DNA from: a virus
Taxonomy: Duplodnaviria > Caudoviricetes
Reading direction: 5' to 3' (one strand)
DNA: 57,378 nucleotides
Virus record (IMG/VR): IMGVR_UViG_3300033153_008467
Span: 1-57,378 of that record
The translations under genes were made by a program, and so were the position numbers. The notes under the pieces are model-generated. The model was not told the DNA's origin. It saw nothing but the letters and a program-made list of their open reading frames with translations, and did no database searches. This document shows, piece by piece, positions 1-57,378 of the stretch (positions are counted from its first letter, which is position 1; each line of letters starts with the position of its first letter).

Positions 1-1
1 G

Positions 2-196
2 TACGTCCGCTATCGGCGTCGCAATATAGAGGCGGGCTTGTGTCCACGCTGCGGCCGCAAGCCGGAGAGGTTCAAGCTATGTAATCGTTGCAGGGACAAG
101 AGCAATCACTGTCGCCGTCTAGCTGCGAAAGCGGAACCATTCCGCCCACCGTTCCTTACGGAACACGACAAGATGGCCATCGCCGGCATGAGATAA
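2..196 (+). CDS. 5'-truncated small protein with CxxC...CxxC zinc ribbon
   Basis: Own translation of frame 2: YVRYRRRNIEAGLCPRCGRKPERFKLCNRC...GMR*. Confidence 0.55.
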   Translation, partial: YVRYRRRNIEAGLCPRCGRKPERFKLCNRCRDKSNHCRRLAAKAEPFRPPFLTEHDKMAIAGMR

Positions 197-201
197 CGCC
201 T

Positions 202-402
202 GTGAAATACCGAGTCATCAAGGACTGCAAGACGCGAGAGGAGGCGATCGCCAAGAGCGGCCTGCATATCGGGCAGCCGGCGAGGATCGTCGGCCTGATA
301 GCATCGGGCAACATCGACGGTCAGTGGACGGTTATGCCGGAGTTTGAGGTGATGGACGAGATCAACGCTTTACCGCAAGTTGAAACGAAAGATAAGACAT
401 GA
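202..402 (+). CDS. hypothetical protein
   Basis: GTG start inside ORF 88..402; stop overlaps next ATG (ATGA). Confidence 0.5.
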   Translation: MKYRVIKDCKTREEAIAKSGLHIGQPARIVGLIASGNIDGQWTVMPEFEVMDEINALPQVETKDKT

Positions 403-617
403 GCGAGTGGAAGCACTATCGGAAGCGCGGCACGACCGAGATGCGTCCGTACGTGCCGGGCGAGGACTTGAGTGGCGTGTCGGTCAATGATGAGGACAGA
501 GCAGAGGTAAGGGCGGAACGTACCGGCGGTATGATCGCCCGCAACTCAGACAACCATGCGGACCAGTGGTATGTGGCCAAGGCGTACTTCCAAAAGATGT
601 ACGAGGCGGCGAAATGA
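399..617 (+). CDS. phage hypothetical protein
   Basis: 72 aa ORF, ATGA-coupled at both ends. Confidence 0.7.
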   Translation: MSEWKHYRKRGTTEMRPYVPGEDLSGVSVNDEDRAEVRAERTGGMIARNSDNHADQWYVAKAYFQKMYEAAK

Positions 618-1168
618 CCCGCACGATCATCGCCGGCAACGGCCACAAGCTAGGCTATGTCCACATCCCCTGCACAGGCGGGCGGAGCGTTATGCACGCC
701 CTGGGGCTCCTGCCGAGCCACACGACGGCCGCGGAGCTGCGGAGGCGGCACCCGGACCTGACCGGCACGTTCGCCATGATCCGCTCGCCTCTCACGTTGC
801 TCGTCTCGTGGTACAATCGAATTCACGGGCACGACGAGGACGCGGCAAGGTTCCGCGAGTGGGCGTCGGAAGGGTTCCCGCACAAGCTGATCCCGCTGGA
901 AGGCGGCGGGCTGAAGGCAGACCCGCTGGACCAGTTGGCGTGGATCGACGATGATACTACGGTGTTCCTATATCCTCGCCTTCAAGACGCCGCCAGCTGG
1001 GCGGCCGAGGAATGCAACGCGAGGGTCCGGCGAGTCGCCCAGCATGGCACCTGGGCGAAGACACGGGGCTGGCGGGATTACTACGACGACGCGACCGCCG
1101 ACGCGGTGCGGTCACGGTGGTCGGCGACGTTTGAGCGGTTCGCGTTTCCGAAGACGGAGCTGCGATGA
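614..1168 (+). CDS. sulfotransferase family 2-like protein
   Basis: YVHIPCTGGRSV resembles the HIPKTGGTS PAPS loop; MIRSPL..LVSWY; C-terminal WRDYYD...FERFAF. Confidence 0.7.
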   Translation: MTRTIIAGNGHKLGYVHIPCTGGRSVMHALGLLPSHTTAAELRRRHPDLTGTFAMIRSPLTLLVSWYNRIHGHDEDAARFREWASEGFPHKLIPLEGGGLKADPLDQLAWIDDDTTVFLYPRLQDAASWAAEECNARVRRVAQHGTWAKTRGWRDYYDDATADAVRSRWSATFERFAFPKTELR

Positions 1169-1374
1169 TGGCTCGCTCTCACAAGAGGCCGTCGAAAGTC
1201 AAGTCCACCCACGACCCGGCAACGCCGGATGCCGATGTATCTCCGCCGCGGCTGGCTGGACGCAGGGCGGCGCGGCGACGTGATCGCACGACAGAACCGC
1301 CGATGGGCGACCCGGACCGCACGAGCTGGTGGCTCGGCTGGTATGATGAGCGGCTAAAGAGGTTCTACGCCTAA
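1165..1374 (+). CDS. small basic protein, possibly Rmf/CrpP-like
   Basis: C-terminal RTSWWLGWYD recalls the Rmf W-x-x-GW motif; coupled to upstream gene. Confidence 0.35.
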   Translation: MMARSHKRPSKVKSTHDPATPDADVSPPRLAGRRAARRRDRTTEPPMGDPDRTSWWLGWYDERLKRFYA

Positions 1375-1410
1375 TATGAGCTGAGGGAAGGGCGGCAAGG
1401 AGGTTGTCCG

Positions 1411-2367
1411 ATGAAGATACTCGTGACCGGCGGGCTCGGCACGATAGGCCGGGGATTGGTGGCGGAACTGAGGTCGCGGGGCCACGATGTGGTGTCGTGC
1501 GATCTATGCCACCAGCCGGACCAGCTCGGTTTTCGGACGGGTTCGGACGTGCCGACCCCACGATACGTGCGGTGCGATGTGGGCTGCTACCGCGAATTGC
1601 AGCAGTTGTTCGACCACCGGCCCGTCGATCTCATGTATCACACTGCCGCCGAGTTCGGCAGGTGGAACGGCGAGGACTACTATGAACGGCTGTGGCAGAC
1701 CGGAGCTATTGGGATGCGCAATATCCTGCGGCTCCAGGAATCGCGGCACTTCCGGCTGGTACACCTCTCCACGTCGGAAGTGTACGGCGACTGGGGAGGC
1801 GTGATGGCCGAGCAGGTCATGGACGAGCAGCCGATCCGACAGCTCAACGACTACGCTATCAGCAAGTGGGCGAACGAGCTACAGATCCGCAACTCGATAG
1901 CCCAATATGACACCAGGACGGTCGTCGTGCGGCTCTTCAACACCTACGGCCCCGGGGAGTATTACTCGCCCTACCGCTCGGCCATCTGCCGGTTCGTCTA
2001 CTGCGCCCTGCGCGGCCTACCGTGGACCGTGCACCGAGGCCACGAGCGGACTTCGACGTACATAGACGATACGGTGAGGACGCTCGCGAACATCGCGGAC
2101 AGGTTTCAGCCTGGCGAAGTGTATAATGTGGGCGGCGGTGAGCCTCATACGAACGAGCATGTGTCCGACTGCGTGGTCGCGGCCACGAACGCTGACCCGT
2201 CGCTCGTACAGTACAAGGACTCCGAGCCGCACACGACCAAGAAGAAGATCGTCGACACCGACAGGGCGAAGAGGGATCTCGACCACAGGATCACGGTTTC
2301 GTTAGAAGAGGGAATCAGGAGGACGGTGGAATGGATGAGGCGAACGTACGTGCCCGGCAAGGGCTGA
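1411..2367 (+). CDS. NAD-dependent nucleotide-sugar epimerase/dehydratase (extended SDR)
   Basis: TGGLGTIG, STSEVYG, YAISK (YxxxK), RLFNTYGP; SD AAGGAGG. Confidence 0.92.
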   Translation: MKILVTGGLGTIGRGLVAELRSRGHDVVSCDLCHQPDQLGFRTGSDVPTPRYVRCDVGCYRELQQLFDHRPVDLMYHTAAEFGRWNGEDYYERLWQTGAIGMRNILRLQESRHFRLVHLSTSEVYGDWGGVMAEQVMDEQPIRQLNDYAISKWANELQIRNSIAQYDTRTVVVRLFNTYGPGEYYSPYRSAICRFVYCALRGLPWTVHRGHERTSTYIDDTVRTLANIADRFQPGEVYNVGGGEPHTNEHVSDCVVAATNADPSLVQYKDSEPHTTKKKIVDTDRAKRDLDHRITVSLEEGIRRTVEWMRRTYVPGKG

Positions 2368-2903
2368 AGCTGCACCTCGGCTGTGGCGAGATTCTTTTGA
2401 AAGGCTTCGTCAACCTAGACGTCCGGCCGCTCGCCGGAGTAGACCTTGTCAACGACGCCCGCGAGCTGTACGTGTACCGCGACGGCTGCGCCGACCTGGT
2501 CTACGCCAGCCACCTCCTAGAGCACTTCTGGCCGTCCGAGGCCCGGGCCGCGGTCAAGGAATGGCATCGGGTACTTAGGCCCGGCGGTGTGCTCCGTGTG
2601 GCTGTACCGGACTTTGAGGTCATCGCGTCCCGCTACGCGGCCACGGGCGACGTCTACGATCTACGGGGGCTCCTGTATGGCAGCCGCGAATACCCTGACT
2701 ACCCGGAAGATGCCCATCACTCGTGCTGGGATTACGTGCTGCTAGTGAAGCTACTCAGGACGGTCGGCTTCGTAGATCTGCGGCGGTACGACTGGCGGCA
2801 GACGGAGCATGCGGCGACGTTGGACTGCTCGTCGGCGCACCTGCCACGGGGCGACTTCGAGCACGGGCAACTGATGAGCCTAAACGTGGAGGCGACAAAA
2901 TGA
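2331..2903 (+). CDS. class I SAM-dependent methyltransferase
   Basis: LHLGCG, NLD, YASHLLEH, RVLRPGGVLRVAVPD. Confidence 0.88.
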   Translation: MDEANVRARQGLKLHLGCGEILLKGFVNLDVRPLAGVDLVNDARELYVYRDGCADLVYASHLLEHFWPSEARAAVKEWHRVLRPGGVLRVAVPDFEVIASRYAATGDVYDLRGLLYGSREYPDYPEDAHHSCWDYVLLVKLLRTVGFVDLRRYDWRQTEHAATLDCSSAHLPRGDFEHGQLMSLNVEATK

Positions 2904-3748
2904 AGGGGACGGTACACTTGCAAGTATACAGCGGGCTCGGGTGCCGCCTACGGTGCGTGCTGGCCGCCGTCACATACACGCAGCGGTCCGGCAAGTCGCT
3001 GCACGTCAACTGGCTGAGGAAAGACAAGTCTCAGACGCTCGGGACCTTTGACGTGTCCTTGAACGAGTTATGGCGCGGCCCATACGAGGTGACAAACAAA
3101 GAGGGCAACTGGGGCGCCAAGCTCTTGACGCCCAAGGACGAGCTAGCGGCGGCGCTGGATACGGATGGCGACGTGTGGATCAGGACGGACACCACGATGG
3201 CGTTCGGCTGCCCCGATCTGGCGGGCTGCCTCCAAACGCACCTGACCCCGACGTCGCTCCTGGCCAATCGCACCGCCGCCTTAATGAAGGGCCTGCCGCG
3301 CCCGATCATTGGGCTACACTTCCGGGACGCGGTCATGAGCCGGTCACGGGCTCCGGACCTGAACTGGTACGTTGACCAGCTTCGCGAGATGCCTGAATGG
3401 CCGGTGTATCTCTGTACCGATACGCCTGAGATGGCGAATGCCGTGCGCGAACGCTTAGGAGATCGGGTACTGATAGCCGAACGGGAAGACGACGAACCGG
3501 TCGGAACGTACAATCGGGCCGGCATCATCCAGGTCGCGGCGGAGCTGTACGTGCTCGCCGCGTGCGACTGGGTGTTCGGGTCGCGGGGGTCGACCTACTC
3601 GGAGCTGGTCGCCCTGATGCGCGGGGCGGAGAAGATCGGGCGGGCGCGCGACGCGAAGAGGATGAAGGCGAACCTGACGGGCGGGCGGTACGCCGACGAG
3701 GCGTGCGGTGTTGACACGAAGGCACTAGCCGAGGTGATAGGAGTATGA
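2900..3748 (+). CDS. fucosyltransferase-like glycosyltransferase (GT11/GT23/NodZ-like)
   Basis: SGLGCRL, IGLHFR, VYLCTD and CDWVFGSRGSTYS match fucosyltransferase motifs. Confidence 0.72.
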   Translation: MKGTVHLQVYSGLGCRLRCVLAAVTYTQRSGKSLHVNWLRKDKSQTLGTFDVSLNELWRGPYEVTNKEGNWGAKLLTPKDELAAALDTDGDVWIRTDTTMAFGCPDLAGCLQTHLTPTSLLANRTAALMKGLPRPIIGLHFRDAVMSRSRAPDLNWYVDQLREMPEWPVYLCTDTPEMANAVRERLGDRVLIAEREDDEPVGTYNRAGIIQVAAELYVLAACDWVFGSRGSTYSELVALMRGAEKIGRARDAKRMKANLTGGRYADEACGVDTKALAEVIGV

Positions 3749-4395
3749 ACATTCTGGCCATCGGCGCCCACTGGGACGACATCGAGTTGGGCTGCTGTCT
3801 GACGCTGGAACGGCTACGGAAGCAAGGGGCGAACCTGTACGGGGTCGTACTGACGGATTCCGAGACGCACATGGAGACGGCGGAACACGACAGGACGGCT
3901 GAGCAGGCTGCGGAGGAAGGCTTGGCGGCGTTCGCCACGATGGGCATCGAGTTCATCGGCACGCCGCCCGTCGACCAGGGAATGCTGGAATATGACACGC
4001 TGCTCATGCGGGGACTGGACCTGGCTGCCCACGAGCGGAAGATTGACACGGTGTTCACTCACTGGCACGGCGACGTGAACACGGACCACCGGGCTGCATG
4101 GGAACTGTCCCGGGTGGCGTTCCGGCACGTCCCGAATCTACTGTGTTATCGCAGCAACGGGTATAGCGACGGCGTGACGAGGTTCGAGCCCAACCTGTTT
4201 TGCGGTTTCAGCGAGCAGGAGTACGGCCGGAAACTGGAATTGCTAAGGCAGCACGCATCTGCATGGGGCTACCGCGAAGATCGATGGCAATGGGAAATCC
4301 TCAACCAGGAATGGTACTGGGGCCACCTATGCAGCCATGACTACGCCGAGGCGTTCCAGGTCTGCCGGTTGCTGAACCCGTGGGAGGCACCGTGA
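3745..4395 (+). CDS. PIG-L/LmbE family N-acetylhexosamine deacetylase
   Basis: AIGAHWDDIELG, THWHGDVNTDH, YAEAF. Confidence 0.9.
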   Translation: MNILAIGAHWDDIELGCCLTLERLRKQGANLYGVVLTDSETHMETAEHDRTAEQAAEEGLAAFATMGIEFIGTPPVDQGMLEYDTLLMRGLDLAAHERKIDTVFTHWHGDVNTDHRAAWELSRVAFRHVPNLLCYRSNGYSDGVTRFEPNLFCGFSEQEYGRKLELLRQHASAWGYREDRWQWEILNQEWYWGHLCSHDYAEAFQVCRLLNPWEAP

Positions 4396-5090
4396 GACCG
4401 CCGGAGAGCATGCCTGAAGCCATGCGAGCCGCCTTCACTATGGACGGCCGGATACCCGTCGAGGCCGCGTACCGTGACGACACGCGGTCTGAGCCGCTGG
4501 TCCTGACGGAGGCGGCCGTCGACGCCGAGGCCGCCAAGGTACGGGCAGGCGGCTCGGTAGGGTATGCCTACACCACCCAAGAGCTGCGGCAAGCGTTCGG
4601 GCGGTGGCCGATCCAGGGAAAGCGAGTCGCCCTAGTCGGTTGCGTGCGGCCGGACTACCCCGGCATGTGTCTCGCGTACGGGGCCGCGAGCATGACCATC
4701 TTCGACCGGAACCGGATCGTGTCCAATCACCCCAAAATATGGAGTTTCGTCCCGGACCAGTGGGATGGCGAGTTATTTGACGCCGTGGTATCGCTGTCGA
4801 TGGTCGACCACGACGGGCTAGGGCGGTATGGCGACCCGATCGACCCAGAGGCGGACGTGAAGGCGATGGCTTGGTTTAGAGATATCCTGAAGCCGAACGG
4901 GCTGCTCTACTTCGCCGTGGCCGTTAGGACCGACTGCGTGATATGGAATAAGGGCCGGGTATATGGTAAACTCCGGATGCCGCTACTGCTGGAGGGATGG
5001 GATGTGCTTTTTGCACCATCGGCATACCAACGGATGGACTTCCCGAACCGCACGGTGATTGCTCTCTTGGTGCTGAAGGAGGAGCGGTGA
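4392..5090 (+). CDS. DUF268-like methyltransferase-fold protein
   Basis: SLSMVDHDGLGRYGDPIDPEAD, LKPNGLLYFAV, RVYG..R. Confidence 0.75.
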   Translation: MRPPESMPEAMRAAFTMDGRIPVEAAYRDDTRSEPLVLTEAAVDAEAAKVRAGGSVGYAYTTQELRQAFGRWPIQGKRVALVGCVRPDYPGMCLAYGAASMTIFDRNRIVSNHPKIWSFVPDQWDGELFDAVVSLSMVDHDGLGRYGDPIDPEADVKAMAWFRDILKPNGLLYFAVAVRTDCVIWNKGRVYGKLRMPLLLEGWDVLFAPSAYQRMDFPNRTVIALLVLKEER

Positions 5091-5716
5091 CCTACAGTCA
5101 ATTTGACGACGAACGAATAATCGCCCACATCCTGAACAATATCGGCGTCTGCCACCGCAGATGCTGTGAGGTGGGTGCGTCGGACGGATTGCATCACAGC
5201 AACACGGCCTGGCTGGTTCGCGAGTGCGGCTGGCACGGCACCTTTATCGAGTGCGACGAAGACAAGACCGGGCAGTGCCGGGATAACTATGAAGCGTATG
5301 ACAACGCCGTAGCTATTCACGATCGGGCCACCGTCGAGAACATCAACGATCTAGTCCCGGACGAGCTAGACTTCCTCTCGATCGACGTTGACGGCAATGA
5401 CTATTACCTCTGGGAGGCCCTGGCATCTCGCCCCCGGCTGATCTGCATCGAATACAATGAGCGGAAGACGGGGCTGGACGTTCAGCTTTATTGCCCCAAG
5501 CGACTGCGAAGTGAGATCGCTGGCGCATCGCCCGCGGCCTTGATACTGCTTGCCGAGGAGAAGGATTGCGTATTGGTTACGGGGGACTACAGGGGTAATC
5601 TGTTTTTTGTTCCGCGGAAACTACACGAGTCCCTCGCCCTTATTCCTCATGAGGCCATGTGTGATCTGGAGTCGTTTCAGCGAAACCATGGGAGAATGAG
5701 ATATGAAGGTGCCTGA
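5087..5716 (+). CDS. FkbM-like methyltransferase
   Basis: YSQFDDE, EVGASDG..SNT, DFLSIDVDGNDY, ICIEYN. Confidence 0.8.
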   Translation: MTYSQFDDERIIAHILNNIGVCHRRCCEVGASDGLHHSNTAWLVRECGWHGTFIECDEDKTGQCRDNYEAYDNAVAIHDRATVENINDLVPDELDFLSIDVDGNDYYLWEALASRPRLICIEYNERKTGLDVQLYCPKRLRSEIAGASPAALILLAEEKDCVLVTGDYRGNLFFVPRKLHESLALIPHEAMCDLESFQRNHGRMRYEGA

Positions 5717-6335
5717 CCTGCCCGAGGAGGCGCTAGCCTACGGCCGACTGTTCGACCGGACGAAGCTCTCGGACAAGATGACGTGGTGCGGCTGGACGGT
5801 GCAGAAGACGCCCGCAGATATGTGGGTCTACCAGGAGATCATCGCGGCCACGAAGCCGGACCTGCTGGTCGAGATCGGCAGCGGCTACGGCGGGACGGCC
5901 CTGTTCTTCGCCTGCGTGATGGAGTCGTTCGGCAAGGGCCGGGTACTGTCGTTCGACCCGAAGCCCAAGGGCTTGAAGTTTGGGATTCCGACGCCGAAGC
6001 ATCCGCGGCTGAAGTTCGTGACGGACGACGCGAGGCTCCATGTTGACCGTGTGCGGCGAGCGGTCAAGTTGGGCGATCGCCTGATGGTGATTGAGGACGC
6101 GAACCACACGTACTCGGTCACGTCCGGCTGCCTGGAGGTGTTTTCGCCGCTGGTCGCCCGGGATTGCTACTACGTGGTCGAGGACACCGACCGGCACCGC
6201 GGCGAGGGCAACAACGTCTGGCGGGCGGTCTGCGACTTCCTGGAGCAGAACCCCAAGTGGGAGATCGACTGGGCAGCGGAGAAGTATTATCACACGACCT
6301 GCCACGGCGGGTTCCTGAGACGGAGAACCAAGTAG
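5703..6335 (+). CDS. CmcI/cephalosporin hydroxylase family (sugar O-methyltransferase-like)
   Basis: KTPADMWVYQEII..KPDLLVEIG, IEDANH, YYVVEDT. Confidence 0.88.
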   Translation: MKVPDLPEEALAYGRLFDRTKLSDKMTWCGWTVQKTPADMWVYQEIIAATKPDLLVEIGSGYGGTALFFACVMESFGKGRVLSFDPKPKGLKFGIPTPKHPRLKFVTDDARLHVDRVRRAVKLGDRLMVIEDANHTYSVTSGCLEVFSPLVARDCYYVVEDTDRHRGEGNNVWRAVCDFLEQNPKWEIDWAAEKYYHTTCHGGFLRRRTK

Positions 6336-6337
6336 CC

Positions 6338-7105
6338 ATGTTCATGACGGACAAGCACATCCTGATCGCCGTCAACAACTGCGGGAGCAGCTACGGCTGG
6401 AACCTGCTGAGGGACACGTGCGGCGGGCGACTGATGACGAAGACAAGGCATGCGCCGGTATATGCCATCAAGCCGGAGTGGAGGAAGGGCCGCCGCGTCA
6501 TCGCCCTGCAACGCAATCCGTTCGCATGGTACGTCACCGGCTGGTACAAGAACGACAAGGGCCGCAAGTCGCGTGGCGTAGAGCGGATGACGTTCGAGCA
6601 GTGGTTTTGGTACACCAATAACATCCCATGGCGGCACCTGCCGTCTGAGTATCGTCCGCCACCGGCCGCCCACATCCTGCCTGGGGCGTATACGTTTTTC
6701 CACATGCACTACTGCCTGCGGAACTCGCGGGAAATGTTCGCGACGTATAGGAGCATGGACCAAGTCGACCGGGACTACGACGCCAACCTCGGCATCGATG
6801 ACTGGGTGTTCGCCCACAGCTACTATGAGGACTTTGCCCGCATCCTCGGGCGGCCGCTGGTGATCAACAAAAGTCAGGGCCGCAACTCGCACCCTCATAG
6901 ACCACACCAGGATTACTATACGCCTAAGCTACGAGCGTACGTCGAGAAGAATGATGCATTGTTGCTACGTCGGTACGGGTACACATTCGACGGCCCGGCC
7001 TATAGTTCGGCCGAGCACGTATACCCGGAATGCCCCTCGGCGATGGCTGTCGAGATGACGCAGGCCCAGCGGGACGAAAAGAGAGACGGTAGTTTCAAAT
7101 GCTAA
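6338..7105 (+). CDS. divergent sulfotransferase-like protein
   Basis: AVNNCGSS, RNPFAWYV, RNSHPH..QDYYT, RYGYTF. Confidence 0.65.
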   Translation: MFMTDKHILIAVNNCGSSYGWNLLRDTCGGRLMTKTRHAPVYAIKPEWRKGRRVIALQRNPFAWYVTGWYKNDKGRKSRGVERMTFEQWFWYTNNIPWRHLPSEYRPPPAAHILPGAYTFFHMHYCLRNSREMFATYRSMDQVDRDYDANLGIDDWVFAHSYYEDFARILGRPLVINKSQGRNSHPHRPHQDYYTPKLRAYVEKNDALLLRRYGYTFDGPAYSSAEHVYPECPSAMAVEMTQAQRDEKRDGSFKC

Positions 7106-7782
7106 TCGTTGATGACAAATGGCTATTCATCGGGCCGAACAGGCATGGGTCACTGTACGCCGCGGCGGTTCTCCAGGCGGCGTTTCGGTGCCAGCCAGTA
7201 GGCGGTTCGCGCCCTTCCCACACGCCGCTGTGCAAAGTGCCGGCGGAGCAGAGGGAAGGCAAGATCGTCGTCGGCACGGTACGGTGCCCGCTAAGATGGT
7301 ACGTGAGCAAATGGGCGATGTTTTGCAAGGAAAGTCCGCACAAGCAGTATGACTTCCTGACATACTTCTATCGACATTGGGATAAGCCGCACGGGCCTAT
7401 CGGTAAGAATACGCAAGACCTTCCCCTGCCCGTAGCGGACCTCGGCGGCTGGAGCTATAATCACGTGGCGTACCATAGCCTCGACGCGGCATGGGCCCTT
7501 GGACATTTGGATAGCGCAAGCCTGGTGGCACGCAATTCAATCGATGCGCTTCTTCATGCCGACGAAATGCTATGCACAGAGACCTTGTCCGATGACCTAG
7601 TTCGCGTCTTCGGCAAGGCCGTGATCCCGCATCTCAATAAATCCCGAAACGCCACGAATCCGGGCCCATTCGCATCATACTATGGGCCGGAGGAGCTGAG
7701 ACTCGTCCGCGAGAAAGACGGCTGGCTGGCTGTGCATTATCCCGATCTCGACTGCCATGATATATGGAGGCAATCATGCTGA
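7099..7782 (+). CDS. divergent sulfotransferase-like protein (paralog A)
   Basis: GPNRHGS, VRCPLRWYVSKW, ETLSDDL, YYGPEEL; paralog of next gene. Confidence 0.65.
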   Translation: MLIVDDKWLFIGPNRHGSLYAAAVLQAAFRCQPVGGSRPSHTPLCKVPAEQREGKIVVGTVRCPLRWYVSKWAMFCKESPHKQYDFLTYFYRHWDKPHGPIGKNTQDLPLPVADLGGWSYNHVAYHSLDAAWALGHLDSASLVARNSIDALLHADEMLCTETLSDDLVRVFGKAVIPHLNKSRNATNPGPFASYYGPEELRLVREKDGWLAVHYPDLDCHDIWRQSC

Positions 7783-8459
7783 TTGTCGATGACAAGTGGC
7801 TCCTGCTGGGGCCCAACCGGCACGGCAATACATTTTCCAAGCTAGTTGTCGAGGCGGGTTTCCCGGGGCGTACCCGCATGATCTTCCACAATAAGCACTG
7901 GCCTTTGTGCAAGATCCCGGAGCATGAACGCGAAGGCAAGATCATCGTCGGGATTATCCGATCACCGCTGGATTGGTACGTCTGCAAGTGGTGTGTATAT
8001 CGGAACGACCATGTGCAGTCTGATTTCCCGACATTTTATTGGCGACATTGGGATAACCCGCATGGTCAACTCGGAAAGAATACTGAGGACCTGCCTTTAT
8101 CGCCAGCAGGTATCGGGGCATGGAGCTACCAGACGGTCGCGTACAACTGCCTTGATGCCCGGCGTGCTCTGGCGGAGATCAAGACGCAAGATGATCTGGC
8201 CAAGGCATGGCCTAAATTGTGCTCCTTAGACGAGACAATGTTCACGCATAGCCTCCGGAAAGACCTGCCGCGAGTGTTTGGCGATTGCGTCCGGTCGGAT
8301 GCGGAGAAGCGGGGCATACCCAATTCGAGCTATTCCGGCGACTGTATGGTCTGGTATACCCCGGAGATCATCGAGAACATCCGCAGGACGGACGGCTGGC
8401 TCGTCAAGTTCTATCCTCACCTGCCGCACGCCGACAAATTAGGGGTGTTCCCCGAATAG
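7776..8459 (+). CDS. divergent sulfotransferase-like protein (paralog B)
   Basis: Shares MLIVDDKWL, RHWD.PHG..GKNT.DLPL and DGWL with 7099..7782. Confidence 0.65.
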   Translation: MLIVDDKWLLLGPNRHGNTFSKLVVEAGFPGRTRMIFHNKHWPLCKIPEHEREGKIIVGIIRSPLDWYVCKWCVYRNDHVQSDFPTFYWRHWDNPHGQLGKNTEDLPLSPAGIGAWSYQTVAYNCLDARRALAEIKTQDDLAKAWPKLCSLDETMFTHSLRKDLPRVFGDCVRSDAEKRGIPNSSYSGDCMVWYTPEIIENIRRTDGWLVKFYPHLPHADKLGVFPE

Positions 8460-8468
8460 GAGAGGCTG

Positions 8469-9011
8469 ATGCTGCTCGTCTCACGCCACCTCGTCGAATT
8501 CAATATCGTCCCGGCCAACGCCGTGATTCGCGTCAACCTGGCATGGGAAGCAAACCTGCATGAGGCATCGATACACATTCGCGAGTTGTCGCAGCACGTC
8601 TTCCTCGACGTTCCAGGCGATCGCGTCAAGCCGCCGTGCCACCACTACGGCCTGCGCGACGTTATCCATCTCGTCCGGGAGAACCCCAACGTCCGATACG
8701 TCGGCGTCTCCAAGGTCGAGGACTCCGAGGATATTATCGGGTACGTGGTCAAGCTGCCAGAGCGGGCGCTGGTGGTGCCGAAGGTCGAGTCGATCGCCGG
8801 CTGCCACGGCTTCGCGGACGTGGTCCCCGTCCTCAAGGAGCCGAGGACGGCGATGCTGGACCACGACGACCTATTCCACGACCTACTCGACAAGGGCGAG
8901 CCGCCTGGGGCGCTGTACGCCGAGTATATAACGCCCCTGATCGGATTCTGCCGGCTCCATAAGGTGCGGCTCCTGCGGACGGCAGGCGTCGTGTTCTCCG
9001 ATAACGTGTAG
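8469..9011 (+). CDS. pyruvate kinase/HpcH-like barrel protein (short)
   Basis: IRVNLAW, LDVP, VSKVE, VPKVES..G and MLDHDDL parallel PK-barrel motifs. Confidence 0.6.
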   Translation: MLLVSRHLVEFNIVPANAVIRVNLAWEANLHEASIHIRELSQHVFLDVPGDRVKPPCHHYGLRDVIHLVRENPNVRYVGVSKVEDSEDIIGYVVKLPERALVVPKVESIAGCHGFADVVPVLKEPRTAMLDHDDLFHDLLDKGEPPGALYAEYITPLIGFCRLHKVRLLRTAGVVFSDNV

Positions 9012-9028
9012 CGAGAAAGGAACAAGGC

Positions 9029-10060
9029 ATGGTTCGCATCATCGTCGATCCGCGCGTGTCTGGCGGACTACCGATAAAGTATCGCTCGATGCGCACCTTG
9101 ACGTACCTAGCATGGATCGCACGCGACATGGGCCACGATGTAGTTGTGCGGGCCGACCCTGCTGGGATAAAGGCTTTGCGATCGCAACAAACTCGCGACG
9201 GTACGGACGGCTTCGCTTATCTGAATCTCTTGCTGACTATGCCCTTTACCTCTGATGCGGACACGCATTGCGACGTATTGATCTGCACCGAAGAGAAGGC
9301 TTTAAGGCAGCCCCGGCCATCGTGCAAAGTGGCCGCGTGGCGGACAATGAAGGGCGGCGGGGACAAGGCGATTAAGGGCCGGGGGAAGTTCGACCTGCTG
9401 TGCAGCCATGTGCTCTCGCAGCCGGACTGGACGCAGCAGACAACGACGAAAGGCAAGAAGCGTGGCGACGTGCCCCTGAAGAACCCGCTTGGCGGCAAGT
9501 GGTTCCAAGTGCCACTGCTGCCTTTTGAGCGCACGCTGTACCGCATCCACAAGGACGATATGTGGAAAGCATACCTACAGGATGATCTGGAAGCGATGCG
9601 GGCGAAGTACGGTTCGCCCAAAAAGAAGCGGCATGCGGGCTTCGTCGGCCACCCGTGGAGCTGGCGGACGGCGATCGGCCGGACGCTCGACGATTCGCGG
9701 TTCGTCTTCCGCTGGGTTGTCAGCGATAAACGCGAGACGCACCTTCGCCCTAACGACTACCTGCGGTGGCTGTCAGAATGCCGGCTGTCGCTGAATCTCC
9801 CTGGCGATACATGGGCGTGCAGCCGCTTCGCGGAATCAGCGATCATGGGGGTGCCGATCGTGCATCCGCGGGACACGGTCTATCTGACGCCGCCGCTCAC
9901 CGACGATAACGCGGTGCTCGTGTCTGACTGGGCCGAGATGTTGACGTGGGACAAGCTGGACGATCTACCGCGGATCACGGCCAATGCCGACAAGGCGTAC
10001 CGCGAAGGATGGAGCCTACGAGGCCAGTTTCAACAGATGCTGAGAAGGCTGGGGATATGA
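9029..10060 (+). CDS. GT-B fold glycosyltransferase-like protein
   Basis: GFVG...R; YLRWL...SLNLPGDTWACSRFAESAIMGVP. Confidence 0.65.
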   Translation: MVRIIVDPRVSGGLPIKYRSMRTLTYLAWIARDMGHDVVVRADPAGIKALRSQQTRDGTDGFAYLNLLLTMPFTSDADTHCDVLICTEEKALRQPRPSCKVAAWRTMKGGGDKAIKGRGKFDLLCSHVLSQPDWTQQTTTKGKKRGDVPLKNPLGGKWFQVPLLPFERTLYRIHKDDMWKAYLQDDLEAMRAKYGSPKKKRHAGFVGHPWSWRTAIGRTLDDSRFVFRWVVSDKRETHLRPNDYLRWLSECRLSLNLPGDTWACSRFAESAIMGVPIVHPRDTVYLTPPLTDDNAVLVSDWAEMLTWDKLDDLPRITANADKAYREGWSLRGQFQQMLRRLGI

Positions 10061-10746
10061 TTGGTATCGTGCGGAAGTATGCCAATGAGCTTGCCCCGAT
10101 AGTCCGCTCCGTGGAGATACAGGGCGGGGCCATGCTACCCAGCGAACTGCTGGCGTTCGCCGCTTTGTGCCGCGACCGGGAGGTGGACGCCGTGATCGAG
10201 TCGGGACGGAAGGGCGGGTATAGCACAGAGGTGCTATGCCGAACGCTCGACGTTCCGATCCACAGCATCGAAAGGAAGGTCGTGGCCGAACGGGACGCAG
10301 CGCTTCGGCAGGAGTTTGGCGACCGGTTAGAGTTGCTGCACGGCGACGGCAAGCAGCACGTCCCGCGGATCGCCGAGCGGTATCGACGCCCGGCCGTGCT
10401 GCTGGACGGCCCGAAGAACACCGGGGCGATGCCCCTGGTTCGCGAGATGCTTCCCAACTCCGTGTTCGTCGGCGTGCACGACGTGTGTCCGTTAAGTTCC
10501 GGGGACACGAGCCAGGCCAACCCGGGGCGGGGGATGGCGGCGGCGTTCCCCGGGGCGTGGTTCACCGATGATGATGCGTTCGTGAAAGAGTACGGCTGGC
10601 TGGATGCGGATTGGATCACTACGGGCGGTTACAAATGCGCCAAGGTGACGCACTACAAGTACGGCCATGGGGAGTTCATCAAGGTGTGCTGCGTGCTCGG
10701 CATCTTGCCCGGCGGGCGATGGGAGACTTCGCATGCCGACGCCTAG
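10057..10746 (+). CDS. class I methyltransferase-like protein
   Basis: VIESGRKGGYST, HSIE, HGDG, LLDGPK, VHD. Confidence 0.7.
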   Translation: MIGIVRKYANELAPIVRSVEIQGGAMLPSELLAFAALCRDREVDAVIESGRKGGYSTEVLCRTLDVPIHSIERKVVAERDAALRQEFGDRLELLHGDGKQHVPRIAERYRRPAVLLDGPKNTGAMPLVREMLPNSVFVGVHDVCPLSSGDTSQANPGRGMAAAFPGAWFTDDDAFVKEYGWLDADWITTGGYKCAKVTHYKYGHGEFIKVCCVLGILPGGRWETSHADA

Positions 10747-11320
10747 CCTGTTCACATGGGTACCTCGTTGCGGCGGAACTAGCGTCTGGAGTTGGATTTG
10801 CCATCACGGCGGGGAGCGGATCAAGTCCCGTCGGAACATCTACGTCTTCCCTGATCTCAACGTGATTGCGGTTATGCACTGGTATTCTGACGTATGGCGA
10901 AAGCGCGTCGACTACCACGGAAAGAAGCGGTTCGTCTTCGGGTTCTGCCGGGACACGTACACGCGGCTGGAGTCCATCGCCGCGTACCGCGGGTGGGCGT
11001 CGCTCGAACAGTTCGTCAAGCGGCTAAACGGCGGATATTGCGTGCCGATGCCGAAGTATGACGCCGGCATGAACTTCGCCGCCCCGCAGTCAAGGTGGCT
11101 GGCAATCGACGGGACGCTTGCCGTCGATTTCCTGGGCGAGCAGGAGCGGCTCGACGAGGACTTCGCCAGGCTGCGGGAGACGCTGGGCTGGCCCGACCAC
11201 CCGTTGGGCCACGAGAACGCGAGGGCCCGCACATTCTCGGACGGGTGGACGGAGGACATGCGGAAGATGGTACAATCAATGTACCGTGAGGACTTTGAGT
11301 TGCTGGGAGGTAAAGCGTGA
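10733..11320 (+). CDS. sulfotransferase family 2-like protein
   Basis: WVPRCGGTS, FCRDTYTRLES, PQSRWL, ERLDEDF, YREDFELLG. Confidence 0.78.
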   Translation: MPTPSLFTWVPRCGGTSVWSWICHHGGERIKSRRNIYVFPDLNVIAVMHWYSDVWRKRVDYHGKKRFVFGFCRDTYTRLESIAAYRGWASLEQFVKRLNGGYCVPMPKYDAGMNFAAPQSRWLAIDGTLAVDFLGEQERLDEDFARLRETLGWPDHPLGHENARARTFSDGWTEDMRKMVQSMYREDFELLGGKA

Positions 11321-12300
11321 CGAAGATTTTGCTCATCTACGATGTTCCGAACTGGGCATGGGGCTTTCGGGCCCATGATCTCCAGCGGTTCGCCCCCGAC
11401 GGCTTCGAGGTCGAGACAGTCGACTACACGACCCTCGCTGCGAAGTATCCGCCGGAACGGATACGCGACTACTGCGTGTTCAACTTCAGTTGGACGATGT
11501 GCCCAATGAACCTGGTGATGTACGCCAAGCGGAACGTCGCACTCATCACTTGCGGCGGATTGCTCTATGACCGGCAGAGGGAGGGCGACTGGAGAAGTCG
11601 CGTCGTCACGTCGAGTCGGAACACGAAGCGGGCAAAAGAGCGGCTGCCGAACTTTGACGGGCTGATCGCCGTAAACCAGGAAGTCTGTGAAGCGGCCACG
11701 CGGCACAACCCAAATACGGTACGTATCCCTTCCGGCGTCAACACCGACTTCTGGTGCCACAGGCCCATGCGGGAGTACGACGGTCGGCTCCGCGTCGGCT
11801 GGTCCGGCCAGCGGCGGTGCAACGTCAAGGGCCTCAATCAGATACTCAAGCCGCTTGTGGACCGCTGTCCGCAGTATGACTGGCGGGTGAACGACCGCAA
11901 CTTCAACGAGGCGATGAGCCATCAGGAGATGCGAGACTGGTACCACGACGTCGACGTATTCGTAAGCACGTCGATCATCGAGGGAACACCGTCGCCCCCG
12001 TTCGAGGCGGCGTCATGCGGCCGGATCGTGTTGTCGACCGACGTGGGCGTGGTGGCCGACTGGGACTACCTGGGGCAGCGGGACCTGCGGGCCCCGGCAT
12101 ACCGCAACCAGGGCGAGGCCGACAAGACGGTGAACTGGTTCGTCGCCAAGCTAGCCGAACTGGCGAAGTACGCGGAGTCGGACCGGCTGCCGAAGATCGG
12201 CGAGCTGCTGCGCCAATCCGTCGAGGCCAACTACTCGTATGACAAGGCGGGCATCGCCCGCAAATACCTGGAGTTCATCGCCGATGGAACCGAGAACTAA
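11317..12300 (+). CDS. GT4-family glycosyltransferase
   Basis: GVNTDFW, RVGWSG, KGL, DVFVSTSIIEGTPSPPFEAASCG. Confidence 0.88.
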   Translation: MTKILLIYDVPNWAWGFRAHDLQRFAPDGFEVETVDYTTLAAKYPPERIRDYCVFNFSWTMCPMNLVMYAKRNVALITCGGLLYDRQREGDWRSRVVTSSRNTKRAKERLPNFDGLIAVNQEVCEAATRHNPNTVRIPSGVNTDFWCHRPMREYDGRLRVGWSGQRRCNVKGLNQILKPLVDRCPQYDWRVNDRNFNEAMSHQEMRDWYHDVDVFVSTSIIEGTPSPPFEAASCGRIVLSTDVGVVADWDYLGQRDLRAPAYRNQGEADKTVNWFVAKLAELAKYAESDRLPKIGELLRQSVEANYSYDKAGIARKYLEFIADGTEN

Positions 12301-13468
12301 GCGCAAGATTCTGGTCGTGTACGATGTGGACGGTTGGGCGCAACATCGCCATGCCGAAGGGCTGAAGCGGTACTCGCCCGACGACCTTATCGTGCATACC
12401 GTTCCGTACGGTACCTACTCCCAGCGGACCGAGTCCTGGCTGCGCCAGTACGCGGCCGTGTACGTGATCTCGCTGTACCTTGCCCAGCGGCGCAAAGGCG
12501 TCGGGCGGCTCGTGTCAAACGTCGCCTCCCACGCCTGGATGTACGAGCGGCTAAACGAGTCCAACTGGCGGACATTCGGGGTGAACAAGGACCGCTGCTA
12601 TCCAGTCGGGATGCAGCGGGTACGCAGACTGGACGCCGTTATATGCCGTAACGACAAGCTCGGCGAATGGGCGCGTAGATTCCATGATTGCGTGTCCGTC
12701 ATCCCGGCCGGCGTCGACCGGGCGATCTTCACGCCGGGCGCGTTTCGCAACAACACCAGACAACTCCGCGTCGGCTGGTGCGCCCAGCTCGGGGGAATAA
12801 CGAGCTTCAAAGGACACGAAGAGATACTCGTGCCGTTGCGTCGCACGCTCCCGCAGTACGACTGGAGCGTCAACACCAGGATGTACGAGGACGCCTACTC
12901 GACCGAGCGCATGGTAGAGTGGTACCGTACGCTAGACGCATTCGTCTCCACGAGCAGCGCCGAGGGCACGCCGAACCCGCCGTTCGAGGCCGCGTCGTGC
13001 GGCGTACCTGTCATCTCCACCGATGTGGGGCAGGTGACCGACTGGGACGACCTGCGAGAGCTGAATATGGTCGTGCCGGACTGGGGAAACGAGCGAGAGG
13101 CCGGCAAGGTAGTCACACAGATAGCCGATCGGCTCCTGAAGCTGGAAGAACCAGGCATACGGCAAGAGTGCCGCGATCGGTTGCTGCAATCCGTCGCGGA
13201 CCACTACGATTACCAGACGGTGGCCCCAGAGACACTGGAGTACGTCATCGCCGATGCCGTGGCTCCCGAGCCGCCCAACAACGTGCCGCCGGACGAGGCG
13301 GCGATCGTAACCGACGCGAGGCGGTGGGATTTTGTGCGGCGACGGTTGGCCAGGAAGCGGCGGGACGCGAAGGACGGTAGGCTGTGGCGATTCGAGCCGC
13401 TCCGCAACTACTACGGGGATACAGTGGACGAAGCTGTCGACGATGCTATCACCGATGAGCGGAGGTAG
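12284..13468 (+). CDS. GT4-family glycosyltransferase with C-terminal extension
   Basis: GVDRAIF, FKG, STSSAEGTPNPPFEAASCGVPVISTDVG. Confidence 0.88.
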   Translation: MEPRTKRKILVVYDVDGWAQHRHAEGLKRYSPDDLIVHTVPYGTYSQRTESWLRQYAAVYVISLYLAQRRKGVGRLVSNVASHAWMYERLNESNWRTFGVNKDRCYPVGMQRVRRLDAVICRNDKLGEWARRFHDCVSVIPAGVDRAIFTPGAFRNNTRQLRVGWCAQLGGITSFKGHEEILVPLRRTLPQYDWSVNTRMYEDAYSTERMVEWYRTLDAFVSTSSAEGTPNPPFEAASCGVPVISTDVGQVTDWDDLRELNMVVPDWGNEREAGKVVTQIADRLLKLEEPGIRQECRDRLLQSVADHYDYQTVAPETLEYVIADAVAPEPPNNVPPDEAAIVTDARRWDFVRRRLARKRRDAKDGRLWRFEPLRNYYGDTVDEAVDDAITDERR

Positions 13469-14443
13469 ATGATGCCGAAGATTCTGGTGCGGTATGACGT
13501 TGACGGCTGGGCATTCCATCGCCGGGCACTCGGCCTGGCGAAGTATCACGGGTCCAGCAGCAACGTGACCATCGCGAGTGATGACCTGTATTCGGCGGGC
13601 GCCGCCGATGATTCCTACGACGCCGTGCTCCTATGCGATATGACTTCGGGCTTCCCTGGTTCACGGGACCACTGCAAGGCAGATCGCGTCGTGCGACTCG
13701 TGGGGTCGCACGGATGGCTCTATCGCAAATACGTCCAGGACGACTGGCGAACCAAAGGCGTGAACGGTCGCAACTCAGAGCGTGCATCCACCATCGTGAA
13801 GGAGTGCGACACGGTAGCAGTCTACAATATGGAGCAGAAGCGGTTTTTTGACACGTTGCATGACGACGTTCGGCTCATGCCGTATCCTGTCGACACCAAG
13901 GTATTCCGTCCTGGCCCCGGGAAGCTCGCAGGCCGCAAGCTCCGCGTTGGCTGGTGCGGTCAGCTCGGCGGCGGCGAGAGCAACTTCAAGGGTTTCGTCG
14001 AGGTCATGGTCCCGCTAATCGCACGGCTCGGGGATCGTTTTGACTGGTCGGTCAATCACCGCGACTTCCGCACGGCCTTGGCTGGGCCCGACTTGGCCAA
14101 ATGGTATCAGTCGCTTGACATATTCGTGTGCACAAGCACGGCGGAGGGCGGGCCGCAGACGGTATTCGAGGCGGCGGCTTGCGGATGCGTGGTGTTATCA
14201 ACGGCCGTCGGGCAAGTGGCCGACTGGAAATACCTGCGCGACCAGAACCTGACGACGCCCCCGCCAGTGAACGCGAGGGCCGTGGCCCGGGTGGTGGACT
14301 GGTTCGTCGAACGGCTGCGGTCCATTGACGGCAACCAGCACGGCAAGTTGAGCCAGGATACGGTACGTGCCGTCCGCAAGGATTACGATACGGCGAAGCT
14401 GGTGCCCGGGCAACTGGCGATGATCGCGGGGGGGAAGAAGTGA
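13469..14443 (+). CDS. GT4-family glycosyltransferase
   Basis: VDTKVFRP, FKG, CTSTAEGGPQTVFEAAACG; paralog of the two preceding genes. Confidence 0.88.
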   Translation: MMPKILVRYDVDGWAFHRRALGLAKYHGSSSNVTIASDDLYSAGAADDSYDAVLLCDMTSGFPGSRDHCKADRVVRLVGSHGWLYRKYVQDDWRTKGVNGRNSERASTIVKECDTVAVYNMEQKRFFDTLHDDVRLMPYPVDTKVFRPGPGKLAGRKLRVGWCGQLGGGESNFKGFVEVMVPLIARLGDRFDWSVNHRDFRTALAGPDLAKWYQSLDIFVCTSTAEGGPQTVFEAAACGCVVLSTAVGQVADWKYLRDQNLTTPPPVNARAVARVVDWFVERLRSIDGNQHGKLSQDTVRAVRKDYDTAKLVPGQLAMIAGGKK

Positions 14444-15387
14444 ATACCGTCTTTCTGATTAGCAGGTACATGCACGGCGCCAAGGTCGACCGTCACCGGG
14501 CGACTCTTGCCGAGGCGATCGGCCGGCAGCCAGGCTGTACTATCGCCGTCACAGGCCATGGCTGGCCGGGATATGACAGCGACAGAACCGTCTCGCAAAA
14601 CCTCGCCGATTTGAATATCCCCTGCGACGTCTTGCTCATTTACCAGACGGCGTCGGACTATCTCCACAACGCAGTACGGTCCGTTGACGCCCTGCGGTGC
14701 GTGCTCCTGTATGACTGCTACGCGACTGACAAACGGGCGGCCGAGGTCGACGCCGTCGAGCCGCAGATCATCTTTCACACGCACGCGAATGACGCAGATC
14801 GGTTGACCACGATCGCGCCACGGGCAAAGCACGTCCACTTGCCCTTCGGCGTCGACAAGGCCGCGTTCTACTGTGATGACTACGGGGACCGGCCGATCGA
14901 CTGCCTGCTCGTGGGCCAGACGCACGCCGAAATATATCCGCTGCGGGCCCGGTGGAAGAAGCTCGTGGAGTCCGGGGCGATCCCCGGTGAGATCCGCAAG
15001 ATGCCGTCGTACAGGCTAGAGCCCACCCAGTGCGTCCGCCAGTACGCGGAGTGGGGCGAACACATGCGGCGGGCGAAGATCGTGCTCATCGGATCGTCCA
15101 ACTGGAAGTACCCGCTCCAGGTCTACTACGCCGCGGCCATGTGTGGGTGTCTGGTGGTCGCAGACATGCCGGACGATGACGTGTACCAGCAGACTCTCGG
15201 CACGCACCAGGTCGTCGTCGATCCGAGCGCGCCCGATGAGGTGCTTGCCGGCATCGTCAGTCACACGCTGCGAAACGAACTGGAGATACGGCAGAGAGGC
15301 ATCGCCGCGAGGAACACGGCGGCCGAACTCTACACGACGGACGACATGGCCGAGCAGTTCGTCGCCGCGTGCCGGGATATGCTATAG
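14440..15387 (+). CDS. CgeB-like (GT-B) glycosyltransferase
   Basis: LPFGVD..F, YPLRARW, RAKIVL, AAMCGC. Confidence 0.72.
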   Translation: MNTVFLISRYMHGAKVDRHRATLAEAIGRQPGCTIAVTGHGWPGYDSDRTVSQNLADLNIPCDVLLIYQTASDYLHNAVRSVDALRCVLLYDCYATDKRAAEVDAVEPQIIFHTHANDADRLTTIAPRAKHVHLPFGVDKAAFYCDDYGDRPIDCLLVGQTHAEIYPLRARWKKLVESGAIPGEIRKMPSYRLEPTQCVRQYAEWGEHMRRAKIVLIGSSNWKYPLQVYYAAAMCGCLVVADMPDDDVYQQTLGTHQVVVDPSAPDEVLAGIVSHTLRNELEIRQRGIAARNTAAELYTTDDMAEQFVAACRDML

Positions 15388-16407
15388 CCTGCGTCCGCAC
15401 AGGCACTTTTCCACCGCTTGCACAAATCGTTCCGCAAACTTCTCCTGAGTTAGATTTTCCCTCCATAGCCGCCACGCCCCATTGCTTCGCCGCTCCAGGC
15501 TATCCTCGTCCTCCCACGCAGTCCGTACCGCCTCGACCAACTCGGCGTCGCTGGCGTCCGCCTTGACCTCGACGATGTGCTTGCCAAGCCCGCCCTGGAA
15601 CACCTCGTCGTCCGGCATGTCGGAGACGTGCACGGCCCCGGCGGCAGCGGCCTCCGGGAATCTGGCGAGAGCATACTGGTAACGGCTCGAACACCCAAGC
15701 ACGATCTTCGCCCGCCCCAGAAGATTGGCGTACGCCTGGACGTACTGGTTGGCTTCCATCAGGTTTTTGGCCAAGTGCGGCGGCCTGGTGTGCATGTGGA
15801 CCGGCGTTCCGATCGCCACGGACACCTTCATCTGTAGCTCCCGCCACCGGGCCCGCAGCGGGTAGTGTTCCCTCCCGATCGTGCCCGTCAGGATCACCGC
15901 GAGGTCCCGGCCTCGCCATGACCGCCTCGCGGCCCCGAACACGGCCGACTCGGCGCAGTGGTGGATCACCTCGACGGCGACGCCTTGCTTCTCGGCTTTC
16001 TCTAGGCGTGGCCGGTCATTGGCGTGCGACAGAATGCAGAGCCCGACGCGGCGATCAACCATCTGCTTCCATGCGGGCGGGGGCTTCGGGCCGGGCCACC
16101 AAGATTCTTGCTGCTTCTCTACGACCAGGTAGTCCAACCCAAGATCAGCGTAGCCTTTTGCCGCGGGCACCGTGATCCCGCTCACCCGCGTCCCGTCCAG
16201 CTTGTAGACCCAGACAGCATCGCAGTTCGGCATGATCCGCCGCACATTCACGGTCGCCGTTAGCTTCTCATCCCAGTCCGGCCAGCCGACGCCAGAGGTG
16301 TGGAACTCGACGCCGCCATGGTGGGCTACCGCCTCCACGTCATGCCGCCTAGACGCGGAGACCCTGCGATTCCAGAGCAGGGATGGGCAGAGGTAGAGTA
16401 TTCGCAT
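15382..16407 (-). CDS. CgeB-like glycosyltransferase, paralog of 14440..15387
   Basis: GWPDWD, HYPLRARW, RAKIVLG, RFPEAAAAG, DMPDDEV. Confidence 0.72.
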   Translation of the reverse strand: MRILYLCPSLLWNRRVSASRRHDVEAVAHHGGVEFHTSGVGWPDWDEKLTATVNVRRIMPNCDAVWVYKLDGTRVSGITVPAAKGYADLGLDYLVVEKQQESWWPGPKPPPAWKQMVDRRVGLCILSHANDRPRLEKAEKQGVAVEVIHHCAESAVFGAARRSWRGRDLAVILTGTIGREHYPLRARWRELQMKVSVAIGTPVHMHTRPPHLAKNLMEANQYVQAYANLLGRAKIVLGCSSRYQYALARFPEAAAAGAVHVSDMPDDEVFQGGLGKHIVEVKADASDAELVEAVRTAWEDEDSLERRSNGAWRLWRENLTQEKFAERFVQAVEKCLCGRRL

Positions 16408-16472
16408 TAGTCTTTCGAACCCGCAAAAAGTTGCCAACGCTTGTCGTCATGGTATTCTCTCAAAAGGCCCCC

Positions 16473-16673
16473 CTAGGAACAGGTTTCCTGTTCCGCCCCT
16501 ATTAGCCGGCATTTCATCTCAACAGCGTCTTCACCGAACTTGGCAGCAAGTTGAAGCACAACTTCTGGCTCGCAGCACATCTTGGCCGCCTCCGCAACTT
16601 CCTCATCCGTACCCTTCACCGCCACAACAAGCAGCAAGCAGGCGTACATCGTGATCCCTTCTCTGTTTTCCAT
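16473..16673 (-). CDS. small hypothetical protein
   Basis: 66 aa ORF after GAGGGG SD; lower GC. Confidence 0.5.
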   Translation of the reverse strand: MENREGITMYACLLLVVAVKGTDEEVAEAAKMCCEPEVVLQLAAKFGEDAVEMKCRLIGAEQETCS

Positions 16674-16675
16674 CA

Positions 16676-17368
16676 CTATCCCCTCGGTAAGTGTTGACAG
16701 TCCTCCGCAAACTCCCCTTCCCGCCTCCACCGCGACAGCCTCGGCTCGCGTTTGTTCTTCTTGCCTGCGCGGACGGCCGACACCACCCCGACGTGTCGGG
16801 CCAGCGATGGGTTGTGCATCACGATCCGCAGGCCCTGGTCACGGCACCACAGCTCCAGGTGGTAGTCGGTCTTCGTTCGGTCCAGCGGACGGGGGAACTT
16901 AGCGGCCAGCCGCTCGGCCACCTCCCTCATTACAACCACCGCCACCGCTCCGTGAGACGCGCTCCGCCTAGTTTTGTCCGGCACGGCAAACCAGCCTGGG
17001 CCCTTGGCGTACGCCTTGGCGGCCACCTCGCAGGTGTAGAGGCAGACGAGCCCCGCGTCGGGCCACCGCCAGCCGGCCAGCTCCCGGTCCAGCCACCCCC
17101 GGCAGTTGCGGGCCACCAGGCAGTCGTCCTGGAACACGACCGCCGCGTCGCACGGCGATTCGAGGCAGCCCCGCAGGGCACGCTGGAACTGGGGCCACGA
17201 GCCGATCTTCTCGTTGGCGTAGTCCATCGGCCAGCGGCAGTCTGGCGTGCCCGGCTCCGCGTAGACTATGCCGTCGGGCCAGCCCGCGGCTATGATGCTA
17301 TCTACCGCGTCGGCCAAGTAGAACGCCCCGTCACGCGGGGCCGCGGTCACGGCGACCGACCATCTCAA
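16676..17368 (-). CDS. GT-A fold glycosyltransferase-like protein
   Basis: TTG start overlapping upstream TGA; VVFQDDC, HNPSLARHVG. Confidence 0.65.
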   Translation of the reverse strand: MRWSVAVTAAPRDGAFYLADAVDSIIAAGWPDGIVYAEPGTPDCRWPMDYANEKIGSWPQFQRALRGCLESPCDAAVVFQDDCLVARNCRGWLDRELAGWRWPDAGLVCLYTCEVAAKAYAKGPGWFAVPDKTRRSASHGAVAVVVMREVAERLAAKFPRPLDRTKTDYHLELWCRDQGLRIVMHNPSLARHVGVVSAVRAGKKNKREPRLSRWRREGEFAEDCQHLPRG

Positions 17369-18093
17369 TGCAGCTTCTCCCGCTTGAATCCAAGCTCCGT
17401 CCTCAGCCGGAACATCTCCGCCATCTTGTCCTCGTTCCCGATCCCGAACCAGTTGCGGGCAGGCTCCCCCAAGTGCAGCACGTCGAACGCCAGCCATACG
17501 CGGCGGTGCTCTGGCCATCGGAGCAGAAAGTCCGTGTCGTATCCGCCGGCATGAATCCAGTTGTCTGCGAACCACGGGCCCGGCTTCAACGCTGGGTCGG
17601 CGGCGTGAAAGAATTGGCAGTAGCCGGGCTGCTCAGGGTCAAAGTACCGCTCCCACCGGGACCAATCATCCGAGCCGTCATAGTCGGCCGGGTTGCGACA
17701 CAGTCTCCGCCACGGAGTTGCGATCGTGCCCTGCCGGACTTGTCCGACACGATTCCGGTCGCCTACCCAGAACTGCAAATCATCCCGCCATGCGTCGTCG
17801 AACTCCACGTCAGCCGGCAACATCGTGTCCGCATCCCACACGCAGAACCAGCCGTCGAGCTCTATGAGGTCGACGCCTTGGCCTAGGGCCTTCCCTTTAT
17901 TCAAGGATGCCCCATCCTCGTAGAAGGCGTCCGTCCGCAGCACATCGACGTTGCCGAACGGATCACATACCGCCGGCGTCTCATCGTCTGTCGTCGAGGT
18001 CACCACCAACACCCGTTCAAAGTGCGGGGCGTTACGTGGTAGGGTAAGTGCCAATAGTTTTGAGTAGCCTACGCTAACGGTGATCGACTTCAT
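17365..18093 (-). CDS. GT2-like glycosyltransferase
   Basis: ITVSVGY, NKGKAL, WDAD (DxD), GYCQFF, GGYDTDF. Confidence 0.75.
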   Translation of the reverse strand: MKSITVSVGYSKLLALTLPRNAPHFERVLVVTSTTDDETPAVCDPFGNVDVLRTDAFYEDGASLNKGKALGQGVDLIELDGWFCVWDADTMLPADVEFDDAWRDDLQFWVGDRNRVGQVRQGTIATPWRRLCRNPADYDGSDDWSRWERYFDPEQPGYCQFFHAADPALKPGPWFADNWIHAGGYDTDFLLRWPEHRRVWLAFDVLHLGEPARNWFGIGNEDKMAEMFRLRTELGFKREKLH

Positions 18094-18974
18094 TGTAGCC
18101 TGTACCTCAACGGTTCCCAGTCCTCCGGCGGTTGCCAATCGTCTACGTTGTACACGACGTACCGCCCCTGCTCCATTCGGGGGCTGCCCGTCTCTTGCAA
18201 GGCGTGGATCATCCCGGGGCTCACGTCGTCCATCCGGTCCCGGTCTCGCCTCGGCAGCAACGGAAGGCATACGCCGCACTGTGGACAGAATCGTTCGATT
18301 TGTTCTCGGTAGTCGGCCAAGTCATGCCGCCAGCAACCCGGCGTGATCGGCATCCCGCCCGGCCCCTTGAACAGCCAGTCCATCGCCCCGGCCACCTCGC
18401 AAAAGAAGAACCCCTTCGGCGTGATGGAGCCCGACCACTCGCGCTGCAACGGGCATGAGTCGATCAGCCGCCACATGGCGTCCTCGTTCCGGACCACTTC
18501 CCTGATCGCCACGAGCACCGGCTGGTGCATACTTGACGCCCCCCGCTGGTGGCGGTTCCAGTTCAGATAGCCGCCAGCGTCAATGGGGACGGGCCGCACG
18601 GTATCCGTGGGACGCCCCAGGAGCCGCGTCACGGCGTCCGCGAACCGGTGGGCCGGATAGTCCACCGAAGTCCAGAGGCCGCGATGGCGGGCCTGGGGGA
18701 CAGCCTGGCAGGCTATCTCGACGATCTCGGGGAACTGCGGGTGTGACAGGGGTTCCCCGCCACATATCCCCACTACCTTCCGGCGGCCGTACAGGTCGGG
18801 TTCGCTATCCGTCGGGAACTCGGCCAAGGCTGCGAACGCGGCTTTGACGGTGGCGAGGTCCATCACATACGGCTCTGCCTGGTGGGGGCAGAGGCGCGTA
18901 CAGTTGGAACAGCTAGACGGGCAGACATTCGTGATATCCACCTGCAAGGCCCACATTTTGCGCGGAGGAATCAT
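18090..18974 (-). CDS. radical SAM enzyme
   Basis: CPSSCSNC (CxxxCxxC), GGEPLSHP, additional C-terminal cysteines. Confidence 0.88.
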   Translation of the reverse strand: MIPPRKMWALQVDITNVCPSSCSNCTRLCPHQAEPYVMDLATVKAAFAALAEFPTDSEPDLYGRRKVVGICGGEPLSHPQFPEIVEIACQAVPQARHRGLWTSVDYPAHRFADAVTRLLGRPTDTVRPVPIDAGGYLNWNRHQRGASSMHQPVLVAIREVVRNEDAMWRLIDSCPLQREWSGSITPKGFFFCEVAGAMDWLFKGPGGMPITPGCWRHDLADYREQIERFCPQCGVCLPLLPRRDRDRMDDVSPGMIHALQETGSPRMEQGRYVVYNVDDWQPPEDWEPLRYRLQ

Positions 18975-19507
18975 CCCTTTCCGCCTACCAAGATTGTCTG
19001 TAGTCCGAGGTCATGGATTGATGGTGCGGTAATACCAGCTACCTCCGCCGCATCCTGGATCTGATCTACCGTCCAACCGCAAGAGAAGTCCCCCGTATGG
19101 TTGACGCCAATATCCGCCACGGGCTTCGATAGTCCGTCTTCCGTATGCTGAGGAGAGCGGAATTGGAGAACGGCCCGGCCGCCGGAGGCCAGCACGCGAA
19201 CGGTGGTTGCGACATGCTCCTCGAACTTCTCGGCCACCTTATCTGCAAGCCGCTCGTGAATATCGACGCCGATTATCGTGCGAACACGGGGGGCAAGCGG
19301 TATCATCCATTGGCCATAACCCGCACCGATCTCAAGCACAATATCCTTGTCCATCGGCTGTGCTAGTCGATCAAACCAAGGCGGCATTTCCTTGTAGATA
19401 CGCCAATCCCTGTGCTGCTCAGAGTTCGGGAAATACCCTCGCTCAATCCGCTCTCGCCACGTCCGCAGTGACCATTCGGTAGCGGTTTCTGGTTTCCCGT
19501 CGCTCAT
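18971..19507 (-). CDS. class I methyltransferase, possibly internally deleted
   Basis: VLEIGAGYG, GVDI, RVLASGG; central strands appear short. Confidence 0.7.
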   Translation of the reverse strand: MSDGKPETATEWSLRTWRERIERGYFPNSEQHRDWRIYKEMPPWFDRLAQPMDKDIVLEIGAGYGQWMIPLAPRVRTIIGVDIHERLADKVAEKFEEHVATTVRVLASGGRAVLQFRSPQHTEDGLSKPVADIGVNHTGDFSCGWTVDQIQDAAEVAGITAPSIHDLGLQTILVGGKG

Positions 19508-20307
19508 CGTGCCTCTACTACGCATAGCGGCCGAAGCTCGGCCTCGTCAACGTACTCCTCCTGCCCGAACGGCCCCACGACGTGGCGAAGGCCAGCCCTG
19601 TCCCGCGTCATCGCCTCGCCATTGCCCGGTACGTCACGGCCCTGGGCGGATAGTACAATGTCACCGCCATACCAAAACGCCTCGACGCCACCAGCCGCCC
19701 ACCGCTTCGTGAGCTTCGATGCCGGGGTGGACTGATTAGCCGTGTCCCGCCTCGACCACCGGTACTCGTAGAGCACTTCCGGGATATGCACCTCGGTCAT
19801 CGCCAGCCCGCTCTCCGTCATGGGCGTGTACCAGAACACGTCGTCGTTGTATCCGATCCACGGCACGAAGCCGCACCTGACGGCGATGTCCCGTCGCCAT
19901 GCTGAGAGGTGATTCGCCCGCATGCCGTACATGCCGGTGCCACGTAGCTCGGACCAGTCATTATTGCGAAGCTCGAAGATCAGCGTCGTCCGGTTCTTTC
20001 CGTTGATCGTCCGCTGGACGTTGAACGTCACGAGGTCGGGGCGGGCATCGCGTATCGCGTCCGACAGTCGCCCGATATATCCAGGGGCCACCGCGTCGTC
20101 GTCATCGACGAAGGCCAGGTAGTCGCCACGTGCCGCCCGCAGCAGGGCGTTCCGCTTGGCGCCCGACGGCACGCTTCCGGCGTCCTCGTAGATCAAGACC
20201 TCCACGCCGCCGACGGCCACGGCCTGCTGCCCAAGCGAGTCTAGGAGCAGCCTCGCCTTCTCCGCCCTGCCGGCCAGCGTGGGGATCAGTATTGACAGGT
20301 TTGTCAT
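19504..20307 (-). CDS. GT2-family glycosyltransferase
   Basis: LSILIPTL, KRNALL..ARGDYLAFVDDDD. Confidence 0.9.
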   Translation of the reverse strand: MTNLSILIPTLAGRAEKARLLLDSLGQQAVAVGGVEVLIYEDAGSVPSGAKRNALLRAARGDYLAFVDDDDAVAPGYIGRLSDAIRDARPDLVTFNVQRTINGKNRTTLIFELRNNDWSELRGTGMYGMRANHLSAWRRDIAVRCGFVPWIGYNDDVFWYTPMTESGLAMTEVHIPEVLYEYRWSRRDTANQSTPASKLTKRWAAGGVEAFWYGGDIVLSAQGRDVPGNGEAMTRDRAGLRHVVGPFGQEEYVDEAELRPLCVVEAR

Positions 20308-20810
20308 CCCGCGTTGTGCCTCACGTCCCATTCTGCAATCGCCGCCTCATAGTTGCCTTCCGCACGGATCATGTTCCAAAACGTCGGCCATTGCTCCCTG
20401 GCCGTCTCTAGCCAAAAGATCATATCCCACGGCAGCAGCCCCAGATAGCCGCTTACCATGTCGTGCAGGCGCTCGGCCCCCCCGTGCGGATCGGACGGCC
20501 AGACGGGAACCCACAGATCGCGGTGGTGATCCACCGTCAGCCTGCCGGACTCGGATCGCTTCCTCGCCCATGACTCGATGGATGCTTCTCGCTCGCGGCG
20601 GAGCCAGACGAACAGGGCCTCCGGGTACATCCGTCTCAGCCGCGGCACGACGGGGAACAGGCAGCCGCCCACGGCGATATGGTTGTCCGGGAAGTCCAGG
20701 TCGGGGAAGTCCCCGTCATGCGACGCCGTGAAGTTGGTCATGTGTGAGCACGCCCGCCAGAACGTGGTCGATCCGCAGCGGCCCGTGCATGGGACAAACA
20801 CCCTCACCAT
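20304..20810 (-). CDS. P-loop sulfotransferase-like protein
   Basis: CTGRCGSTT, FVWLRR....IESW. Confidence 0.68.
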   Translation of the reverse strand: MVRVFVPCTGRCGSTTFWRACSHMTNFTASHDGDFPDLDFPDNHIAVGGCLFPVVPRLRRMYPEALFVWLRREREASIESWARKRSESGRLTVDHHRDLWVPVWPSDPHGGAERLHDMVSGYLGLLPWDMIFWLETAREQWPTFWNMIRAEGNYEAAIAEWDVRHNAG

Positions 20811-21502
20811 CGCCCCCTCGGGCACTTGAACGTGCCCAGCTTGAGGTTCTGGATCACTCGCCCGTCGCCGTACTCTTCGCACTCCTCGCACACCCGGAGG
20901 AGCATTTCCACCTTCGCTGGCGTCCGCACCTTCCCGCGTGCCAGCCGCCACTCGGCCAGCGCCGTCGCCGTGTCGGAACAGGAGCGGTCCGTCGTCGCCG
21001 CCCACTTCCCGGCCGGGCAGGTCTCCGTGGCCATCTTAATCTTGTTGCTGACGGCCAGCCCCTTCGCTGAGAGCCTGCACCCGCACTCGGCGCACTGGGC
21101 AACGCCGTCGACTACCCGGTGTTTGGGACATGGCTTGCAGATCGTCTCGTAGATTCTCCGCACCTCGTCGTCGCTTCGCACGGGGAAGCCGGCCCGTGCC
21201 CATCGTAGCAGGGCCTTCGTGTAGTGGCCGGCCAGCTCTCGGATGCCGAGTCGCTTCAGGCCGTCGTCGATCAGCTCCTTGCCCTGTTCGGTCAACTTCG
21301 CGGGGGCATCGCGGCACCCATGCCGCCCAACGTCCGGGCGATTGGCCCTCACGTCAATGACACCCTGCTCGGGCGGTTTGATTTTCTCTTGCTGCGGCCG
21401 ACAGCGGCGAACGAACGGCTGCTTCTCTCCGCGCCCTTTGCCGAATCCGCATATGGGGCAAACGTATTCGCCGTTCTGTTCTATCGGTTTACAAAGTATC
21501 AT
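20804..21502 (-). CDS. Cys-rich zinc-binding protein
   Basis: CPICG; ICKPC...CAECGC...CPAGKW; second CEEC...CPRGRW unit. Confidence 0.7.
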   Translation of the reverse strand: MILCKPIEQNGEYVCPICGFGKGRGEKQPFVRRCRPQQEKIKPPEQGVIDVRANRPDVGRHGCRDAPAKLTEQGKELIDDGLKRLGIRELAGHYTKALLRWARAGFPVRSDDEVRRIYETICKPCPKHRVVDGVAQCAECGCRLSAKGLAVSNKIKMATETCPAGKWAATTDRSCSDTATALAEWRLARGKVRTPAKVEMLLRVCEECEEYGDGRVIQNLKLGTFKCPRGRW

Positions 21503-22902
21503 GCCGCAGTCAACCTTACTTTCATACCAGACAAATCACACGCCCACCCGCACGTTCCGGTAAAGTAATTCTCAAGTTGGATGTCTAAACTACCGCAAGG
21601 TAGAGGAAAGGCAAGGTCAGAACGGGTCCATACAAACCCGTCGTAAGTGCCGAACATAGAAAGCTTTATTCTTCCTGAGTTTCCGCTGCGACCAAATTCC
21701 AGTAAGAACCCGTACGATAAGCAACCCCCACCTATGCAAATATTCCCACCTGTATCAAGATAGTAGGAGCTAGGCCCAGCCCCTTGAATCCCGCAACCCC
21801 CGGCTTGCTCGCAATCACATCGTTCGAGATAGTAGATACCATTCAGATTCGGGCAGTCATCGCACGCGGCTGGGGATCTATTTGCAACTCCACTAATCTC
21901 TAGTTTGAATTGATCAGGTACGCTCGCCCCGCAGTTATCACAGAAGTCGTCGCTATCGTTTGTGTATGTAGTTCGTGTGGCGCCGTGAGCAGCTACTACC
22001 GTGCAGGTCGTGTTCGTTCCGTCGCAAGCCGCATCCTCAGGTTGGGACAAGAGAGGAAGGCTTTCGTTGAAAGCCATGCAATCGGGCTTGGTCGTCCCGA
22101 AGTTCTTCTGCCATGTTTGTTGCGTTCCGCCTGTAACCGTCAGTAGGTAGTCATCCCCAGACTTACTGAGAGTTGCGGTGAACACAGTCGACTGCCCACA
22201 CATCCAGCAAGTCTGCCCCCCCCCTGTCCATGCGCAGTCAGAGCCCGTGAGATAGGTGGTTCTTGCCATGCACTCGCATTGGTCGACATGGCAGAGAGCT
22301 CCCGTTGCCCACCCCGTGATGGAGATGGCTAAGGCGTCGGGGGCTTCCATGTCTTTGCAGTAATCATCGCAGCAGTCGGTGGGGCAATTCGCCTCCGATA
22401 CGGTAATCACGCAAGTGGAGTTGGAGCTATCGCAATCTCCGCTAGACGTCGCGTGATTCAGCGTATGCTTGATACAACAGTCGGGGGGATCGTCAGCGTA
22501 GGTCTTCGACCAGACGTGACCGCCTAGAGTCACCGTGATCGCATACGTTTCAGCACCGTAGGGCCCCGTCTCCTTTGTGACCTCAAGCGAAATCTCGTCT
22601 GGATCGCAGTTAGACCCGATGCAACGGTTGGACCAGCGGCAATTATTATCCGCATCCTGAGGGAGATAGTATTGGCGGTTGAGTTTCGAGCAAGCACCGC
22701 ATTCCCCCTCAACAATACCGAGTATTTGCACTGCCCAGCAACAAGGGGCGTTGAGCGATGCGGATAATTCCTTGCAGTTCTCGCAGATGCAGTTGCACTC
22801 TGCCTCGCAGCAGCAATCATCGTCGGTCGCGACGCCGTCGACGGAAGCAGAGCTTTCGGTTAAGACCTTGCCCGCCCAGATTTGCACCTTGCCGTCGGCC
22901 AT
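21499..22902 (-). CDS. Cys-rich three-repeat protein, putative tail tip/receptor-binding protein
   Basis: 43 Cys in 467 aa (hand count); third gene after tape measure. Confidence 0.6.
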   Translation of the reverse strand: MADGKVQIWAGKVLTESSASVDGVATDDDCCCEAECNCICENCKELSASLNAPCCWAVQILGIVEGECGACSKLNRQYYLPQDADNNCRWSNRCIGSNCDPDEISLEVTKETGPYGAETYAITVTLGGHVWSKTYADDPPDCCIKHTLNHATSSGDCDSSNSTCVITVSEANCPTDCCDDYCKDMEAPDALAISITGWATGALCHVDQCECMARTTYLTGSDCAWTGGGQTCWMCGQSTVFTATLSKSGDDYLLTVTGGTQQTWQKNFGTTKPDCMAFNESLPLLSQPEDAACDGTNTTCTVVAAHGATRTTYTNDSDDFCDNCGASVPDQFKLEISGVANRSPAACDDCPNLNGIYYLERCDCEQAGGCGIQGAGPSSYYLDTGGNICIGGGCLSYGFLLEFGRSGNSGRIKLSMFGTYDGFVWTRSDLAFPLPCGSLDIQLENYFTGTCGWACDLSGMKVRLTAA

Positions 22903-22903
22903 G

Positions 22904-23599
22904 TCAGCACGCCGTGTTGTCTGCGATCTCGCCCGGCACGGACAGGAGGATCAGGCCGGTCGACGCCCCCGTGCCGACGTAGGCCGCGATGGCATACGCG
23001 CTGCGCCCGCCCTCCCCGGCCGGGAGGTACGTCGTGTCCGTGTACCGACCCTGCTCCGGCGTGACGCGAGAGGCGAGCGTTGTTCCTGATAGTGACTTCA
23101 CCTCATACGTGACGGAGCACGTCGTGCTGGCATCGCCATTATCGCCGCCATCTTTTTCGACCGTAACCACCGACAGAGACCCGCCGCCGCCTTGAGCCCC
23201 CAGCATTTCCCACTCGCCACGGTCAGCCATGTAGATAGCGTAGCCCCGCTGCCCGTCGACGGCTTCGCACCCAGTGCTCTCGTCGCCCCCCAGCCCGTCA
23301 TGCACCTTGAACTCGGTACCGGCGTCCGCCTTGTAGCGGTCCGTCTCGCCCTGCCACTCCACAAGCCGAGCCGCGGCCGAGCTTTCCTGGTCGAGGTCAT
23401 CCACCATCTCGACCCGGCGGATCAGCATGCGGGATACCAGGCGGGCCAACTGTCCTAACGGGCCAGACATGCCGCCCGGCGTGGTGAACGCCGACGTCTC
23501 CTCGGCACTCTGGATCAGCTCGTTGACCGTCTTGGCCTTGAGCCGCTGACCCTTATCGTATCTGCGGGGCTCGAAGTCCCGGCGCCGGAAGACCATCAC
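22904..23599 (-). CDS. putative distal tail/baseplate protein
   Basis: Position downstream of tape measure; tightly packed. Confidence 0.55.
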   Translation of the reverse strand: MMVFRRRDFEPRRYDKGQRLKAKTVNELIQSAEETSAFTTPGGMSGPLGQLARLVSRMLIRRVEMVDDLDQESSAAARLVEWQGETDRYKADAGTEFKVHDGLGGDESTGCEAVDGQRGYAIYMADRGEWEMLGAQGGGGSLSVVTVEKDGGDNGDASTTCSVTYEVKSLSGTTLASRVTPEQGRYTDTTYLPAGEGGRSAYAIAAYVGTGASTGLILLSVPGEIADNTAC

Positions 23600-24501
23600 G
23601 GCCCCTCCTGGAAGAGCTTCGCGAAGTCGAACGTGTCATACACCGTCCGGTCAGGGTCAACGGCAGCCACGCCAGCGTCGACTTTTATCCGATGGATCTT
23701 GCACCAACCAGACGATCTGTCATTCGCAGGGGTATCCTCATCCACGACGGCCTTGCGGTAGAAGTGGTTCCAGGTGACGTCCACGTCCGCCTGCTGGTAA
23801 TCCTCACCCTTCATCTTCCGCTCAGCGAACGTGTACGATAGGCTGTACTGGATCGTGCCGTTCAAATCGAACACCCGCTCCTCGCTCGCACCGACGAACA
23901 GGCAGGTCTCCGCCTTGAGCCCGAGCTGATCCGTCTTATTGACTTTGCCGGCCGCGTCGTCAATGTCGTCCCACGGCGGGTATGTCACGCCCCGCCAGGT
24001 GAACGTGTGGGTGATGACCGGCATGACAATGCCCGGTGAGACGTCGCCCGGCAGCTCCTTGTCATCCGCCCACCGGAACGCCTTGTCCGGCATCGTCATC
24101 ATCTCGGCCGACATCGCCTTCGTGTGCGACAGGTACGTCCCGCTCGGAGGCGTCGGGTCGTTCGGTGATACGGAGTAGTTCAGTAGGTCGCCGCGATACT
24201 TGACGTGGACCTCAATCAGCGGTGAGTAGGGGTCGGCCGAACCGTGCGGCGGGTCGTTCGCGGGCACCGACCCCGCCCGCCCGATCGACGTGCCGTACAT
24301 CCATGTGTACCGCGGGTGCTGCGGGCGAGCCGCGTACGTGAACCCCCAGCCCGGCACGAAGACGGTCCCAAACATCTCGTAAGAGAGGGCCGTCAGATCC
24401 TCGCCGGCGATCACCAGGCGTCGCGTGCACTCGGCCTGCCCCGCGTCGAAGTCGATCGACGGGCCGAGTTCGTCAAGCTCCTCTACGATCGTCACCGCCA
24501 T
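23596..24501 (-). CDS. putative distal tail protein
   Basis: First gene after tape measure; beta-rich. Confidence 0.55.
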   Translation of the reverse strand: MAVTIVEELDELGPSIDFDAGQAECTRRLVIAGEDLTALSYEMFGTVFVPGWGFTYAARPQHPRYTWMYGTSIGRAGSVPANDPPHGSADPYSPLIEVHVKYRGDLLNYSVSPNDPTPPSGTYLSHTKAMSAEMMTMPDKAFRWADDKELPGDVSPGIVMPVITHTFTWRGVTYPPWDDIDDAAGKVNKTDQLGLKAETCLFVGASEERVFDLNGTIQYSLSYTFAERKMKGEDYQQADVDVTWNHFYRKAVVDEDTPANDRSSGWCKIHRIKVDAGVAAVDPDRTVYDTFDFAKLFQEGP

Positions 24502-24502
24502 G

Positions 24503-26734
24503 TCAGGCCAGCCCCTGGAGTAACCACTTCCTTAATTCCTGCACGTCCACACGCAATCCTTTTATCTCGTCAAGCTGCTTCTTGGGAATGTCCTGGCTGA
24601 TTCCCTGTTGTGTAGTCTTCCAGAACTCTATCAGTCCCATGAACTGCGGCTGCCAGGGCTCTTCCTTCTTCGGCTCTGGGACGTAGATGTACTGTCGCTG
24701 TCCCCCACCTTCCTGGGTGACAATCTCTGTGGGAATCGCCCCTTCTACTTTTTTCCCGAACTTCTGAAACGCCTTCTTGAAATCCTCTAGTGACAGCTCA
24801 ATAGTCTGCGGCCCCGTTCTCTGGTATGGCGTTGGCAGCTTAGCCGACGGTTGCCACGAGCCAAACCGCCCTCCCTGCTGCTCCGGTGCTACCGCTAGAC
24901 CAGGTTCTCCGATCATTTCCGCGATCAAGTCCCGGACGGTTTCTGGAATCTCCACTTCTGGCGCAGCCGTCGCCCTCACGTCCTGCAACGCCTTGGCGAG
25001 CAGGCCGAGTTCTCCTTTCAGTTGCTGCGCTCTCTCGACGGCGGCCTGCCGTTCGTTCAGGTACGTCCTCTGCTGAAAACCCGCTGGGGCCTCCCTCGCT
25101 TTTTGTGCGGCGTCCTTTGCCGCCTTGGCCCACGCTTTCGCTTTTGCATGCGTGGCCTTGATCGCATTGGTGAGGTCATCTGCCCTCCGTTGGGCCTTGG
25201 GTGATAACACCATTCTCGGTTTCTCTTCCCCTGACGGTTCGCCTTCTCCCTTTGTCCGACCCCACTTCTCGCGAGCTACGGCTAACTTCTCTTCGCGGTT
25301 GAGCTTCTTTATCGCCTCTGCCGCATCTTCGGCACCAGACTTGAGCCCAAATAACGCCTTCGTGTTATTACTAAGGGTAGTCCCGAATCCTTCCCCTGTT
25401 AGCCTCGATTGAACGAATGTCTGAAGCAGTAAGGCGATTCCCCCTGCCAGTAATGTTAATCCTCCGCTAGCTAATGCGGCCTGAGTCGTCATCGCCATCA
25501 TCACGCCGACAACGAGCCGCATGCTTCGCAACACCACGGGGATGAGCACCGCCAGTGTTGACCAGCGTACTCCCATCTCAAGTAGGTGAAGCGTCTGCTT
25601 GACAGTGGCGCTGTCGCCCTTCGCTATTGCTGACGCCATATCCCTCAGGTGATCCACGAACTTGCGTAGCTTCGGCGATAGCTCTTTGCTGATTGCGTTA
25701 TCTATGCCCTCGAAAGCTGACCACAGCAGCTTCAGCGAGCCGAATAGCGTATCGAGCGGGACATCCGCCACCCGCTGGGCAGTCCCGCCCGCGTCCTTTA
25801 GCTTGGCCTGCATATCGCGGATCGCATCGCCGCCGACAGACAGCAGCTCCAGCATCCCGGGCCCGGCCCGCATGCCGAACGCCGTCATCATCCGGCCCAT
25901 ACGGTCCATTTCACCCAGCGGCTCCATTGCCCGGTTCAGGTCGTCGAAGATGTCGGCCAGCGGCCGGAGCCCGCCAGACGCATCGGTGATGGCAACGCCC
26001 AGCCCCTCGAATACGTCCTTCAGCTCCTTCGGTTGGGCCGCCATCCGTGCCAACGCACCGCGCAAAGTTGTACCTGCTTGCGAAGCCTGAATACCTGCGT
26101 TGCTCACGGCCATGAGCAGGGCCGTGACCTCCTCCAACTCCACGCCCGCCGTCTTCGCCACAGGGCCGACGTACCGGAACGCCTCGCCCAACTGCGACAG
26201 CGTCGTGTTGCTGGACGTGAACGCCTTAGTCAGCACGTCCATCGTGTGGTTGAGGTCCTTGGCTTCCAGCCCCATCCCGGCCATGACCTTGGCCGTGATG
26301 TCCGCCGCCTGGGCCACGTCCATCTGCCCCGCCGCCGCGACGTTCAGCGTCGCTGGCATCGCCGCCATGATCTTGTTGGCGTCGAACCCCGCTAGGGCGA
26401 AGTAGCTCATCGCCTCGGCCGATTGCCGGGCGGTGAACACGGTCGTCCGACCGAGGGTGAGGGCCTGCGTCTCCAATGCATTGAAGCTCTCGCCCGTCGC
26501 CCCCGTCAACGCCTTGACGCGGGCCATGCCCTGCTCGAAGCCGCCGCCGATCTTCAGGGCCCCCGCGGTCGCGGCACCGGCGATCAGCAGGCCGAACTTC
26601 GCCTGCCTCGCCACGGCGTCCATCCGGTGGATCGATGTCGTCAGCGTCCGGTGGGCGGACGCCAGCCCGCTCTTGAAAGCGTCCATGCCGGTGAGATAGA
26701 TCGGGACGTATCCTTCGCCGAACTTCAAGGCCAT
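24503..26734 (-). CDS. tail tape measure protein (TP901-like core)
   Basis: FEQGMARVKAL, GRTTVFTARQSAEAM..LAGF, GIQASQAGTTLR. Confidence 0.92.
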   Translation of the reverse strand: MALKFGEGYVPIYLTGMDAFKSGLASAHRTLTTSIHRMDAVARQAKFGLLIAGAATAGALKIGGGFEQGMARVKALTGATGESFNALETQALTLGRTTVFTARQSAEAMSYFALAGFDANKIMAAMPATLNVAAAGQMDVAQAADITAKVMAGMGLEAKDLNHTMDVLTKAFTSSNTTLSQLGEAFRYVGPVAKTAGVELEEVTALLMAVSNAGIQASQAGTTLRGALARMAAQPKELKDVFEGLGVAITDASGGLRPLADIFDDLNRAMEPLGEMDRMGRMMTAFGMRAGPGMLELLSVGGDAIRDMQAKLKDAGGTAQRVADVPLDTLFGSLKLLWSAFEGIDNAISKELSPKLRKFVDHLRDMASAIAKGDSATVKQTLHLLEMGVRWSTLAVLIPVVLRSMRLVVGVMMAMTTQAALASGGLTLLAGGIALLLQTFVQSRLTGEGFGTTLSNNTKALFGLKSGAEDAAEAIKKLNREEKLAVAREKWGRTKGEGEPSGEEKPRMVLSPKAQRRADDLTNAIKATHAKAKAWAKAAKDAAQKAREAPAGFQQRTYLNERQAAVERAQQLKGELGLLAKALQDVRATAAPEVEIPETVRDLIAEMIGEPGLAVAPEQQGGRFGSWQPSAKLPTPYQRTGPQTIELSLEDFKKAFQKFGKKVEGAIPTEIVTQEGGGQRQYIYVPEPKKEEPWQPQFMGLIEFWKTTQQGISQDIPKKQLDEIKGLRVDVQELRKWLLQGLA

Positions 26735-27003
26735 TAGAGAATCCCCTCCGCCTTCATCATCGCCTCGACCTTCTCACACCGTGCCTCTGCGGATTCCAGC
26801 TCCCGACGCATCTTCTGATCGGCCGGACGCATCCAGTAGTCCAGCTCGTAGTCGGTCATCCGTCGCACCACGTCCTTCGGTATGTTGTGCTCCGCCTTCA
26901 TGAAGCGAAACACGCGCGGCCACGGGATATTCCAGGGGGTGGCTAGCCCGACCTCGTCGCCCCCTCTGGGGCCCTCGTCGAGGTCGGGCCAGTCTCTTTT
27001 CCC
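26734..27003 (-). CDS. frameshift (T) segment of tail assembly chaperone G-T
   Basis: -1 frame continues from GGGAAAA as GKRDWPDL...AEGIL* up to the tape measure start. Confidence 0.7.
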   Translation of the reverse strand, partial: GKRDWPDLDEGPRGGDEVGLATPWNIPWPRVFRFMKAEHNIPKDVVRRMTDYELDYWMRPADQKMRRELESAEARCEKVEAMMKAEGIL

Positions 27004-27533
27004 GCCATGTCCTGCCCGCTGGCCATGTTCACCGCCTGGTGGAACGCCAGGATCGCGGCGTTTTCCGCCTCGGCCGCCAGCCGCTCCATGTTGTCGGCCT
27101 TCTCGACGTTGTCGCGGATCATGGCGGCGACATGCTCGGCAAACAGGTCGGAGACCTCGGCCTCCGTCAGGAACGGCATCCTTTCCGCCTTCTCGCCGTC
27201 CTTCGGCGGCCACTTCATCGTGCGGCTGCCGTACCATATGGTTCCGGCCCGCGTGCCGAGCCAGTTGAGGATATCGGTCGGAAGCTGATCCTGAATCTCA
27301 CACGCCTTGTCGACGCAGAACTTGAGGAAGTCCTTCCGCTCCTCGGGGCGTTCCGCGAAGTAGGTGGAGCTGGCCTTCGACTCGTACAGGTCCATCGCCT
27401 TCGGGTGGCGACGGATGTACTCCGTCTCCGCCGCGGGGTAGAACTCCTGTATCCGCCCGAAGACTAGCACCTCCTTGCCGCCATAGGTGGACGGCATCGG
27501 CGTGCCAAACGCCCTGGCCGTGGGCCCCAGCAT
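26943..27533 (-). CDS. tail assembly chaperone (gpG-like)
   Basis: Lies between tail tube and tape measure; SD AAGGAGG; slippery site near 3' end. Confidence 0.72.
   Translation of the reverse strand: MLGPTARAFGTPMPSTYGGKEVLVFGRIQEFYPAAETEYIRRHPKAMDLYESKASSTYFAERPEERKDFLKFCVDKACEIQDQLPTDILNWLGTRAGTIWYGSRTMKWPPKDGEKAERMPFLTEAEVSDLFAEHVAAMIRDNVEKADNMERLAAEAENAAILAFHQAVNMASGQDMAGKETGPTSTRAPEGATRSG
26997..27003 (-). promoter_or_regulatory. programmed -1 frameshift slippery site G GGA AAA
   Basis: X XXY YYZ heptamer in the correct frame, like lambda G-T GGGAAAG. Confidence 0.75.
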
Positions 27534-27547
27534 GCTCACCTCCTTTC

Positions 27548-27958
27548 TCAGACTATGGCCCGCGTAGGCAGCGTCCAGTCGCCGTCGCTCTGCCAACTGA
27601 TCACCACCTCCGTCGGCAGCCCCGCCCTGGCGTTGGCGCTTTCGGCGAAGGATACGATCTTCGCCGGCACCTCGTAGTAGGCGTCCGGGTCGATCACGTA
27701 GTCATCGTATAGCTTCAGCGTGACCTGCGTGTTGCTCACCGGGGCCGCGACCTCGGGCGGCGTGTCCCGGTCGACCTTGATCGTGACCGAGCCGTTGAGC
27801 TGCTCTTGCCCGGTCCAGGTCTTTTTCTTGCCCGCCCCGCCGAACACGCCCTCCTGCTGAACGTCAGCTTCCCACGTGAAGCTCCACTCGGAGCCCACCG
27901 TGGCGAGCCCGCTGCCGAGGTCGATATGGGCGTCTTTACCCATCACTACTCTGGTCAT
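27548..27958 (-). CDS. major tail (tube) protein
   Basis: 136 aa beta-rich protein (GKDAHI, EWSFTW, SWQSDG) upstream of chaperones. Confidence 0.7.
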   Translation of the reverse strand: MTRVVMGKDAHIDLGSGLATVGSEWSFTWEADVQQEGVFGGAGKKKTWTGQEQLNGSVTIKVDRDTPPEVAAPVSNTQVTLKLYDDYVIDPDAYYEVPAKIVSFAESANARAGLPTEVVISWQSDGDWTLPTRAIV

Positions 27959-27978
27959 CTCGCATATCCTTTTTTCTC

Positions 27979-28007
27979 TTGACAAACGTTGGCATAATGA
28001 CTACACT
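27979..28007 (+). promoter_or_regulatory. sigma70-type promoter of tnpB, probably leaderless mRNA
   Basis: TTGACA-17 nt-TACACT; ATG starts 7 nt after the -10; no SD. Confidence 0.75.
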
Positions 28008-28013
28008 GTCACT

Positions 28014-29129
28014 ATGTCCAAACGCACGATTAAATGTAAGCTCGCCCCGACGTTATGTATGTCCGACGCACTTGTCGAGACGTGCTCGGTGTTTGCAGAT
28101 GCCTGCAATGACATCCTTTTGACAGCTCTGGCCGAGAACGCCAGCAATAATATCCACCTGCACAAGCTGGTCTACGCGGACATCCGGCGGCAATTCGGGC
28201 TGTCGGCAAACCTTACAGTCCGGGCAATCCGCCGTGTCTCGCAGGCTATGACAGCCGCCAAAAGACGCGGCAGGAAGCCCAGAATGTTCCGGCCGACGAG
28301 CGTTGACTACGACGCCCGCATCTTCGCCTACAGGAAGGCTGACGAGACTGTCTCGCTCACAACAACCCGCGGGCGCCTTCACGTCCCGCTCGTGCTGGGC
28401 GATTACCAGCGGGAGGCGTTGCGTGACAAGCGACCGACAGCGGCGACGTTGGTTCGGTCTGGCGAACAATGGTACATCCACATCGTTGTTGAAGATGAAG
28501 ACGATCCGCCGAAAGACGGGCCCCCTTTGGGCGTCGATCTTGGGATAACCAACACGGCAACGCTGAGTACGGGCACGATCCACAGCGGCAAGGATCGGCA
28601 GACTTTCAAGAACAAACGAAATAGTGTCCGGGCCTCGCTCCAATCTAAGGGGACGCCTGGAGCGAAGCATGTACTGAAACGCCTCTCTGGCCGCGAACAT
28701 AGGAGAATCCGACACGAGAACCACGTACTGAGCCGACGGATCGTTGACGAAGCCCAAAGGCACGAATGCGGCGTTATTCGCATGGAACGGCTCCGGGATA
28801 TTCGGCAGCGAACCAAGATTCACAGTCGCCATTTCAACCGCATGATCTCCGGTTGGTCGTTCGGGCAGTTGCAGCAGTTCATAGCCTACAAGGCCCGCCG
28901 CCTGGGCATCGCTGTTGAACTGGTCAATCCCGCGTACACCAGTCAGACTTGCCACCAATGCGGCCAACGCGGTAAGCGAAATGGCGAACGTTTTTCGTGT
29001 ACAACCTGCGGTGTCTCCCACGCGGACGTCAACGCCGCGTTGAACATCGCAGGCGGGGGCGCCTGTAAGCCGTCCCGAATTGGCGAATTGTGTATCTCGC
29101 ATGGTTCAGTCAAAAGCCCGTTGCTTTAG
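28014..29129 (+). CDS. tnpB: RNA-guided endonuclease TnpB (371 aa)
   Basis: RuvC I GVDLG, RuvC II MERL, WSFGQL, VNPAYTSQTCHQCG/CTTCG zinc finger, RuvC III ADVNAALNI. Confidence 0.95.
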   Translation: MSKRTIKCKLAPTLCMSDALVETCSVFADACNDILLTALAENASNNIHLHKLVYADIRRQFGLSANLTVRAIRRVSQAMTAAKRRGRKPRMFRPTSVDYDARIFAYRKADETVSLTTTRGRLHVPLVLGDYQREALRDKRPTAATLVRSGEQWYIHIVVEDEDDPPKDGPPLGVDLGITNTATLSTGTIHSGKDRQTFKNKRNSVRASLQSKGTPGAKHVLKRLSGREHRRIRHENHVLSRRIVDEAQRHECGVIRMERLRDIRQRTKIHSRHFNRMISGWSFGQLQQFIAYKARRLGIAVELVNPAYTSQTCHQCGQRGKRNGERFSCTTCGVSHADVNAALNIAGGGACKPSRIGELCISHGSVKSPLL

Positions 29130-29164
29130 TTGCGGGTTGCTTACCTCGCGTACCTCCCAAGTCT
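29000..29164 (+). ncRNA. putative omegaRNA/reRNA; guide about 29145-29164; 5' end approximate
   Basis: TnpB reRNAs overlap the tnpB 3' end and right end; hairpin visible at 29114-29138. Confidence 0.55.
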
Positions 29165-29200
29165 TGGGAACTGCGGCGAACACTGGCCGCCGCCTTGCCG

Positions 29201-29773
29201 TTACATGATGCCTGCTATGGCGATGTCGTAGCTGATGTCGCCGCCGCTCGCCTCGCTGCCCGCGTGCTCGATCTGCAATATGTCATGCGTCGCCGGCGAG
29301 ATGCTGTACCCGTCGCGTGGCGCGCACAGCCCGATCTTGCCGTCCGACCGCAGGAGCAGTTGCGCGTCCTGGTCTCCGTTGAAGAGCGACGCCCACGCGT
29401 CGCCCCCGGCCCCGCCGATCAGCAGGTCCTCGCCGGCCGTTGGCGTCGCCGTCGTGTCGTCCGTGTCTCCGGCGACCACGCCTCGGTTGTGGACCATCAG
29501 GACCTTGATCGACGTGAACTCGATCGTGTTGCCGTACTGGTCTGCGAGCCCGCCCCGTAGATCGAGCAAGTCCGTCCCCGACGCCAGGGTCAGTGTTCTG
29601 CGTGCGACCCAAAGCGTATCGCACTGGTTGTCGCCCTTGCCGGAGGTCAGGAACTCCGTCAGGAACCGTAGGTAGTCCTTGTACTCGGCATAGCGCGTAT
29701 TCCCCGCCTCCACCGCGTCGCGGTAGACGAAGTCGAATCGCGCGTTGAATGTGCCCGTGAATGTCACAGTCAT
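29201..29773 (-). CDS. putative structural protein
   Basis: 190 aa ORF between tail terminator and tail tube. Confidence 0.65.
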   Translation of the reverse strand: MTVTFTGTFNARFDFVYRDAVEAGNTRYAEYKDYLRFLTEFLTSGKGDNQCDTLWVARRTLTLASGTDLLDLRGGLADQYGNTIEFTSIKVLMVHNRGVVAGDTDDTTATPTAGEDLLIGGAGGDAWASLFNGDQDAQLLLRSDGKIGLCAPRDGYSISPATHDILQIEHAGSEASGGDISYDIAIAGIM

Positions 29774-29831
29774 ATCGTGCTTCTCCTCTCGATGAGAATT
29801 GAATTGCCAGACCGTCCCGCCATCCCCCTCG

Positions 29832-30260
29832 TCAGGCCGGCCTCCGTCTCCAGTAAGTCACGTCATAGTCAATTGCGCATGCCCACCGATCCTCTGCCGC
29901 CTGCTCGGTACCCTGGCCTATCTTCGTCAATCGCACGTCACGCAACCCCGCGGCCGACAGTGGCAGCGAGAACGAGTCGAATACCGCGTTGACCAGCTCC
30001 GCGTGGTCCCTCACCAGCTCCAGGGTCGCGTCGACGATCTCGAAGTTGAACGATTCCTGAACGAACACCCACCGGTCGAACGCGCCCTCCTCGTTGCTCT
30101 CCTGCGGGTCGACCATCGTGCAGTACGGCACTGGCACGTCGGACGGGGACCCGACCTCGCCCGAGTGCAGCTCATCGAACGGGCCGATGTCACTCGCCCC
30201 GGCGATTAGGGAGGTGGCCGCATCGAACGCCGTCTTGATCGCGTCGTATAGGTCAGCCAA
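29832..30260 (-). CDS. putative tail terminator/completion protein
   Basis: LYDAIK, VPYCT; size and synteny; TTG start inferred. Confidence 0.6.
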   Translation of the reverse strand: MADLYDAIKTAFDAATSLIAGASDIGPFDELHSGEVGSPSDVPVPYCTMVDPQESNEEGAFDRWVFVQESFNFEIVDATLELVRDHAELVNAVFDSFSLPLSAAGLRDVRLTKIGQGTEQAAEDRWACAIDYDVTYWRRRPA

Positions 30261-30930
30261 TCTTGATGCCCCCTTTTGCTGAGAACGCCTTCGCCTCACT
30301 AAGTATCAATCTCTTCAGCCGCCTCCTGTTTCTCTTCAGCGTCCTCCATAGGTACGGTCGCTTCTTTAACCTGAAGCCCTTCGCCTTCATCGTGTAGACC
30401 CACTTGCCTTTGTAGCCGAAGACCATCACCTTCTTTCTCTTCGGCCTCCGGGCTGGTATATACGCCCCTTTCTCCAGGGAGACGCCGTACTTGACTTTCG
30501 TCCCGACTACAACCATCAATCGCTGCCGGTCCCCCGACCAGAAGATCGACCGCGCCAGCTTGCCCGTATCCCGCTTCGGCGGTTGCCCTGGCTTCGATCG
30601 GTTGAACTGCATCGGCTTGCCGGCCGCGCGGCGCTTGAAAAACTCCGGCTCACTGCCACCCTTCCCCCGCCGCCAACGCATACCGCGTCCCAGCTCACCA
30701 GTCCGCGTGAACTTTCCCCGCATCCGCTCCGAACCTTTAATTTTTTTGTAGCCAAACGCAGGCCGCCTCCGCCCGCCTCCGCCCGCCCTGGCCGGCTTGC
30801 TGATCGCCTCTACTACGAGCGCTCGCCCTGCGGCCGCCGCCTTCCTTAATCCGCGGTAAAGTTCCCTCTTCATTCCCGCGAATTGCTTGTCGCCGTGCCA
30901 CTTCACCCTCGCCCTACCCGGCGTCGCCAT
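30253..30930 (-). CDS. HK97 gp10-like neck/tail completion protein
   Basis: PKRDTGKLARSI, VGTKVKYG..LEKG, RPYL. Confidence 0.78.
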   Translation of the reverse strand: MATPGRARVKWHGDKQFAGMKRELYRGLRKAAAAGRALVVEAISKPARAGGGGRRRPAFGYKKIKGSERMRGKFTRTGELGRGMRWRRGKGGSEPEFFKRRAAGKPMQFNRSKPGQPPKRDTGKLARSIFWSGDRQRLMVVVGTKVKYGVSLEKGAYIPARRPKRKKVMVFGYKGKWVYTMKAKGFRLKKRPYLWRTLKRNRRRLKRLILSEAKAFSAKGGIKIG

Positions 30931-31283
30931 TATTGGTTCCGCCCCCTCTCCTCACAATCGATCCGCCACAGCCGGTCCAATCCGGCCTGGTTTACCGGCT
31001 CTCCGATCTGCTCTAGCACTTTGCCAGCCAGCCCGGCCGGCATCACCACCGTCCACTGGTCCCCGTGCGACGAGCCCGGGTCGCTGCTGAAGTACGCTAC
31101 GTGCGTCACCACGTACTCCCGCTGGTCAAGCACGAGTGAATCGTAGCTCGATCGCGGCTGAAGGAAGCACCGCTTCGCCGCCGTCCCCGAGTGCGCGAGC
31201 GCCTGGCTGCCCGCCGTCCCGACCGAGACCGTCCGGGGCTGGTGCGTCATGCTGTGCCGGCTGCACTGCGACTCGATGCTCAC
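30930..31283 (-). CDS. putative head closure protein
   Basis: About 117 aa beta-rich ORF after head-tail connector; GTG start. Confidence 0.55.
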   Translation of the reverse strand: MSIESQCSRHSMTHQPRTVSVGTAGSQALAHSGTAAKRCFLQPRSSYDSLVLDQREYVVTHVAYFSSDPGSSHGDQWTVVMPAGLAGKVLEQIGEPVNQAGLDRLWRIDCEERGRNQ

Positions 31284-31474
31284 CCGTTCTTCATCTCCGG
31301 CTTGCCGAATGATTTCAGTAGCTTGTCCGCCTCCTCGGCCGACGCGACGCGAATCAGGTTCGAGCATAGCAGCGTCCCCGGCAAAGGCGAGTCGTCGACG
31401 AACGCCTCGCCGCACTGGACGCACGCGGCGTGCTTGGCCGACTTACCCGCGTACACCTCGCTCAGTTTCCTCAT
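31280..31474 (-). CDS. small CxxC protein
   Basis: MRKLSEVY...CVQCG; stop overlaps next start. Confidence 0.5.
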   Translation of the reverse strand: MRKLSEVYAGKSAKHAACVQCGEAFVDDSPLPGTLLCSNLIRVASAEEADKLLKSFGKPEMKNG

Positions 31475-31485
31475 CCCACGTTCTC

Positions 31486-32220
31486 CTAGAGTTTGCGGCC
31501 AACATGGATGTACGGCACCAGCAGCTTCCTCGCCTTCTTCGGAAGCCGCGACGCCACTTCCTCCACCGCGTAGGTTCCCGTCCAGTCGCCCATCCGCTCC
31601 GACTTCAATGCCCCGCCGCCGGGGCCCCACGACGCGAACTCCTGCCGCACCCCCAGCAGCACCGCCAGCTTGATCGGTGACGCCATCCCCGTCGTCAACT
31701 GGCCCGCCGTCCACCCCGCCGTGTACTGGACTTTGATCGTCCCCGGCCGGCTCGGCCACGGCCCCCCCCTTCGGACCAGGATGCCCGACCGACACATGCC
31801 GCTCTCGTGCTGCCACACCCAGTAGTCGTCCCCTGCCGTCAGTTCCGATGCGGCTGGGAAGTCCCCGCTCTGCTGCCCACCGTAGGCGTCCGCGTCCTCG
31901 TAGACCGCCGATACGGCCGTCACGGGCACTTCTGGCAGGATCAGCCGATTGCCCGCGGAGACCGACGCCGCCCTTAGCTCCACCGCCTTATCGCCACGCT
32001 TGACCCACATGCTGCCGAGGTCCGCGGCGAAGGCACCGCCCGCGTCGACCATCGGCAGGTAGTGCGTGTACGTCGCCTGCTCGATCGCCGTGCCGGTGAA
32101 GTCCTTCACCGCCTGCTCGACAGTCGGGAGGACCGAGTTCAAGAATGCGGTCTCGCTGGCCGTGGCACTCCCCGCCTTGCCCAGGAACGGCAGCACATCG
32201 GCGAACAGGTCAGCAATCAT
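31486..32220 (-). CDS. head-tail connector/adaptor protein
   Basis: LPEVPVTAVSAV, IKVQYTAGW, KSERMGDWTGTY, LLVPY. Confidence 0.78.
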   Translation of the reverse strand: MIADLFADVLPFLGKAGSATASETAFLNSVLPTVEQAVKDFTGTAIEQATYTHYLPMVDAGGAFAADLGSMWVKRGDKAVELRAASVSAGNRLILPEVPVTAVSAVYEDADAYGGQQSGDFPAASELTAGDDYWVWQHESGMCRSGILVRRGGPWPSRPGTIKVQYTAGWTAGQLTTGMASPIKLAVLLGVRQEFASWGPGGGALKSERMGDWTGTYAVEEVASRLPKKARKLLVPYIHVGRKL

Positions 32221-32224
32221 CGAT

Positions 32225-32590
32225 CTAATCCCCTGGTTGAGCCCGCAGTTCCGCCCTGATCGCGTCCAACGCCTCATGTGACGCCTCGCTCAGGCCCAGC
32301 TTCGCCGAGGCGTCATCCATGACGTCGCAGGCGTGCAGGCCGATCCTCCGCACCCGGTCGACGTGCTTCTCCTCGGTTTCCATGTGGCCCACCAGGCGTT
32401 CGGACAACTTCTTCTGCATGGTGTTCGCCGACTCTACGTACTTGATGTGGGTGGCAGCTACCTTCTCGACCGGCCCGTCCTTGCCGAACATCCGCCTGGC
32501 GATCCATGCGACCACCGCCCCCACGAAGACGAGCACGGCCACGGCCACGCCCTGGTCGAACCATCCGAGCATTGAATCGGCGAGCAGCAT
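32225..32590 (-). CDS. single-TM membrane protein, possibly holin-like
   Basis: Hydrophobic GVAVAVLVFVGAVVAWIA followed by helical region. Confidence 0.5.
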   Translation of the reverse strand: MLLADSMLGWFDQGVAVAVLVFVGAVVAWIARRMFGKDGPVEKVAATHIKYVESANTMQKKLSERLVGHMETEEKHVDRVRRIGLHACDVMDDASAKLGLSEASHEALDAIRAELRAQPGD

Positions 32591-32632
32591 CGTTGCGTCT
32601 CCAGTTCTGCCGGGCACTCCCGGCGTTTTCCG

Positions 32633-32950
32633 TTATACGTCGCCACGCGACATCACCGCGTAGCCTTTGAACGGGTTCCCCGTGGTAATGAGCCGGAACC
32701 CGCGGCCGGTCTTCGCCTTCGGGCAGTGCTCGATGTTCTCGAACGGGCCGATCGTTATCTGCGTGTCCGCCAGGACCTCAAACGCCGGTATCAGAATCTC
32801 ACCTGTCGTGCTCTGGAGTGCGATGGTGCCGTTGGCCGTCAATGATCCGGTGAGATACCACAGCCTCGCGTTGTGGCTCGGGGAGGCTGCAAGGATGATC
32901 GTAGTCCCCGCCGCTGCCTGGTTAATTGGTGTCCGCGTATACGTCAGCAT
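32633..32950 (-). CDS. hypothetical, probably virion protein
   Basis: 105 aa; SD GAGGAG. Confidence 0.6.
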   Translation of the reverse strand: MLTYTRTPINQAAAGTTIILAASPSHNARLWYLTGSLTANGTIALQSTTGEILIPAFEVLADTQITIGPFENIEHCPKAKTGRGFRLITTGNPFKGYAVMSRGDV

Positions 32951-32968
32951 CGCACAGCTCCTCTTTTG

Positions 32969-33367
32969 TTATGTTTTGCCGACGTCGCCGCCGGGCGTCG
33001 CCAAAAAGTGTATCGCTCCGATCTCACACGTCTTGATCGCATCCGCAGGTGCCGTCTCGCTGTCGTCTATGACCGCGACCTCAGCGGTGTACGCCCCGAA
33101 CAGCGAACCGGTATCCCCCTGGGCCAACCGCACCGTCACCTGGGCGTACGTCGTTGAGCCGTCCCCCACTTCGTCCACCGTCACCACGGACCCGTTGGCC
33201 GTCGCCGCCACGCTGTCGAGGTCCAGGTCTGGCGCGCCCGTGCCGCGGCCGACCTTGCACCGCACCACGTCCGTCCCGGCCAGCACGAGGTAGCCCCCGC
33301 TGACCGTCTTCAGCGTGACGGTGAAGTCAACCGTCCGTCCAGCTTCCGCGACGACCTCGAATGCCAT
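32969..33367 (-). CDS. Ig/BppU-N-like beta-sandwich virion protein
   Basis: DFTVTLK, VTVRLAQGDT..L.G.YTAEV pattern. Confidence 0.55.
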   Translation of the reverse strand: MAFEVVAEAGRTVDFTVTLKTVSGGYLVLAGTDVVRCKVGRGTGAPDLDLDSVAATANGSVVTVDEVGDGSTTYAQVTVRLAQGDTGSLFGAYTAEVAVIDDSETAPADAIKTCEIGAIHFLATPGGDVGKT

Positions 33368-33376
33368 GTTGAAACC

Positions 33377-33529
33377 CTATCTTGTCATTCTCGGAAGATG
33401 TTTCCACCCTTCGCGATCACGCCATCGGCCAGTGATGCGAAGCGCCTCCATGGCAGTTTGGTACTTCCACATCAAGTAGCGGCCAGCCCAACAGAGCTTT
33501 GTGATTTTGAACGCCTGCCGTTTCTTCAT
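33377..33529 (-). CDS. small basic hypothetical protein
   Basis: 50 aa; ATGA overlap with upstream gene. Confidence 0.45.
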   Translation of the reverse strand: MKKRQAFKITKLCWAGRYLMWKYQTAMEALRITGRWRDREGWKHLPRMTR

Positions 33530-33753
33530 GACTCCCTCTTGGCCCAAGTCGTGTCGCCCGGGCCCGTCCGCGTTACGGCGACGCTGCCCGGGCCCGCCCG
33601 CGTTACGGCGACGCTGCCCGGGCCCGCCCGCGCCCATTCCGTGTCGCCGGGGAACTTCGGCACAGCGGTCACGCCCGTACCTCGCCACGTGCCGCAGGCG
33701 AACGTCGCGCCTGCGAACGTATGGCTCTCGAATGTATCCTTTGCGCTAGCCAT
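33526..33753 (-). CDS. small repeat-containing protein
   Basis: RAGPGSVAVT repeats; coupled to flanking genes. Confidence 0.6.
   Translation of the reverse strand: MASAKDTFESHTFAGATFACGTWRGTGVTAVPKFPGDTEWARAGPGSVAVTRAGPGSVAVTRTGPGDTTWAKRES
33556..33632. repeat. 30-bp tandem repeat, about 2.6 copies
   Basis: GCCCGGGCCCGYCCGCGTTACGGCGACGCT. Confidence 0.9.
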
Positions 33754-35375
33754 TAGTTGTACGCGATCCCCGATCGGTTTCCGCTCGCGTCTACCGTAAC
33801 TACCACGGTCTTGACCGACCCTTCGTAGTCCTTGAATGTCTCGATACCCGTCCCCGCCCCGCTGATTACGCCGCTCGTGATCGCCCCGATCCGTCGCAGG
33901 GCCTCGGCCATCGTCACCCCGGCTACCAGCGTGTCGACATTGAGCACGTCAAGGACCTGGGCGTTCACCTGGGCCGGCGTAGCCAGCGTACCGATCTGCG
34001 TGTCGAGGTTCGCCGAGCTAAGACCGACGGCTGTTCGCACACCGGCCGCGTCGAGGAAGCCCGTAGCCGTAGTACAGCTCGTCAACGTTGAGCCCGTACC
34101 TAACGCGGCAACTACTGCCGCCGCATCATGCGTGCTCAGGCCGCTCACGTCTGCTTTGTAATCCGCCGGTGTTGACAGTGCTCGGTTCTCTGCCGTCCAT
34201 ACTGCCGCCGCGTCATGCGTACTAAGACCTGAAACATCCGCCTTGTAGTCAGCGGGTGTTGATAACGCCCTACTACCCGCAGTCCATACGGCTGCTGCGT
34301 CGTGAGTCGAGGGGGCGTAATCGTTAATCGCTTTACGGACGGCCAGGGCAATGATATTCGAGGCATAGACTGTTGACCCCACGTCCGCTGCAAAAGTCGC
34401 GTTGTCGATGGCCGCTGCTGCAATGGCCGCTGCATCAATGGCCCCTGCTGCAAAGGACGATGCCGTAATGCCCCCAGCCAGTACCGTATGAGCGTCTTGG
34501 TAGCACTGCGGGTAAATCTCGTAAACCGTGTCAGCCCCAGGGTTTGTCACCCAATTCGGCTCAATGTCTGCCGTCACGGTGTCGCCAGTGTAGTCGTGGA
34601 TATGGCGGCTCTGGCCCACCCCTGTACCGCCTGTCAACACGATCCGCGTCGCGTTGTACCAATCGTCGTTCGCGTTTTCCCCCGCCTCAAGTTGGATTGT
34701 GCTAGCCGTGCCCCCTTGTGCCGTACCATCTGAGAGCACTACAGCCGCTTCAGCTTGCCGCAACCTTCGCCCTGCACTTGTCGCAATATTGTGCGTTGCC
34801 CCGGTAAGTATCTCATCCCAGATAGCATCGGCCATAGCTAGGGCGTAGGTGCTAGTCTTCAATACGAGGTCGAGGCCAGTAGCAGCTACCTTGCCGCCGG
34901 TACTTCCGAGGAATACCCCGCCCGACGCCCCACCGACTTCGGCGGGCAACGCCGTTCCAGTAAGCCCTCGTGTTTCGCTGTAGTTGTCACAGGCGGATTT
35001 CAGATTGGCAGCAGCAGCAGCATTGCTATTAACTTGGATCGCATCTGCCGGTACTGGGGCTAAGGTAAACGACCCGACAAAGCCCGTCGGGTTCTGCGAG
35101 TCAACTAGCAGGGTGCAAAATACCCCATACGTATTGCCAGCCGCAAAGCCGTTTCCGTCCGTTGCCGCTACCGCGATCTCGTGTGCACCCGCCGGATAGT
35201 TGGCGTGCGTCAACAGCGTTGCCGCACCGCTCAGCGTAGGGATAGCATCCGCAGCAGCTCCGCCAAGCCGAACGTCATAGACCGGCGTAGCCCCATCGTT
35301 GCCGGAGCCGCTCGTGTCGTTCGCACCGAACCAGAAGTAGATCGTGTCTTCTAATGTTGCGTATTGGTGGCTCAT
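33753..35375 (-). CDS. Ala/Thr/Gly-rich fibre-like virion protein
   Basis: 540 aa; composition, internal repeats, location between capsid and head-tail genes. Confidence 0.68.
   Translation of the reverse strand: MSHQYATLEDTIYFWFGANDTSGSGNDGATPVYDVRLGGAAADAIPTLSGAATLLTHANYPAGAHEIAVAATDGNGFAAGNTYGVFCTLLVDSQNPTGFVGSFTLAPVPADAIQVNSNAAAAANLKSACDNYSETRGLTGTALPAEVGGASGGVFLGSTGGKVAATGLDLVLKTSTYALAMADAIWDEILTGATHNIATSAGRRLRQAEAAVVLSDGTAQGGTASTIQLEAGENANDDWYNATRIVLTGGTGVGQSRHIHDYTGDTVTADIEPNWVTNPGADTVYEIYPQCYQDAHTVLAGGITASSFAAGAIDAAAIAAAAIDNATFAADVGSTVYASNIIALAVRKAINDYAPSTHDAAAVWTAGSRALSTPADYKADVSGLSTHDAAAVWTAENRALSTPADYKADVSGLSTHDAAAVVAALGTGSTLTSCTTATGFLDAAGVRTAVGLSSANLDTQIGTLATPAQVNAQVLDVLNVDTLVAGVTMAEALRRIGAITSGVISGAGTGIETFKDYEGSVKTVVVTVDASGNRSGIAYN
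34113..34310. repeat. 87-bp (29-aa) coding repeat, about 2.3 copies
   Basis: STHDAAAVWTAxxRALSTPADYKADVSGL repeated with synonymous changes. Confidence 0.85.
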
Positions 35376-36208
35376 GCGATCAGGGCTCCGTCAAACAGGT
35401 CGGCGCCAAGATTGGCTTTTTGGATCTGGTTCATAATCGCACCTACAGGAGGGGCTACCGCGGCCGGGAGCACCAACGGGCGCGGACGGAACATCGCGTA
35501 GGGGTCGGCATAGAGTTGTTGGATTTCTTCCGGCATAACGGCGCGGCCCCAGATGCCCGTGTTGATGAGTCTGCCATCCATCGAATCGACGGCAGCGCCG
35601 CTCGCACCATAGTTTCCCAACCGCCAAATCGTAAAAGGGCCAGCGAGGGCGGTAGGAACACCAAGCTGGACGGCATCACGATACAGAGTATACTTTGCCC
35701 CATCATGCTGGATAAAGTAATGGTGTAGTCCAGTCACAGCGAAAGCGAAGGTCTGGGTGCTTGTACCATTGGCGTCATTATACAGGTAATAGTAAGGCGA
35801 AGCAGAGCCGATCAGGATTCGCGTGTATTTTCCCGCTGTGAAATCGTAACCGAAGAGGCCACCCCAACTCACGTACAGCGAGTCGATGTCTGCCCAACAT
35901 GAGAAAGCCCAAGGTTGTGTCCCCAGGGCAATGGGTGTTTCCAGTTCGATGTAATCGCCACTACCCTCTCCGGCGTGCTTAACACCCCACCCCATCTCCG
36001 TCAAACCCCACGCTGTTGCTGGGGGTATATTGGTGAGCGTGCCGTGGTTCTTCTTGCCTGGACTCCAATCGTGCAACGTCAAACCAGTTGGACCGAGCGA
36101 GGGCGACCACAAGCCGACACAATCTTTCCACAACCCTGGATTCGCAGACTCCGCCGCACAGGTAGCGAAACCTTCCTTGTAGGTCGGGACTACAATGTTT
36201 CGGCTCAT
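35372..36208 (-). CDS. LamG/concanavalin A-like lectin domain protein
   Basis: DWS...NHGTL, FSCW, HHY, LYRD, DGRL....IWGRA..PEEIQQLY. Confidence 0.8.
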   Translation of the reverse strand: MSRNIVVPTYKEGFATCAAESANPGLWKDCVGLWSPSLGPTGLTLHDWSPGKKNHGTLTNIPPATAWGLTEMGWGVKHAGEGSGDYIELETPIALGTQPWAFSCWADIDSLYVSWGGLFGYDFTAGKYTRILIGSASPYYYLYNDANGTSTQTFAFAVTGLHHYFIQHDGAKYTLYRDAVQLGVPTALAGPFTIWRLGNYGASGAAVDSMDGRLINTGIWGRAVMPEEIQQLYADPYAMFRPRPLVLPAAVAPPVGAIMNQIQKANLGADLFDGALIA

Positions 36209-36786
36209 GCCGCTGCCTGGATGTCGGGGATAACCGGGGTGACCGTGATGTGGGTCTCGTCCATTGCCACGGCTGTGTCTCGGAATTTACTGCTTGTGTT
36301 GTTCACGACGACCAGTACGCCGTAGCGATTCGGCACGTAGAACTTCCTGATCGCTGTATCAATATTCACCACTTGATTGAGCACCGTCATCGCACCGAGG
36401 TACATCAACTGCGGAAGCCCTGCTACAGCATACACTCCATCCGCCCCTGCGATGTTGCCGGGGTTGCCCGTTGCTGGCGTCACACTTGGTGACGGGGCCC
36501 AGTAGAAGTCGACCGTGCCCCCGGCATCTGGAGCAGCCTCCCATTCGATGCAAGCACCAAGCATCCATTGCTGTGGCCACGCAGCACCGAGGTCAGCAGT
36601 CTTGGTTGATTGCCTGGCAGCCGCCGCGGCAACGCCGGTTAGGTCGAGCTGTACCTTTGTGCCCGTACCAATCCGAATATCATTGGCTGCGGTCGTCGGA
36701 GGCCCCGCTCCAGCATTGGGAAAGTCCGTCGCATCAGCGAACAGAAGCCCAGTCGCGTGTACTTGGAGCACTTGTTGCGTTGCCAT
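36205..36786 (-). CDS. putative virion protein
   Basis: 193 aa beta-rich ORF, coupled. Confidence 0.65.
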   Translation of the reverse strand: MATQQVLQVHATGLLFADATDFPNAGAGPPTTAANDIRIGTGTKVQLDLTGVAAAAARQSTKTADLGAAWPQQWMLGACIEWEAAPDAGGTVDFYWAPSPSVTPATGNPGNIAGADGVYAVAGLPQLMYLGAMTVLNQVVNIDTAIRKFYVPNRYGVLVVVNNTSSKFRDTAVAMDETHITVTPVIPDIQAAA

Positions 36787-37181
36787 TACATCCTCACTTG
36801 CTCAATGTGCCCGGGATACACGAAGGCCAACCCAAGCTCTTCGCACCGATCAACCGTCTTCGTTTGCAACGCCACCAGGTTCGCTCGGGTAACGGTTCCC
36901 GCAACCCAAATGGCTGCAATCTGAGCCCGGATGTTCTCGTTGGAAACATCCACGTCACCAGCTACCAGAATTGCAATCCATGCGTCGCGTGCTACGGCAG
37001 AAAGAGCCACGTACTCTGTGCCGACGACGGCAGCTTGCAGTTTGCCGGCACTGATGGTCTCAACGTCTACTGCCCGATTCACGAGGTGCATATCGGCCGC
37101 CACTTCAGTAGCAGTCATGTCCGCGTACCCACGCCCAAGTGGGTCGAGCAGCACTTCGGGCCCGAGGATTGCGTTGTTCAT
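36786..37181 (-). CDS. hypothetical protein
   Basis: 131 aa; DPLGRGY; coupled. Confidence 0.65.
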   Translation of the reverse strand: MNNAILGPEVLLDPLGRGYADMTATEVAADMHLVNRAVDVETISAGKLQAAVVGTEYVALSAVARDAWIAILVAGDVDVSNENIRAQIAAIWVAGTVTRANLVALQTKTVDRCEELGLAFVYPGHIEQVRM

Positions 37182-37230
37182 TCACCCACCGCCTTTCTGT
37201 TCGTTCACCACTCCATCGGCTCGCCGCCGC

Positions 37231-37359
37231 CTACTTCGTCGCGTACCCCCGCCCGCTGCCACCGCACTTCGGGCACGGCACCTTGCGACCTTTCAGCTTC
37301 TTGCTTGGCACTACGCGACGACCGCCGCAGAGCCGGCACACCTGGTCCTTGCTTCGCAT
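37231..37359 (-). CDS. tiny DnaJ-type zinc finger protein
   Basis: CRLCGG...CPKCGGSG. Confidence 0.5.
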   Translation of the reverse strand: MRSKDQVCRLCGGRRVVPSKKLKGRKVPCPKCGGSGRGYATK

Positions 37360-38294
37360 ATCCGGTTCTCCAGTTGGCTGACGCGGTCCTCGTAAGAATG
37401 GTGCCGAAGCACCCATTGCCGGGCCCTATCTCCGATAATACGCCGCGTATTGACACTGTGCGCGTAATCCGTGACCAGTCGAAATAGATCCCCGTGTGTC
37501 TTGTAGGCCGCGTACTTCGTCTGGCCGTCCTGTCCTGGTAGCCCCGGCGACCACCGCCTGACATGGCACGCACCCATGCCAAGCACGAGCCAGAACTTGT
37601 CGCTCCAGTAGCCCGGTAAATCGGATCGCACCCCGCAGTCCACCACGACCGCAGCATCGCTCACCAGCCCCGGCAGCTTCTCCGGCGGAACGAACGGCAC
37701 GTACTCGACGCCTTTGAGGCCACCGTAGTTGCCCTCCTGGACCGCCCATCCGACGCGGAGACCGGCGCCCACCATGGCCGCCACGTCCTCCCGCCGCTGC
37801 CTCCAGCGAGTCGTGCCGAGCACCAGGGCGTCCCATCGGGGATGCTCCCGGTGCTCGCACTCGCCGATCCAGTGCGGGCACGCCTGGTCGAACCACTCCG
37901 CGTTGACGCCCAGCTCGCGGTACTCGGCCAGTAGCGACCGCTCCTTGACCAGGGCCAGGTCGCACGACCGCAGTCCCCGCATGAGCGGCGTCTCGGCCAT
38001 CTTCTGGCCGTCCCACTGGAACAAGAGCGGCTGCTCGGCCAGCGGCTTCGGCGCGAACGCCACTAGGTCGAACATCCACCCGACCCGGAAGCATCCGCTC
38101 CGCTGCCGCGGGCCGACGTGGTTCTGAAGCCACTTCGGCTCCCAGATCGACACGTCGGCCCACCGCTCGGCCTTGGCCACGTCGTCCGAGAACGCCGCGC
38201 ACCGCACCTCGTGGCCCGTCCGCTCCAGGGCGGCTGCCACCCAGGTGTACTTGCCCCATCGCTGGTGATGCGCGGAGATGACGGCGAGCTTCAT
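37311..38294 (-). CDS. CgeB-like glycosyltransferase in the head module
   Basis: WFDQAC, VLG...RRE, GYWSDKFW..LGMGA, HSYEDRV. Confidence 0.78.
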   Translation of the reverse strand: MKLAVISAHHQRWGKYTWVAAALERTGHEVRCAAFSDDVAKAERWADVSIWEPKWLQNHVGPRQRSGCFRVGWMFDLVAFAPKPLAEQPLLFQWDGQKMAETPLMRGLRSCDLALVKERSLLAEYRELGVNAEWFDQACPHWIGECEHREHPRWDALVLGTTRWRQRREDVAAMVGAGLRVGWAVQEGNYGGLKGVEYVPFVPPEKLPGLVSDAAVVVDCGVRSDLPGYWSDKFWLVLGMGACHVRRWSPGLPGQDGQTKYAAYKTHGDLFRLVTDYAHSVNTRRIIGDRARQWVLRHHSYEDRVSQLENRICEARTRCAGSAAVVA

Positions 38295-39013
38295 GCGTCG
38301 GCCTCCTCCATCTCTTCGATGCCGCGGCGCTTGCGGTACTCGGGCCATAGGCCCATGTTGAACCACTTCATCTCCTCGGCGGTCCGCGGCAGCGACCGGC
38401 TCCCGCCCACTCCGCCCATCGCGACCACCCGCTGCGACCACTCGGGGATGACCTTCGCCACGTCCTCGTCGGACAGCGTTAGTTGCCCCGTGTCCTTGTC
38501 TATCGCAAGCAGCGACTTCCAGTCCTGCACAACGCGGGCGAAAGATATCTCGTAGTCCTCCTCCATCTCGTCGACCGGGCGGATCGTGTGCGACCGCACG
38601 GCGCGCCGCATGTGCTCCAGCCACGTCGCCACTTGGACGTTCGTCAGCTTCAGCTCCTTCTCCCGGATCGGCCGAACTTCGTTAACGAATACGTCGCGGA
38701 CCGGTGAGCTTTTGATGAGGCCGTCAATCTTGTCGAGTATCGGCCGGTTCTCCTCCCAGGCGAGCGGGTCGATCAGCCGGCCCATCTGCATGCCAATGTT
38801 CAGGATCACGTGCTGCCCCGGCACCTTCGGCATGTGGGAGGCGATCTTGCCGAGGTGCCCCCTGGCCCCGGGCGTCAGCTTCGTCAGGTCGTGCCGGCTC
38901 CGCAGACGCCGCTGTGGTCCGAAGTCGTTCTCGCACGGCGGGAACCCGAACCGCTCCCCCTTGGGGCAGTCGATCTCGATCACGAGGTCGTCTGCTTTGA
39001 AGTGCTTCGCCAT
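38291..39013 (-). CDS. hypothetical protein
   Basis: 240 aa ORF directly after capsid; SD present. Confidence 0.7.
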   Translation of the reverse strand: MAKHFKADDLVIEIDCPKGERFGFPPCENDFGPQRRLRSRHDLTKLTPGARGHLGKIASHMPKVPGQHVILNIGMQMGRLIDPLAWEENRPILDKIDGLIKSSPVRDVFVNEVRPIREKELKLTNVQVATWLEHMRRAVRSHTIRPVDEMEEDYEISFARVVQDWKSLLAIDKDTGQLTLSDEDVAKVIPEWSQRVVAMGGVGGSRSLPRTAEEMKWFNMGLWPEYRKRRGIEEMEEADA

Positions 39014-39048
39014 AGTACGTTCCTTCCCTCGTTGTTGAACCCGGAACC

Positions 39049-39092
39049 AAAAAAACAGCCCGACGCCCGACTACACCGTCAGGCATCGGGCC
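39049..39092 (-). terminator. intrinsic terminator after major capsid gene
   Basis: GCCCGATGCCTGAC...GTCGGGCGTCGGGC hairpin followed by TGTTTTTTT. Confidence 0.7.
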
Positions 39093-39195
39093 CGCCGAGG
39101 GAAGGCGGTTCCGGAAAACACCCTCCCCGTCCTCTCGTGTTGAAGCCCGGCCCGCGAGGCATTGAGCCCCGCGGGCTACCAGGCTGAGATTTCGG

Positions 39196-40869
39196 TCATA
39201 CCGCCAACGACTGGTCGAGGTCGGTGATCTTCATGCACGCTCCGGCCAGCGTCAGTTGTCCGCCGAACCGGGCCCGCAAGAGCAGCATCTTCTCGTTCTT
39301 CCGGAAGAGGGTGTAGCCCTCCGCCGTCTCGCGGAACTGGCTGCCGAGCCGGCGGATGAGCTGGTACTCGTTGAGGGCGCAGTACGCGGCCGAACCCTCG
39401 GAGACGTGCTCCTCGATCGCCACGTTATGATCCATCAGCGTGTAGTTCTCGTGATCCATGCCCGGCTTGAGCACGCGGCGGGCGTCCGAGGTGCCCACGG
39501 GCACCTGGCACATCCGCTTGTACATCAAGTCGGACGTCACGAACCGGGAGTTCCGCCCCGCCTTCTGGCGGCGGGCCTTCGTCAAACCGAAGATCAGCTC
39601 CTCGATGTCGTTGACGGTGATCGCCCCGGACGTCCCATTGCTGGAGCCCATGGTGTTCGTCCCCGACTTCGTGAAGATGCCCTCGGGCTCGGTCGTCCCG
39701 TCGCCGTTGGCGATCTGGTTGTCGAGCCACTCCCGCAGCCGCTCGCCCATCCGCATCGGCAGTTCGCGTCCGAAATTGATCGGCGTGTCGCTGAGCCAGT
39801 CCATGCCCAACTGGAGGCCAACCGAGCACGTGAAGATCGTCGTGTCGAGGTTGCCGATCAGGCCCGTGCAGTCGAACAGCGAGATGTTCGAGCCCTCCGC
39901 CGTGTTCGACGTGACCGAGATGGCCCCCGCCAGATAGGCCCCGTCGACGACGGCCCCGGCCGGCAGGTCCATGATCGACACGTACGGCACTAGCTCGCCG
40001 TTGAGGATCGGGTCCATGAAGAGCTGGTCGTCGAACGCCCGCGGCACGGCATACGACCCGCCGCTGGTCGTGTCGCTTAGAAGCGACACCTTGACGCCCC
40101 CGGGCATGCTGTCCAACCGCTGAGCCCCTTTCCAGGAGGGCACCAGCGGGGTCGGCTCGCCGCACACCCACTCCGCCTTGTCGAGGCAGTGCTGGACGAG
40201 CTGCCGCTCGTGGTCCGTCAGGTGCGGCGTGTCGGTCAGCTTCCCGCCCCCGAGGATGTTCCACTTCGCCCACGCCCCGCACATCGCCGCGTCCGCGTCG
40301 GAGATGTCGTAGAGCTGCCGGCAGTGGTTCTGGGCCACTCGCGCGTCCTTCGCCCCGTACATCACCGGCTGGCCAGCCAGCGGGTGGGGCCTGTCTCGGC
40401 CACCTGTGACAAGGCGGTCGGGGAACTTGGCGGCCTGCTTCGTGGACGAGTATCCATACGCCTCGATCGGCGACTTCATCCGGCCGGGGCCGCTCGGGGC
40501 CGCCCTGGCCGACGCCATGATCAGCTTGTCCGCGTCCGTCGGCTCCTCGGGCGGGCCGTCATCGACGGCCGTCGTCTCGGGCGCGGCCTCCAGCTTCTCC
40601 ATCCGGTCGGCCAGCTTGCCCAGCGTCTCGTTGACCGGGCCCATCGCCTGCCCGACGGCCTTGCCGATCAGGTCGGCCGCGGCCTTCATGTCGGCGTCGG
40701 GTTCGGCCGGCTTCTCGACCGGCTCGCCCTGGCTCATCTTCTGGATCTGGCCCCACGTCAGGTCGCCCTTGGTGTGTGCCTCGACGACGGCGGCCTCGAA
40801 CTGTGCGTCGTCCGCGTCCGCCGGCACGCCGAGGTGCTCGTTGGCGTAAGCCTTGAGCGTCTCGTTCAT
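39196..40869 (-). CDS. major capsid protein (HK97 fold, with N-terminal delta-like region)
   Basis: SGGSYAVP, NGDGTTEPEGI, ARFGGQL; follows protease. Confidence 0.9.
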   Translation of the reverse strand: MNETLKAYANEHLGVPADADDAQFEAAVVEAHTKGDLTWGQIQKMSQGEPVEKPAEPDADMKAAADLIGKAVGQAMGPVNETLGKLADRMEKLEAAPETTAVDDGPPEEPTDADKLIMASARAAPSGPGRMKSPIEAYGYSSTKQAAKFPDRLVTGGRDRPHPLAGQPVMYGAKDARVAQNHCRQLYDISDADAAMCGAWAKWNILGGGKLTDTPHLTDHERQLVQHCLDKAEWVCGEPTPLVPSWKGAQRLDSMPGGVKVSLLSDTTSGGSYAVPRAFDDQLFMDPILNGELVPYVSIMDLPAGAVVDGAYLAGAISVTSNTAEGSNISLFDCTGLIGNLDTTIFTCSVGLQLGMDWLSDTPINFGRELPMRMGERLREWLDNQIANGDGTTEPEGIFTKSGTNTMGSSNGTSGAITVNDIEELIFGLTKARRQKAGRNSRFVTSDLMYKRMCQVPVGTSDARRVLKPGMDHENYTLMDHNVAIEEHVSEGSAAYCALNEYQLIRRLGSQFRETAEGYTLFRKNEKMLLLRARFGGQLTLAGACMKITDLDQSLAV

Positions 40870-40897
40870 CGTGATCCCCTTTCATTTGGGGTGAAAG

Positions 40898-42754
40898 TTA
40901 GCGGCGGACCATGCCGCCGAGTCTACAGAGGGCCGCTACGAGCCCACATCTTCCACCGCCATTCCCCTCGGATGTTTGCTCAGGTGTATCGATTATGACA
41001 TTGGCCGCTTTGAGCGCGGCGACAATCCCGTCAACTTCCGTAGCCTTGTCCTCCTCGTCCCCCCCCGCCGACTTCAGCACCGCGTCCAGGTCCGACATAA
41101 CGCTCCGGGCCAGCGCCTTCGTCTCCCGATCAACGTCCCGCTTGCCGATCGCCTCCGCGTTGCCACGGGCATCTCGCAGCAGGCCCTCGTTGGCCTTGGA
41201 CAAGGAGCGGCCGGACTTGATGTCGCTGAACACAGCCTGGGCGACCGGGGCCGTCTTCTCCGGCTGGTGGGCTGTCAAGTGCGATACCACCCGTTCCAGG
41301 TCCGTCCCGGCCAGCCCGCTCACCTGCCCCGCCCGGGCCTTGGCGTTGTTCACGCCGTTGATGCTCGCCTTGCCGGCGTTCGCGTGCCCCGGCGGGAAGT
41401 GATGCGGCAGCGATAAGTCGCCGAACGTCCCACCCCCGGCGTCCCATGCGAAGTGCTTGACGATCTTGGCCTTCTCGGTGGCCGATAGGTCGTCCCACTG
41501 CTTGTCGGTGAAGTCGGAGAGCGTCGGCTTTTTCCAGTCGCCCTTAACCGCCTCGCCGCCGCCCCCGGGCGGGTTGGGAGGGACCGACTTCTCAACGAGA
41601 TCAACGGCCCTGCCCGGCCCTGGTCGCTCCATGCGGCGCATCTCTCCGCCGCACTCGGTACATTTCAGATCGCGGCAATGCTCATCCGTCTCGATGGTGT
41701 GACCGCAGTCCAGGCATTCACAGGTGTACACCTCACCGTCCGCATCCTTATCACCAGTCTTAATCAAGACGGTCTGGTCCGCACGCGGCACGACGTGCGC
41801 CCCGCCGCTCCGTTCGTCGTTCAGCAGCGCGGCGGGCTCTGGCAACGGATCGCCATCGACTTCTGCTGCCGCGTCCGGGACGGGCTCCGGTTCGGCCTCG
41901 CCGCCACCGCCCTCCCTGTCCGGGATCAGGGCCGGCTCGTCGCTAGGGTCTTCGTCGTCCGCCGTCTTCTCAAGCGTCGCCCCTTGCACCACCACCAGCC
42001 GCTCATCGTATAGCTTGCCGGCCCAGCCCTTCATCATCGGGGCGACCAGCTTCTCGCGAGAGAACGCCGTTATGAATGCGTCCACGTTGCTGGCCACCGC
42101 GACCACTGACCGCTCCATGATCTCGTAGCGGTGGATGTGCCACCCGACGAACTGCTCGTCCTTGTCCAGCATCTCCTCGTAGGCGGGGTCGTCCTCGTCC
42201 TCATTGTTGTCCGGCAGGAAGCCGTGGCTCATTCGCTTCAGGGCCCCGAAGTCGATCAGCGTCGCCACGTCCCGGGCAAGCAGCCCCAGCGGCGAGCCAG
42301 GATTCGGGGAGTTGACGATCGCCAGCTTCTCCGCGTACCGCTTCGCGTTGTGGACCGTCGACTTGAGGGGCCGGCCGATGATGCTGTCGTACATGTGGTT
42401 CAGGAGCAGCGGCCCGTCCATGTCCGGGCGGGCCCCCTGGCTGTCCAGGATGTCGCGGTCTCGGTCCTTCCGCGTGGCCGTGATCGTCGCCTCGAACGTC
42501 ATCAGCGGCGTGCGGGGGTCGGGGTCGTCGGCCTCTTTCAGACGGCTGCCCTTGATGATCGTATCGGCGTCGCAGTAGACGGGCTGGCCCTCCGCCCGCT
42601 TGAGCGCCCGGTCGAACGCCTCCCGGTCCGTCGCGTATGCCTCCAACTGCCGAAGGTACGTCGACGCCCGGCCGATACCCCACCGGCCACCCTTGCGGTC
42701 CGTTAGACGCTTCAGGATCGCCTCAGCCGCGTGATCTTGCCGGGACATATTCAA
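40898..42754 (-). CDS. HK97-type prohead protease with long C-terminal extension
   Basis: DRDRDIL, LLNH...IIG, MSHGF, ERSVVAVASN. Confidence 0.82.
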   Translation of the reverse strand: MNMSRQDHAAEAILKRLTDRKGGRWGIGRASTYLRQLEAYATDREAFDRALKRAEGQPVYCDADTIIKGSRLKEADDPDPRTPLMTFEATITATRKDRDRDILDSQGARPDMDGPLLLNHMYDSIIGRPLKSTVHNAKRYAEKLAIVNSPNPGSPLGLLARDVATLIDFGALKRMSHGFLPDNNEDEDDPAYEEMLDKDEQFVGWHIHRYEIMERSVVAVASNVDAFITAFSREKLVAPMMKGWAGKLYDERLVVVQGATLEKTADDEDPSDEPALIPDREGGGGEAEPEPVPDAAAEVDGDPLPEPAALLNDERSGGAHVVPRADQTVLIKTGDKDADGEVYTCECLDCGHTIETDEHCRDLKCTECGGEMRRMERPGPGRAVDLVEKSVPPNPPGGGGEAVKGDWKKPTLSDFTDKQWDDLSATEKAKIVKHFAWDAGGGTFGDLSLPHHFPPGHANAGKASINGVNNAKARAGQVSGLAGTDLERVVSHLTAHQPEKTAPVAQAVFSDIKSGRSLSKANEGLLRDARGNAEAIGKRDVDRETKALARSVMSDLDAVLKSAGGDEEDKATEVDGIVAALKAANVIIDTPEQTSEGNGGGRCGLVAALCRLGGMVRR

Positions 42755-42935
42755 TCCCCTGCTTGCCGTGTTGCTTTTTCCACGCCTTGAACGAGTTCCG
42801 CTTGGCCCGCTCCTCGTCGGCCGCGATCTCGGCCCGCCGGCAGTCCGGGCACGGCGACACGTCGATCTTATCGCCGACCACGACCACCCGCTCCCCCGAT
42901 CCGCCGCACGTCTCGCAGGCCATCCCCGCCACCAA
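42723..42935 (-). CDS. small zinc finger protein
   Basis: CETCGGSG...CPDC. Confidence 0.55.
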   Translation of the reverse strand: MVAGMACETCGGSGERVVVVGDKIDVSPCPDCRRAEIAADEERAKRNSFKAWKKQHGKQGIEYVPARSRG

Positions 42936-42936
42936 T

Positions 42937-42988
42937 AAAAAAGGGCCCCGATCGACTCGGCATTACTTGCCGCCGTCGAACGAAGCCC
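42937..42988 (-). terminator. probable intrinsic terminator
   Basis: GGGCTTCG.TCGAC...GTCGATCGGGGCCC followed by TTTTTT. Confidence 0.6.
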
Positions 42989-43055
42989 GGTGTTCCCGCT
43001 GTTCGTCCTATGTGCCCGATAAGATCAGTAGGCTGATCTTATCGCAATATACATC

Positions 43056-43319
43056 TTAACTTGTTGCCCTGTCGGGTGTTACAACCTGTTCAACCTTCGG
43101 CCGGACGGTTACCACCTGCCCGGCCTGCCACACGATCTCAATACCCGTGCGGCCGAAGAAGTCCGTCCCGGCAGCCGCCAGGTGGGCCCGGAACGCCTGC
43201 TCTGCCTGGCCTAGGAGGCTCGCAGTCTCGCCCGCCACGGCGTTGATCTTCGGGCCGAAATCGTGGCCCACGAGCCTGTCCATTACCGTCACTCTACCCG
43301 TCTGGTTTGGATGTGTCAA
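43056..43319 (-). CDS. hypothetical protein
   Basis: 87 aa ORF. Confidence 0.55.
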   Translation of the reverse strand: MTHPNQTGRVTVMDRLVGHDFGPKINAVAGETASLLGQAEQAFRAHLAAAGTDFFGRTGIEIVWQAGQVVTVRPKVEQVVTPDRATS

Positions 43320-43343
43320 CCGTTTTTCCGGCCTGAGCCGTGA

Positions 43344-43670
43344 CTACGGACAGCCGATCGGTGGCTTGCCGAGCACGGCAAGTGTTTCGGAGTCGATCCC
43401 GTCTACCTTGGCCTTGACCTCGATCATGGCGTCGACCAAGGCGTTCCACTCGGTTGCCGTGGGCCTCTCGCCCGGCAACCGCTCAGGAAACGCTATGCCA
43501 CGGATACTGCGCCTGCACGGATTCCTGCGGGCCGCGTTACACATGCAGCCTAGCTGGAACTCTTGCCGGCCGTGTGGACGCGGGCGCCTGGTTCGTCCGC
43601 TATGAAACAGGCCAATGACCGCCGCCGCGACTGACGCGGCGACACCGCCGAAGAATGAACGCCTAAGCAT
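43344..43670 (-). CDS. hypothetical protein with twin-arginine-like N-terminus
   Basis: MLRRSFFGG plus hydrophobic stretch; SD present. Confidence 0.55.
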   Translation of the reverse strand: MLRRSFFGGVAASVAAAVIGLFHSGRTRRPRPHGRQEFQLGCMCNAARRNPCRRSIRGIAFPERLPGERPTATEWNALVDAMIEVKAKVDGIDSETLAVLGKPPIGCP

Positions 43671-43713
43671 TGTCCTTCTCCCCTCGGTTAGAACGCAGAC
43701 TGACTTGCCTTAG

Positions 43714-43938
43714 TCAATCGGGTCTGCAATAAACCGTATCACCGTCCTCGGAAAGCTCTACGCGTGCGCCCTGCATGGCCGCGCAGTCGACGTGCTTTGA
43801 CCAGTATTTGATGTTCTCGCACTGCCGCCGGAGATTGTCGAACGTGGACAAGGCGTTTCGCCCATCCTTCTCCACCGCCTCCGCAGATCGTTCTATCGCG
43901 TCGGCCAACAGCTCGATTCGCCTACTCAACTCACTCAT
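43714..43938 (-). CDS. small hypothetical protein (inserted gene)
   Basis: MSELSRRIELL...; flanked by ~32-bp diverged direct repeats. Confidence 0.6.
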   Translation of the reverse strand: MSELSRRIELLADAIERSAEAVEKDGRNALSTFDNLRRQCENIKYWSKHVDCAAMQGARVELSEDGDTVYCRPD

Positions 43939-43955
43939 TGGCCTTCCCCCCTCGG

Positions 43956-46900
43956 TTAGAAAACAGAAACCGGAGTGCACCGGCAGCCGCATCGGAGATG
44001 AGGCGGCAGCGAATGGTGTCCCGGGTACGGCACCTTGTAGCCCGACACGTTGAACAAGCCGTCGGGCGAATCGGGGCCCGGAGCGACGACGCCATTCAAT
44101 GCCCGATGCTCGGGCCGCAAGTACTGGTCGTCGGTCACGGTCCACCGCTTGCCTCGGATGAGCCCCTGCTGTAGTAGCTCATCTTGCTGAGCATTGTGCC
44201 CGGAATTAAGTAAACCTGTCGTGTTCCCTGTGTATAATTGGGCAGCGTTGAAGTATCCGTGAACCGTAGTAAGGTTGTAGACATGCCCAAACCAATTCGG
44301 GACGCAGACAAGATTCGAGACGCGGTCAATCTCTATGCGTCCGGCCTTAGTTGCCGAGAGGTTGCCGAGAAAACCGGAACCAGCGGACACTGGGTCCGCC
44401 GTAAGTGCCGAGAGGCTGGTGTCATGCGGTCGCGGTCTGAATCTGCGACTTCGTGGCAAGGTCTCGCCCCGGATATGGCCGATCGCGCCGTGACCATATA
44501 CCGGTCCGGCAAGAGCTATCGCACCGTGGCTGGCATCTTGGGCGTTGGCCCCGACGCCGTACTTGGAGCGTTGCGGCGTGCCGGGGTCAAGTGCCGATCG
44601 TTGTCCGCCGCACGCCAGACACTTCTGGCCACGGGCTATCGCAGCAATACCAAAAACCTGCCTGAATTGATGATCGTTGCGGACTACGCTTCGGGTATCC
44701 AAGTTCGAGACATCTGCCTGAAATACGGTATCGCCAAAGGCACCGTGAGGCGACTTGTCTTGAAACACGGCGGCTGCATGCGAAGCTTCCCAGAATCCAT
44801 GGCATCCATCGATCGGGAGGCCGCGAGCGAACGGTGCGCTGTGAACTGCCATTACAAGACATCTCGCGTCGGTTGGGGTGAGGATGCCGTCTACGGCGAA
44901 CTCGTCAACCGCGGCAAATCTCCCGATCGACAGTATCCCGTCGGGACGAAGAACATCGACATTGCCCTCCTGCCCGTCGCCGTGGAAATCTGGCTCTCCG
45001 CTTCGTTCCCGAGCCGAGAAGATTACTGCCGAAAGCGAATCAAATATCTCTCCGATCGTGGCTGGACATGCCTTTACGTTCTGATCTCGCGACGGACGCG
45101 GCGGCTCGACGTTGGGCCGGTGTGCGATGAGATAATCCGATTCCGTCAGCTCGCACAGGGGCACCCATCCGCGAACCGTGAGCATTGGGTGATTCGGGGA
45201 ACCGGTGAGTTCGCGGCCCGATTCGGTGACGACTTTGAACATCGGGCCCCGGTAGAATCGCCGGTAGGCTGCCGTGAGTACCGCCCCGTCAACCGGAGTG
45301 TCCCCAGCTAGGCACTCGGTCCGGTAGATGTTCGCCGACCTCGCCACCGTCGTCTGCGAGCCCAGCACCCCGTCCGTTACCCCGGGCACCGTCGGCGAGT
45401 CCCCGATCCGCACAATCATCTCGTACTCGCTCTCGCCAGCCGCGATCCCCTCGCTCATCGTCTTCGCCAACGCCTTCCGCGTCGTCTGGTTGATGTTCGG
45501 CGAGAAGTTCTGCGTCAGGATCGTGTCCAGCTCCGCCTGCATGGCGGCCTGGACCGCCGGCGACAGCTCCGATGCCTCGATGAACTGCTTGCTGCGATGC
45601 GGCGACAGCTCCCGCATAGCCCCGTCCAGGATGATCGACTCGCACGTCGGCCCGACCGCCGCGATCAGCCGCTCGTCCCAGTCCACCGAGTCGAACACCT
45701 CGGCCACGATCGCCTCGGCCGACACGCCCGCCAGCCCCGAGCCGGCCAGCTTGTGAAAACGCCTCTGCACTTCCTCCCGCTGGTCCTTGAAGAACTCCGT
45801 CACCACCACGTCCAGCCGCTTCTCGTGCTGCCCGTGGGCCTTCAGCCACGCCTGGGCCCGGCGGTCCTCCGGCGACTTGGCGGCGGCCAGTCCGGCAGTG
45901 GGCAGCGACTTGGCCGGCTCTACGGGCATGAGCACCTGCGTCGGCGGGGCGGCCATCGTGTCGCCGTCCGCGATCTCGCCGAGCCCAAGCAGCCCGGCCC
46001 GCAGCTCGTTGCGGTTGCAGCTCTGGTACTTCGCCAGCACCTCCCAATCCGCACGCCGCTCCTCCCGGTCGTCCGGCGTGTACGGCTCGACCCACATCAC
46101 CAGCCGGTCACGGCCGTTCGAGAACCGCGGGGCGAACTTCTTCGACATCACCTTGCTGATCAGCTCCAGCCGGGGGTTGATCGTGAAGTCGCCGAAGTGC
46201 CGCCGAGCCTCCGCCGACGCCGCCCGGCTCGACGGCTCAGTGGCCCCCATCACGTACGGGTGGCTACCGATCCCCTGAGTGATCCGATCGTACGTCGACT
46301 TGCCACTATCGAGGAAATCCATCTCCTCCACCGTGTTACTTATCCTCTCCAACTTCTTGAACAGGGCGCTTAGCAATATCGGCGTCCCCGTCCGCTGTGC
46401 CCCGACCCACCGCTGGGCGATGGCTGTCTCCATCAATAGGTGCATGTGCTCCGGCAGCATCGGCGTACCGTCTTCCTCCTCCTCATCCGCGGGGTCGCCG
46501 GCGAAGATCGCGTATCGCGGGAACATACCATTCTCGAATAGGGCTTCCTGGGCAAGCTGGATCGACTCGTCCGTCCGCACGGCCCGATGCTGCGCCTCGA
46601 CTGGCGACCTGGAACCTAGCAGGCTCGACGGATCGGGATAGTGATAGAGGATGATCTCGTGGCCGGGAACATCCTTGCTCTCCATCCCGCCGCCCGGGAA
46701 AACCTTCCAGCCAGAGAACAGCCCGCCCTCATGGTCCGGCACAACCCACGACGTGGGCAGCGGCCAGACGACGTGCCCCCCTTGGGTCCGACGCGCGCTC
46801 GTCTTCGTGTCCCACCAGTAGGCTCTCCCGGTCAAATCCATGTTGACGACCGTCAGCCACAATAGGTGCCAGTCGGTCATCACCGGGTTGGGGTCCTCCA

Positions 46901-47330
46901 GCAGGTCGAGGGCCCGGTGCGTCTCGTGGATCTCCAGATCGGGGGCCGAAGCCTTGAGATGCTTCGGTAGCAGAACCTCGCGGCCGTCGTTGGTCCGGGC
47001 CCAGAACGCCGTCTCCATCCCGTTGACCGGGCGGATGGACCGGATCGACCGGGCGGTCGCTCGGGACGAGTCCGGCTTCCGCAGCTTGGCAATACGGACG
47101 TCTTGCCCCGCCACGGTGTTCGCGATCGGCCTGATCGCCGCCTGAACCACGCCACGGAAGTGCAGGTAGTCGGACTCGGCGCCCAGGTCGCGGGCCATCG
47201 ACGGTATGACGGGTCCCAGGGCCACGCCTCCCTCGGCGAGCCCGGTGCCTGCGACGGCGCGGAACTGGGCGACGCGTGCGCGGCTCTGGGACCTGAGATT
47301 GCTGGCACGCTCGGCGGCTGCGACGGTCAT
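43956..47330 (-). CDS. portal protein fused to Mu gpF-like head morphogenesis domain, intein-containing
   Basis: LLEDPNPVMT, LTGRAYW, FENG..P (portal); INQTTR, RTE|TT, KRW....D...R..H, CGCRC (gpF). Confidence 0.88.
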   Translation of the reverse strand: MTVAAAERASNLRSQSRARVAQFRAVAGTGLAEGGVALGPVIPSMARDLGAESDYLHFRGVVQAAIRPIANTVAGQDVRIAKLRKPDSSRATARSIRSIRPVNGMETAFWARTNDGREVLLPKHLKASAPDLEIHETHRALDLLEDPNPVMTDWHLLWLTVVNMDLTGRAYWWDTKTSARRTQGGHVVWPLPTSWVVPDHEGGLFSGWKVFPGGGMESKDVPGHEIILYHYPDPSSLLGSRSPVEAQHRAVRTDESIQLAQEALFENGMFPRYAIFAGDPADEEEEDGTPMLPEHMHLLMETAIAQRWVGAQRTGTPILLSALFKKLERISNTVEEMDFLDSGKSTYDRITQGIGSHPYVMGATEPSSRAASAEARRHFGDFTINPRLELISKVMSKKFAPRFSNGRDRLVMWVEPYTPDDREERRADWEVLAKYQSCNRNELRAGLLGLGEIADGDTMAAPPTQVLMPVEPAKSLPTAGLAAAKSPEDRRAQAWLKAHGQHEKRLDVVVTEFFKDQREEVQRRFHKLAGSGLAGVSAEAIVAEVFDSVDWDERLIAAVGPTCESIILDGAMRELSPHRSKQFIEASELSPAVQAAMQAELDTILTQNFSPNINQTTRKALAKTMSEGIAAGESEYEMIVRIGDSPTVPGVTDGVLGSQTTVARSANIYRTECLAGDTPVDGAVLTAAYRRFYRGPMFKVVTESGRELTGSPNHPMLTVRGWVPLCELTESDYLIAHRPNVEPPRPSRDQNVKACPATIGEIFDSLSAVIFSARERSGEPDFHGDGQEGNVDVLRPDGILSIGRFAAVDEFAVDGILTPTDARCLVMAVHSAPFARGLPIDGCHGFWEASHAAAVFQDKSPHGAFGDTVFQADVSNLDTRSVVRNDHQFRQVFGIAAIARGQKCLACGGQRSALDPGTPQRSKYGVGANAQDASHGAIALAGPVYGHGAIGHIRGETLPRSRRFRPRPHDTSLSALTADPVSAGSGFLGNLSATKAGRIEIDRVSNLVCVPNWFGHVYNLTTVHGYFNAAQLYTGNTTGLLNSGHNAQQDELLQQGLIRGKRWTVTDDQYLRPEHRALNGVVAPGPDSPDGLFNVSGYKVPYPGHHSLPPHLRCGCRCTPVSVF
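44233..44238 (+). promoter_or_regulatory. possible -10 box for the antisense endonuclease gene
   Basis: Perfect TATAAT ending 44 nt upstream of ATG 44283; no clear -35. Confidence 0.4.
44283..45311 (+). CDS. putative homing endonuclease (3x HTH plus DUF559/Vsr-like PD-(D/E)xK domain), antisense inside the intein
   Basis: Three Y.SG.S.R.VA...G.....V.....AG..RS repeats; GEDAV...QYPVGTKNIDIA...VAVEIW...L..RGW..LYV. Confidence 0.8.
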   Translation: MPKPIRDADKIRDAVNLYASGLSCREVAEKTGTSGHWVRRKCREAGVMRSRSESATSWQGLAPDMADRAVTIYRSGKSYRTVAGILGVGPDAVLGALRRAGVKCRSLSAARQTLLATGYRSNTKNLPELMIVADYASGIQVRDICLKYGIAKGTVRRLVLKHGGCMRSFPESMASIDREAASERCAVNCHYKTSRVGWGEDAVYGELVNRGKSPDRQYPVGTKNIDIALLPVAVEIWLSASFPSREDYCRKRIKYLSDRGWTCLYVLISRRTRRLDVGPVCDEIIRFRQLAQGHPSANREHWVIRGTGEFAARFGDDFEHRAPVESPVGCREYRPVNRSVPS

Positions 47331-47713
47331 TACGTTCGCCTCCTGGGCTGGGCCACCATTCCCCCGAACGCTTCGCATGCGTTGAGCACCGCCGTGTGGG
47401 CCCCGAACATAGCCATCACGTTCTCGTGGGCCGTCTGGAACGCCTCGACCTCGGCCGTACGGGCCGCTACCTGGGCCTCAGCTTCGGCCAGCTCGGCGCG
47501 CAGCCGGCGAACCTCGACCGCCGCGTCCTCTTCGGCCAGGACCAGCTGGCCCTCCAGCCTGACGATCCGGCCCCGCAGCACCTTGGCCTCGGCCCGCAGC
47601 CGACGCTCCTCGGCGGACGACCGGCATTTGCCCAACCGCCGGGCAATCCACCCCGTCACGACCGCCCACAGGCCCCAACATCTTCCCTCGATAGTCCGGA
47701 CGGCTCGCCACAT
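47330..47713 (-). CDS. coiled-coil hypothetical protein
   Basis: Heptad-rich; stop overlaps portal start; start uncertain. Confidence 0.6.
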   Translation of the reverse strand: MWRAVRTIEGRCWGLWAVVTGWIARRLGKCRSSAEERRLRAEAKVLRGRIVRLEGQLVLAEEDAAVEVRRLRAELAEAEAQVAARTAEVEAFQTAHENVMAMFGAHTAVLNACEAFGGMVAQPRRRT

Positions 47714-47717
47714 GATA

Positions 47718-47750
47718 TGGTATAATGACAGGTGTCGAAGCGGTTGTCAA
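47718..47750. promoter_or_regulatory. overlapping divergent promoters
   Basis: Plus: extended -10 TGGTATAAT at 47718-47726. Minus: TTGACA (47750-47745), 17 nt, CATTAT. Confidence 0.55.
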
Positions 47751-47811
47751 CCTCGGGCGGCAGTCCCGCCCCCCCAGAATGGAGGATTGAAGATGAATTA
47801 GTGCCGTTGCG

Positions 47812-47973
47812 ACCAAGCCCCCGGCGGCGTGGACAGCAACACGCCCGAATAGAAGTAGCGTCATAAGCTGGCCCGCAGAATCCGACAAGAGCCAGTACGA
47901 GACTACCTGCTTGCGCCCCAAGTGCCTCGGAGGATCAAGGGGAAGCCGGTGCAATTCCGACTCGGGGGCTTTT
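47812..47973 (+). ncRNA. tRNA-like structured RNA, copy 1
   Basis: Closing stem AGCCCCCGG/TCGGGGGCT; D-like arm GGCGTG-GACAGCAA-CACGCC; T-like arm CGG-TGCAATT-CCG; T-tract. Confidence 0.65.
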
Positions 47974-48123
47974 CTTATCCGTACACGCCAGGCCGGACAC
48001 GCGAGAAAGTGCAGCCAGGGTCCGGCTGAAGGTGGCTGTCATCAAGCTGGCACGGTGCGCAGTGCCCGCCCTGGACGACGGCGACGGCAAGCAGCCAGCC
48101 AAATAGTCGTCCTTTTGCACTCC

Positions 48124-48310
48124 ACCAAGCCCCCGGCGGCGTTGACAGTGAAACGCACGCAACTCCCAGCCTACCGAGAGGACAACGTGTACGAGGCCTC
48201 GCAAGGGCTCACGACATGGCGGCGAGCGCACCGCTACGCGGTCGGCAGTGGGAAACCGCAGGCATTGCGTCCTGCCGGAAGCCGGTGCAATTCCGGTCCG
48301 GGGGCTTTTT
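48124..48310 (+). ncRNA. tRNA-like structured RNA, copy 2
   Basis: Same 5' end (ACCAAGCCCCCGGCGGCGTNGACAG) and 3' end (GGAAGCCGGTGCAATTCCG...CGGGGGCTTTT); different interior. Confidence 0.65.
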
Positions 48311-48318
48311 CACCAATC

Positions 48319-48546
48319 CAGCGGCGACCGTTAAGTATCCTAGGTAGCGTCCGTCAAACGGCCCACGAAATCCTGGTCAGGGGTCGGCCTATGACTTGTG
48401 TCCGAAGGGACGGAAAGTCAGGTGCGGAATGGGTGACGGTCGCCGTTGTTTCAATCCAGCGGCGGGTCGTCACACGGCCATGGGCGGGGACGTCATGTTT
48501 GGATTTGGCCGACGCGTCTCACGACGGTCGGCCCGCCGCGTTTTTC
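48319..48546 (+). ncRNA. two further stem-closed RNA units
   Basis: Both begin CAATCCAGCGGCG; 13-bp stem 48319-48331/48436-48448; 11-bp stem 48459-48469/48529-48539 followed by T-tract. Confidence 0.45.
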
Positions 48547-48569
48547 TCGCAGCCACAGGGAGCGGACGA

Positions 48570-48839
48570 ATGAAAGATCTTGTACAGATTATCAGCGACA
48601 ATCCAGGATGCGTTGCCATTATCGACAACGATAGCTGGTGCCTACGGAAAGACCCGCCCTTGCCGCCAGATTTCGACAAGTGGTCATGGGATGAGCAAAA
48701 CAAGTGGAACAATCAACAAGAGTTAGCCCATTCTGACGAGGAGCTGAAACCCTTGGGAGGGTTCGGCGGCGGTTGCTATGGCGGCGACATTCTACAGGCG
48801 CTGGCCAACATTGTCGGAATCCGTGTGGAGAGTGTGTGA
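48570..48839 (+). CDS. hypothetical protein
   Basis: SD GGGAG; MKDLVQII... Confidence 0.65.
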   Translation: MKDLVQIISDNPGCVAIIDNDSWCLRKDPPLPPDFDKWSWDEQNKWNNQQELAHSDEELKPLGGFGGGCYGGDILQALANIVGIRVESV

Positions 48840-48889
48840 CGTGGTGACACCCGACCGGGGCCACTGATAGCCGGGCACGTGATCCGGCG

Positions 48890-48940
48890 CCGCGTGGCGG
48901 GCGTACAACTTTTCCAGGTTCTCCGTCCGCTGCGCTTTTT
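48890..48940 (+). terminator. probable intrinsic terminator
   Basis: GCGTGGCGGGCG...CGTCCGCTGCGC followed by TTTTTT. Confidence 0.55.
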
Positions 48941-48969
48941 ATCTCACTGACACGTCGAGGGAGAGAAGC

Positions 48970-49410
48970 ATGTCCAAAGCTGTTGTCGTCTGCCCTGAGT
49001 GCGGGGCTGGACTCGTCAACCTCGTCAGCGGGGCCCTTTGCCCCAACGGCTGCCACGGGGTCTTGCAGCCCAAGTTGTCCGCCGAGGCTAACCGGGCCAA
49101 CGTCCGGGCCTACCAGATCGCCCAGTTGCCCAGGGCCGTACACATGGTCGGCTGGCGTGACAAAAAGGGCGGCTTCGCCGACTGCCGGATGTACGTCCTC
49201 GTCGGCGGCGATGCTGGCCGCCTCGTCTACCGTCGTGTGCCCCGTATGTCGCAGTCGCTCAACAAGTGCCCCGAGGACCATCTGCTCGCTAGCCTGGACG
49301 GCCGGGCGATCGAACTGATTCCGTTTGTCACCCACCCGTTCGGCATCGCGGCGCCCTGCGAGATGGTGCTGCAACTGATCCCGCTGTCCGAAGAGAAAAA
49401 GGGGGACTGA
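48970..49410 (+). CDS. hypothetical zinc-ribbon protein
   Basis: CPECG...CPNGCH; SD GAGGGAG. Confidence 0.65.
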   Translation: MSKAVVVCPECGAGLVNLVSGALCPNGCHGVLQPKLSAEANRANVRAYQIAQLPRAVHMVGWRDKKGGFADCRMYVLVGGDAGRLVYRRVPRMSQSLNKCPEDHLLASLDGRAIELIPFVTHPFGIAAPCEMVLQLIPLSEEKKGD

Positions 49411-49411
49411 C

Positions 49412-50122
49412 ATGCCGGTCCGATGGTGTCCGAAGTGCGGAGGTAGCCGGTATGGTCCTGGCTCTGGCCGCGTGCCCAATCCGAACCGCCGCTGGTGGCA
49501 GTTCTGGAAGACGATCATGTGCCCGGCGTGCGGGGGGACGGGATACATGAAGCCGCCAGGGCCGCCGCCCAAAGCCCCTTCACCGCCACCGCCCCGGGAT
49601 TATGATAGGGCGCCACGCTACCGATACGGACCGCCAAGAGAAAGGCCAACGCCGAAGCCGCGGCCGAAGCCGCAAGCGTGCGATAGCGGCACCCCAATCC
49701 CTGACGAATTGCAGGCCCCGCTTGACTTCATCCTGAAACGGATGCCGATGTGGCCCCACCCGGATATTCGCGTGGCAGTGGCCCCGGATGGCCGCATCAC
49801 GTTCCGTTCGCTTACCGATCTGGATGCGTACGTCGAGCTGCAAACGAGGAGGGCGAGCCTTCCACCGAATGTGGCAGCCAGCAAGGGCAGCGTACCCGAC
49901 ATGCCGGAGCCGCCACCGCCGCCACCCAGAAATCCACTGGCGGAGGTGGGTGCGACCGCAGATGAAGTAGCCAAGACATGCAAGAGATTGGCCGAAGCCG
50001 GCAAGGTAGGAAGCGAGGCGGGTGAGCGATTACGAGAAGCGATGGAACCCCCGCCGCCACCGGCCCCCCCTCCACGGCGCCGCACCTGCGACGGGAGCGG
50101 CAAGCCGCCGCCGAAACCGTAG
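49412..50122 (+). CDS. Pro-rich protein with DnaJ-type zinc finger
   Basis: CPKCGGS...CPACGGTG; several poly-Pro tracts. Confidence 0.6.
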   Translation: MPVRWCPKCGGSRYGPGSGRVPNPNRRWWQFWKTIMCPACGGTGYMKPPGPPPKAPSPPPPRDYDRAPRYRYGPPRERPTPKPRPKPQACDSGTPIPDELQAPLDFILKRMPMWPHPDIRVAVAPDGRITFRSLTDLDAYVELQTRRASLPPNVAASKGSVPDMPEPPPPPPRNPLAEVGATADEVAKTCKRLAEAGKVGSEAGERLREAMEPPPPPAPPPRRRTCDGSGKPPPKP

Positions 50123-50217
50123 CCCCTACCGACGGGGGGCGTTGCTGGTATTTCTGCGTTTTCCGTCGCAATGCCCCCCAGTGGCACTAGCCCACCACCT
50201 AATCCCGAGGATCGACC

Positions 50218-50421
50218 ATGACCGTAATCCGCACGACGCACCAATGCGACTGGCCCGGCTGTTGCAACTCGATTGACGAGACCTGCCCGGGCGAACTCTC
50301 CGAACGCGGCTGGGAATCGCGTTGCGATGGCAGATACATCGTCTGCGACGTACACCGATGGCATAGCGTGGAAGACCGACCATTTCTTCAACCTCGGCTT
50401 GAGCAAAGTGTATATCTGTGA
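50218..50421 (+). CDS. small Cys-rich hypothetical protein
   Basis: SD GAGG; CDWPGC...CDVH. Confidence 0.5.
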   Translation: MTVIRTTHQCDWPGCCNSIDETCPGELSERGWESRCDGRYIVCDVHRWHSVEDRPFLQPRLEQSVYL

Positions 50422-50513
50422 ATCTTGCGCCAACGCCATCACGGCTCAACAAGTAGCGCGGCTCACGAAGCAATCTGCTAGCCCATGATCCGCTTCCACG
50501 CCTTCGTCCAGCG

Positions 50514-50855
50514 GTGTCGACTATGAATATCATGGCTCGCTGTAGCTGTCTTATTGGATATCACGACTTTCCTGATCAACAGGATTTCTGCACGCATCTA
50601 GGGCATCCCACCTTCGGAGCACACAGCCGACATTATGTGTGTCGCCAGTGCGGGGCGATGAAGACCACGCCGCTTGGGCACGGCGAGCCTTATATCATGT
50701 CCGCCTCAAAGGCAATGCGGGTAATTTATCTGTGGGATATTATTCGGCATAAGCATCGGTGCGTAGCTGGTTGGCGTGGGATGGTTGTGGCTAATATTCC
50801 GTCAACCGTTAGGCTTGATGATGTGAAGATTAGCTGGGATGCTAGCCCCCCATGA
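50514..50855 (+). CDS. hypothetical protein in a low-GC insert
   Basis: CLIGYHD...CRQCG; flanked by ~32-bp direct repeats. Confidence 0.5.
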   Translation: MSTMNIMARCSCLIGYHDFPDQQDFCTHLGHPTFGAHSRHYVCRQCGAMKTTPLGHGEPYIMSASKAMRVIYLWDIIRHKHRCVAGWRGMVVANIPSTVRLDDVKISWDASPP

Positions 50856-52557
50856 TCCGCTTCCACGCCTTTGTCTTCGTCACGTCGTAGTTCGGGTCCG
50901 CCGACTCCAACGCCCTGACGCGACGCTCCGCCCTGGCGCGGGTTCGCATCCGCCAGACGGCGAGGCAAAGCGCGTCCGATCTATCCGGTGAGTGCCCCAG
51001 TATCTCCCGAAGGCACAGCCCCGACGTCTGCCCGGCCTTGCGGCCCTTGGGGGGTAAGAACATCTTGCCCTCGCCGTCCGTCATACGGGGGATCAGCGAC
51101 AGCTCGTCAATCAAGGCGTCGACCTCGGCCCGCAACGCGGCGTTCGGCGGCAAGGTGAACGCTCTATGCCACCGCCGCTTGCCGTCCCCTGTCTCGACAG
51201 ACAGCCACTTCCTGGCTACCTCCGGGCTCTTCGGATCGGACGGGTCCTCTAGCTCCAATCCGGGGTCAACCTGCTTCCGAAGCTCGCCGTAGAGGCAGGC
51301 CCGGAAGTTGACGTACTCGCTCTTGAGCCGCTTGGGCACCGCCTGGCCGAACTGGATCGCCTGGGCTCGCCTCCCCATCTTCCGCAGCGGGGCTACGATC
51401 GCCGACAAGCCGCTGCCGGCCTTGTCGACGGCGATGTTCTCCCAGGGAACGTCCCACGTGTCCTGCATCTCGCACGTGATCTCCAGCAACCGGCTGGTCC
51501 GCGGCAGCCCGTCGCTGTCCCTCGGAATGCCCGACCCGCTCAGCGTCCGCATACCGCATACTCCGAGCTGATCCACCACGGTCCAGCACGCCATGTCGCC
51601 GCCGCCCTCGAACGAGTCGACGCCCATGTATTTGGGCAGCGTAGCCCGATGCTCCCGGTCGATCATGTGCCAGGCGTCCCGGCCGTACTGAAGCCACCCC
51701 CTCGGGACAATCACCTGCTCCGCGAGGTTCTCGGGGAGCTGCCCGTGCAGGCAGGCGGACACCCAGTATTCCGGGTTCTCCTTGAGCCGGTGGCAGTAGC
51801 TCGGATAGGTCATCAGCCCCGCTATCACCGGCGGGGGGCACGGCCCGACCCGCCCGCCCTTGTCCCAGGCGATGCCGCGGGCCACGTTGGGCGACTGGCG
51901 GGCGTCGATCCGGATGATCAGGCGCCGGTACTTGCCGGGCCGGAACTCGTCCTCCTGGGACTTGCCGCGGATGATGTCCGCGTAGTAGCCCGATAGCTTC
52001 AGCGGGTTGCCGATGGACACGATCCGGTGGGCGATGCCCTCAATCGCCCGGCACTGCTCGCTCGCTACGCCGGATGACTCGTCGATCACCACGAGGATGG
52101 TCGGGTGGTCCTCGTCGCCCGGCAGGTGCGTGCCCATCAGGTTCTCGACCTGCCGCACGGCCAGGAACTTGATCCAGTCGTCCTCGTACGGGCGGCCGTC
52201 AGGCTTGAGCCGGCGGATCAGGAGGTGCTTCTGGTCTATCCCGAGCGGCTGCCTTGCCTCGCGGATCGCCCGTCCGAACTCGCCCCAGATGGCCTGTTTC
52301 ATCTGGCCGAGGCTCGTGGACGTGCAGATGACCTTGCATGGCCACCGTGTGCAGTAGAACCATAGGGCGGCGCGGGCGGAGATCCAGTCCTTCCCGGACT
52401 CCAGGCACGACGACACCGCCGTCATGTAGTTGTCGCGCGTCGAGAGCAGGATCTCCCGCTGCTTCATCCACATATCGCAGGAGTCGGGCCAGACGAAGGC
52501 GAAGAATGCCTCGGGATCGTCTACCCACCTCTGGAGTATGCTCGCGGGGCCGTCAAT
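50842..52557 (-). CDS. terL: terminase large subunit; probable ATT start at 52557, first ATG at 52473
   Basis: Walker A SCLESGKD, Walker B VVIDES, IGNP, nuclease MGVD, SPDRSDAL. Confidence 0.9.
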   Translation of the reverse strand: MDGPASILQRWVDDPEAFFAFVWPDSCDMWMKQREILLSTRDNYMTAVSSCLESGKDWISARAALWFYCTRWPCKVICTSTSLGQMKQAIWGEFGRAIREARQPLGIDQKHLLIRRLKPDGRPYEDDWIKFLAVRQVENLMGTHLPGDEDHPTILVVIDESSGVASEQCRAIEGIAHRIVSIGNPLKLSGYYADIIRGKSQEDEFRPGKYRRLIIRIDARQSPNVARGIAWDKGGRVGPCPPPVIAGLMTYPSYCHRLKENPEYWVSACLHGQLPENLAEQVIVPRGWLQYGRDAWHMIDREHRATLPKYMGVDSFEGGGDMACWTVVDQLGVCGMRTLSGSGIPRDSDGLPRTSRLLEITCEMQDTWDVPWENIAVDKAGSGLSAIVAPLRKMGRRAQAIQFGQAVPKRLKSEYVNFRACLYGELRKQVDPGLELEDPSDPKSPEVARKWLSVETGDGKRRWHRAFTLPPNAALRAEVDALIDELSLIPRMTDGEGKMFLPPKGRKAGQTSGLCLREILGHSPDRSDALCLAVWRMRTRARAERRVRALESADPNYDVTKTKAWKRIMGG

Positions 52558-53425
52558 CGCTCGCCTCCCTCGGGTCGACGCACCGCAGCGCGACCATCCC
52601 GCCCGGCAACGATCGCCGCGTTACGTGGAGCCCCCGATAGGACGCACGCAAGGCTGTTGTGGTCGCTTGCCTGGCGGTCATCGTCCGCTCCTGTCCGTCC
52701 AGTAGGCGATTCACCTCGGCCGTGCTAGTGCGCGGAGCCCGCTTCGCCCGGTCATACTGCCCAACGGGGCGCTTCTGGATTCCACGGAGCACATAAGCAG
52801 CGGTGGTAATGCAGCTCGTCCCGAGAATCTCCACCGCAACCTCAGTCAGCGACATGCCGGAGCGGTACGCTTTGCCTGCTCTATACCGTTGGTAGAATCG
52901 CTTCTGTCGTCGGTAGTTCACCCGCCATTGCTCGCGTTCTCGATGGTTCAGCCGGACCATAGGGTTATGCCTTGGTCCGCTCTTCCGGCTTGGCTCGCCA
53001 GCCCTCTTTAGGATTTGCCGAACTCGTTCTTGCGTAATGCCGAGCTGTTGGCCGACTTCTCGCATCGTGAGCGGCTGGCGGTACAGGGCGACTGCGGGAT
53101 GGTTGGTGAAGTCCTTCCGACTCGCTACGTATGCACACCGCCGGCAGCGTTTTGATTCAGGGGATTTCCGAGCACCGCACTCAGGGCAGGTTGGACGGTG
53201 ATCACTGGGGCGCAAACCCTTGTTACGTCTTTTCACGTCCTCCGCCCACTGGCGGCATTTGCGGCAGAGCCCGGTCGTCGAGTGCGTCTGGTGCACGCCG
53301 CACCGCTCACACACTTTTCGCGCGTCGCTGTAGCTCACCCCGGCATACTCAGCAGCCAATCTCGGCTGCACGCCCAGCGCCCGATACCCAAGATATAGCC
53401 GCTTCCCCCGCTTGAGCTGCATCAT
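52553..53425 (-). CDS. multi-HTH, zinc-finger DNA-binding protein
   Basis: CERC/CRKC, CPEC/CRRC, TMREVGQQLGITQERVRQIL (sigma-4-like HTH). Confidence 0.7.
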   Translation of the reverse strand: MMQLKRGKRLYLGYRALGVQPRLAAEYAGVSYSDARKVCERCGVHQTHSTTGLCRKCRQWAEDVKRRNKGLRPSDHRPTCPECGARKSPESKRCRRCAYVASRKDFTNHPAVALYRQPLTMREVGQQLGITQERVRQILKRAGEPSRKSGPRHNPMVRLNHREREQWRVNYRRQKRFYQRYRAGKAYRSGMSLTEVAVEILGTSCITTAAYVLRGIQKRPVGQYDRAKRAPRTSTAEVNRLLDGQERTMTARQATTTALRASYRGLHVTRRSLPGGMVALRCVDPREASD

Positions 53426-53631
53426 CCCCTCCCCATAAACGGCCCCGGCCCGATCGTCACGTCATACGACGACGGCTCGCAGTACGGGCAGTCGTCGTCC
53501 CCGTCGTCATCGTCGTCCCCGCCAAGCCCGATGGTCACGCGAATGCTATCGTCTATCGCGTACACTTCGATGACGTCCTCGGGCCTCACGTCCTCCATGA
53601 GTATCTTGCTCGCGGTCACTTCGATCCGCAT
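53422..53631 (-). CDS. small acidic protein
   Basis: SD GGAGG; DDDDDGDDDCPYC. Confidence 0.6.
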   Translation of the reverse strand: MRIEVTASKILMEDVRPEDVIEVYAIDDSIRVTIGLGGDDDDDGDDDCPYCEPSSYDVTIGPGPFMGRG

Positions 53632-53772
53632 GCGTGGTCCTCCCCGTCTTGTGATCCCCCAATCCCGTCAAGGCGGCCGGCGATACCCTCTAGCCGCTCG
53701 CACCACACCGTCGTGTCTCGCGGTATACCTTCGTAGCGAATCACATGAGCCAGCTCCCGCAACCTGTCGCCG

Positions 53773-54453
53773 TCAGTCGGATTCCCCATCACCGCCTCCC
53801 TCGTTGAGTTCCCCGTTGCCCCCGCCCTCCGGCCCCGGCAGCATCGGCACCCCGTCCGGCCCCCGGACCATCACCTGCCCGTCCTCCGAGATGATCGTCG
53901 GCATCGCGTTGCCGTGCTCCTGGACGTGCTGCACCAGCGCGAAGACGGCCGCGATCTGCGTGCCGCCGCCCACCGGCGCCTCCTGCGGCACGGGCTTGTA
54001 TAGCCCGAATAGCCGGCAGTGCATGTCGATCCCGCGGAACGCCTTGTCGAGGTACGCCGTATCGCCGCACCGTTCCGTCAGCTCCGTGCGAGTCTTCGTG
54101 ACCGGCCAGTCCTCCGGCTTCACGCCCGCCTCGGCCTCCAGTTCCTGGATCACCTTCCGCAACGGCTGCTTGGATCGCTTGTATTCCTCCAGGCACTCGT
54201 CTACTAGCTTGCGGACCTCGGCGTCCGCCTGGGCCCTTGCCGCTTCGACGGCCTCGGGGACCGCCTTCCGCCATTGGGCCTTGGCCTCGTTGAAGTAGCT
54301 GGTGATCGTCGCGGGGTGCAGGCCCAACTGCCTGGCGATCTGCCTGTGGTTCAGGCCGAGGTCGCGTTCCAGCCGGACGGCCTCCGCGATGTTGGCCTGC
54401 CGCCGCTCCATGGCCCGGCGTATCTTGCCGTTGGGGGGTCGGTGCTTGGCCAT
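53773..54453 (-). CDS. terS: terminase small subunit
   Basis: N-terminal HTH NHRQIARQLGLHPATI, helical core, CRLFGL; upstream of terL. Confidence 0.72.
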   Translation of the reverse strand: MAKHRPPNGKIRRAMERRQANIAEAVRLERDLGLNHRQIARQLGLHPATITSYFNEAKAQWRKAVPEAVEAARAQADAEVRKLVDECLEEYKRSKQPLRKVIQELEAEAGVKPEDWPVTKTRTELTERCGDTAYLDKAFRGIDMHCRLFGLYKPVPQEAPVGGGTQIAAVFALVQHVQEHGNAMPTIISEDGQVMVRGPDGVPMLPGPEGGGNGELNEGGGDGESD

Positions 54454-54480
54454 TCAGGGGTGCTCCTACTCTTGGGGGGG

Positions 54481-55281
54481 CTACACATCCATGCCGGCTA
54501 CTTCAGCTAAGTCCAAGCCGAGCACTTCCTTGTAGCTTTCCTTCCACCGCACTTTAGGTTCGTCTCTCAACGCTGTGTACACCCGCTGAATAGCTTCGTC
54601 GGTTTGTCCCGCTTCAATCCGCCGCAACTCTGTTTCGCTGGTATCTGGGATACACCGGCTCCGAAGCTGGTTCAGCTTGCCAATCCAAATCGTATCGCTA
54701 ATGTACGACTCTACTGTACGGAAGAGATTAACCGCCTTGTCCGCGTCAAGCAGCGGCTCACACGAAACCGAGGTGGCATAGCCCTGTTTATGGGCGTATC
54801 GCAGACTGGCAAACCGTTCCTCGAACGTCGGGGCACCCGGCTCCCAATACGCCAAGATTGATTCGTCCATTGCCCCGATCGTGAAACGGAACAGGATCAA
54901 TTCGCGGAACATCCGCGTCTCCCGACAGATTGCTTGGATACACTCTAGGTGCGGCTTGCTGACGATCAGCAGCTCATTGCCCGCCCGGAGGTGCTTGTGG
55001 ATCACCCCAAGACATGGTCCGAGGTGCTCTGGCGTGATGTCGTGAGTGGTCGGAAACATCACCCGGCCGTTGACCGGCTTGCGATGTTTGCGTACCTGCG
55101 CCACCCGAATGCGATTGTACGACTCGCCCCACTCTTCGTAGCTGCCAATCTGTCGCCGCCGCATGGCGTTGGCCCGAGCGTAACAGTAGCGACATTTGTG
55201 CGTGCAGCCGAGAACGATGTTGTCGGACTCGACCGACCATTCCCGCGTGCCACTAATTCTGGTAGACTTGTCGCTAGACAT
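54481..55281 (-). CDS. DUF5131/Gp37-Gp68-like three-Cys radical-SAM-like protein
   Basis: GCTHKCRYCYA, VSCEPLL. Confidence 0.75.
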   Translation of the reverse strand: MSSDKSTRISGTREWSVESDNIVLGCTHKCRYCYARANAMRRRQIGSYEEWGESYNRIRVAQVRKHRKPVNGRVMFPTTHDITPEHLGPCLGVIHKHLRAGNELLIVSKPHLECIQAICRETRMFRELILFRFTIGAMDESILAYWEPGAPTFEERFASLRYAHKQGYATSVSCEPLLDADKAVNLFRTVESYISDTIWIGKLNQLRSRCIPDTSETELRRIEAGQTDEAIQRVYTALRDEPKVRWKESYKEVLGLDLAEVAGMDV

Positions 55282-55291
55282 GCGGTACCTC

Positions 55292-55939
55292 CTAGTTAGG
55301 TTCCGGGTGTTCAGAACGGCCCGGGGTTGCCGCCTCGCGGCCGTTCGCTTTGGGTTCCAACCTTACCCCGATATATCGAGCACTCAGGTTTGCCAAGCTG
55401 TTCGGGTGGCCGAGGCTTGGCACATACGTCGCCTCCATCATCTCTATTATTTCAACCAGGTCGCAAACCCCTGTCAAGACGTAACTTACGGCCATTTCCG
55501 CAATATGCGACATGATTGTCCGTGGTACTTTCAGCCCCCCCAATCCTAGGGCTTGCTTCTCGTAAGCCGACAGATTCACGCCCATCATTCCGCCGTATCC
55601 CCGAGTCAAAAACACCGTCGTGGGCCGGGTGATATTCGGCAGCATGGCCTCCCAGTGCTTCCAGGGACCCCCGTAGGTATCGATATCCACCACATTCTGG
55701 GGCCAGCCCGGCTGGGCCAGTGCCCGCGCAGAATCCAGCTTGAGTCGGCCCGGCTTCACCTTGACATCAAGCCCCCAATAGGTGGCAACAAAAAATTCAC
55801 TCCGTAAGTGCTTCCAAATCACTCCGTCCCCCTGGCAGCAGTCGATCACGTCCGGCGGCTCAGGATGGTATTTTGACAGAAAGTATCGACGTAATTCCAG
55901 CTTCGCTTCCAGATTCAGATTGTCGGTTTTCTTAGCCAT
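55292..55939 (-). CDS. methyltransferase-fold protein, partner of the three-Cys protein
   Basis: VIDCCQGDG, GLD, VVDIDTYGGPW. Confidence 0.6.
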   Translation of the reverse strand: MAKKTDNLNLEAKLELRRYFLSKYHPEPPDVIDCCQGDGVIWKHLRSEFFVATYWGLDVKVKPGRLKLDSARALAQPGWPQNVVDIDTYGGPWKHWEAMLPNITRPTTVFLTRGYGGMMGVNLSAYEKQALGLGGLKVPRTIMSHIAEMAVSYVLTGVCDLVEIIEMMEATYVPSLGHPNSLANLSARYIGVRLEPKANGREAATPGRSEHPEPN

Positions 55940-56489
55940 CGTTTGCTGTCGTCTCCAGCACAACGCCCTCCATGCCCGCCAAGCCGTCGATCATCTCGGC
56001 AATCTCGCCGAAGCGGACCATGGGCAAGCCGATCAGCACCCATGTCATTCGTGGCGGTGCCTTCGTCGGCAACTGTTTCAATTCCACTTCGGCTGCCTTC
56101 AACACCTCCGCGTCCCCGAACCCCGTCGCTGCCAGCAGCTCCGCGTCGCCCTGCATGGACCGCAGCAGGGCCGCCAGGCCGGGCTCGTCCCACGAGGCGA
56201 GGATGGCACTCTGGTTGTCGGCGACGCCGTACGCCGCGGCTTCAGCGCCCTCCAGGTCGGACCACCGTACCTCGATGTGCGTCCAGCCTAGGTCGCACGC
56301 CGCCTGCCACGTGCCGCTCCCGGCATGAATGACCCCGTCCTGCGTCACGACAATCGGCTTCTGCTGATCCCACCGAGTCAGGCTCCGCTTGATGGCGTCA
56401 ATGTTCTCGGGGCTGTGCAGCCGCACGTTAGCCGGGTCCGGCCCTACCGTGTCGATGGGCACGCTTTCTACCACGCCTGGCTCTGGCAT
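55932..56489 (-). CDS. ParB/Srx-like N-terminal domain protein
   Basis: PDPANVRLH, IKRSL..W.QQKPIVV, AGSGT..A, ADN. Confidence 0.85.
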   Translation of the reverse strand: MPEPGVVESVPIDTVGPDPANVRLHSPENIDAIKRSLTRWDQQKPIVVTQDGVIHAGSGTWQAACDLGWTHIEVRWSDLEGAEAAAYGVADNQSAILASWDEPGLAALLRSMQGDAELLAATGFGDAEVLKAAEVELKQLPTKAPPRMTWVLIGLPMVRFGEIAEMIDGLAGMEGVVLETTANDG

Positions 56490-56493
56490 CGCT

Positions 56494-56718
56494 TCAATTC
56501 CCCGCTTGCTTCATCGCCTCGTGCCCCTCCGGCGCCCCGTAGAACCAGAGCAGGTCAACGTGGCACGATTCGCCGTCCCACGGATCGATCGATGTATAGT
56601 AGCCGCGGGGCCTGCAAACCACGATGAGCTTCTCCGCCGTGACGAATGGGCCCCACGAGGACAACCGCCGGTATCCGCCGTCCAGCGGGCCGCCTTGGAA
56701 ATGGATGACGACAGTCAT
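56494..56718 (-). CDS. hypothetical protein
   Basis: FQGGPLDG motif common in small phage proteins. Confidence 0.6.
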   Translation of the reverse strand: MTVVIHFQGGPLDGGYRRLSSWGPFVTAEKLIVVCRPRGYYTSIDPWDGESCHVDLLWFYGAPEGHEAMKQAGN

Positions 56719-57059
56719 GGCCGTTTCCCCTCGATCAGTTTCACGGCTGCAGCCACGTGCTCGCGGAACTCCCCCCGGCCTGCGCCAAACGACACGTCAC
56801 TGGCCACCGCCACCAGGGCCAGCATAACGTGCGACGTGGCTTCCAGCAACGATTTCCCGTAGAGGTATCCGCCGACCTCGCGGTCCGCCGCGAGATACTC
56901 GTCTATCTCTTCAGCCGTCGCCCGTATTTCCCGGGCCTCAGCCGCCCACGCCGTCTGCTGGGCCAGGTCTCGCCGATCGGCGAACTTCGACTCCGCCTTC
57001 CGCAGCCGACGGATGAGACTCTTCAGCGTCCGTCTGGCCGTCCGCTCGTCAGGCGTCAT
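56715..57059 (-). CDS. hypothetical helical protein
   Basis: [10 protein letters not shown]...; coupled to csrA. Confidence 0.6.
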
Positions 57060-57234
57060 CACTCTTGCCCTCCTGTCTACGGATCGCGTCGTAGATCTCG
57101 CGGCGGTGGACCGGCACTTCTTTCGGGGCGTCGATGCCGAGACGCACAACTTCGCCCCGGATCTCCACGACGGCGATCATGATGTCGTCGCCGATCACGA
57201 TTTGCTCGTTCTTTTTCCTTGACAGCACCAACAT
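57049..57234 (-). CDS. csrA: carbon storage regulator CsrA/RsmA
   Basis: [18 protein letters not shown]...[19 protein letters not shown]; SD AAGGAGGA. Confidence 0.95.
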
Positions 57235-57268
57235 CTCTAGTCCTCCTTGATAGTGAAACACCGCCCCT

Positions 57269-57277
57269 ATTATAGCA
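57269..57277 (-). promoter_or_regulatory. extended -10 promoter upstream of csrA/packaging operon
   Basis: TGCTATAAT on the minus strand about 35 nt upstream of the csrA start. Confidence 0.55.
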
Positions 57278-57378
57278 CACGCCGGCCGATCCGACGAAGG
57301 TACTCCTGCTGCACGCCTCGTCGTTCAGCTCATAAGATCGCTTCCTGCGGGCAGTCGTCCCGGTGCGCCGAATGCGAT

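Follow-up and report, generated by a model that had tools for sequence, protein, structure and literature searches.

The DNA analysed here, which we call the window, is the whole 57,378-nucleotide stretch of IMG/VR record IMGVR_UViG_3300033153_008467, from a phage of the Caudoviricetes. Within its tail operon, and antisense to it, lies a tnpB-only element of the IS200/IS605 type (27959-29144, plus strand, 1186 bp) that is placed exactly between the native GGAGG and the ATG of a gene for a 136-aa tail-tube-like protein. The features of the locus are listed below; TAM denotes the motif directly 5' of the element and SD a Shine-Dalgarno sequence.

27548-27958, minus strand: gene for the 136-aa tail-tube-like (major tail protein-like) protein, with evidence from its open reading frame and its position in the tail module; ATG at 27958-27956
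27955-27958, plus strand: TAM, TCAT, the complement of ATGA; relatives carry TCAT or TCAC at the same place
27959-28013, plus strand: shortened left end of the element, 55 nt against a canonical 98 nt, delimited by alignments, folding and a promoter scan
28014-29129, plus strand: tnpB, 371 aa, with intact RuvC residues D175/E258/D338 and zinc-ribbon cysteines
28965-29144, plus strand: omega-RNA scaffold and right end, overlapping the 3' end of tnpB, from consensus folds
29145-29160, plus strand: predicted guide template, the TAM-distal half of the original target, carrying the native SD and its 8-nt spacer
29145-29200, minus strand: the whole native spacer of 56 nt that separates the 190-aa and tail-tube-like genes
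29201-29773, minus strand: upstream 190-aa structural-module gene, phrog_22694 (unknown function), with an adjacent homologue in L002/L036

At the left junction, TCAT (27955-27958), complementary to the start codon of the tail-tube-like gene plus one base, is followed by CTCGCATATCCTTTT; read on the minus strand, this gives AAGGA (27971-27967), 8 nt and ATG (27958-27956). At the right junction the element ends in ...GCTTAC at 29144 and is followed by CTCGCGTACCTCCCAAG, which on the minus strand reads GGAGG (29157-29153), 8 nt and then right-end sequence without an ATG. Because the insertion falls at this point, the native GGAGG and its 8-nt spacer now lie 1186 bp from the ATG. An earlier, sequence-only reading of this DNA had described both junctions, the coordinates and a match of 8/10 between left end and guide, and all of its sequence statements are correct. 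Its claim that the element sits between a ribosome-binding site and a start codon is likewise borne out by a related phage (L002, 76% aa identity) with an empty arrangement, in which a 57-nt spacer ends in GGAGG, 8 nt and ATG. The native 56-nt spacer of the window, now severed from its ATG, is colinear with this 57-nt spacer. The ATG at 27958 is the real start, the first five codons of the gene being retained in L002 with changes that are synonymous. The 136-aa protein itself has no Pfam, PHROG or PDB sequence match; among its look-alikes by feature and structure in the Atlas are 'Major tail protein' and PF06199 clusters, which give a lead only.

The boundaries of the element can be read from its relatives. 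TCAT had been proposed as the TAM and 29145 as the first base of the guide, and both assignments hold: the core TCAY is found in 10/10 distinct contexts and (T/A)TCAT in 5/5 closer relatives, while the right end terminates in ...T(T/G)AC in 11/11 and 8/8 aligned sequences, and homology with L007 (75% aa identity in TnpB) ends at ...TTAC. The right end folds into a terminal hairpin (29115-29138) with a conserved CTTTAG loop followed by the tail GCTTAC, and it carries compensatory changes in L007 and others. Over the omega-RNA as a whole, the consensus folds show compensatory changes in 11/20 pairs (11 sequences) and 16/34 pairs (8 sequences). A scan of 27000-30000 on both strands with Rfam (E <= 1) matched no family, so that no named omega-RNA or intron model applies. 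The predicted guide is CUCGCGUACCUCCCAA; with up to 3 mismatches allowed, the window contains no match to it other than its own template. TAM and guide match would be whole in an uninterrupted site; the window itself holds none. A 9-nt repeat, ATCTCGCAT, shared by the left junction and the inside of the right-end scaffold, was dismissed as meaningless because its right-end copy is partly conserved in L043.

The TnpB protein has the sequence features of its family. Pfam matches Cas12f1-like_TNB (4.9e-23) and OrfB_IS605 (2.2e-9), the reading frame is full-length, and all 72 of the 72 columns that are invariant across a 30-sequence alignment are retained. Alignment to solved Cas12f/TnpB chains and to relatives shows that D175, E258, D338 and both CxxC pairs are kept, although identity to the solved chains is low (best E 1.9e-18, over the C-terminal half only). 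An R-to-L change in the NAA(R/L)NIA motif was considered as a defect and rejected because this position is variable among relatives. TnpB-like repressors of the TldR type have lost the RuvC catalytic residues or have a truncated C-terminus; with the three residues and the zinc ribbon intact, the window protein does not fit this nuclease-dead type. A promoter scan places a promoter-like site for tnpB, TTGACA-17-TACACT, at 27979-28007 (score 10/12). From this evidence nuclease and guide both appear intact. On the opposite strand, a frame of about 350 codons runs through tnpB and the left end, and the TGA of ATGA would end it.

Cas12 descends from TnpB elements, which are nowadays understood as RNA-guided homing nucleases. 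An autonomous IS605 element (tnpA plus tnpB) requires a gene for a Y1 (HUH) transposase, but a search of the 57-kb record (62% complete) for PF01797 gave no match at E <= 1; the intact RuvC residues and the missing tnpA are both as the sequence-only reading had them. An IStron, which combines a group I intron with an IS605-like element, was also rejected: Rfam gives no group I match in 27000-30000, and tnpB runs antisense to the interrupted operon. The record holds a single TNB domain and a single copy of the element, with no further copies. Its base composition sets it apart from its surroundings, with a GC content of 0.57 against 0.63-0.64 in the flanks and a GC3 of 0.68 against 0.87, which suggests a foreign origin. 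The element is an unusual copy of a well-known kind, the tnpB-only, IS1341-like IS200/IS605 element.

What makes this copy unusual is its left end. Directly after the TAM it begins with CTCGCATATCC and has no hairpin: DNA folding of the left end yields none, and just 20 nt separate the TAM from the -35 hexamer. A left-end hairpin is present in 8/8 aligned distant relatives and in the five canonical closer relatives (54-61% TnpB identity); compared with the latter, the window copy is without about 43-47 nt, the TnpA-binding hairpin included. In the alignment this is a 47-column gap; CGC is invariant, CTCGC is found in 5/6 relatives, and AGGAG or AAGGAG occurs in 5/6. TCAT is therefore joined to a segment that is internal to ordinary left ends, comprising CTCGC (27959-27963), ATA and TCCTTTTTT, with TCCTT (AAGGA on the minus strand) at 27967-27971; CTCGC abuts the TAM only because those 43-47 nt are missing. 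Element size agrees, with 1186 bp here versus 1218-1222 bp in closer relatives and 1233-1265 bp in others. We read the absence of the hairpin as a secondary deletion and this copy as a defective member of its family, a reading drawn from relatives that share only 54-61% TnpB identity with it. For L007, at 75% the nearest relative by tnpB, the contig is cut before the left end, so the window lineage might never have had the hairpin. Left-end damage is seen elsewhere too: L040 keeps only the 3' half of its hairpin, and truncated or altered left ends occur in L011, L013, L040/L041 and L043. In work on IS608 and ISDra2 TnpA is reported to need the left-end hairpin, and the element is probably immobile for TnpA.

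How, then, is the tail-tube-like gene translated? GGAGG-type motifs are common upstream of the phage's open reading frames and AAGGA is present too, in a survey whose heuristic favours SD-bearing starts. Against a generic anti-SD, the duplex energy of AAGGA is -5.4 kcal/mol compared with -11.5 kcal/mol for the native SD, a predicted pairing about half as strong. On average, the substitute motif is unpaired with a probability of 0.62 and the native one with 0.17. From these models it is plausible that AAGGA is a weaker but accessible substitute SD. The sequence-only reading had spoken of a rebuilt ribosome-binding site; AAGGA does stand 8 nt from the ATG, but the motif is inherited (5/6 relatives) and has been repositioned rather than rebuilt.

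Now we consider the target site without the insertion. Empty alleles in related phages had been named as a check, and L002 does provide an empty arrangement, its 12.8-kb record holding no TNB domain. This phage has diverged, however, with CCAT in place of TCAT and a shifted target, and is for that reason predicted not to be cut. Viral contigs searched with the tube-like and 190-aa proteins gave one related record only, and the cultured-phage collection gave no match. The exact 16-nt target was not found in IMG/VR, where three matches to the 16-mer are unrelated and preceded by TTCAA. Across viral contigs, cultured phages, IMG/VR and protein clusters, then, no cleavable empty allele was found. 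TnpB and the products of both flanking genes, the tube-like and 190-aa proteins, each occur on three contigs (the longest being 92657 bases for all three), and these three proteins have no other cluster members at 90% identity. Sequencing reads place the locus in three hydrothermal-vent runs with small shares and yield five short contigs, one of which (run X1) spans the left junction; none of the five contains a joint that skips the element, and most of the element is left uncovered, which makes these contigs uninformative on empty alleles. The three-contig records of these proteins and the contig across the left junction support a stably carried insertion.

To account for these features together, we favour a history, drawn from the sequence, to which we give a probability of roughly 65%. 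A canonical insertion at TCAT, by TnpA supplied in trans, would have come first. The left-end hairpin would then have been lost in a later event, which also shifted the inherited AAGGA, facing outward, to a position 8 nt from the ATG. This variant, with its substitute SD, would have been kept because the tail gene needs translation, and the element, no longer excisable by TnpA after the deletion, would be fixed at its site. TnpB and its omega-RNA, with the predicted guide and the TAM TCAT, would cut only genomes in which the site is uninterrupted; an occupied genome would then serve as repair template and pass the element on, giving homing or interference independent of TnpA during co-infection. 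In IS608 and ISDra2 the seed is about 12 nt and the cut falls 15-21 bp from the TAM; here the occupied left junction would escape cutting because positions 6, 9 and 11-16 mismatch. The resemblance between left end and guide would be a by-product, five of the matching bases being the conserved left-end pentamer, which may equal the first five target bases by coincidence or may have acted as microhomology when the junction formed. Homing or phage competition by the element is, on this analysis, plausible.

The rival that survives best, although we think it unlikely, is that the element is an inert, stranded remnant: a decaying, immobile insertion sequence, with the tail gene translated well enough by chance and TnpB playing no role in spread or competition. 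The frequency of left-end decay among the relatives named above fits this account, as do the lack of any cleavable empty allele in our searches and of tnpA in the record. It fits less well with a full-length frame that keeps every invariant column, a promoter-like site of 10/12 and retained omega-RNA helices, and constraints on packaging and translation should purge a useless 1.2-kb insert in front of a tail-tube-like gene.

Quite improbable, in our estimate, is a more elaborate proposal, in which a TnpB subfamily has adapted to start codons in compact phage genomes. Here the TAM complement ATGA would supply both the ATG of the downstream host gene and the TGA of the antisense frame (coupling termination to reinitiation), an outward-facing AAGGAG where the left-end hairpin begins its stem would be a back-up SD, and the window copy would be a homing scar. 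This copy would derive from imprecise homing triggered by TnpB, in which repair synthesis stalled at the left-end hairpin and the nascent strand annealed through the 5-nt microhomology CTCGC beside the TAM of the cut allele; the hairpin would thereby have been deleted, and the scar would record RNA-guided homing between phages. Whether close tnpB homologues also sit at ATG junctions had been named as a check, and in the closer subfamily one of five certainly does (L042, at the start of a DUF2442 gene) and one possibly (L048), while three do not. In distant clades the homologues do not sit at start codons, and the CAT or CAC of the TAM opens frames of just 2-94 aa; a 211-aa frame at the TAM of L027 was set aside because it lies inside a cation-efflux gene. 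A naive null based on open frames has little to say here, since frames of 100 aa or more open at 151/628 TCAT sites (24%). The pattern can be explained by survivorship, with no need of targeting, in that only insertions sparing reading frames would persist in phages.

We give very little credence to an adaptive design, the sequence-only reading's own proposal, in which the left end evolved at this site to rebuild the ribosome-binding site and to mimic the guide with seed mismatches that prevent self-cutting, keeping an essential gene expressed. The match that inspired it is rare: 8/10 of the first 10 nt agree between left end and right flank, whereas 78/114738 window positions (6.8e-4) reach at least 8/10, and among 351 TCAT sites in the window only the element junction does so. 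The spacing of AAGGA, 8 nt, also equals that of the native GGAGG. Yet CTCGC and TCCTT(TT) are inherited, the former in 5/6 relatives that all lie at unrelated sites, and just 3/8 of the matches fall outside this pentamer, so that what looked like evolved mimicry is an inherited left-end-internal segment. Mimicry is not needed against self-cutting either: in relatives the same comparison gives 0-5/10 (13 rows) and 0-3/10 (4 rows), and because ordinary left ends are this much less guide-like, mimicry would raise rather than lower the risk of self-targeting. Also very improbable is a different boundary, with the left end starting at 27964 (ATATCC...), CTCGC a 5-bp duplication or a tandem native copy and the TAM other than TCAT; an exact direct repeat of CTCGC does flank the element (27959-27963 and 29145-29149), but in relatives the left copy has its counterpart in the conserved CTCGC inside the left end, tandem native copies would put the SD 13 nt from the ATG where L002 has 8 nt, TCAY adjoins the left end in all relatives, and IS200/IS605 elements are not known to produce target duplications.

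The preferred history, of insertion, left-end loss and a still guided nuclease, can be set beside known systems. The TnpB/omega-RNA elements of the IS200/IS605 family represented by ISDra2 were reportedly characterised by Karvelis et al. in 2021. The window element resembles them in its compact nuclease with RuvC and zinc ribbon, in an omega-RNA that the tnpB 3' end and the right end encode together, in a guide that is the right-end flank, and in a TAM 5' of the left end, such that TAM and target are whole only in the empty site. It differs in having no tnpA and no left-end hairpin, in its place in a phage structural operon, and in its TAM, TCAT rather than the TTGAT of ISDra2. A 2023 preprint by Meers et al. 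is said to report TnpB-driven transposon retention and gene drive. In the TnpB gene-drive literature (Mears et al., PMC11870625; PMC13565253), an element-free allele is cut and the element recombined in, which is also the mode of action predicted here. The same sources describe TnpA-independent spread of IS605 elements in plasmids, call the mode that operates when TnpA is absent 'non-restorative homing', and raise such homing into co-infecting phages as a proposed possibility (PMC13565253; PMC11870625). Those studies concern chromosomes and plasmids, co-infecting phages being only a proposed possibility in the part of the review at hand (PMC13565253).

Phages have comparable devices. As the accessible part of that review presents them (PMC13565253), the free-standing homing endonucleases Seg and Mob of T-even phages are also nuclease genes between conserved phage genes and share with the window element the potential to exclude a co-infecting relative's allele or to convert it. 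The window element differs in recognising its site by an RNA guide instead of protein, in its unrelated nuclease fold, and in discriminating by the presence or absence of the insert instead of by sequence polymorphism. The tnpB of cyanophage A-1(L), with its 'TnpB_rev', is likewise phage-borne with an opposite-strand frame of about 350 codons, but its sequence matches the copies of the host exactly and it belongs to an invertible module; the part of that source available reports neither a start-codon insertion nor a link between TAM and stop codon (10.64898/2026.02.14.705889). In our literature searches, the query on TnpB with Shine-Dalgarno sequences and start codons found no such insertion described, and the query on TnpB, phage genomes and co-infection found the review PMC13565253 as the one relevant source.

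The behaviour of TnpB inside phage genomes is little documented in the literature searched, and this locus shows, base by base, how a TnpB element can live in a tight viral operon. Because the TAM is the complement of a start codon, the insertion breaks no open reading frame; the left-end deletion would then both supply a replacement ribosome-binding site and lock the element in place, after which it could spread only through its guide-directed nuclease. Should TnpB be inactive, the locus amounts to a tolerated, decaying insertion sequence and a tidy case of compensatory evolution after insertion. If it is active, the element would be a phage-borne weapon or gene drive against insert-free relatives, aimed at the ribosome-binding region upstream of a tail gene start, and would offer a concrete, testable case of RNA-guided interference between phages.

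The element lies in the tail module of a 57378-bp IMG/VR virus record (classed as linear, 62% complete), antisense to genes that run on the minus strand from the adaptor through the Neck1-like and 190-aa genes to the element, then the 136-aa gene, the chaperone-like frames and the tape measure gene.

Features of the tail module, in order along the minus strand
31486-32277, minus strand, head-tail adaptor (phrog_442)
30253-30930, minus strand, Neck1-like gene (phrog_5)
29201-29773, minus strand, 190-aa gene (phrog_22694)
27959-29144, plus strand, tnpB element, between the 190-aa and 136-aa genes
28014-29129, plus strand, tnpB within the element, 371 aa (Pfam, PHROG)
27548-27958, minus strand, 136-aa tail-tube-like gene (Atlas look-alikes)
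26943-27596 and 26734-27237, minus strand, two overlapping frames, tail-assembly-chaperone-like (by position and layout)
24503-26734, minus strand, tape measure gene (phrog_1533, 5e-86)

Pfam, PHROG and PDB sequence searches return no match for the 136-aa protein. By features (0.96), the protein Atlas groups it with 'Major tail protein' and PF06199 tail-tube clusters, and its predicted structure compares with tail-tube clusters at TM 0.72-0.76; on this comparison a tail tube is a supported lead. Between this gene and the tape measure gene (26734-27596, minus strand), the overlapping frames of 217 and 167 aa, neither with a match in PHROG, look like tail-assembly chaperones made by programmed frameshifting in their placement and arrangement.

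The tail-tube-like gene starts with the ATG at 27958-27956 on the minus strand. The searches turned up a single related phage record, L002, which has an empty site: there the homologues of the 136-aa and 190-aa genes are adjacent (proteins 76% and 70% identical to those of the window), and the 57-nt spacer between them closes with GGAGG and 8 nt, followed by the ATG. In the window, 56 nt separate the stop codon of the 190-aa gene from 29145, ending in GGAGG plus 8 nt; at the far side of the element, AAGGA lies 8 bases upstream of the ATG, and further upstream is tnpB. When 27959-29144 is removed in silico, the junction region aligns colinearly with L002, and thus the element parts the native Shine-Dalgarno (SD) motif from its start codon with phage bases neither lost nor gained. 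The sequence-only reading had proposed this placement, and the letters it quoted are all found where it put them. The four codons after the ATG are kept between L002 and the window with synonymous changes (Arg AGA/CGG, Val GTG/GTA), which shows that these codons are translated.

Relatives of the element were found by protein-guided scans of three collections, giving 25 tnpB loci on metagenome contigs (the best, L007, at 75% over residues 101-371), 4 on genome contigs and 4 on viral contigs, with 13 more of the last using a 30-sequence alignment of closer homologues. In every relative having a right end, homology stops at one common place, beyond a terminal hairpin that covaries and carries a CTTTAG loop, plus a tail whose last bases are T(T/G)AC (11/11 sequences in one alignment, 8/8 in another); the 8-sequence consensus fold has compensatory changes in 16 of 34 predicted pairs. 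L007 diverges from the window exactly past ...TTAC, and this together with the common stop puts the right end at 29144 and the guide template from 29145, as had been read from the window alone. The guide has no other match in the window. The proposal of TCAT as the target-adjacent motif (TAM) is likewise well supported by analogy: among relatives whose left end can be defined, TCAC or TCAT directly precedes it in 10/10 distinct contexts of distant clades, and (T/A)TCAT does so in 5/5 canonical members of the closer subfamily (L038, L039, L042, L045 and L048; TnpB identity 54-61%).

At both ends of all relatives, the cleavage motif and the 4 nt immediately preceding the foot of the hairpin vary together: at right ends AAAA pairs up with TTAC and (A/G)CAA with TGAC, and at left ends GAAA(C/G) goes with TAM TCAT and GGAAG with TAM TCAC. 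TnpA of IS608 recognises where to cut through base pairing, and the covariation is what one would expect if the same applied here. The right end of L007 (829-833) is 1 nt from the stop codon of an opposite-strand 129-aa ORF, so that copy is also intergenic and antisense to its neighbour. L029 carries the same element flanked by L017 sequence on the left and L027 sequence on the right, and looks like a rearrangement via recombination between two IS copies. One 97-kb viral contig holds three tnpB loci (L043, L044 and L050); at L044 (796-939) there is a 144-nt miniature element, a 39-nt left-end piece plus a 112-nt right end without tnpB, which resembles a MITE/PATE derivative.

TnpB itself matches Cas12f1-like_TNB (4.9e-23) and OrfB_IS605 (2.2e-9) in Pfam and phrog_506 'transposase' (2e-43). 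D175, E258 and D338 and both CxxC pairs are invariant alignment columns, so the RuvC residues are intact as previously read, and the tnpB promoter-like site TTGACA-17-TACACT agrees with consensus at 10/12 positions. Judged by nuclease residues, promoter-like site and omega-RNA helices, the TnpB machinery looks intact. A search for a Y1 transposase in the 62% complete record was empty, in line with the earlier call of no tnpA. The composition of the element (GC 0.57 vs 0.63-0.64; GC3 0.68 vs 0.87) suggests a foreign origin and gives no date. The element is a defective tnpB-only member of the IS200/IS605 family, with the defining features tested all present except the left-end hairpin and tnpA. 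An IStron is ruled out by the antisense orientation and by an Rfam scan that found no ribozyme, and a nuclease-dead TldR-type protein by the intact RuvC residues.

How, then, did the left end come about? Alignment indicates that it is deleted, not designed. Canonical closer relatives are 1218-1222 bp long with a left end of 98 nt, ordered as TAM, about 20 nt, a hairpin with a CTTTAG loop, GGGAGGAAAC, CTCGC, TCCTTTTTT, -35, -10 and ATG. The window element is 1186 bp with a left end of 55 nt, in which TCAT is followed directly by CTCGC, then ATA, TCCTTTTTT and the -35 hexamer. MAFFT leaves the window with a gap of 47 columns where the relatives have the hairpin region, and sets its CTCGC against theirs; the deletion is read from relatives at 54-61% identity because the nearest one is without its left end. 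Folding the window left end gives no hairpin comparable to the relatives', and a left-end hairpin is present in 8/8 aligned more distant relatives. Left-end truncation or replacement is frequent in the family (L011, L013, L040/L041, L043).

The sequence-only reading had the left end mimicking the guide and rebuilding the ribosome-binding site; the comparison supports neither as an adaptation. CTCGC is, by its aligned position, an inherited part, the 3' arm of the outer stem (the pentamer is present in 5/6; L042 has CCGC), and the source of most of the likeness, with an unremarkable 3/5 positions matching outside it. AAGGA is inherited as well, since the minus-strand RNA of relatives has AGGAG or AAGGAG immediately before the hairpin, and the deletion would have brought it beside the ATG. 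A match of 8 of 10 is rare (6.8e-4 of window positions; 1/351 TCAT sites), and relatives' left ends score 0-5 of 10 against their own guides. The rarity is real and asks for an account of how the deletion came to stop at the very pentamer with which the target begins; it is no argument for design.

Three routes may have led to this junction, and we prefer none. It may reflect imprecise homing, in which an uninterrupted genome is cut and the element copied from its right side: repair synthesis would stall at the left-end hairpin and the nascent end would pair via CTCGC with TAM-proximal bases of the broken target, accounting for the exact retention of TCAT plus the pentamer identity. It may come from aberrant TnpA excision in which the left-end hairpin stood in for that of a right end; the deletion boundary falls 7 nt beyond the foot of this hairpin on the 3' side, a distance similar to the 6-8 nt between the true right end and its own hairpin, and L011 offers a second case of a hairpin-less left end still adjoining its TAM. 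Or the hairpin may have been deleted in cis and the product selected for restoring an SD, which leaves the pentamer identity as coincidence.

TnpA needs both hairpins, as in IS608 and ISDra2, so with the left one missing this copy should no longer be excisable. The occupied left junction mismatches the guide at positions 6, 9 and 11-16, and the right junction has TTAC in place of the TAM. Only uninterrupted genomes would be cut, inside the SD region of the tail gene; the cut genome would then acquire a copy of the element by recombining with an occupied one. The predicted mode of action is that of the published TnpB retention/gene-drive systems and, by analogy, that of T-even free-standing homing endonuclease genes, from which the element differs in its RNA-guided recognition. 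PMC11870625 shows TnpA-independent spread for plasmids, and the review PMC13565253 names co-infecting phages as a theoretical target; the literature searched held no experimental phage case. The sole empty allele (L002), with CCAT and a shifted sequence, has diverged too far to serve as a target, and IMG/VR contains no exact one. For each of three proteins (tube-like, 190-aa and TnpB) 3 contigs are recorded, and the length of the longest contig is identical for all three, which is compatible with a fixed insert but does not amount to evidence that homing is ongoing.

The tail gene would depend on AAGGA for its translation. Predicted pairing of this motif with a generic anti-SD is -5.4 vs -11.5 kcal/mol for the native GGAGG, but it is predicted to be more exposed (unpaired probability 0.62 vs 0.17). 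By a heuristic biased towards SD-bearing starts, GGAGG-type motifs commonly precede the ORFs of this phage. The guide RNA (29145-29160) is transcribed antisense to the phage's late mRNA and would therefore be complementary to the SD and spacer in that message.

On whether close homologues also sit at ATG junctions, the picture is mixed. L042 is a second case of the geometry: on a 23-kb viral contig, a canonical element with a full left-end hairpin (2403-3620) is inserted antisense precisely at the genuine start codon of a DUF2442 gene (2058-2402, minus strand; Pfam 7.4e-13, profile position 1 at residue 4). In L048 the element is at the ATG of an ORF of 105 aa that has no family match. L038, L039 and L045 are not at gene starts, and the distant clades are mostly away from start codons (in L027 the element interrupts a cation-efflux gene). 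With ATGA as the TAM complement and a nearly all-coding genome, gene starts are natural survivable sites, and active targeting is not needed.

In the window, the antisense frame codon-aligned to tnpB stays open over 351 codons (28053-29102, minus strand); it is open for 340-352 codons in L038, L039, L040 and L042 despite genes of 0.39-0.43 GC, and for 425 codons in L043. Its first stop is the TGA within ATGA in L038, L039, L042 and L048, overlapping in L042 and L048 the ATG used by the downstream ORF; these tnpB genes use few TTA, CTA and TCA codons compared with flanking frames. In the window the frame meets an earlier stop, at the TTA of Leu14, and does not share the reading frame of ATGA. 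Cyanophage A-1(L) has a similar frame, 'TnpB_rev', according to the preprint 10.64898/2026.02.14.705889. That all this amounts to a start-codon-adapted subfamily, with an antisense frame ending in the TAM's TGA and a scar of imprecise homing, strikes us as improbable on the few related sequences. The family is a known one; it is the micro-anatomy of the window copy that is instructive.

What the first reader, a model, noticed from the sequence alone, without database searches (positions are those of the whole stretch)
44223..45314. Intein whose endonuclease is encoded on the opposite strand
Seen: a 364-aa intein (Cys1, block B His, terminal Gly-Asn, Thr+1) splits the RTE|T motif of the gpF domain. 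Its in-frame interior has no recognisable LAGLIDADG or HNH motif and reads like a shadow translation. The plus strand carries ORF 44283-45311 with three clear HTH repeats and a DUF559/Vsr-like nuclease domain. That ORF stops exactly at intein codon 2 and has a TATAAT upstream. Both strands must therefore stay open for about 1 kb. Known: intein homing endonucleases are normally in frame with the splicing domain. Inference: a dual-coding mobile intein that expresses its nuclease separately from the late structural protein. I do not know of a described example.
Basis: partly seen in the sequence, partly recalled or inferred. Interest (0 to 1): 0.88.

Follow-up and report, generated by a model that had tools for sequence, protein, structure and literature searches.

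The report
Intein with antisense homing endonuclease gene
A self-splicing insert (intein) in a phage head gene carries its DNA-cutting homing enzyme on the opposite DNA strand, so one kilobase codes for two proteins; the layout is real here, but a 2025 preprint has already described this kind.

Summary
Window 44223-45314 (-) is a 364-aa class-1-type intein (Cys1, S-P-N-His block B, Gly-Asn end, Thr+1). It sits in the MuF part of a portal-MuF fusion gene of an uncultivated phage. The opposite strand holds a 342-aa ORF (44283-45311) with three HTH modules and a Vsr-like nuclease domain (Z 10.1 to Vsr, 9.0 to I-Bth0305I). Its stop opposes intein codon 2.

Comparative evidence shows true dual coding. 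All 47 complete inteins (38 unique), at 42-73% extein GC, keep both codon-opposed frames open: 0 sense stops against about 153 expected. Substitutions are mostly synonymous in the antisense frame across the interior and in the sense frame at the splicing ends. The nuclease gene's start (opposite the block-F His), its AGG ribosome-binding-like motif and its stop all lie inside the intein. About 37 codons serve both the Vsr fold and intein block B.

The claim that no example is described does not hold. Gosselin, Arsenault and Gogarten (bioRxiv 10.1101/2025.01.02.630785) report anti-sense VSR-like endonucleases in actinobacteriophage minor-capsid inteins. This window is a new member. Added here: the family also occurs in Salmonella, Escherichia, Pseudomonas, Klebsiella and Vibrio phages, and the nuclease overlaps the splicing domain. 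Expression, splicing and cleavage are untested.

The parts
43956..47378 (-). Host gene: portal-MuF fusion ORF, 1140 aa including the intein
   Evidence: ORF list. Pfam Phage_portal at residues 149-461, E 4.9e-25. Pfam Phage_Mu_F at residues 1049-1135, 25.1 bits, below the cut-off of 29.6. PHROG portal 1.3e-45 and head morphogenesis 8.9e-14.
44223..45314 (-). Intein, 364 aa, Cys1 to Asn364, followed by Thr+1 at 44220-44222
   Evidence: Translation, context RTE|C...GN|T, profile hits to solved inteins.
45117..45314 (-). N-terminal splicing region, intein residues 1-66 (block A Cys1, block B S-P-N-H42-P)
   Evidence: Pfam Intein_splicing at residues 15-78. The sense frame is the less variable one here. 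Invariant residues C1, N41, H42, P43.
44295..45116 (-). Sense-frame interior, intein residues 67-340: a shadow translation that must only stay free of stops
   Evidence: No family or solved-structure match. Sense amino-acid entropy exceeds antisense entropy in 18 of 18 interior windows. GC3 falls from 0.88 in the N-extein to 0.60.
44223..44294 (-). C-terminal splicing region, intein residues 341-364 (FGHVYNL...YTGN)
   Evidence: Conserved G343, H344, V345, N347, L348 and N364. The sense frame is the less variable one.
44283..45311 (+). Antisense homing-endonuclease gene, 342 aa plus TAG. The ATG opposes the His344 codon and the TAG opposes the Leu2 codon
   Evidence: Homologues at 34-53% identity. 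45 related viral loci. Start and stop statistics.
44298..44765 (+). Three HTH DNA-binding modules, protein residues 6-44, 63-99 and 128-161. Most relatives have two
   Evidence: Pfam HTH families above cut-off. AlphaFold model. 56-residue extra repeat relative to the homologues.
44862..45227 (+). Vsr-like nuclease domain, protein residues 194-315. Invariant E200, Q217, N224, D226, E235
   Evidence: VIA-align: 1cw0_A Z 10.1, 3r3p_B Z 9.0, 3hrl_A Z 8.8. Invariant columns in 40 of 40 sequences.
45117..45227 (.). Zone where both strands encode folded protein: the C-terminal helix and hairpin of the Vsr fold opposite intein residues 30-66, including block B
   Evidence: The Vsr alignment reaches residue 315. 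pLDDT is 96 and 86 for residues 301-320. 0 antisense stops against 27.7 expected in intein codons 23-66.
44233..44238 (+). TATAAT, a lone -10-like hexamer opposite the Q-L-Y codons of block G, 44 nt before the ATG
   Evidence: Sequence. 20 of 38 loci have a match of at least 5 of 6 in this stretch, against 2.2% in background windows. No full promoter by scan.
44271..44274 (+). AAGG ribosome-binding-like motif 8 nt before the ATG, formed by the antisense of the conserved Asn-Leu codons of VYNL
   Evidence: Sequence. AGGTT-type motif visible upstream of the start in most of the 38 loci (listing; not counted).

Best explanation
This is a mobile intein with a dual-coding layout. It sits in the MuF (minor capsid / head morphogenesis) domain of a phage portal-MuF protein.

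Sense strand (shown or strongly supported by comparison). It encodes a class-1-type Hint splicing domain in two pieces, residues 1-66 and 341-364. A linker of about 274 codons joins them. The linker sequence is not selected as protein and only has to stay free of stop codons, so that the precursor is made and can splice.

Opposite strand (shown or strongly supported by comparison). It encodes a complete, self-contained gene for a free-standing-type homing endonuclease with three HTH DNA-binding modules and a Vsr-like nuclease domain. Its start codon is the reverse complement of the conserved block-F His codon. Its AGG ribosome-binding-like motif comes from the Asn-Leu codons of VYNL. Its stop is the reverse complement of the Leu2 codon. 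The whole gene therefore travels with the intein. About 37 codons encode both the end of the Vsr fold and the block-B part of the splicing domain.

Inferred, not shown. The nuclease is transcribed from the antisense strand, possibly from a -10-like element opposite block G. It cuts intein-less MuF alleles near RTE|T in co-infecting phages, and repair copies intein plus nuclease gene into them. The intein then removes itself and the shadow linker from the head protein.
For: Antisense ORF is a real gene.
- Pfam HTH_23, HTH_7, HTH_58 and HTH_28 score above their cut-offs.
- 10 database homologues were found at 34-53% identity.
- 45 related viral loci were found.
- With a 40-sequence alignment the AlphaFold model has mean pLDDT 85.6.
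- Among 48,161 chains, the only three with Z>=8 are Vsr 1cw0_A (Z 10.1, rmsd 2.9, 111 aligned), I-Bth0305I 3r3p_B (Z 9.0) and 3hrl_A (Z 8.8).
- Residues E200, Q217, N224, D226 and E235 are invariant in 40 of 40 sequences.

Frame-specific selection.
- Antisense amino-acid entropy is below sense entropy in 18 of 18 interior windows. The reverse holds in 8 of 9 windows at the splicing ends, with one tie.
- Close pair L024/L034, interior: of 76 differing codons, 46 are synonymous in the antisense frame and 13 in the sense frame. At the N-splice end the counts are 6 and 13.
- Close pair L007/L015, interior: 66 antisense-synonymous against 16 sense-synonymous.
- Salmonella phages PhiSTP2/SGP007, interior: 57 against 11. 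In the N-extein the counts are 15 antisense against 101 sense.

Both frames are kept open.
- All 47 complete inteins (38 unique) have an open, codon-opposed sense frame.
- 0 sense stops were seen against 152.8 expected. In the 42%-GC loci P0 is about 7e-07.
- Antisense stops in intein codons 23-66: 0 against 27.7 expected, P 9e-13.

The nuclease gene is self-contained.
- The start at the aligned column is ATG in 31 and GTG in 4 of 38 loci.
- The stop is opposite codon 2 in 27 of 38, within codons 3-22 in 10 of 38, and never in the extein.
- Leu2 is TTA or CTA in 29 of 32 Leu codons, against about 11% expected.

Foreign origin and mobility of the family.
- Intein GC is 0.56-0.62 against 0.65-0.71 in the flanks, and the GC skew changes sign.
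- 76 of 643 phage records with a PhiSTP2-type MuF gene cover at least 80% of the precursor. In the sampled rows, close relatives such as VSiP (89.8% extein identity) match in two pieces over about 1038 nt, the length expected without the intein.
- A free-standing homologue abuts an intein-less MuF-like gene in Acinetobacter phage BUCT629.

The same architecture is reported in bioRxiv 10.1101/2025.01.02.630785.
Against: - There is no expression evidence of any kind for this window.
- The consensus scan found 0 sigma-70-type promoters in 43900-45600. The TATAAT has no -35 partner, and part of its enrichment across loci is forced by the Tyr codon of YTGN.
- For the window alone, openness of the sense frame is only mildly unlikely (P about 0.03). 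The strength comes from relatives.
- The related loci share ancestry, so the pooled P values overstate independence.
- Sequence-only searches gave no nuclease match: the PDB profile search found HTH hits only, and Pfam REase_MTES_1575 scored E 0.13.
- Foldseek E-values for 3r3p and 3hrl were weak, 0.03-0.24.
- The intein departs from the commonest consensus at two catalytic-helper positions: the penultimate residue is Gly, not His, and block F reads VYNL where Asp is the common residue (the consensus is recalled). Splicing is assumed, not shown.
- No intein-less close relative of this window's own MuF was found, so its homing site is inferred only.
Confidence: 0.82

Rival explanations
1. The endonuclease gene is genuine by descent but no longer acts as a homing enzyme in this lineage. 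The intein would be inherited vertically, with the nuclease either decaying or kept for another reason.
For: The preprint states that most of its VSR-like cases show patterns suggestive of vertical inheritance. One of 38 unique loci (L006) has a truncated antisense ORF of 47 aa with the sense frame still open, so decay does occur. No intein-less relative of this window's MuF was found.
Against: The window's ORF is intact and keeps every invariant residue of the 40-sequence alignment. Antisense-frame purifying selection is seen in three separate groups of relatives. In Jersey-like phages the intein is sporadic among near-identical exteins, and it differs at fewer codons than the exteins do: 45% against 77% between PhiSTP2 and SGP007.
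Confidence: 0.12
2. The antisense protein has a job other than homing. It might be a DNA-binding regulator, or a nuclease used against competing phages or host DNA, that merely resides inside the intein.
For: Its DNA-binding region is large: three HTH modules in this window and two in most relatives. A free-standing relative exists outside any intein. Homing endonucleases can serve in phage-phage exclusion (recalled).
Against: In every locus looked at it sits inside a MuF-type head or 'hypothetical' gene, or abuts one. Its gene boundaries are tied to the intein boundaries. Its closest solved relatives include the homing endonuclease I-Bth0305I.
Confidence: 0.04
3. The plus-strand ORF is a chance shadow ORF of a GC-rich gene, and the in-frame interior is the functional part, for example a new in-frame endonuclease.
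For: In codon-opposed frames only TTA, CTA and TCA create stops. These codons are rare at 60-67% GC, so for this window alone P is about 0.03.
Against: The antisense ORF is conserved and open in loci with 42-53% extein GC. Synonymous changes concentrate in the antisense frame. HTH families score above their cut-offs and the model has a confident Vsr fold. The sense interior matches nothing.
Confidence: 0.01
4. The intein does not splice in cis. The long insert would disable it, or the two halves would act like a split intein made from separate products.
For: The penultimate residue is Gly, block F has Asn in VYNL, and the insert is 274 residues with no recognisable fold. Vsr-like endonuclease genes are known between split-intein halves (Dassa et al. 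2009, PMC2677866; abstract and passages).
Against: A split arrangement would not need an open sense frame, yet 0 stops are seen against 152.8 expected. The catalytic residues C1, H42, N364 and the +1 Thr/Cys/Ser are conserved. Cultured, viable phages carry the same arrangement in their only MuF gene.
Confidence: 0.01

Closest known systems
Anti-sense VSR-like homing-endonuclease inteins of actinobacteriophages (Gosselin, Arsenault, Gogarten; bioRxiv 10.1101/2025.01.02.630785, version of 2025-10-20)
   Same: A full intein whose endonuclease is encoded on the opposite strand. The endonuclease is Vsr-like: they report Z 10.6 to 1CW0 and an HHpred match to 3R3P, and here Z is 10.1 and 9.0 to the same entries. 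A helical region not present in Vsr structures is also reported. They name minor capsid protein among the four host protein types carrying non-canonical endonucleases. The sense interior makes no recognisable structure. They propose origin by invasion of an intein by a free-standing endonuclease gene.
   Different: Their survey is limited to PhagesDB actinobacteriophages. This window is an uncultivated viral contig of unknown host. Here the family is also found in Salmonella, Escherichia, Shigella, Pseudomonas, Klebsiella, Vibrio, Cronobacter and Haemophilus/Aggregatibacter phages. [quoted passage not shown] Here the ORF runs through the whole N-terminal splicing region to intein codon 2, and its start lies in block F. 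Their supplementary tables could not be seen, so overlap with their list of sites and phages is unknown.
Fractured genes: split inteins with a free-standing Vsr-like endonuclease gene between the halves (Dassa et al. 2009, PMC2677866)
   Same: A Vsr-related endonuclease gene lies between the N- and C-terminal splicing parts of an intein as a separate ORF, not as an in-frame domain.
   Different: There the host gene and the intein are broken into two genes and splicing is in trans. Here the sense frame is continuous and kept open. A search of that paper for 'antisense', 'anti-sense', 'reverse strand' and 'complementary strand' found none of these words, and 'opposite' appears only for charges.
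I-Bth0305I, EDxHD family homing endonuclease (Taylor et al. 2011, PMC3239194; PDB 3R3P)
   Same: A Vsr-like catalytic domain in a phage mobile element. The structural match is Z 9.0 with 91 of 98 residues aligned and Foldseek probability 1.00.
   Different: I-Bth0305I is encoded in a group I intron of recA (abstract start seen in the listing). Sequence identity is 15-16%. Whether the EDxHD residues correspond to E200, D226 and E235 here was not mapped.
Anti-sense LAGLIDADG inteins (Gorbalenya 1998; Gogarten et al. 2002, as cited in the preprint; not read)
   Same: The endonuclease ORF is on the strand opposite to the intein frame.
   Different: The nuclease family is different (LAGLIDADG). The hosts named in the preprint are Synechocystis dnaX, a Chloroflexus protein and some actinobacteriophage minor capsid genes.
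Free-standing homologue beside MuF in Acinetobacter phage BUCT629 (MZ712044.1), found here
   Same: An HTH plus nuclease protein, 22% identical over P0002 residues 91-284 (pairwise E 2e-06). It lies on the strand opposite to the MuF-like head gene.
   Different: It is not inside an intein. It is an annotated 297-aa CDS that abuts the 3' end of an intein-less head gene ending ...PMCKCRAK.... It may represent the ancestral free-standing state.

Membership tests
Intein (class 1, Hint splicing domain) | Cys or Ser nucleophile at position 1 | tested here: met
   Cys1. Invariant in 33 of 33 aligned inteins.
Intein (class 1, Hint splicing domain) | Block B TxxH motif | tested here: met
   S39-P40-N41-H42 in the window; relatives mostly have Thr39. 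N41, H42 and P43 are invariant.
Intein (class 1, Hint splicing domain) | C-terminal Asn followed by Ser, Thr or Cys at +1 | tested here: met
   N364|T in the window. N364 is invariant. T, C or S at +1 across the loci.
Intein (class 1, Hint splicing domain) | Penultimate His (common but not universal; recalled) | tested here: not met
   Gly363. The ending is YTGN in most relatives.
Intein (class 1, Hint splicing domain) | Sequence similarity to known Hint domains | tested here: met
   Profile A3 hits solved inteins: 2jmz E 2.7e-09, PI-MtuI 2.4e-05, Pho RadA 5.6e-05, PI-PkoII C-terminal part 1.7e-04. Pfam Intein_splicing scores 23.5 bits, below its cut-off of 35.8.
Intein (class 1, Hint splicing domain) | Protein splicing activity | not testable with these tools
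   Needs expression of the precursor or detection of the junction peptide.
Vsr-like / EDxHD homing endonucleases (I-Bth0305I family) | Vsr-type alpha/beta nuclease fold | tested here: met
   1cw0_A Z 10.1, 3r3p_B Z 9.0 and 3hrl_A Z 8.8 are the only three chains with Z>=8 among 48,161. The model has pLDDT 93-98 over residues 201-290.
Vsr-like / EDxHD homing endonucleases (I-Bth0305I family) | Conserved E, D, H, D catalytic residues of the family | tested here: inconclusive
   Invariant acidic and polar residues E200, Q217, N224, D226 and E235 exist. No residue-level superposition on 3R3P or Vsr was available.
Vsr-like / EDxHD homing endonucleases (I-Bth0305I family) | Site-specific cleavage of the element-free allele | not testable with these tools
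   Needs a biochemical assay.
Anti-sense VSR-like HEN inteins (bioRxiv 10.1101/2025.01.02.630785) | Endonuclease ORF on the strand opposite to a continuous intein frame | tested here: met
Anti-sense VSR-like HEN inteins (bioRxiv 10.1101/2025.01.02.630785) | [quoted passage not shown] | tested here: met
   PHROG head morphogenesis E 8.9e-14. Pfam Phage_Mu_F E 3.2e-05, below its cut-off. Relatives are annotated as MuF-like minor capsid protein. Here MuF is fused to the portal protein.
Anti-sense VSR-like HEN inteins (bioRxiv 10.1101/2025.01.02.630785) | Actinobacteriophage carrier (the scope of that survey) | not testable with these tools
   The window is an unnamed virus record of 57,378 bases, 62% complete by CheckV, with no host given.
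   DUF559 is not listed for P0002 at E<=1, nor among the 25 of 30 families shown for the 40 relatives at E<=0.01. Only REase_MTES_1575 matches weakly, in 3 of 40 members, best E 3.9e-05.

The most novel reading that the evidence does not exclude
The intein and its antisense endonuclease would be one integrated, co-evolved unit, not merely a free-standing gene lodged in an intein linker.
- About 37 codons encode folded parts of both proteins on opposite strands: the C-terminal helix and hairpin of the Vsr fold against the intein block-B strands.
- The endonuclease's start codon, ribosome-binding-like motif, possible -10 element and stop codon are written into conserved splicing motifs: block-F His = ATG/GTG, Asn-Leu = AGG, Leu-Tyr = TATAAT, Leu2 = TAG/TAA.
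- This unit has spread to at least three different sites of MuF genes in phages of Actinobacteria and several Proteobacteria.

If so, it would be one of the most constrained natural antisense overlaps known. It would also extend the 2025 description, which places such ORFs outside the splicing domain.
Probability: 0.55. Interest if true: 0.7.

Novelty: new member of a known kind. Interest (0 to 1): 0.5.

Why it matters
Inteins are textbook cases of an in-frame fusion of a splicing domain and a homing endonuclease. Here the two functions sit on opposite strands of the same DNA.

- **Intein origins.** This supports the view that inteins gained mobility by capturing free-standing endonuclease genes. 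A free-standing relative lying beside an intein-less MuF-like gene fits that view.
- **Annotation.** Gene callers keep one strand only. In the phage records sampled here the match lay under a head-morphogenesis, minor-capsid or 'hypothetical' gene, so a nuclease gene goes unannotated. 117 phage records match the PhiSTP2 nuclease. Two of the 39 listed rows did not fit that pattern: in Acinetobacter phage BUCT629 the homologue is its own annotated gene, and in Mycobacterium phage Sejanus the match lay under a capsid maturation protease gene.
- **Protein evolution.** The family offers dozens of diverged natural examples of a 1-kb antisense overlap. They show a clean switch of the selected frame, and a short zone where both frames encode folded protein.
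- **Engineering.** The roughly 270-residue non-selected linker tolerated between the Hint halves is informative for intein engineering.

Tried and rejected
No earlier notes were used.
- A single-sequence AlphaFold run of the antisense protein gave a poor model, with pLDDT 45.7 and only the first two HTH modules confident. It was replaced by the alignment-based model. This used both fold jobs, so the sense intein was never folded.
- Foldseek on the whole model gave no match at E<=0.001. 3r3p and 3hrl appeared only at E 0.03-0.24. VIA-align was needed.
- A PDB sequence-profile search with the antisense alignment found HTH proteins only and no nuclease.
- The promoter scan found no sigma-70-type site.
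- The look-up of sequencing runs: none was listed and no RNA holder was listed.
- A search for intein-less relatives of this window's own MuF gave nothing. 21 pattern matches were found in viral contigs but none was confirmed. Among cultured phages only intein-containing or distant hits appeared.
- Genome contigs gave only 2 loci, a Chromatium MAG and a Coriobacteriaceae MAG. They were not analysed further.
- Literature searches on 'opposite strand', 'antisense' plus 'overlapping', 'MuF', and 'Salmonella phage' plus 'head morphogenesis' gave nothing relevant. Only the search with 'Vsr' and the search with 'anti-sense' found the preprint.
- Rejected: chance shadow ORF, in-frame novel endonuclease, and split-intein reading (see rival explanations).
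- Not used: metagenome-contig scan, the search of protein representatives, complex prediction, the protein-atlas search.
Full report
**What is in the window**

The minus strand carries one 1140-aa ORF, 43956-47378.
- Its first half is a phage portal protein: Pfam Phage_portal, residues 149-461, E 4.9e-25.
- Its end matches Phage_Mu_F: residues 1049-1135, 25.1 bits, below the curated 29.6. It also matches PHROG head-morphogenesis families, E 8.9e-14.
- Downstream on the same strand lie a weakly protease-like ORF (Peptidase_S78, 20.5 bits, just under the curated 21) and a capsid gene (Phage_capsid, E 3.4e-21).

This is therefore the head module of a phage. The window is a whole virus record of 57,378 bases, 62% complete by CheckV, with no host named.

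**The intein**

Residues 689-1052 of the ORF, window 44223-45314(-), read CLAGDTPV...AQLYTGN. They are flanked by ...NIYRTE and TTGLL....
- Cys1, S39-P40-N41-H42 (block B), Asn364 and Thr+1 are present. The penultimate residue is Gly.
- Pfam gives only a sub-threshold Intein_splicing hit at residues 15-78.
- A profile of 33 related inteins hits solved inteins: 2jmz E 2.7e-09, PI-MtuI, Pho RadA, PI-PkoII. The hits fall only at profile positions 7-85 and 240-292 of 305.
- Nothing matches the interior.

**The opposite strand**

The ORF runs from ATG 44283 to TAG 45309-45311, giving 342 aa.
- It is exactly codon-opposed to the intein frame.
- Its TAG is the reverse complement of the Leu2 codon CTA.
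- Its ATG is the reverse complement of the CAT codon of His344 in FGHVYNL.
- Pfam HTH_23, HTH_7, HTH_58 and HTH_28 score above their cut-offs.

A single-sequence fold was poor. With a 40-sequence alignment the model reached mean pLDDT 85.6. It shows three HTH modules (6-44, 63-99, 128-161) and an alpha/beta domain at 200-314.

Against 48,161 solved chains, only three reach Z>=8:

| Chain | Protein | Z | Other |
|---|---|---|---|
| 1cw0_A | Vsr endonuclease | 10.1 | rmsd 2.9, 111 residues, model 194-315 |
| 3r3p_B | I-Bth0305I homing endonuclease | 9.0 | |
| 3hrl_A | putative endonuclease-like protein | 8.8 | rmsd 1.9 |

DUF559 itself is not matched by Pfam. REase_MTES_1575 matches weakly. 'Vsr-like' is right and 'DUF559' is not shown.

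**Is the antisense ORF real or a GC-rich shadow?**

In codon-opposed frames only TTA, CTA and TCA give stops. For this 60-67% GC window alone an open partner frame is only mildly unlikely: 3.4 stops expected, P about 0.03. Relatives decide the matter.
- tblastn with the antisense protein hits the antisense strand of MuF genes in Gordonia, Pseudomonas, Cronobacter and Vibrio phages, with up to 94% coverage.
- In the same records the sense intein matches only through its first 125-173 residues.
- Ten database proteins are 34-53% identical, and 45 IMG/VR loci carry a relative.

In all 47 complete inteins (46 loci plus the window, 38 unique sequences) the sense frame is open and codon-opposed. Extein GC ranges from 0.42 to 0.73. 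From each locus's own extein codon usage 152.8 sense stops are expected in the interiors. None is seen. The two 42%-GC loci alone give P0 of about 7e-07 each.

**Which frame is selected where?**

On a codon alignment of the 38 unique inteins:
- In the interior, antisense amino-acid entropy is lower than sense entropy in 18 of 18 windows. The antisense third position is there the most variable.
- At both splicing ends the pattern reverses: the sense frame is lower in 8 of 9 windows, with one tie.

Close pairs give the same switch. The counts are differing codons that are synonymous in each frame.

| Pair | Region | Differing codons | Antisense-synonymous | Sense-synonymous |
|---|---|---|---|---|
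| L024/L034 | interior | 76 | 46 | 13 |
| L024/L034 | N-splice end | 19 | 6 | 13 |
| L024/L034 | C-splice end | 4 | 0 | 3 |
| L007/L015 | interior | 136 | 66 | 16 |
| PhiSTP2/SGP007 | interior | 97 | 57 | 11 |
| PhiSTP2/SGP007 | N-extein | 187 | 15 | 101 |

Within the window, GC3 of the sense frame falls from 0.88 in the N-extein to 0.60 in the interior. GC drops and the GC skew changes sign across the intein. The interior is therefore a shadow frame, and the antisense ORF is the selected gene.

**A self-contained gene, partly overlapping the splicing domain**

Among the 38 unique loci:
- The aligned start codon, opposite the block-F His, is ATG in 31, GTG in 4, ATA in 2 and GGG in 1.
- An AGG-type motif about 8-9 nt upstream is visible in most of the listed loci. 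It comes from the antisense of the Asn-Leu codons.
- The stop is opposite intein codon 2 in 27, opposite codons 3-22 in 10, and never in the extein.
- One locus (L006) is truncated to 47 aa.

Further tests:
- Leu2 uses TTA or CTA in 29 of 32 cases, against about 11% expected.
- In intein codons 3-22, antisense stops occur at the neutral rate: 10 observed, 8.2 expected.
- In codons 23-66 none occurs against 27.7 expected (P 9e-13).

That stretch is where the model places the last helix and a hairpin of the nuclease. pLDDT is 96 and 86 for residues 301-320, and the Vsr alignment reaches residue 315.

The conserved antisense motif HWVIRGxGE is the complement of block B (ELTGSPNHPM). Conversely, the sense motif DFHGDG is the complement of the nuclease motif PVAVEVW. 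About 37 codons thus serve two folded proteins.

Caveat: the loci share ancestry, so the pooled probabilities are not exact. The model's confidence in that zone may also borrow from conservation imposed by the intein.

**Signals for expression**

TATAAT at 44233-44238 lies opposite the Q-L-Y codons of block G, 44 nt before the ATG.
- 20 of 38 loci have a match of at least 5 of 6 in the same stretch, and 6 are perfect. Random windows give 2.2%.
- The Tyr codon forces part of that match. There is no -35 partner, and the consensus scan found no promoter.
- No sequencing run was listed.

Expression is an inference.

**Breadth and mobility of the family**

The same layout occurs at other MuF sites:
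- HxN|C(R/K)C in Gordonia phage Vivi2, Cronobacter phage ES2 and Salmonella phage PhiSTP2.
- ...RTSTT|C in Escherichia phage fEg-Eco06, annotated 'minor head protein with inserted intein' with no nuclease gene.

The PhiSTP2 antisense protein finds 117 phage records: Salmonella 65, Pseudomonas 14, Gordonia 8, Klebsiella 8 and others.

Of 643 records with a PhiSTP2-type MuF gene, 76 cover at least 80% of the precursor. In the sampled rows, close relatives such as VSiP (89.8% extein identity) or phage Jersey match in two pieces spanning about 1038 nt, the length expected without the intein.

Between PhiSTP2 and SGP007 the intein differs at 45% of codons and the N-extein at 77%. This fits lateral movement.

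In Acinetobacter phage BUCT629 a homologue is free-standing. It is 22% identical to P0002 over residues 91-284, pairwise E 2e-06. It is convergent with an intein-less MuF-like gene and abuts it.

**What is known**

Gosselin, Arsenault and Gogarten (bioRxiv 10.1101/2025.01.02.630785; abstract, section 15 and passages read) report four non-canonical arrangements in actinobacteriophage inteins:
- in-frame HNH endonucleases;
- anti-sense LAGLIDADG endonucleases;
- anti-sense VSR-like endonucleases;
- frame-3 endonuclease VII-like endonucleases.

They name minor capsid proteins among the hosts, and state that minor-capsid inteins carried only non-canonical endonucleases. They also report a Z of 10.6 to 1CW0, an HHpred match to 3R3P, and an unstructured sense interior.

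They cite Gorbalenya 1998 and Gogarten 2002 for anti-sense LAGLIDADG cases (not read here). They cite Dassa et al. 2009 for Vsr-like genes between split-intein halves (PMC2677866; abstract start and passages).

The kind is therefore described, and this window is a new member. The following points were not found in the text I could read:
- occurrence outside actinobacteriophages;
- the frame-switch statistics;
- the endonuclease gene running through the N-terminal splicing region. [quoted passage not shown]
- the embedding of start, ribosome-binding-like motif and stop in splicing motifs.

The only other searches made were made, and they found nothing further.

**Verdict**

- The mechanism (antisense expression, cleavage of empty MuF alleles, cis-splicing with a roughly 274-residue shadow linker) is well supported by comparison but untested.

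Noticed in passing
window 43956-47378 (-): Portal and MuF are fused in one 1140-aa ORF (776 aa after removal of the intein). Several related loci also have sense ORFs of 1100-1460 aa (L004, L009, L011), whereas others have MuF alone at 500-700 aa.
   Followed up: partly
window 40898-42754 (-): This 618-aa ORF has only a sub-threshold prohead protease match (Peptidase_S78, 20.5 bits against a cut-off of 21, residues 159-232). It contains a Cys-rich stretch resembling a zinc ribbon (CECLDCGH...CTECGG) in its middle and long acidic or Gly-rich linkers.
   Followed up: no
window 44283-44620 (+), protein residues 1-112: The window's endonuclease has an extra HTH module: a 56-residue insertion relative to 10 homologues that looks like a tandem duplicate of the first HTH. 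L008 also has a long form, with a 337-aa ORF and a 360-aa intein.
   Followed up: partly
L006:1116-2024: This is the one related locus in which the antisense ORF is cut to 47 aa by a TGA while the sense intein frame stays open. It is a likely decaying endonuclease.
   Followed up: no
L056:1306-2199 (Acinetobacter phage BUCT629, MZ712044.1): A free-standing homologue of the endonuclease is annotated as its own CDS. It is convergent with an intein-less MuF-like head gene and overlaps its 3' end by a few bases, next to the ...CKCR motif where other phages carry the intein.
   Followed up: partly
L054:1471-3408 (Escherichia phage fEg-Eco06, PQ141284.1): GenBank annotates this as 'minor head protein with inserted intein'. 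The 250-300-aa antisense HTH-nuclease ORF inside it is not annotated. In the other records listed or fetched the match mostly lies under a head, capsid or hypothetical gene with no separate nuclease gene named.
   Followed up: partly
Gordonia phages Affeca and Angelicage (MH976506.1, NC_055762.1): The preprint places phages it names Angelicase, Affeca, Keitabear and Sedona in its frame-3 endonuclease VII-like cluster. The window's Vsr-like antisense protein nevertheless matches the antisense strand of the Affeca MuF gene over 94% of its length (E 9e-22) and that of Gordonia phage Angelicage over 52%. The relation between the two readings was not resolved.
   Followed up: no
window 37311-38624 (-): A 437-aa ORF with a glycosyltransferase-like domain (Glyco_trans_1_2, E 7e-09) lies just downstream of the capsid gene.
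   Followed up: no
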